Translations under genes and position numbers: made by a program
Source of the DNA: Neoconidiobolus thromboides FSU 785
Taxonomy: Eukaryota; Fungi; Entomophthoromycota
NCBI GenBank assembly: GCA_025603075.1
Contig: MU626351.1
Location: 18,034-82,033 of the forward strand
Length of the DNA stretch: 64,000 nucleotides
Reading direction: 5' to 3'
The notes under the pieces: generated by a model
The model's database searches: none
What the model was told of the DNA's origin: nothing
Seen by the model: only the letters and a program-made list of their open reading frames with translations
Part shown: positions 1-64,000 of the stretch, in pieces
How the letters are laid out: each line of letters begins with the position of its first letter
Numbering within the stretch: the stretch's first letter is position 1

Positions 1-582
1 TATTCGTAGGGTAACTAAATTTTAAACAGTCATACAAATTTATTACTTCTATAGAGTTTACAAATGGCTTTGGTCTTTTTGAAAAATCAATGTCGAAAGT
101 ATAGAATGAGAATACCAAAATGCTTTTACTAGGAGATAATTTTCAGTTTTAATCATAAAAACATACTACTACAACCAAGAATGTGCCTATCTTTTACATG
201 ATAATAAAAGTCAACTATCGGAAACCTAATGCTTTTCCTTTTTTAGATTTTAAAGGTTCTACTTTGAGTATGCAAATATAACTAAATCTCTTTCTGAATC
301 TTTCCTTTCATAACTTTTCCGAATATGTAAATCTCTTTAGTGAACGTTTACTACCTTCAAACAGCAATCACTCACTGTTTAACTTTTCACTTAGTACTAT
401 GATAATTTACAATTTGATTAGATAGGCATATAGTTGTGTATTATATTTACATTTTAAAGCATAAATTGATAATCTTGAATGAATAAAACATTGTAAATAA
501 AACAGAATACGTGCTTAAAATATCAGATTTAAAATTATAAAATCTTTTAATTTTTAATTTAACAAATTTCAAACATTCATTT

Positions 583-664
583 GAGAATATCTTTTTTATT
601 TTCATCACTTCTTCCATTTTTAAGCGCTATTGAGAGGAAAAATACTTGTAAAATTTTTAAACAA
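583..664 (-). mobile_element. Degenerate copy of ~98-bp MITE
   Basis: Core ttcatcacttcttccatttttaagcgctattgagaggaaaa matches the reverse complement of the family consensus; ends eroded. Confidence 0.6.
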
Positions 665-1963
665 AGGGGATTTTCATTTTTTATTTGACATAGTATTTAA
701 TACATAAATTAATTTTAATTTCAGTTCATGAAAACACATTTAGATGAAAATTATTTTTATGCTTATCGTTTATTTTTATAAAATTTACATCCATTTCATA
801 TTGGGTGCTTGTTAAAAAAAGCTATACAAAGTATTTATCTGTTTAATTTTTAGTTAAATGCTCTTAGTTTTATTGTTGGGTGCTCAAGTAATTATTGTTT
901 AGCACAAGAAAGCTGAGATAGATGAAGCCACTCCGATACAAATATAAAAAATATTCAACGCGATACCCAAATAATATTAAAACCAAGTAAAAAGTGCCTC
1001 TTAAGTTCAAATTAAGTCTTTTTATTTGGATATGGCATTTGTTCATTAGCATTTATTAATGATATCACCCTTTAGCAACATTGAGAAAAAGTCTCTTTAT
1101 AACACTTCAATGTCTGAAAGTAAAGCAACAGAAGAATTCATGGTAGTGATTTAATCAACTCAACCTTGAAGCACATCTATCATTATAAAGAACCCGAGCC
1201 AGCTGTTGAAGTTGCTAAACAAATGGCTCAATTCCTTTTTTAATATATTAAATGCATCTGGGAATAAAAGTCATTCATCAACATTTGGTGTTAAATCGAA
1301 GAATTTAGAAAATTTTTAAGATAAAAAGGAGTACCTCAAGCTCTTAGAAGATACTGACATGTCATTAGAGAAAACAACAAACTTAGCTATTACTTTGGAA
1401 ATAATATGGATCCAGTATCTATGGGAGATAGGTAAAATATTCATCATTATATTTTTAATGCGAGTTTTAGAAAATAATTGTAATCTTGTCAACACAATCT
1501 ATATTTTTCGGTTATTTCATTGAACAAAGTCAATGTGGCAGCAGTATAGAACCACAACGATAACATTTGCCTCTAGATGAATTGGCCTTTTACCTATCCA
1601 ATTATTAGCTTCGGTATTTTATAGTAAAATAATATCGGAAATATAGGATTGCCTTATTGTCATGTTTAAGTGCATTTAAATGAATGAAATATAATAAGTA
1701 ATTATAATTCAGTAAATGATAATAAGTTATTATTAATATGTAAATTTGAGAATAGATAAAAAAAATAAATATCATTTTTTATTATAAAATAAAATGAACC
1801 AATGATAATGATTTATAATCATTTTAAGATAAGATTCTAGTCACCATCTAATCAAAGTTCATATGTAGCATTGATGACTCAACCTGATATTCTCAAATAA
1901 TAAACATATAAAAATTCAAACAAAGCTTTAAACTTGTACTTTAATTCTATTTAAAAATATATT

Positions 1964-4243
1964 ATGGCTTACTGGAAAAAACTCCAGAAAACCCAGATTC
2001 TATCAAATATATCATTAAAACAATTAAAATTTCAAAGATCATTAACTACATCATTTAGATTATTTAATAACAATAATAACGATAACGATATGGAGTTAAA
2101 TAAATTTTCTTCTACATTAACTCAACATAAATCTAGAGGAGCTGCTCAAGCTATGTGTAAGTTATTGATATTTATTATATAAATAAAAGCAACTAAAGCC
2201 ATTTTATTAATGTAGTATACGCCACTGGTTTGAAAGAAGAAGATATGTCTAAGGCACAAATTGGTATCTCTAGTGTGTAAGTAAATCACTCATTTGTCTT
2301 TCTAGAAACTAATCGAATTATTCTTCTATTTTATATTATATTCTACTCTATATTAGTTGGTATGAAGGTAACCCATGCAATATGCATTTAAATAAATTGT
2401 CAGATCATGTGAAACTTGGTGTTGAAAATAATAACTTAATTGGTTATCGATTTAATACTATTGGTGTATCGGATGGTATGACTAATGGTACAGAGGGTAT
2501 GTCATATTCTTTACAATCCAGAGATATTATTGCAGATTCCATTGAAACAGTAAGATTTTGAATATTGTTGAATGGCATTTTTTATTAATTATTGTGGTTT
2601 AGGTCATGTGTGGTCAATTTTATGATGCAAATATATCTTTACCAGGTAAATCATACCATAAATCAAACTATTTTCAATCAATTAATCTCTCCCCATTCAA
2701 GGCTGTGATAAAAATATGCCAGGTTGTTTAATAGCTATGGGACGAGTAAATCGCCCCTCAATAATGGTCTATGGTGGTACCATTAAACCAGGAAAATCAA
2801 GTTGTCGACCAGGTCAAAATTTAGATATTATATCAGCATTTCAAAGTTACGGTGAATATATAACGGGTAAGATTGATGAAACTGAAAGAAGTAGTGTAAT
2901 TAAAAACTCATGTCCTGGAGCTGGCGCTTGTGGTGGAATGTATACTGCCAATACTAGTAAATTTTTTTATTTATGAAAGGTGTTGGTAATGCGGTATTAA
3001 TAGTTTATTTTTTAGTGGCCTCAGCAATTGAAGCTATGGGTATGTCATTACCTTATTCTTCTTCTATACCAGCAGAAGATGGAGAAAAAATTAAAGAATG
3101 TTTAAGAGCGGGAGAATACATTAAAATTTTGTTAGAAAAAGATATTAAACCAAAAGATATTATGACAAGAAAAGCCTTTGAAAATGCTATTACAGTGGTT
3201 ATGGCTCTAGGAGGTAATACGATTTATCAACTCAATTTACTCTCTCATTAATTTTATGAATTTAAATGAAGGTTCCACCAATGCAGTATTACATTTAATA
3301 GCTATGGCTCGTGCAGTGGATGTTGAATTAACACTTGATGATTTCCAAGTTATAAGTGATAAAGTGCCCTTTTTAGCAGATTTGAAACCCAGCGGTAAAT
3401 ACGTTATGGAAGATATCCAAGGCATCGGAGGTACTCCAGCCGTCTTGAAATATCTATATGAAAATGGCTTGATACATGGTGATTGCATGACGGTAACTGG
3501 AAAAACAGTAGCAGAAAATTTAGCTTCTGTACCAGGCTTAAAAGAAGGACAGGATATCATTAGACCTTTAGAAAAACCATTAAAACAAACAGCTCATATT
3601 CAAATATTAAAAGGTAATTTAGCACCGGAAGGTAGTGTGGCTAAGATTACTGGTAAAGAGGGATTGTACTTTGAAGGTCCTGCTAATGTATTTGATAATG
3701 AAGAAGCGATGCTAAAAGCTTTAGAAGATAATAAAATTAATAAAGGTGATGTGATTATTATTCGTTATGAAGGTCCTAAAGGTGGACCCGGTATGCCTGA
3801 AATGCGTAGGTGGTTCATTTTTTATTGGGTAAAAAAGATATTAATAGTTATTAGTTACTCCAACTTCTGCCATTATGGGAGCTGGATTAGGTAAAGATGT
3901 AGCTATGATGACAGATGGAAGATTTTCAGGTGGTAGCCATGTGAGTCTTTTAATTAATACGCTATAATATTTATGTAATATCCATTCATTCTAGGGTTTT
4001 ATCATTGGACATATCTCACCTGAAGCACAAGTAGGTGGTCCCATTGCATTAGTAAAAAATGGGGATCGTATCATTATTGATGCAGTTAATAAAAGTATTA
4101 AAATGGCTGATGTAACAGAAGAAGAGCTAGTGGAAAGAAAGAAAGAATGGAGAGCACCACCATTAAAAGCTAATCGTGGGACACTTTATAAATATATTAA
4201 AAACGTCAAATCAGCGTCACTTGGATGTGTGACGGATGAGTAA
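1964..4243 (+). CDS. ILV3: Dihydroxy-acid dehydratase, mitochondrial (multi-exon, ~8 short introns)
   Basis: Spliced translation gives hallmark IlvD motifs: [90 protein letters not shown]-stop at 4241-4243. N-terminal presequence-like segment; GT-AG introns. Confidence 0.95.
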
Positions 4244-4365
4244 GGCTATTAGGAGTGGTAAATACGATTTAATTTAAAAATAAATGAAGACAAAATTAAG
4301 AGGGATATTATTTTATGGTTATTTTTTATTTTAAATATCACTATATTATGCTATAATATTCTCTA

Positions 4366-5201
4366 TTACATTCTCTTTCTATCTTTTAAAAATTCATTAA
4401 TAGCAAATAAACTTTTAAATCCCTGGTACTTCATATGTGGTAAATCGATCCAAAACTTACTTTGTTTAAACTCCTTCCTACCCACATATTCATCCAATAA
4501 TCTAAAAGTGACATGAGGTAATCTTCCATACTTTAACATACCGACTTTAATAGTAGTAAATTCGGAACTTCCTAATATGGAAGTAGTTTCAAAAGTAACT
4601 TTAGTGTTGTGAGTGATCAACTGAGTTTCGGTGGGTTTAACATTTTTTTCTATTGAATTTTGAATGGGGATAATGTTGTCTGATTCTGGATATAAATACA
4701 TATGTAATACATAAGGGCCACAAAACCAATGCATAAAACTAGTGGAAGCTAAACTGGTGATACAAGCTAAAATAAAATAAAAATATTAATTAATAAAGTT
4801 CATTTTGTTATAGGTATTGTTATTGTTATATTATTATTATTCTATTATAACTAAATCCAAATACCTAGTACCACCCAAGTAAACGAAAAATTAGCTTGCT
4901 GTACCCAGGGATGTTGCCAATAAACAGTAAATAAAGGCAGTGACACAACACCTAATAAACTTGTCATTAAAGATAATTTTTTGACTAATTGGATCGCTCT
5001 TCCAGAAGGGGAAGTGAATACCAATTCACCTTTGAGATCATTAATTTCGTTCAATGAAGTGGGTTGAAGTAATTGATTGTTCGAGAATACGGAAGTTTGT
5101 GTATGAAATGCTAGCTTTTGAGTGCTAAGATTTAATGACGGATAGAGATTGTATCTTAATTTTAATATTAAATTAGATTTTAATAGTTTAGATTGAATCA
5201 T
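4366..5201 (-). CDS. TMEM70-family mitochondrial membrane protein (ATP synthase assembly factor-like), 2 exons
   Basis: Intron ~4866-4767 (GT...AG) joins two ORFs in frame. Product has a basic presequence, LVFTSPSGRAIQLVKKLSLMTSLLG, two hydrophobic helices, then LHWFCGPYVLHMY and ETTSILG, the layout I recall for TMEM70-family proteins. Confidence 0.6.
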
Positions 5202-5458
5202 TTTTTTTAAGCTTTGAAATGAAATAAGTGATTTTTAAATCAAAATTAAAAATTGAAGTTTGTTGAGTTTACAAATAAAATACATTTTCAAAAGTATAGG
5301 AATGCTTTTTCATTTTTTTCATTTTTTGAATGCTATTATTGCATTGAAAGATCAATTATTGTAGATCCTTTAAAAAATACCTAACATATTTTAATTTATA
5401 TAATTATAAAACAAATTAATATATATAAATTAAGTGACAAAGATAGCAACTAAAATGA

Positions 5459-5530
5459 TTCTTCATGGTCCAGTGGTTAGGATTTTCCGCTTTCACCGGA
5501 ACGGCCGGGGTTCGATTCCCCGTGAGGAAG
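5459..5530 (+). tRNA. tRNA-Glu (anticodon TTC), intronless
   Basis: Cloverleaf: acceptor TTCTTCA/TGAGGAA, D-arm GTCC/GGAT, anticodon stem TTCCG/CGGAA with loop CTTTCAC, T-arm CGGGG-TTCGATT-CCCCG. T-run terminator ~20 bp downstream. Confidence 0.95.
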
Positions 5531-5752
5531 TAATAGATCTTTATTAAGCAATTTTTTGATGTAATTATCAAACTTGGTTCAAATGCTACAAAAATTATCA
5601 CTTTTGCTTATATTGGGCGTTTTTTTATCCAATTTTAATGGTTTTTTCTAGTTTTACGCTACATGAGAAATGGACAAAATTTGAATCAAGCTTTTAAACA
5701 TATCAAAAATCGAAATTTTATAAAAGAATTGTTTTCTAATTATTTTAACAAA

Positions 5753-8700
5753 ATGAAAAAGGATAAATTAAAATTGAAGCAAAGTAAATTAATGAGTATA
5801 TAGAAATACCAATATTAGGTATTAATGATATTGAATTTAGCTACTTTAAATAATATATTAACGCCCATTGGGGTGAAGGTTAATAGTAAGTAGTAATATC
5901 GATGGTATTAATAATGAATAGAAATTAAAGTTAACTTACATAACATTTAGCCAACCGAGGTATAGAAATCGACAAGTTTGTTGAGGTAATATTAGTACAA
6001 TTTATTAAATGATTTGGATAGATATTGATGAATTGCTATTATTTAGACACGTAAGAATGAAATTGAACAGATGGAAAAAACGATGAAACAATATAGGTAA
6101 AGATAAAAGCAACTAACAACAATTAGTTTTTGATTTTCGATTTTTGATTTTGAGTCTATTTTTGTTAAATTAGAAAATCAGTCAATAAAAGAGCGTTTCA
6201 AACACTTCCAAGATATTTAAGAAGAAGAACAGCTAGTCATAATTGTTATAGAGTGCCGCAAAGATTAAGAGAAAAAACCAAATTTGAAGTGAGTATTTAA
6301 TATTAGTAGTAATAGTATCCAAGTTTAATGGGATTCAATTAATATACATAATTATAGATCTCTAAAGATGGCTTAAAAATAAGAAAAAGAAGCTCACGAT
6401 TTAAATATTATGCTAAAAATAGAAGGTTAGAATATCTAAAAAGGCAAAGTAAGTTGTAGTTTATTAGTGAATTGTTTTTGTTTTTTATATTTTCAATCAA
6501 TAGAAAATAAAACTTGGTTACAAACGCATATTTGGCATGCCAAAAGAATGCATATGAAAGTATTATGGGGCTATTCATTGGTAATAAGATTTAACTTAAT
6601 ATGTTATTTATATTAATATGGTATTTATTATTATTGTTATTATTACTTCTTGTTATTATAGCCCATTAAAGCTACATTGAAAAACTATCGAACTTTATAT
6701 CGATATAATAAGACTAAAGCAACGATTTATGATATAAGTTATAATTCTATAATCCAATTAAATGGCAATAAAATAGAGTTAAGTTCATTTTTAAATTTGT
6801 TTTTGGATCCATCCGAATTATCAGTAAAGAGCAAAAGGTAATATTAATATTTAGTTGTTTCTTTTTATAAGGATATTAATATTGCTTTTATTAGAATATC
6901 AACAGGAAAAAGGATGTACTCAAGCATGTTATATGAGAAATTAAGTTTCCCTTATAACTTATTATGCCCAATTAAATTGATTTTCCAATCCACCCTCAAC
7001 CAAACAGAACCCTCATCTAACAATACTAAAGTATGGATTATAATCCATGCTTCATGTTATTATAAAGTATTTAATATGTTCGAAAATGAAATTAGAGAAA
7101 GTGAATCAAACATTCAGTTATTAAATTTAAAGGATAAATTGAATTTGTTTTTATTAAATGGTAAAAATGCAGCTATGAGTTTATCCAAGGCGTTGGATCC
7201 AACAGAGAGTGATGATCCTAAATTAGGTAATTCGAAATATGGACAAGAGGTAAAAAAAACTTATTTAAATTTAGATTTTTTTCTGAGATATTAATATTAC
7301 TTTTTATTAGTTATTTTCCTTGTTACAATATCCAGGCTTAGCAACTACCATTGGTTTAAATACTATTTTTTCAGTCACTTTATTGGATCCTAGGTTGAGG
7401 TAAATTTAGTTTTATATAATAATAATAGAGTATTTAAATTAACATATGAATAACAAATAATAGAGGAACTCCAAGAAAAGAAAAGAGCATAGAAAGTTAT
7501 CAAATTACAAAAGATAAACAAGATAGAATCATTGATCTTTTATTAACTCATACCGATGATTTAGCTTATTCAAAATTATGGGATATGATGGAGAATGAAG
7601 AAGAAAATAAAAATAGCGAGAAAAGTATTAATAATAGAAAATCAAAAGTGAGTCAAGCTATTTTATCGTAACTATATATTTATAATAATATTGTATTTAG
7701 TTGTTACTTCCTAAAACAGGATTAAAACCTACACCTTGCGATAACCGTATCCCCATCATCATCGTCAAGACAAGTATCTCTTCCCACCCTACATCAGAAA
7801 AAGACAATTATTTATTAATAACTCCCTCCCAATGGGGAAGAGATTTATTTAAACAGTTTGTTTTTAATTCTACTTTAGTAATGGGTTTAAGAGATTATAA
7901 TAATTTAAATTATGAATCAAAATCATTCCGATTTCCAAATGATTATCCAATGACTAACAGTTATTTGGAGTATATCAAAGATAAAAAGCTATTAAAGATG
8001 AGTAAGTATTTAGCAACTTCAAAGGCAAAGAGAGTCAATTTTGAAAAATTAAAAGTGAAATATCCATTTGGACCCGAGTTTAAAAGTTTAACCTATTATC
8101 AACAATTAAGAGGAGAGGAAATAGAGGGAAATAGAATGGGAAATAAACGTAAATTAAAAGAAGAAGAGGGAAATAAAGAGGATATCAAAATGGAAAATGA
8201 GAGTGATAAAGTAATGGAAATTAAAAAAAACAAATTAAAGAATAAAGGTGAAGAAACAGATAGAAATATAGAAGAACCTAACACTGCTATCATCACTTCT
8301 CTAATTAATTTAAACTCTATGTTCTTATTACCAAATAAGTTAGTTAGTGAAGTTATTAAAATTAAAGATGATGAACAAAAATTAATAAATATTAATAAAA
8401 TATTAGATCAAAGTTTAAAAAGCTATGAATTTAAAAGAGAAATTCAATTGAATAATCAAGTGAATTGGGATTCAGGATTAATTCAAATCAATTTAGAATT
8501 TATTAATGGGGCGAGTGGTAAATTTAAATTTGGTATGGTTTATATGATGAATAAAAATTGGCTAGAGATAAAGAAGGATGAAACGGTGAAAGAGGTAAAT
8601 CCATTATTACTAACTTTTTTTAATTATTTGATTTAAATTTTATTCATTTATTAATGATAACTTTAGAAATCAAATTCAGCGAATGATATACCCCCTGAAT

Positions 8701-8983
8701 CTGACATTATTGGCTATGTAACTTCAAGTAATTATTCATTAAGTGAAGGAAATGTAACTGGAATGGCAAGTATTTTATTAAAATCTTTGGTAGAATTGAT
8801 GATTAAAGATAAAAGGTAAGTGGATTGTTTTATAAAGTTGTTTTTTTGAACAGATATAGGTGATGAGGTTGAATTTTAACTGATAGTGTTTTTTTTAGGA
8901 AAAATAGAAAAGATAAGTTATTGGTTTTAGTACGTTCAACCACATCTAGAGTTCCCAAAGTGGCTAGAATTATACTTCCTTAA
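5753..8983 (+). CDS. POP1: RNase P/MRP protein subunit Pop1 (multi-exon; start codon tentative)
   Basis: Exons encode RAFQTLPRYLRRRTASHNCYRVPQRLR and WLQTHIWHAKRMHMKVLWGY (Pop1 N-terminal signature), then GRDLFKQFVF...GLRD...FPNDYPMT (POPLD region) and C-terminal IGYVTSSNYSLSEG. Confidence 0.9.
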
Positions 8984-9379
8984 GTAAAAATAAATAAGTG
9001 TGAAAGTTTCGATTGATAACATAGAGAAATTGATTTTTAATGTTTTTTTAATAAATTGTAAAATGAAAATTGTTGATAAGCTTTCTTAAGATTAAAATAT
9101 GAATTTTAGCTTTTAATTTTATGTTATTATAAATATTTAAAAGTTAAAACTGATTGATTTTCTAATATTGTTCAATTAATTGTACTTTATATCAGCCTTA
9201 AATGCAAGGTCATTGTCTATTTAATAAAAATCAGTTATGAATTAATGGATCTTTTAGTTTAATTATTTTTATTTATCAAATATTGAAATTATAACATGGA
9301 TTTGATAAAGTGGAAAAATATGACAAAACAAGAAAATTGCCCCTACTAACAAGTTTTTAATAGTTGTTAATAATTAGTT

Positions 9380-9476
9380 GGGGATGTATTTTCGTGCTTA
9401 AGAACTTTACTAATAAATTTTTCACTTAAATAGCGCTTAAAAATGGAAAAAATAATGAAATCAAAAAAACACTCCC
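9380..9476 (+). mobile_element. ~98-bp MITE copy (Sola-like)
   Basis: GGGGATGTATTTT...AAAAAAACACTCCC with 4-bp duplication AGTT on both sides. Confidence 0.9.
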
Positions 9477-9580
9477 AGTTAATTATTATGTATCATCATA
9501 CTTTTCCACTTTACCAAATCCATTTTATCCTTTATTTTTTAAATCAAATTTAACAATACTAATGATTCAAAACATTAATT

Positions 9581-9679
9581 TGTTTTTTTGTTTAACAATT
9601 TTATTAACAATTTTATTAACAGTTTTCCACTCAAATAGCACTTAAGAAATAGAAGTGATGAAGCTGAAAAAAACACCCC
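9581..9679 (+). mobile_element. MITE copy, left end eroded, right end interrupted by solo-LTR-like insertion
   Basis: ttccactcaaatagcactt...aaaaaaacacccc runs directly into TGTGAAAT at 9680. Confidence 0.75.
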
Positions 9680-10143
9680 TGTGAAATATCACTCTGTCAG
9701 CCCCATGGTTAATTATAGCATAATAATTTCCTAAGCTGTTGTGTTCTCGATTATACAGACAATTAGTCCCATGTTCTTATTTTGATTTGCTATGAGAATT
9801 TCTATCTTCGTCCCAAAGAATATTATCCTCTCGTTTTGATATTTATACTTATCGGAGTATAAAAGAGATTCTAAAACATAATAGCTCTAGGCTTTTTAAC
9901 TGAATTATTCCCTGATATCTTATACATTTAATAAAGACACTAAGTTTTCTTAATAATATTTTATGTAGATTTTACATTAGTATTGTCTATTCTATTTGTT
10001 TTACATAGTCTGTAGCCTATTACGTGCTATTCTTCGTAATCCAAGTCTATTTTAGTCACATAAACTAAGACTTTTCGACTTATAGTGTAATCAATCAGGT
10101 AATAGCTGTTTTTGACTCCAAATACTGAGTACCAGATTTCACA
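9680..10143 (+). mobile_element. 464-bp solo-LTR-like element, copy 1
   Basis: Starts TGTGAAAT and ends ATTTCACA. TATAAAA at ~9858 and AATAAA at ~9930. Flanks ACCCC / ACTCT (5-bp duplication with two C>T changes). Reverse complement of 11387-11850. Confidence 0.75.
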
Positions 10144-10148
10144 ACTCT

Positions 10149-10750
10149 GTGTTGATACTCAAAAAAACACATTTAATGAAACTATTAAAAAATTAAATAA
10201 TAAAAGTTGTGTAATAATTTTAGATTTTAAACAAAATATGGAAATAGGAACAAGACCAGATTCAATAAATCTAGATCATTATAATAAACAAGCTATATCA
10301 GTATTAGGTTTTGGTGCTTTATACTTAAAAGATGATAAAATAATAGGCAGAGTTTATTTTGATTATTTATCTGAAATATTGAATCATGATTCAGCATATG
10401 CAGGAGATTATTTAATTGATTTAATCTCTATAGAGCTTTTATTTAAAAATTTTGTAAGAATTAATATATGGACAGGTACGGAAAATCATTTTAAATTTCA
10501 AGAGTTTCTACATTACACATTTGAAGAAATTCATAAAATAAATAGTAGTTTGAATGTCGATTTTAATTTTTTTGCTAAGCATCATGGAAAAGGTATAATT
10601 GATAGACATTTTGGAAATCTTTTACAATGAAAAAGTAGTTTTAAAACATTAAGAAAAATGGAAGATATTACTTAATTAATTTTAAAATTTGAGGTTTTTG
10701 TTTGTGAGCATAATATGATCAATAACTCAACTGTTAATAATGGAAAAACA
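10149..10750 (+). pseudogene. Fragment of DDD-type DNA transposase (Sola-like), inactivated
   Basis: CVIILDFKQN...NHDS...INIWTGTENHFK...NFFAKHHGKGIIDRHFG follows the pattern D...(S/T)D..HF...HGK..D. The middle Asp position reads Gly. In-frame TGA at 10628-10630, after which the frame continues briefly. The 5' end is cut at the LTR-like element. Confidence 0.65.
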
Positions 10751-10753
10751 GAT

Positions 10754-10850
10754 GGGGATGTATTTTTGTGTTTAAGAATTTCACTAATAATTTTTCCGCT
10801 TAAATAGTGCTTAAAAGATGAAAAAGTAATGAAGCCAAAAAAACACCCCC
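10754..10850 (+). mobile_element. MITE copy
   Basis: GGGGATGTATTTTT...AAAAAAACACCCCC; flanks not perfectly duplicated. Confidence 0.85.
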
Positions 10851-10993
10851 ATAAGTTAAATAATTGTTAAAGTTTTTATCATGTATAAGTAATAAAAAGT
10901 TAAATTTGTTGAAAATAGCTTTGATTTTCTTATCGTTAGCTTTTTTTAACTTTTTTAATCAAGCTTTTATATATTTTGTAATTAATAATATTA

Positions 10994-11082
10994 GGGAATG
11001 TGTTTTTTTGTTTAAGAATTTTACTAATATCTTTCGACTCAAATAGTGCTTAAAAAGTAGAAAATAATGAAAAAAAATTCTC
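10994..11082 (+). mobile_element. MITE copy (small internal deletion)
   Basis: Consensus core; ATTA duplicated on both sides. Confidence 0.8.
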
Positions 11083-11141
11083 ATTATTAAGTTTTTAGTT
11101 AAATTTAATAAACTAATTATAGATTTTTTTATCAAACATTA

Positions 11142-11239
11142 GGGGATGTATTTTTGTAGTCAAGAGTTTTACTAACAATTTTTCCACTCAAGTAGTGCTT
11201 AAAAGATAGAAAAAGTAATAAAGCAAAAAAAATATCCCC
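11142..11239 (+). mobile_element. MITE copy
   Basis: GGGGATGTATTTTT...AAAAAAATATCCCC; flanks ATTA/AATA. Confidence 0.88.
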
Positions 11240-11386
11240 AATATTTAATAATTTATATTAAAACTAATTAAACTGCCATTCCTACTATTTTGATATTATT
11301 TAAAAGTAAAAATATCATTATCAAGGATACAAATAAAAATATATATATATTTTTAAATAAGTTTCAATATCTGGTTTCAATATGGG

Positions 11387-11850
11387 TGTGAAATCTGGTA
11401 CTCAGGGTTTGGAGTCAAGAACAGCTATTGCTGGGTTGACTACACTATAAGTCGAAAGGTCTTAGTTTATGTGACTAAGATAGACTTGGATTATGAGGAA
11501 TAGCACGTAATAGGTTACAAGCTATATAAGACAAATAGAATAGACAATACTAATGTAAAATCTATGTAAAATACTATTAAGAAAACTTAGTGGCTTTATT
11601 AAATGTTCGAGATATCAGGGAATAATTCAGTTAAAAAGCCTCGAACTATTATACTCTGTAAACTCTTTTATACTCTGAAAAATATAAATATCAAAATGAG
11701 AAGATAGTATTCTTTTGGATGGAGCTAGAAATTCTCATAACAAATCAAAATAAGAACATGGGATTGATTTCCTCTGAGCTCGAGAACACAACAGCTTAGG
11801 CGATTGTTATGTTATAATTAACCATGGGACTGACATAGCGATATTTCACA
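11387..11850 (-). mobile_element. 464-bp solo-LTR-like element, copy 2 (inverted relative to copy 1)
   Basis: TGTGAAAT...ATTTCACA termini. Perfect 5-bp duplication ATGGG at 11382-11386 and 11851-11855. Same length as copy 1 and alignable along its whole length. Confidence 0.8.
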
Positions 11851-11852
11851 AT

Positions 11853-11950
11853 GGGGATGTATTTTTTTGTTTAAGAATTTTACTAACAATCTTTCTGCTC
11901 AAATAGCGCTTAAAAAGTGGAAAAGTAATGAAATCAAAAAAAACATCCCC
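11853..11950 (+). mobile_element. MITE copy whose left terminus was the LTR target site
   Basis: GGGGATGTATTTTTTT...AAAAAAAACATCCCC. Removing the LTR restores ATAT|GGGG...CCCC|ATAT. Confidence 0.9.
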
Positions 11951-12036
11951 ATATATTAATAGCTTAATTTTACTATCATTGTTTATATCACGTTTAAAGA
12001 CAACTAGCTATTAATAATGTTTAAATATTAAATATA

Positions 12037-12131
12037 GAAGTATTTTTTTTGATTCTGTCTTTTTTTTCTTTTAACCGTTATTTAAGTAGAAAAACTATTA
12101 GTAAAATCTTTGAATAAAAAAACTGTATCCT
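12037..12131 (-). mobile_element. Degenerate MITE copy
   Basis: ttttaaccgttatttaagtagaaaaactattagtaaaatc matches the reverse consensus with many substitutions. Confidence 0.55.
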
Positions 12132-12742
12132 TATATTTATAAAATAAAAAGTAGTTAAAGAAATCATTTAAAACTGTTAAAAGTTTAAAATAACTTTAAA
12201 ACTTCTTTGTTTAAGCTAATAAGACTATTATTTCAAAAATTAACATTAGAAAAATTTGAAATTTTAACATATAAAATGTCTTTAAAAGTTATTTTAAAAA
12301 TTGAAGTACTTTAGACAGCTGTTTTTAATAACTAGGAATTGAAAAGTGTTTATTTTTAAGGCAATTTTTAACACTGTATACCCTTCCTATATATTTTTAA
12401 CTTTGTATTAAATAACTTGATTTTAAATTAGAAACAATAAAAAGTATCTAGTTACAAACTGCTCTATCATGTAATATTATCATGTTAAAAGTTATTTTAC
12501 ATTATCAGTCCTAAAAATATAAACTAAAATAAATTAAATTTGTTATCAAAGAAATGCTTTTAGGCCATTTTATGCACTCTGTGTTGAATTTTGTGGTTGT
12601 TGATCTTTTTTTATTTGGGTTAACGGCTAGGTGTGAAGAAAATATTAAAGTTTCAATTGAAGTTGCACATCGCTTCTATTTATTTATCTATTTAAAAGAT
12701 TTCTCTTCATTTAAAAATGTGGAGTCCATGCTTTTAAAAATA

Positions 12743-12840
12743 GGGAGTGCTTTTTTTGGTTTCATCACTTTTTCCATCTTTTAAGCGCTATTCAAATGGA
12801 AAAATTGTTAATAAAACCCTTGAACAAAAAATACATTCCC
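12743..12840 (-). mobile_element. MITE copy
   Basis: GGGAGTGCTTTTTTTGG...AAAAAATACATTCCC, reverse orientation. Confidence 0.85.
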
Positions 12841-13299
12841 ATACAATAAATTCAGTGAGATCAGTGGTAGTTAAGTTTGGATTTGTTCAGTTTTATTATA
12901 TTTTGGAGCTATTTATATTTTTGTATTTTAGAGATATTCATATTTTTGTATTAGAGATATTTATGTTCTTGTTGATTATTGAAAGACTAGCTTATTGTCT
13001 ATTTTGTCTGCTTTATTTTAAATTGATCTCATATTGAAAATCAATTATTTCCGAGCAAGGGATTTGGAATAACAGCAGATTTAATAAACTCCCACATTCA
13101 AGCATAAAGTCGAAAAAGAATAAAATAAAAATAATAGTGTATTTTTATTCTTTTGTTATAAATTGCTATATTTGTAATTAAAATGTTTGGAACAAAGTTG
13201 TTTTGAAACCTCTCTCAATCTTAAAGTCTATAAAAAATTAATAAAAAATTCAAAAAATTCATTCCCAAAAATAACTCTATTAATAATTTAAACTAAACA

Positions 13300-14200
13300 G
13301 TAGACATAGGACACATAGAACAACGCAATCATAAATTATATTAAAACAAGGCTTATATAAAATTTCCCGAGACTTTATTGACATTAAAAGTATCAGTAAT
13401 ATCTTCAAAACACTAATACAATATAAACAATAAACTGAAAAAAATCTAGCCTAATTTTAATTAAACCGAATAAATGTTGGCAACTATCTAGATTTTTAAG
13501 CCCAAACTTTAATTTCCAGATTGCAATTGAAAAAAATATAAGGTCATAGCTAGGCTAGTATAACTTATTTATAACGACTATTGCCTAAAAAATGAATATA
13601 CTATCTTAAAGAACTACAGTAATTTATTACTCAAACGAAGAGGTAAAGAAGGAATATTTCAGAGTTACCAAGGAATGTATTAATAGATTTTGGTTTAATA
13701 AAAAACTATTGAATAAATCTAATTATAGCTTACAATTTTCACTTAACTACATTTATTGAAAAAACTGTGCATTTCTGGCTTGGCGAGGGATGGGTAAAAT
13801 TTGCTTAAGATGAAATCAAACAACTTTAGGCAGTCTAAAACCTGGTTAATACAATATTATGGTAGGCTCAATGGCCAGATCCATTCTTGACTAGACCTTT
13901 AATTAAAAACGAATTATTATAATTTTGCTAATATTTGAAATTAGATCACCGTATTAAAATAAATATTACAATTTTCATTTTTAATACCAGGTTCTTAGTC
14001 AAGCCAAATTAGATCATATTTAAACTTTTTTATTATATAAAGGAACTATCATTTGTCTTTTCTTGAGATCATAAGTAAGGATTACGTCAATTCTAAATGT
14101 TGAATAACTATTTTAATTATTTATCCGTAGATAGGTTACAGGTTACTACAATATAATAATTTATAAACTAGATTTAAAAGTGTGACTACTTTTAATTGGG
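13300..14200 (+). mobile_element. Heavily decayed LTR-retrotransposon (Ty3/gypsy-like) integrase relic; boundaries approximate
   Basis: Broken frames give IGH (HHCC-like) at ~13307, KPNKCWQL-x-D at ~13463-13493, LPRNVLIDFG at 13665-13693 and GLA(E) at ~13777-13787. Spacing is close to D,D(35)E. Many stops and frameshifts. Confidence 0.45.
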
Positions 14201-14709
14201 CTGTAACTCCCTTCTTATTCTAAGGTATAGCAAGATGATAATAATTATTTATATACATTATAATAGCGATTATATCATTTCATATGAAAAAAATATATAG
14301 GACAATTAATAATTATATTAATAAATCTTAATAATCTTAAACAGAGTTTCATCTATCATGGTTATGTATAAAACATAATACGATAATTTCGTTTTTTCAA
14401 GTGATTGTTATGACAAATATCTTTGATCTTGATAATTATTCTATTAAAAATCAATTCTATTTAAAAAATTAAACAGTTCAATCAATTTTAACGCACCAAA
14501 ATAAGTGTAAACTAGCGATTGAGAGCACCACTAAGAGAAGTTTTAATCTTAACCCACACTCAAAGTTTTGTTTGTTTGAACAAGGAAAGGGTAGTAAAAC
14601 CTAAATCTTGTATGCTAAATAAAAGCAGTTTTTACCTAACTTAAAAAAGCTAATCCAAAAATTAATAGTATTCACTTCGAGAAAAGCGTGATCTAAAAAT
14701 ATGTCAATA

Positions 14710-14945
14710 AGAGTCCAATCAATAAATTAATTTAATAGATTGAATCATAATCATTGGTCCAGTTTTAATCCTAAAACCTAACCAATGTTTTCACCCTTCC
14801 AATTTGGATGCTTATGATTGGTGGAAATTATATATTGCCTTAATTAGGTAGGAGCTTCTTTTTACCCCTTACTAATTAGTCATGCTACCTCCTAAACCTA
14901 ACTTAACATTAAACTTATAAAAAAATTGAATAGCCAATTAAAAAA
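14710..14945. promoter_or_regulatory. Cluster of CCAAT boxes upstream of the RhoGAP gene
   Basis: About five CCAAT/ATTGG words within ~230 bp just before the ATG at 15043. Function inferred only. Confidence 0.25.
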
Positions 14946-15042
14946 AGAAAGTAATTTCAAAAGAAAAGTATAAATTAAGTGGGGAAAGACACTTTTTTAA
15001 TTTTCCTATCCTTTCATTTATTCTATATTTTACTAATCCATT

Positions 15043-16005
15043 ATGAACATTAACGCTAATAAACCATCCACAAACACTTCCCAATCTTTCAAAAGATTTT
15101 TAAAAACTTTAAAAAAGTTTGATTTTAACCGAAACAAGAAAACCGTATTCAATACCTCCTTAAAAGAGTCGGTTAAAGTAAGCAGCCATCAAATTAGCTT
15201 GAAGGCTTTCCCAAGCTATAGTGTGAGAATACCTACCATTATTTATGTCTGTACCGAATATCTAAGAGCTCATGGGACAGAATCAAAGGGTGTATTCCGC
15301 GTATCTGGCTCCCTCAAAAGAATGCAAAACTTACAATTGTTATTTGAAGATACTCCAAAGTATGGATCCAACCTTGACCTCAAAGCCTTAGGATTTACAC
15401 CTTTCGATGTCGCTAATACATTAACTAGATATTTAACATCACTTGTTGAGCCAGTGATCCCAAATGAATTATTTCACTCCTTTAGAAGTGTGTTGGAGCA
15501 AGAAAGTGTAGATACTTATAAAGTAGAAGAATACAAAAAATTATTACAATCATTAGAACCGGACAACTTGAATTTATTATTATACCTCTTAGATTTTTTT
15601 ATGGAATTTAATCAGTATGCAGATGCTACTTTAATGCCTTACTCAAACTTGGCTTCCATCTTCCAACCCTCTATCTTATGCTTGCCAGAGCATGTACATT
15701 TGCCTGAAGAATATAAGAAATCCCAAAAAGTAGTCGAATTTTTATGCTGGAATTATTGTTTAGTAGCAAAGAATCAAGTGTTAATCATTCCAACCTCAAC
15801 TGAGAGAGTTGAGTTAAAAAGATCATTGACTAACCTCTCAAACAAATCCAAGTTTTTAATAAGGAACAGTTCCGTATTATCGGATTCCTCTGATGTATCG
15901 ACAGATGTATTGGAAGAAAAAAAGGAAGATGTTTTTAATCAAGCTACTGTACGTAGATCGAATACCTTCCAAGTTAAATCAAGACGCAGATTTACTTTTT
16001 TTTAA
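15043..16005 (+). CDS. Rho GTPase-activating protein (RhoGAP domain), intronless
   Basis: IPTIIYVCTEYL...GVFRVSGS (arginine finger)...DVANTLTRYLTSLVEPVIP...LLYLLDFF...MPYSNLASIFQPSIL. Confidence 0.88.
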   Translation: MNINANKPSTNTSQSFKRFLKTLKKFDFNRNKKTVFNTSLKESVKVSSHQISLKAFPSYSVRIPTIIYVCTEYLRAHGTESKGVFRVSGSLKRMQNLQLLFEDTPKYGSNLDLKALGFTPFDVANTLTRYLTSLVEPVIPNELFHSFRSVLEQESVDTYKVEEYKKLLQSLEPDNLNLLLYLLDFFMEFNQYADATLMPYSNLASIFQPSILCLPEHVHLPEEYKKSQKVVEFLCWNYCLVAKNQVLIIPTSTERVELKRSLTNLSNKSKFLIRNSSVLSDSSDVSTDVLEEKKEDVFNQATVRRSNTFQVKSRRRFTFF

Positions 16006-17371
16006 TCTCTTTATCTTAGTGCATTATTATCATTAATCTATCTTTGCTTTGTAAATAAAATATTTTTAATTAGTTAATTATCTTTTTTACACCTATTTTT
16101 TAATATTATTATTATTATTTGATTAAAATTAGGGATTTTAATTTATTACGGTCTTAATGATTTTTCAATTGTACACAACCTAATTTTTATCCTTAAATGA
16201 ATGATATAAATTAAAAAAGGGGAGAATTCATTGTAAAAATTTGGTTTTATAACGAAATGTTTCAGGTGCGAAAAAATAAAGTTAAGCTTTATTGACTTTG
16301 TTTTAATATTTAAATAGTGAGTGTCTAATGGATATTGATAAGAGTATACTATTTTTTTAAAACGAAAAGCCTAGCCAAACTATAAATAACTATCTTGCTT
16401 AATTTCAATGAATTGAATGTGAAATTAAATTCAATCACTTGAGCTTTGAATCGTTTCATGTGGTCTGTTATATATTAAAAATTAGTGGAATTAAATAGCG
16501 TATCATTTATACAATGAAAACCCGATATTGATGATTATTCATGACCTTATCTCCATATTAAATTTAATAAAATAGTATTTATTGACCTTTTACTATTAAC
16601 AATATATTTTATATTGTCAATGGAAATGGGAATGTAAATAGAAATATGAAAATAAATTTTGCTCTAGAAATCAATTTAACAAAAGTATTAGATTTACCTT
16701 TTTGGCTCACTTTTAATTTAAAACCCGCAACCTCACTTTTTTTAAGGTTGATGCTTATTAAGTAAGTTTAACTTTGATTATTATATTAGCTTTTGAAATA
16801 GAACAATTGAAAATATTTATTCATTAAAAATATAATCGAAAATATTGCAGAATAAAAAGAAAAAACATAGATAAGGGAGCAGCATTAAGAAAAGACTTTT
16901 ATTTTTAGAATAAACCACCTTGCTATACTCTTTTATTTAAAAATACTTTGCTTAATAAAAAAATATAACCAGGATCATTGTTTACAAAATAAAGTTTTCC
17001 TGTTAAAGTTACCAACAAGTCTAACTCCTGATCTAAGAATTAAAAGAATTTAGCTACTTAAGTACTTTCACACTTATAGAATAAATAATAATGTTAGAGA
17101 AAATTTTATTTCCATACTGTAAGTTCACTCTTGTGTTTCGCTTTTTGAAATCAATAAGCGTTTTTATTCTTTCTAGTAGGAATTAATAGCTATTTCATTT
17201 AAAAATTAATTTAAATGTTTGATTATTTTATATAATATCAATTAATTTAATTTAATGGTATAGGGGAATAAAATACTGATTAAATATCAATTAGAAAGTT
17301 AATTGTTTATTTGTAACAATTGTTATCCCATTTTAATTTTACCAAAAACAAATGACAAAAAAATTTTCTAT

Positions 17372-17464
17372 GTGAGGGTTTTTTTGGCTTCATCACTTTT
17401 CCATTTTTTAAGCTCTATTTAAGTGGAAAAATTGCTATAAAATTCTTAAACAAAACATATCTCC
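17372..17464 (-). mobile_element. MITE copy
   Basis: Reverse consensus; flanks CTAT/ATAT. Confidence 0.8.
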
Positions 17465-18135
17465 ATATAGTTTTCAAAATGCCAAAGCTATCATTACTAT
17501 CATATATTGTTGAACAAAATAAGAACGAGTAATGTCTAGTTAAATATATCTATAGCAATACTAATATTCTATAGTTGTATCGCCATAAATGCAAAGATAT
17601 AGTTATGCTATAGAGTGCATTCAAAAATTATTCAAAAGCTACTAGCGATTACTTTAAGTATTGATTTCTCGATTAACAACTAAAAGACAATGGCTTTTTA
17701 TATACATACTCGATCTAGATATAATAATATAGCATAAATCATTGCTTTTAAGATTTTATATTAAGTAAGGTGTTTTGGTTTATTTGAATATCAGGAAATG
17801 TGATAATTATTGAATTATTTCAAAAAAATTACTTTGTTATTTGTAATAACTTTAATAAGTTCAAATATACTACTTAAAATAAAGTCTAAAAGTAGTATTA
17901 TATACACCAATGTATACATCAATCAAAAAGATTCAATTTTTAATTACAGACGACTAAGGAACTAACATTTGAAGTGGGATACTTGTGATTTTGGGACAGT
18001 TTTAAATAATTGATATGAATACAAATAGCGCTTATTATTTTATAGTTACACTGGCAGAGCTATATTATATAAACAATGGCTATAAAGTTTTCTTATACAC
18101 GTATCAACATTGACACATGTTACAAAATAATATTA

Positions 18136-18234
18136 GGGGATATATTTTTTTGTTTGAGAATTTTACTAACAAGTTTTCCACTCGAATAGCGCTTAAAAGA
18201 TGGAAAGAATAATGAAGCCGAAAAAAACACTCCC
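18136..18234 (+). mobile_element. MITE copy
   Basis: GGGGATAT...AAAAAAACACTCCC; ATTA duplicated. Confidence 0.9.
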
Positions 18235-18431
18235 ATTATATAATTAGTTTTTATGTATGCAAGCATTACTACACAATATGAATAATAAGTATATTTAATC
18301 TAAACACGTTTCGTAAATACTCATTTAATGATGTCTTTTGAGAAATAGCTTAACAAAATTAGTATATTTATGGCTACTCATTAATATCATAATATTTATA
18401 GCTGTCTGATAAAATATCACATTATAAATAC

Positions 18432-18539
18432 GTGGATTTTTTTTGATTTCATTACTTTTTCCATTTTTTAAGCGCTATTTAACCGCTATTTAAGCGGAAA
18501 AGTTGTTAGTAAAATTCTTAAACACAAAAATACATCCCC
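18432..18539 (-). mobile_element. MITE copy with ~10-bp internal duplication
   Basis: Reverse consensus ending TACATCCCC; gctatttaa repeated internally. Confidence 0.85.
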
Positions 18540-18774
18540 ATATATTAAAAGTAATTTGACATAAAAGTAAGTTGTTTTCAATAAAAAAGATAATATTATA
18601 ATTGCAAAAAGGATAGTATATTAAAAAGTAACGATGTATCAAAAAATAATATTAATGTTTGAGAATCACTTTTATTTTAGATCAAAAACCCTTTACAGCT
18701 AGACAAACAATAAATTTACAATAGTACAATCACAATATGACTATTTTTAATAACTTTTATTATTAACATATTCA

Positions 18775-19876
18775 TCAGTTAGTAAATTTAGGATAACCGC
18801 TATACCCAACATGACGATCTTCGCCTCTGTATAAGTAAAAAGTAGAAAAATCAGTGATTTCGGATAATTCGTTGTTGTTAAAGAAGCGTTCAGAAAGGTC
18901 TGGATTAGAGATGAATGGACGACCATGTACTATTACATCAGCTTTTCCATCTGCAATATATTTATCTCCTTCTTCGGCAGTAAAAGCACCATTAACAAAA
19001 ATCTTAACATTCTTAATTAATGGAAGAATTTTTCAATATCAAGTTTATGGCCTCGATTAGTTGGATCAAAATCAGGAAGATGACGCACAAGTTGTATATA
19101 GGCAATATTACGTTTATCAAGTTCAGAAATTAAATAGCTAAATAATTCATAGGCTTCTTCTTCACTTTTTTCACCCATATCATTGTAGCCGCCACAGTGA
19201 GATAATTTAATACCAACTCTATCAGCTGAAAATACTTCATTAAAGGCATCAATAATCTCAAGGATAAATCGAGAACGATTTTCGATACTACCACCATATT
19301 GATCAGTACGTTGGCTTGAGTGAGATTTGAGGAATTGGTGTGGTAAATAGCCATTAGCACCATGTAATTCTATACCGTCAAATCCAACCTCTTTAGCATT
19401 AATAGCAACCTGTTTATATTTTTGTACGTATTCTTTAGGATCTTCAATTGCTCTTGGAACAGAATAACCAGAGCTCCCCTCAAGTAAACGAAACCTCCTA
19501 CCGTTAGCCTTAATAGCAGAAGGGGCTGGTGGGGCTATACCGGCATTACGTAAGGTGTTAGCAGCTCTTCATGGATGCCATATTTGTCCAAAGATGTGGC
19601 CATCATTTTCATGTACTGTATCGATTAATTTCCTCCACGCTAAAGTTTGTTCCTTGTTCCAAACTCCTGGTGCTTCAAGCCATTCGATACCTTGTGGCTC
19701 AATAAGTATAGCCTCAGTTAATAATAAACCTGGTGATACTCTTTGACGATAAAAATCGATATTTACATTGTTTGGGACAATCCCACGATTACGAGTTAAT
19801 GAACCAAGGGCTACTCGATTTTTGAGTTTTAATCCTTTGAGATCAATGATTGTTTCAAGTTTTTATTATATGACAT
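18775..19876 (-). pseudogene. Old Yellow Enzyme / NADH:flavin oxidoreductase pseudogene (intronless)
   Basis: LKNRVALGSLTRNR, QGIEWLEAPGVW, GFDGIELHGANGYLPHQFL, RTDQYGGSIENRSRF, GRPFISNPDL. In-frame TGA at 19569-19571 (WHP*R where Gly is expected) plus frameshifts near the start, at ~19030 and near the end. Confidence 0.9.
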
Positions 19877-20677
19877 AGCTCTAGTTGTTTAATTCAATAT
19901 AAATTAATTTTTTATTTATTTTGATAAACAATGTCACTTAATTGATTTATATATAGTAATCGGCCTAAATTAATTACTAATTAAATCTATCAATTGGTCT
20001 AAATTAAAAATTAATTTGAGTGATGGTTTGAATAAAGCTGTTAGAATTCAAACATGTATTTTTTTTCAAAATTTCTTCGGGTGCTATTTGTTTTTTTACT
20101 CTTTTTAAAGTCCTGTTCTTAAGCTTTGCCAGAATTTGTAGTTAAAATTTTATATCAAATGAATAGTTAGCCACTGAACAATTAAAGTTTAATAACTGTA
20201 ATTAACTTTATTCAACTTTTATACTAAAAATTAAGATTTAAAACCTCTATTACTAAAGATCAACAATATAGTAAAATTGTAATTTAAACCTTAATATGAT
20301 ATCACTCCTTTTATTTTTTTGTTAATTTGAGCGGAAAGCTTTTAATAATTTTTTATGTATATCTTGAATATATGCAAACTAAAGAGGCAGATTGTCGAAA
20401 AAAGTTAGTTTAACCCATCAACTTCGATTTCTATTAAAATTCTTTTGATTATACAATTTTCTTTACTCTTAATTTTAGAATAATGAGGTAAATTATTAAA
20501 ATCATTTATTCATAATTCCTAACGTATTGTAAATAATATCAAAATGCTAAAATTACTGTAATATAAATTAGTAATAAATAATAGTTTTTAGAAATCTTAA
20601 ATTAATGCTTATTAATAAAATCTAAATTTTAAAGTAAAAGGATATCTCATCATTTTGGTTATTTGCTAAATCTATAT

Positions 20678-20773
20678 GGGGATGTATTTTTATGTTTAAG
20701 AATTTTACTAACAATCTTTCCACTCAAATAGTGCTTAAAAATATAAAAAGTGATGAAACCAAAAAATATCTCC
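20678..20773 (+). mobile_element. MITE copy
   Basis: ATAT|GGGGATGT...TATCTCC|ATAT. Confidence 0.9.
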
Positions 20774-21867
20774 ATATAGCATTAAAAATTGTTTTTTAAA
20801 TTAAAATTTTCATACTAAACTCATTAACAAACATAGCTCTCGATTTAAAAACTGTAAGACTTTAACCAGTTAAATATCTTTTGATATATAAAACATCAAT
20901 AATATCAGGTAGATTTTACTCTCCAATACAAGAAATTCTGCTATATTGAATTTTTATATCTGTCTCCATTTTTGTACAAAGACACTTCTTCAAACCATTT
21001 ACTCTTCCTTAACGATATCCTGGTCTCTTTACTATATTAAATAAATAAAAGCTTGCCTTGAAATTAAAGTAAGTTAACTGATAGGGGGGTCCTTATTGAT
21101 TAATTTCTTTTAAATCAATTTTTTGATAAAAAGAATGATATTGTTAAGATATTCAATTGCTTGACAATATAAAACAAATTCATTTGAATATATATGAGCT
21201 AGTTTTGTCCCTAGCGTTTTGCTAGAATGTCTTTGATACCCGGAAAGAGATGTACAACTTTATATAGATTCTTTGACTATTCTTGTACCTAGAGTCTAGA
21301 ATCTAAAGCCATTTTGACATTTTAGATTGTGAGATTGATACTTCTTAGTTTCTTCGAATTGCTTTAATACATTTCTTTTTGATTTTAATGTAATTTTTTC
21401 TACTTGTTTTAATGAATCAGCTCTTTGGACTGTACACCAAGCTTATTGTAAATATTCAGCAAAAATATTTAATGGCCCAGTAGATATTATTGATTCGCGC
21501 TATTCGCCCTTTAAAGTAAAGATGAAGGGATGAAAAGCTAGCTACTTAGTTAGAACTAAGAATGCTTACAGAATTGATACCTTTTTGGGTTTAAGGTTCA
21601 AAAAAACATCATTAGATGATGTCTTCATTTTATTTTGACTTTTATCGGATAGTATTTGTTTTCATAACTATATTAAAATAAGTACAACATCGCAATTACA
21701 TTACGTAAGATTTAATTAATATCCTTTTTATGTATGAAATCATATAGCTTTGTTATTTAAACTATTATATTATCTTTTTTATTCATAATAGTATAGCCCT
21801 ATTATAAATGTAATAGCTTACAATTAGTCTACTTGAATTATAATATATTTTAAAGGATTCAATAAAT

Positions 21868-21966
21868 GGGGATGTATTTTCGTGTCTAAGAATTTTATTA
21901 ACAATTTTTCCACTTAAATAGCGCTTGAAAAATGGAAAAAATAATGAAGTTAAAAAAAACACTCCC
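21868..21966 (+). mobile_element. MITE copy
   Basis: AAAT|GGGGATGT...ACACTCCC|AAAT. Confidence 0.9.
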
Positions 21967-23383
21967 AAATGATGGTTCTAATTTAATACTATAAAAATAC
22001 TTTCGTAATATCAAAACCTGCTTATTTACAACTCACTCTAATTTTCTGGACTTTTTTGTCATATCCAGGCTTTATTATAATCATTGCATTATTATTTATT
22101 GATGCCCAAAATATCAAATTATCCTTTAAACATCTATCTCCGCCTCCATCCCCCATTATCACTGTCACCTACTCCCATTGTTAGATGAAGCTTTGTGTAT
22201 CTAAATTTGAATGAGTAATCTAAATATATTCAGATTGCAATAAAAGTTCTTTTTACCTAAAATAGTTTTAAAATTTTCAAAGCTTTTAAAAAGTGTGTTT
22301 ATCTACTAGATGCTAATTTCAGGTTATATATGACTTGGCATCAATTAATACATCAAGTATGTATTGCTAAGATATAGAGAGGATTTGGCTTAACTTAATT
22401 AGTGATAAGAATCTGTTTATATCATTATAAATTGTAAACCTCAGTGATGGTTGGTAAAGTAATTAGTGAATTATGACTTAAAGATATACCTTACCTATAT
22501 TGATTAAATTGCATAGATACTAAATATAGTTGTTTTTATAGTCTTTTTTAATAGGTTTAAAACATATGTAAAGTAAATTTAGGTGAGAATTTAAAAAAAC
22601 ATAATAATCGATAATGTATCACAGAAATTAAAATAGTTTAAAGAAACAAAGAATTGATATTGAAATCAGTTTTTATCATTAGTTTTATTTTTATAATATC
22701 TTATTAATTTTCAACCTTTATAATAATTTTTCTAAGTTTGAATCAAAGATGTAATCTTTTTATTAAACTTTTAGTTAAACATTGAATTTTAAAATAAAGA
22801 CAATAAATAAGTTTACCCTGAATTCTCATACTTTAGATCTAATTGTCACAAACATGTCACGTCATGTTACTTCATGTTTAGATTAAGTTGTAAAGACTGA
22901 AAGTTAAAGTCATGATATTTAGCTTACAATGATTGGATGCAAACAAAATTAATTTCAATACTTTTTGTTATTTTCACAAGTTTAGTATTGTTCCCTTTGA
23001 ATCTTCTTGGGTCATTTCGTTTTTTTTTGAGACTTTTATTAAAATTCTTTTACTCTCAATAAAACACTTAGAAGCTTCAATTCCAAATCCTCAAAAATAA
23101 ATCAATAAAGCGTTTTCACATTTGAATTTTACAACTAATAATAAAATGAACAAAATAACTCTAGATCTTGAAGACTCAACATTAAACTAGAAATCTTTTT
23201 CAACAAAACATCACTTTTAATGGTTGACTAAAAGCTTACTAATTCTATAAACCAATGAATTTCTACCTTGTGAGGTTTTAAAACTGGGCCAATAGAATAA
23301 ATGCTAGAAAATAAACTGTCAAATTTCGATTATTTTCAAAAATAAAATAAAATTGATATTTCATCTTTTATAATAATAAAACA

Positions 23384-25218
23384 ATGCTTCGATTCAACTG
23401 TTTAACTAGAAATAAAGTAAAAATAACATTTAAATCAACATTATTTAATTTTAATAAAATGTAATGGTTTATTAGAACGCATTAAAGCTTACTGTCAATT
23501 CAGTACGTAACATTGTTACTGATGGTGGTTATAACCCACATGTTGCTGGTCTAAGTTATGAACAATCACAAGTAAAAGATATTCTAAACTAAGAAAACAT
23601 GCATATTAATGATATTATGTTAAAATTAACTAGTTTCGTGAAACTATTCATGATTTTGTACAGAAAGAGATTGCTCCATTAGCTCAAGAAATTGATCAAA
23701 AAAATGAGTTTCCAATGGTAAATTATTTAATATCAATAATAATTAAAAATAATAACTAAAATTTATTATAGCATTTATGGAAACGTTTAGGAGATATGGG
23801 ATTACTTGGTATTACTGCACCAGGTAATTGAAAATCATTATCAAAAAAAAGGATATTGGCTTAGATATTTGCATTTTTAGAAAAATATGGTGGATTAGGT
23901 TTTGGCTATTTAGATCATTGTATAGCCATGGAAGAAATTTCTAGAGCTTCAGGTTCTGTTGCTTTAAGTTATGGTGCTCATTCTAACTTATGTGTCAATC
24001 AAATTGTACGTAATGGTAATCAACAACAAAAAGAAAAATATTTACCAAAGGTAATAAAAAAATAAATATATAATCTACAATTTAAACAGTTATATTAGTT
24101 AATCTCTGGTGAACATGTTGGTGCATTAGCTATGTCAGAACCTGGTTCCGGTTCCGATGTAGTATCTATGAGTTTAAAAGCAGAAAAGAAAGGAGATAAA
24201 TATGTTTTAAATGGAAATAAATTTTGGATCACTAATGGTCCTGATGCAAATACTTTAGTTGTTTATGCTAAAACTAAACCAGAAGCTGGACCTAAGGGGA
24301 TTACTGCTTTTATTGTTGAAAAGGTAAGTAAAAGTAACAGTAAAAGAGGATATAAGTGAGGACACTAATGAAGTTTGTTTTTAGGGATTTAAGGGCTTTT
24401 CTACTCATCAAAAATTAGATAAATTAGGAATGCGTGGTTCGAATACTTGTGAATTGGTATTTGAAGATTGTGAAGTACCAGGTACATTTTATTTTATTAA
24501 AATTAATATTGCATTATTAATTAGTTATATTTTAATTTTGATTTTAATTAGCTGAAAACATCCTTGGTAAAGAAAATGAAGGTGTTTATGTATTAATGAG
24601 TGGATTAGATTATGAGCGTTTAGTTTTAGCTTCTGGTCCTGTCGGGTAAGTCAAAGAAATTATTAACTATTATTATTTTAAATTCTATTTAATTATATTT
24701 AGTCTTATGCAAAATGCTATGGATGTTACTTTACCATATGTACATACTCGTAAACAATTCGGTAAAGCCATTGGTGAATTTCAGGTAAGTATTAACAATC
24801 CCATTAATTTTAAAGTTTTTTATTTTTTATCTTTTATTAGCTAGTTCAAGGTAAATTAGCAGATATGTATACCAAAGTATCCTCTACCAGATCCTATCTT
24901 TACGCAGTAGCTCGTGCTGCTGATGCAGGCAAAAGTTCAAATAAGGTAAACTTCTTTTTATTAAACTTAAATAGTAATATATATTGATCAATCTATACTT
25001 TTAATTAGGATTGTGCTGGTATTATATTATATGCAGCAGAAAGAGCTACAGAAGTAGCCTTAGATGCTATTCAGTTATTAGGTGGTAATGGATATATTAA
25101 TGAATATCCAACTGGACGTATATTAAGAGATGCTAAATTATATGAAATCGGAGCAGGTACTAGTGAAATTCGTCGTATGTTAATTGGACGAGAATTTAAT
25201 AAAGAATTTAAAAATTAA
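23384..25218 (+). CDS. IVD: Isovaleryl-CoA dehydrogenase, mitochondrial (many short introns)
   Basis: Spliced exons: [147 protein letters not shown]. Confidence 0.93.
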
Positions 25219-25280
25219 ATTGAAATAAAATTAAATTGAGTTAGATGGAGTTGTTTTTATTTTTTTTTATAACTATATTC

Positions 25281-25855
25281 TCATTGTTTTTCCCATGGTT
25301 TTAATCGTGGTTTTAATTGCGGGTCACTTGGTTTTCCTTCATTAATTTTATTGGGAATCGATTTTATACCTTTTGAATAAGATACTTAATCTATTTATTA
25401 AGTTATTAATATTTCTTGATTACCTGGTACTGGCTTGCCCTCTTCAATTAATTTAACAATTTGTTGAAATGTCAATTTTTCAGTTTCTAAACATTAAATA
25501 TCATTCCATTAGTTTTAATAATTCACCTGGTTATTAAAGATCACCTTCTTTTATTTCTCTTTTTATTTCTCCTTTTATTTCTCCTTTTATTTCTTCATTA
25601 TTGTTGTTTTGAAGGATACTAAACATTGTTAATTTGTATAAAATAATACATAAAAGAGTGTAAATTTACTTTAAAAAATAAAATTCTTTAATCTCTTCTT
25701 CTATATCTTCTTTTGCTTCCCCAGTTTTACTCAATTTGGCTATCAATTGTTCTCTTCCTTTCTGTGTTACTGTTATTATTATTATTATTATTATTACATT
25801 ATTAGCTTACTTGAAACACTAAATCATTATCAAAATCATAATCTTTATAGCTCAT
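25281..25855 (-). CDS. PEX39-like (C6orf226/DUF5572-type) small protein, 5 exons; missed by ORF track
   Basis: Spliced: MSYKDYDFDNDLVFQ-KGREQLI...EIKEFYFL...EKLTFQQIVKLIEEGKPVPGIKSIPNKINEGKPSDPQLKPRLKPWEKQ-stop. YDFD..D..FQ, G+P+PGIK.IP and the terminal KPWE motif are characteristic. All introns GT-AG and frame-consistent. Confidence 0.75.
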
Positions 25856-26031
25856 TATTAAAAAAAATGCAAGTAAAAAATAAACAAAAAGTAATCAATT
25901 TACAAAACCTAACCAATATTTTACCAAGCTTAAAACTCATGGATGACGCAGTTAAATAAAATTTAAATTCAAGATTCGAAATTCAAATTAACTATTTTTT
26001 CAAAAATTCTTTCAAAAGAAATTCGTACAAA

Positions 26032-50113: not shown

Positions 50114-53100
50114 TTACATAAGAGAACAACCTTCAATTTCAATTTTTTTTTGAATTTTTTTATAATCTTCTCTTCTTTGAACAAATTCTAATAATTCTTC
50201 TAAATGAAAAATGCCTAAAAATCTTTCTTGATCTTGAATTAATATTTTTAAATCTTCTGAGTCCATCAAATAAATGTTAGCTACTTCTTTTAAAGCTTGA
50301 TAATGATTCATAATTTCATTCAATTCTAATGTTAATATCCATGAAAAATAAGCTGATAAATCCGATAATAATTGATATCCTCCATATTGATTGATTGTAA
50401 ATTTCTTAATATGTTTAATTAAATCATGAAATAACCTTAATGCTATTTCATTATAAAATACATTTAGTATTTTAATATCAATTTTTTGTTGTTTAACTTT
50501 AGTTACATGATGAATTAAACAATTAATAACTTCTTGACATGCTTTACTTGGTTTTAAATTATTAAGTTGAGATTGCGGTCTAAAATCTAATGCTGTTTGA
50601 TAATATTTTAATAAATAATCGACATGTAACATTAATGTTTGTATTGATAAGTCCAAACCATTAGCAATAATTTCGTCCATTTTTGTTTCAAACTTTTTTT
50701 TAATTATATTACATGAATTTAAAAAGTCGTTTTTATCAATTAATTTGAATTTAATAAAATTACTAATATAATAATTATCGATTAATTCCATTAAATAATC
50801 TACTTGTAATATTAACGTAAAAAATGATAAAACTGGTAATACTAATTCTCCACCTTTTAATGTTTGATATTGGTTAGATTGATGTTTTCTTAATTGTTTA
50901 AATATAAATTCAAAGCTATAAAATAAATGTTCTTCATTTATATAATGAATTAATTTATGAAATACAAATTCCATGTGATTTTTTAATATCCCATTCCAAT
51001 ACCCTAATTTATCAAACCATTCAAATATAATAATACGCTGTAATGATTCTTCATTCATTAATATTAATTGTTGAATTAATTTAATTGATATGAATTCACT
51101 AAAATTAAATTCCTTATTTTCATTATTATCGTTATTAAAATACATATCACTACTATTGTTATTACTATTGTTATTACTATTAAATGAATTTGATTTAAAT
51201 GCTTTAGTCATTGAATCCAATAGTATATTCTTTTGATTTAAAAAAAACTTAGTATCAAATAAATTCAATTTGGATTTCAAATTGTTACTTTTTGCTTTTA
51301 ATTGTTCAATTTCTTCATTACCAAACATTTGAAATAAGAAATTTTTACACAATGTTGAATAATTTAAATCCAAATATAACATTTCATTTTTAACAAATAT
51401 ATCTAATTGGGGTCGGTATAGATAATAATAACTTAATTCAACTCGATGTAGATCCATTGGTATATCTAATTTTAATATATATTCTTGTCCTAATAAAAAG
51501 CTTTTTACTAATATTTTTCCATAGATGGAAGGTAACATATCACTTTGTTCTTCTGCTACACTTAATATAGGAATTAAAAAACCGGATATCTAATGTAAAA
51601 TAATTTATTATTATTATTATTACTATAAATTAAACTTACACAATCTCTGAATAATTGTTCAATAAATACCGTATTACCTTCTTTTGAATCATTGAATATT
51701 TTAATTAATAAATCATTCTCTAATAAGATTTGCTCTTGTATTTTTTGATAAAAATCTACCATCATATCATATATTAAATCTAAATCACTATTATTTTATA
51801 ATAAAATAATTAGTTTTAATATTATTAATGTATATAAACTTACTCTAAAGTTTCTGGTGATTTATAATCATGAAATACAAATATTGGATTTTGTTCAACT
51901 AACCATTTGATACCTAAATTATTTCCCTGTAGCCCTTGTAATGCTAAACATTGTATCTAGTAAAAACAAAATAAACAAATATTATATATTGTTATAATAA
52001 TACAATAATAATAATATATCGTAATTGTGTTATTATAAATTTAATAACTTACTTTTAATTCTTCCATATCCATTTCAGAATAAGCTAAATTTAAATTATT
52101 TAATAGACTAGCTTCATAATATTCTTTCATTATTAATAAATTATGATGGAACTAAAAATAGATAGAAAAATATTAATACATAAACAGTATTCATATTATG
52201 ATAAAATAGAATAATAAAACTACTTACAATATACCAATTATCTACAATCATTGCCTTTGAGAATTGAATTAATTGATATAATTGATTAGAAATTTGAGCC
52301 AAATCTTTTTGATTAAATAGTTCTAATTCTTGATTTTCAATTCTTTCGAATTGTAAATATTCTTTTTTTTTATTTGACCAAATACATTTTAAGATTTGTT
52401 CACAATTCAATTCATTAAAATTAATATCTAAATTAATATTCAGAATATAATTTAAAAACTATTATAATTGTATTAAAATATCACTTACCTACCCCCCAAT
52501 CAATTTTAGAAAACTCTATCCATTTTAATCGAATAGCCCATGTCGCATCCAATTGAATAAAATACATAAATCTTCTGTTGACTTGTTTTAATCTTAATAA
52601 ACTCTGTACAGAGCATAATTGAAATACTTTCATTAATACTTCATGTGGTAAATCCAATACATTTTTGACCACTATTTCCTTTTGTTGAATTTTCAAATTT
52701 TTATTGAAATTTAGGTTTTTACTCTTATTCTCACCGCTGTTGACATCTCTCTTTAATCGAAAATTTAATAGATTATTGAAATTAATTAAACCAGCCCCTT
52801 TCTTTTTGATTGCTTCTGGTCGGATTTCTTCAGATAAAACTTGTTGAACTTCTTTAACTGAAATCTCTTTGTCATTAACTTTATATTTCTCTTTATTGCT
52901 TTCTTCCTTATTATTATTATAATTCCTGATCGACTTTTCTTCTTCATCTACTTTCCAGTTATAATTGTTCTTTGTCTCAATTTTTTCTTCAGCTACCACT
53001 TTACTCTCTCCGCTGAACCAAGGATCTACTTGAAATCCCTTATTATCTCCTGTATTATCAAATCTAATTTCACTGAAATTTGTATATTCATTGTTAGTAT

Positions 53101-53341
53101 TAGTATTATTATGATCAATATCTTCTTCAAGTTGATTCTCTTCTTGATTTGTGAATTCCACTTTTTGCTCTAGTTTTTGTTGTATTTTTTGTACTTTTTC
53201 TTCTAAAACTTCGGTGTCAGGGATAGTTTCTTCACTGAATTCACCCCATGGTTCTTGATTTTCTTCGTTTTCTTTATTTTCAATACTTTCAGGGCCTACT
53301 AGTTCTCCCCATTGAGCTGTAGTATCATATAGACCATCCAT
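50114..53341 (-). CDS. RCY1: F-box + Sec10-like protein (recyclin-1-like), multi-exon
   Basis: F-box VLDLPHEVLMKVFQLCSVQSLLRLKQVNRR. The C-terminal half has Sec10-type motifs (QTALDFRP, PSKACQEVINCL, F..EIALRLF..LIKHIKKFTINQYGGYQLLSDL..Y, ELLEFVQRREDY..I), ending GCSLM. Confidence 0.75.
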
Positions 53342-53676
53342 TTATTATTTTTATTTTGTTATAAGATGTATGAAGTTAAGAACTGTATAAAACTAAAACT
53401 CATTTATTATTTTTTAGGAATAGGTGATTGCGAAATAAATGCTTAATTTTCAATTTCAACCAATAAAATTAAAAGGAAATTAGATAGCGTTGATTTGTTC
53501 TTTTAGACTATGAAGTGGTAATAAAGTAATTTATTAGTTAATATGGACTTTTTATTATAGTAATAAGAAGGAAAGTGGATGATAGTAACAACTAATAATA
53601 ATAAATAAATAAAATTTTAACTTTATTAAAATAGATCAATTTCAAACAAAAATTTTAAGCAAGTGGAATTCAATAG

Positions 53677-61670
<7,994 letters not shown>

Positions 61671-62293
61671 CTATGGTTATATTTTATAAATATTTTTTTA
61701 ATAAAAAAATGAATTTTAAAAATAAAACTATTTTATTTTTGAAAATTATTAATTTTTTTATAATTGTAACTTTCTATTTCTAGTAAATTCTTTAAATTCT
61801 TTTGATTGATTAATTTTTGAAATATTTTTGAGATTTAATTGCAATAAGATTCAAGCTCAAGATAAACAGCATCATTATCCAAGTTTATATTATTTAATGA
61901 CATATAAGATTAAATGATATAATGTACAATTTTAATAAAATAAACTTATGTATGCAATTTTTATACAATTAAACTAAACAAAATTTTGAGGAAATAGATT
62001 TTTATATACTTCATCATATGTCATTACACTTATTATATTTGATGGTTATTTCTTGAAACTTTATTTGTAATATCAATAACATGTATATTAATAAAAAAAA
62101 AATCCTACATTTTGAAAGCATTTTTTTATTTTAATATAATTTTACTATAAATATAAAATATTGTTTTTAACAAAACCATCCCAAGATAAATGAAATTTTT
62201 AAAAAACTACTCATTGCCAACAAAATATTGAAATAGTGACACAGTTTAAGTTAACTTAAAAACTTTGATTTATTCCATATTGAAATAAAAATC

Positions 62294-62871
62294 TTAGTTA
62301 TCCTTTGGTGGATCTAAATTGATAGATGGGTTATGGAAGAGAGTATGGTCACCTAAATAAAAATATATATTAAAACTCATTCACTTTTATCTGCTTAATC
62401 ATATGATATTACCATCGCCGAATGGGAAAGCCTAAAAAAAAGAAGGTTAGACCAAAAATTAGTTAGAAGTGAAAAAAAGTTACCTTATTACGAATACGAA
62501 GATGAGGCCATGGTTTGAACTCATAAGGGTGGTGCTTCATGTGTTCTTCATGATCTTTAGCAATACGATAAGCGTTATAAGAGGTAACAATTAAAATTGG
62601 ACCTGCAACGTATAATGAGATTAAACGCCAGGTATTGGTGGCCTCTATTTAATTTTTTTAGTATTTGTCCTGAATGTATTTTTTATTTTATTGTGTCTTT
62701 ATTTTTTTATATTTAAATTGTCAAAAATTTACTTTTAGCATGCTCTTGGGTATGCTTTAATTCTTCAAAATACTTTTCTCTAGCTGAAGAAGAAGCAGTA
62801 GAAGAATATTGACGTAAGCTACTACGTGCACTAGCTTTGGTACTATTGAAGAAGAGTCTACTGGTTAACAT
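62294..62871 (-). CDS. COX13: Cytochrome c oxidase subunit VIa (Cox13), 4 exons; missed by ORF track
   Basis: Spliced: presequence MLTSRLFFNSTKASARSSLRQYSS, EHAKKATNTWRLISLYVAGPILIVTSYNAY (TM), [28 protein letters not shown]. Confidence 0.9.
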
Positions 62872-63558
62872 TTTATAAAAAAGAAAATGAGCGAGATTTA
62901 GGCATGAAATTTAATTCGGACAGGTTAATTAATCTATTGCTTATTTTATTGGTTAATTTTATCTTTTGTTCATTTTTTACTAACGCACGAGATTTTTGGT
63001 AGAGATTTTATGGGATCTTGAGTTTTCGAAAGTGAGCTTTCAAACATTTCGTCATAAGTTATTATAGTTATTTAACACACTGAAGTACTTGATAGAATTT
63101 ATGTCCTTTATATTTACATAAACTGAAAATAGGAACTAAAAACATAAGTGAAAAAAGTATGTCAGGAAATATAGACAGAAAATAAGTATAAAACTTAAAT
63201 ACGAAATATAGGCTATATTATGTATTATTTGATGCTATAAACGGTTTACTATACACTAATACTTAAAATACTCCTCAAACTTAAACCCAATATAACATTC
63301 GTTCTATATAGGTGGTCAACAGTACAATTATTGTTACGAATACACGGTTGGTGATTATCTCCTTTCCTTTCAAAGAATTCTATATTTAGCATTTAACCAA
63401 TCAAATTGGAGATTAAGGTCATTTCAGATTTCGAGAAATTATAGCAAAAAGCTTCCCCTTAAGGGGCAAGAAAATAAATAAATGATAGCACAAAAAATAG
63501 TATAAAAAGCATTTAAATCAATGAGCCCCTTTTTTACTTTTCAATATTCAATAAAACA

Positions 63559-64000
63559 ATGAACAATATAAAGTATTTAAGATTACCATATAAGAGTGTA
63601 TTTTTCATACCTAAAATAAAAATGGGGGCGATATCTTATCTTTGGCCACAAAGCGAAATCAAGCGTAAAAATAAAGTATTGATATTTTTTCCAGGTAAAT
63701 ATGAGAAGTAAGATTCAATGTATAGTTGACTTTTATTTTTTAAATCAGGAAATCCTGGATGCCCAGAGTATTACATTGATTTTTTAGACCAAGTTTACAA
63801 TAAATTAGATCAAAAGTTGGAGATTATATTAAGTAAATGAGAACGATAAAAAGAATTTAGCATACATCTAATATATTTATAAAAATAGTTGGCCATGTAG
63901 GGCAAAGCTCAAGTCAAAGTTTAAACCTGGTCTCAGAAAGTATATATAGTTTAAATGACCAAGTGGAGTTCAAACTTCATTGTTTAGATAAGATAGTTGA
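63559..64000 (+). CDS. Lipid droplet-associated hydrolase-like (alpha/beta hydrolase), 5' part; runs off the window
   Basis: Spliced VLIFFPGNPGCPEYYIDFL...IGHVGQ...YSLNDQVEFKL matches the LDAH/YPR147C pattern (PGNPG, H.G, SL.DQV..K). Start could be 63559 or 63622. Confidence 0.75.

Follow-up and report, generated by a model that had tools for sequence, protein, structure and literature searches.

A sharp insertion hot spot for solo LTRs of a Ty3/gypsy-type family at MITE ends in Neoconidiobolus thromboides

Introduction

Can the ends of one transposable element become the landing sites of another? The question is raised by a repeat island of the fungus Neoconidiobolus thromboides FSU 785, whose genome comprises 24.6 Mb at 25% G+C. 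In this island, two LTR-like units lie next to miniature inverted-repeat elements (MITEs). LTR retroelements survive in compact genomes by biased or targeted integration, for which Pol III genes, promoters and heterochromatin are the targets known so far. A sequence-only reading of the locus had proposed that the two units were independent insertions of a retroelement that homes on Sola-type termini, and had offered a simple preference for rare G/C runs as the alternative. Herein, we analyzed the locus and its counterparts across the genome. All positions refer to the window, that is, the whole stretch of 64,000 nucleotides analyzed from contig MU626351.1.

Results

Two LTR units in a MITE-rich island

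The two 464-bp units were delimited by sequence, alignment and BLAST at 9680-10143 (plus strand, copy 1) and 11387-11850 (minus strand, copy 2), and both start with TGTGAAAT and end with ATTTCACA. Their identity over all 464 bases was 87.3% by BLAST, which confirms both the inverted positions and the 80-90% likeness first estimated by eye. The U3 end of copy 1 lies at 9680, with TATAAAAG at 9858-9865 and AATAAA at 9930-9935; that of copy 2 lies at 11850, towards the MITE. The end carrying TGTGAAATATC was recognized as the U3 end because a polypurine tract and retroelement-internal DNA lead directly into it at C54, and because a PBS-like sequence comes after the opposite LTR end in the related full element at C168. 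Since this end faces the MITE in copies 1 and 2, the earlier assignment of the U3 side to the MITE body was correct.

The surrounding island contains eight MITEs in 3.5 kb, belonging to a Sola2-type family of about 98 bp with GGGG...CCCC ends whose sequence forms a near-perfect hairpin. They were located by sequence and by BLAST with the copy at 11853-11950 (plus strand), the left terminus of which is the integration target of LTR copy 2. Further plus-strand copies lie at 9380-9469, at 9583-9679 (left end degenerate, right end ...AAAAAAACACCCC adjoining LTR copy 1), at 10754-10850, at 10994-11077 (partial) and at 11142-11239; the minus strand carries a diverged copy at 12043-12122 and another at 12743-12840. 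The MITE at 10754-10850 is inserted into X, a Sola2-like transposon with a decayed transposase frame, of which a fragment remains at 10144-10753 (plus strand) and the upstream part is absent.

Across 29 complete MITE copies the short inverted ends read GGGGATGT...ACATCCCC, and 15 of these copies are flanked by a perfect AWWT-type duplication of 4 bp (ATAT in nine, AAAT in three, ATTT in one and others in two). Sola2 elements are described as making AT-rich duplications of this length and type (PMC3627910). The right end of X is MITE-like; its 377-aa frame had no Pfam match, and the Atlas led to DUF7869 proteins only. The MITE was also considered as a Pol III gene, as a Ty3-like reading would have it, and this was rejected, since neither a tRNA nor any Rfam match of note was found at 9000-12600.

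One clean insertion and one recombinant

The claim that both units were inserted at a MITE terminus stands for copy 2 and needs amending for copy 1. Copy 2 is bounded by a perfect 5-bp target-site duplication, ATGGG, at 11382-11386 on the side away from the MITE and at 11851-11855 on the MITE side, overlapping the MITE terminus at 11853 just as first described. The latter ATGGG is composed of the AT of the MITE's own ATAT-type duplication and the first GGG of the MITE. Given that MITE bases recur in the duplication across the LTR from the MITE, the LTR must have entered a MITE end that already existed.

Copy 1 is flanked by ACCCC, the right terminus of the MITE ending at 9679, and by ACTCT; these flanks, also noted in the earlier reading, form no target duplication. 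On its right, copy 1 borders an ATTC site in the interior of X, and L004 lies at the same site in the opposite orientation. With a MITE end on the left, the interior of X on the right and no duplication, copy 1 is, as judged from its flanking sequence, a recombinant and not a clean insertion. It may have begun as a MITE-end insertion and then recombined with another LTR within X, with deletion of the DNA between. Recombination of this kind between LTRs can be viewed directly at L030, where the flanks are crossed.

The units belong to a decayed Ty3/gypsy family

At least about 400 solo copies of this LTR are present in the genome. The first 24 bases, with at most 3 mismatches, gave 402 genomic matches and none for the reversed control, and BLAST returned 667 candidates genome-wide, well beyond what a chance repeat would give. 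TG...CA termini with an 8-bp inverted repeat, TGTGAAAT...ATTTCACA, were found in almost every one of the 35 copies sampled. Perfect target duplications came in two lengths, 4 bp in 27 copies and 5 bp in nine.

Two loci connect the LTR with retroelement coding DNA. At C54, the polypurine tract AGGGAGGGAAA and 850 bp of 3' retroelement-internal DNA adjoin the U3 end of a family LTR. At C168, a related element has LTRs 73-79% similar to the family, and a PBS-like TGG... begins 2 nt past the 5' LTR. Its frame of 1486 aa has a weak gag match followed by RVT_1 (992-1151), RT_RNaseH (1239-1343) and Integrase_H2C2 (1426-1481), an order as in Ty3/gypsy. The frame ends directly past this integrase zinc domain, and the integrase is broken; the sole surviving pol gene is that of this diverged relative. 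A 141-aa tail ORF of this decayed copy matched SH3_Tf2-1 weakly (18 bits), and a chromodomain, the mark of chromoviruses, was not found in it. The integrase core rve (PF00665) had no match in the whole genome, and reverse transcriptase had two matches only, of which the fragment at C40 is not flanked by the 464-bp LTR. Direct LTR pairs at C65, C369 and C110 are candidate full-length elements by arrangement, and that at C65 was rejected, as its two LTRs are solo and unrelated to each other, and the ORFs that they enclose are host-like and lie on the opposite strand. Thus, the search for a full-length element yielded a polypurine tract at C54 and a PBS-like sequence with gag-pol in the C168 relative, and no intact autonomous element of the family in the genome. 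The lack of rve marks the family as defective, in line with an extinct element.

It seems very improbable that the unit is instead a DNA transposon of the non-autonomous kind, bounded by 8-bp inverted repeats. The absence of PF00665, the nearly exclusively solitary copies and the mixed duplication length of 4 and 5 bp would fit such an element, but the polypurine tract and internal DNA adjoining the unit at C54 and the related LTRs flanking a gag-pol frame at C168 would not. Collectively, the termini, the duplications and these two loci support the original identification of the 464-bp units as solo LTRs, in this case of a dead Ty3/gypsy family.

MITE ends are a sharp hot spot

The enrichment of the LTR at MITE termini was assessed genome-wide. 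Exact junctions between a MITE end and an LTR end, in which 0-4 nt separate the LTR from the C-run of the MITE, numbered 18, as compared with 0.3-1.8 expected and none for the reversed-pattern control (P <1e-12); insertions at MITE ends thus occur at 10 to 60 times the chance frequency. The U3 end points towards the MITE in 13 of the 18, a bias of 13:5 that is not significant alone (P = 0.10). The ends of X, the parent transposon, are also insertion sites (L036, L048 and L049).

We considered whether all junctions descend from one ancestral LTR-MITE junction that was multiplied in segmental duplications or as part of a transposing composite element. Pairs with identical flanks (C69:17332 and 19160; C197 and C231) do suggest assembly or segmental duplicates. 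However, the 18 junctions differ in MITE copy, in offset (three were seen), in the LTR end involved and in outer flank, and outside the MITE arrays any two flanks are at most 88% identical. The insertions were therefore independent, as the sequence-only reading had supposed; the copying of a single junction, which that reading had named as its possible refutation, is refuted for most of them and hardly credible as a general account.

A second possibility is that insertion was unbiased, with LTRs and MITEs piling up in gene-poor islands where harmless insertions survive. The crowding of MITEs in the present island is in agreement with this, as is the finding that about 6-7% of sampled LTR copies lie inside MITEs, some 5 times as many as the genomic share of MITEs would give. 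Precision at a single position, however, is beyond what survival can produce: per position, insertion density at MITE ends was about 13 times that in the interior of the 98-bp element (P ~1e-4). Unbiased insertion is accordingly quite improbable.

The hot spot nevertheless takes a minority of insertions. In samples of 100 flanks of 17 nt for each side, tallied by eye and approximate to within one or two, the MITE-end position was found in 5-6 of the 5' flanks and 2 of the 3' flanks. About 5-8% of LTR copies are at MITE ends and more than nine in ten are elsewhere, an outcome that the sequence-only reading had itself named as a refutation. The notion of homing on Sola-type termini as a strategy was thus not borne out, nor was the pattern of Ty3-, Ty5- and Tf1-like elements, which place the majority of their insertions at the feature they target. 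The MITE end is a sharp and real hot spot, and not the object of dedicated homing.

A proposed preference for C-runs

The sampled right flanks point to a bias that extends beyond the MITE. Among 100 of them, 12 started with CC (1.6 expected) and 28 with C (12.5 expected), an excess larger than the MITE-related cases. In addition, (CCCTAA)n leads directly into an LTR at five contig ends, with the U3 end towards the telomere repeat in all four cases that could be oriented. Another recurrent target is the internal ATTC site of X, and the sampled flanks of the other 90% of insertion sites showed no visible consensus.

Plain C-runs do not account for the pattern. With site availability estimated from one 64-kb window, C4 runs outside ORFs of at least 80 aa stood at about 38 to 22 for non-MITE positions vs MITE ends, whereas 16 of 19 junctions of the form CCCC, 0-2 nt and LTR end were at the ends of a MITE or X (P = 3e-5). 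Per site, this is a preference of about 9-fold or more for MITE ends over other non-ORF C4 runs, and context beyond the C-run thus matters. When the motif was narrowed to A-W-CCCC and counted outside long ORFs, 16 of 19 hits at MITEs ceased to be a clear excess (P = 0.056). Set against MITE homing, a preference for rare G/C runs is the better-supported cause.

The per-site preference is also what would be seen if the intasome were recruited by a protein on the MITE terminal inverted repeat, either the Sola2 transposase or a host factor, as one parasite exploiting another and in a manner akin to Ty3 with TFIIIB or Tf1 with Sap1. This account, possible though doubtful, gains from insertion within 2 bp of the exact boundary at which a transposase would act, from the orientation bias, from the use of X ends, and from the weak likeness of the remnant integrase C-terminus to the Tf2-1 SH3 domain. 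MITEs and LTRs were, moreover, mobile in the same period, since one MITE lies within an LTR and one LTR within a MITE. Against it, just 5-8% of the copies are at MITE ends, the junctions with telomere repeats and the overall tendency of the duplications towards CC favor DNA sequence as the determinant, no chromodomain was found and the remaining integrase is broken. In the form in which the integration complex is drawn to Sola2 or MITE inverted repeats by the Sola2 transposase or by a host factor that binds telomere repeats, recruitment is likewise doubtful.

MITE ends and telomere repeats could also share one structural cause, if the integrase favored fork-stalling or distorted DNA such as palindromic MITEs, CCCC-ATAT-GGGG arrays and telomere repeats. 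Tf1 integration has been reported at fork barriers, and such a cause would be in keeping with published studies of Tf1, of Sap1 and of replication forks, with the hairpin form of the MITE and with the insertions between two abutting MITEs (L014, L049 and C62). Many hot-spot insertions are at single MITEs, though, and the MITE interior is far less used than the ends, which makes this explanation unlikely. Integrase-independent insertion through primer homology (PMC11042837) was rejected, as duplications flank the junctions and a match to the polypurine tract would require the C-run to be on the other strand.

Discussion

The explanation we favor, and to which we give an even chance of being right, is that the LTRs stem from an extinct Ty3/gypsy element whose integrase preferred a short C-run motif. 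The integrase would have made staggered cuts of 4 bp and, less often, 5 bp. The hot spot would be the point at which the ATAT duplication of the Sola2-type MITE meets the C-run that terminates the MITE or its parent transposon, and CCAT, CCCAT or (T)CCCC would be duplicated there; copy 2 is a clean case. As judged from the fossil copies, the most likely cause is the integrase's own preference for C-runs, with the U3 end tending towards the run. At 25% G+C, C-run motifs outside genes would be mainly those of MITE ends and telomere repeats, where insertions are presumably harmless and persist, and MITE ends may thus have served as a de facto safe haven with no dedicated recognition of the MITE. 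Selection after insertion and choice at insertion cannot be separated in fossil copies.

Several known elements resemble this one in part. Ty3 of Saccharomyces cerevisiae is likewise of the Ty3/gypsy type, with solo LTRs (sigma) of a few hundred base pairs, 8-bp inverted ends and short duplications, and likewise inserts with positional precision beside a defined feature of a compact genome (PMC6719617). Ty3, however, inserts almost only at Pol III start sites via TFIIIB, whereas the N. thromboides LTR has 5-8% of its copies at a transposon end, where neither a Pol III gene nor an Rfam RNA was found. Tf1 of Schizosaccharomyces pombe is also of the Ty3/gypsy type and reportedly shows single-nucleotide hot spots beside a bound motif, with an orientation bias; Sap1 guides Tf1, whereas the element in N. 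thromboides is represented by a broken integrase with a tail that matches the Tf2-1 SH3 domain weakly. The Drosophila elements gypsy, 17.6 and 297 are of the Ty3/gypsy type, make 4-bp duplications and have targets set by a short DNA sequence. They share the type, the 4-bp duplications and, probably, the choice of target by a short sequence with the present family, but nearly all of their insertions are at AT-rich, TATA-like sites, whereas in N. thromboides a minority is at a C-run. Tx1L of Xenopus laevis, a retrotransposon, reportedly inserts into the DNA transposon Tx1D, in work attributed to Christensen et al. in 2000, and is thus also a retroelement that lands on another mobile element. It differs in having no LTRs, in using an endonuclease that is sequence-specific and in its near-exclusive targeting, in contrast to the LTR element of N. 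thromboides with its integrase and partial preference.

The literature searched held no account of LTR insertion at MITE or terminal-inverted-repeat ends and none on the transposons of this fungus. To our knowledge, no LTR element that uses the recognition machinery of another parasite for its landing sites has been described. For annotation, the MITE-LTR junctions in this genome should be treated as biological and not as assembly artefacts. In the fossil record of about 400 insertions, the exact edge of a DNA transposon or MITE stands out as a sharp hot spot that was used again and again, and telomere repeats form a second. If the C-run preference alone is responsible, the family would be an example of how base composition can make a safe haven of another transposon. 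Should a bound protein take part, it would represent a new class of tether, and an LTR retroelement would have found safe sites by way of another parasite's recognition machinery.

Two LTR units adjoin MITE ends in a repeat island

The assembly (24.6 Mb in 799 contigs, about 25% G+C) is eukaryotic, and the genes of the window are of fungal or opisthokont type. A 464-bp unit was found in two copies, at 9680-10143 on the forward strand (copy 1) and at 11387-11850 on the reverse strand (copy 2), which are 87.3% identical over their full length and have like ends, TGTGAAAT...ATTTCACA. A perfect target duplication, ATGGG, borders copy 2 on both sides, and the right-hand ATGGG overlaps the first G's of a MITE (a miniature DNA transposon) at 11853-11950. 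Copy 1 adjoins the C-run end of the MITE at 9583-9679 and is without a target duplication. The two units that the sequence-only reading had placed at MITE ends were thus confirmed in coordinates, identity, termini and the copy 2 duplication.

Both units lie in a repeat island (9380-12840) together with a 611-bp transposon fragment and eight MITE copies, a density of eight per 3.5 kb. MITEs frequently adjoin one another with one common ATAT, which gives CCCC-ATAT-GGGG palindromes, and the duplication that a MITE creates probably provides a new insertion site for further MITEs.

The units are solo LTRs of an extinct Ty3/gypsy family

The first 24 bases of the unit had 402 genome matches at three or fewer mismatches, compared with 0 for the reversed control, and its 3' end had 371. 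Target duplications in the sampled copies were 4 bp or 5 bp. Across the genome-wide family (including loci L002-L030), perfect duplications were of 4 bp in 27 copies and of 5 bp in 9; two lengths are unusual for one integrase, and there may have been two mobilising lineages.

On contig C54, a family LTR comes directly after a polypurine tract and 850 bp of DNA that shares 81-85% identity with the 3' internal region of a retroelement on contig C168. The LTRs of the C168 element are 73-79% similar to the window unit, and a PBS-like sequence starting with TGG lies 2 nt past its 5' LTR. Its frame of 1486 aa (L056:4341-8801), the only gag-pol frame left, follows the Ty3/gypsy order of gag (a weak match), dUTPase-like stretch, RT, RNase H and integrase zinc domain. 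The dUTPase-like stretch (PF00692, 23.5 bits) occupies the expected protease place, and the frame terminates right after the zinc domain. The 464-bp units represent solo LTRs of a defunct Ty3/gypsy family. Since the integrase catalytic core is absent from the C168 element and had no match in the whole genome, and since the element's interior is essentially single-copy, the family is extinct and persists almost wholly as solo LTRs. The C54 and C168 loci identify the TGTGAAATATC end as U3, so that U3 faces the MITE in both window copies, a polarity that had been proposed from the sequence and is borne out here.

The MITE and its probable parent transposon

The MITE is about 98 bp long and hairpin-like, with the ends GGGGATGT...ACATCCCC. 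The genome contains 3939 occurrences of the MITE end motif, AAAWACAYCCCC (control, 4), and the total number of MITE ends is estimated at roughly 7000-8000, scaled from the window, where 12 of about 21-22 ends are strict. Of 29 complete copies, 15 are flanked by perfect duplications of 4 bp, chiefly ATAT and AAAT, in agreement with the AWWT duplications that PMC3627910 describes for Sola2 elements.

The fragment to the right of copy 1 (10144-10753) is part of X, a putatively Sola2-like repeat of >2 kb with at least 50 copies. X carries a decayed transposase frame and has a MITE-like right end (...ACAACCCC, then ATAT); it is probably the parent transposon of the MITE. The longest open stretch of the transposase, 377 aa (L066:1059-2189), had no Pfam match; its neighbours in the protein Atlas are eukaryotic DUF7869 proteins, some with a DDE_Tnp_ISAZ013 domain.

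Copy 1 has a MITE end on its left and X interior on its right, and the upstream half of X is absent. The simplest history would be that copy 1 is a recombinant of a MITE-end LTR with an X-site LTR, the intervening DNA having been lost. An inverted LTR pair at L030 (C69:1632-2981) has crossed flanks (CTTC..GTTT / GTTT..CTTC), which are the signature of inversion through LTR-LTR recombination, a process so documented in this genome. At L006/L007 (C69:17349-19640), an LTR and 1.36 kb are tandemly duplicated, with identical 30-bp flanks on both LTRs.

LTR insertions are in excess at MITE termini

A genome-wide count of the junction pattern 'ACAYCCC, 0-4 nt, TGTGAAAT' gave 18 (reversed control, 0); being exact, the pattern overlooks diverged cases (L008, L012 and L049). 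Random placement predicts 0.3-0.6 junctions, or 0.9-1.8 if 35% of the genome is available, and P was < 1e-12 under every assumption. Flanks were tallied by visual inspection of two 100-entry lists, together with pattern counts. Of 100 LTR 5' flanks listed without selection, 5-6 have a MITE terminus next to the LTR and 6-7 fall within a MITE; among 100 3' flanks, the MITE starts within 4 nt in two and within 8 nt in two more. Per position, insertions are about 13 times more frequent at MITE ends than in the interior (P ~1e-4). Use of the left and right ends matches how abundant each is, and U3 points toward the MITE in 13 of the 18 junctions (P = 0.10 taken alone).

At MITE ends, the LTR duplication is CCAT, CCCAT or (T)CCCC, and MITE bases are found on the far side of the LTR, indicating that the LTR entered a pre-existing MITE boundary. 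The junctions differ in MITE copy, offset (0, 1 or 2 nt) and LTR end, and their outer flanks are unrelated; the insertions are independent events.

More than 90% of LTR copies lie away from MITE ends and have no common site, and integration at MITE ends is not homing. The element-targeting proposal is partly supported: the excess over chance and the independence of the insertions stand, whereas homing does not. Sites other than MITE ends were also hit repeatedly. Two LTRs, copy 1 and L004, entered the same ATTC site inside X (window 10144-10147) in opposite orientations, and the L029 insertion in X lies 13 bp from it. Telomere repeats, (CCCTAA)n, directly join an LTR at five contig ends (C40:137830-137849, C51:81-103, C124:83-105, C213:32531-32547 and C221:31434-31453), with U3 toward the repeat in all four orientable cases and differing inner flanks in at least two. 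At these junctions, either LTRs inserted into the telomere repeats or chromosome ends were healed via LTR recombination.

The hot spot is probably driven by sequence

Among 100 copies, 28% of duplications start with C (expected, 12.5%) and 12% with CC (expected, 1.6%), which suggests that the integrase had an intrinsic liking for C-runs; the telomere junctions agree with this preference. Plain C4 runs are insufficient as an explanation: MITE or X ends account for 16 of the 19 'CCCC + 0-2 nt + LTR end' junctions, even though the window has more non-MITE C4 runs outside long ORFs than MITE ends, about 38 to 22 (P = 3e-5, with site availability estimated from this one 64-kb stretch). With the longer motif A-W-CCCC, the MITE excess drops to P = 0.056. 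Because of this fading and the C/CC bias, we rank first, at about an even chance, an intrinsic short-motif preference combined with survival in harmless DNA. Tethering of integration to a TIR-bound protein, ranked second, seems unlikely, although chronologically possible, as MITEs and LTRs were mobile in one period: at L049:8220-8782 (C65), an LTR lies within a MITE (duplication GCTA) and itself contains a second MITE (8420-8519), and this three-level nesting places the activity of both families in the same period. A structure or fork-barrier effect, ranked third, is more doubtful still. The mechanism is read from old copies, about 88-90% alike, in which insertion choice and later survival are confounded; on balance, the hot spot is probably driven by sequence.

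The MITE-terminus hot spot of this Ty3/gypsy element is real and statistically strong, and accounts for a minority of its insertions. A Ty3/gypsy hot spot at the termini of Sola2-type MITEs is apparently undescribed so far.
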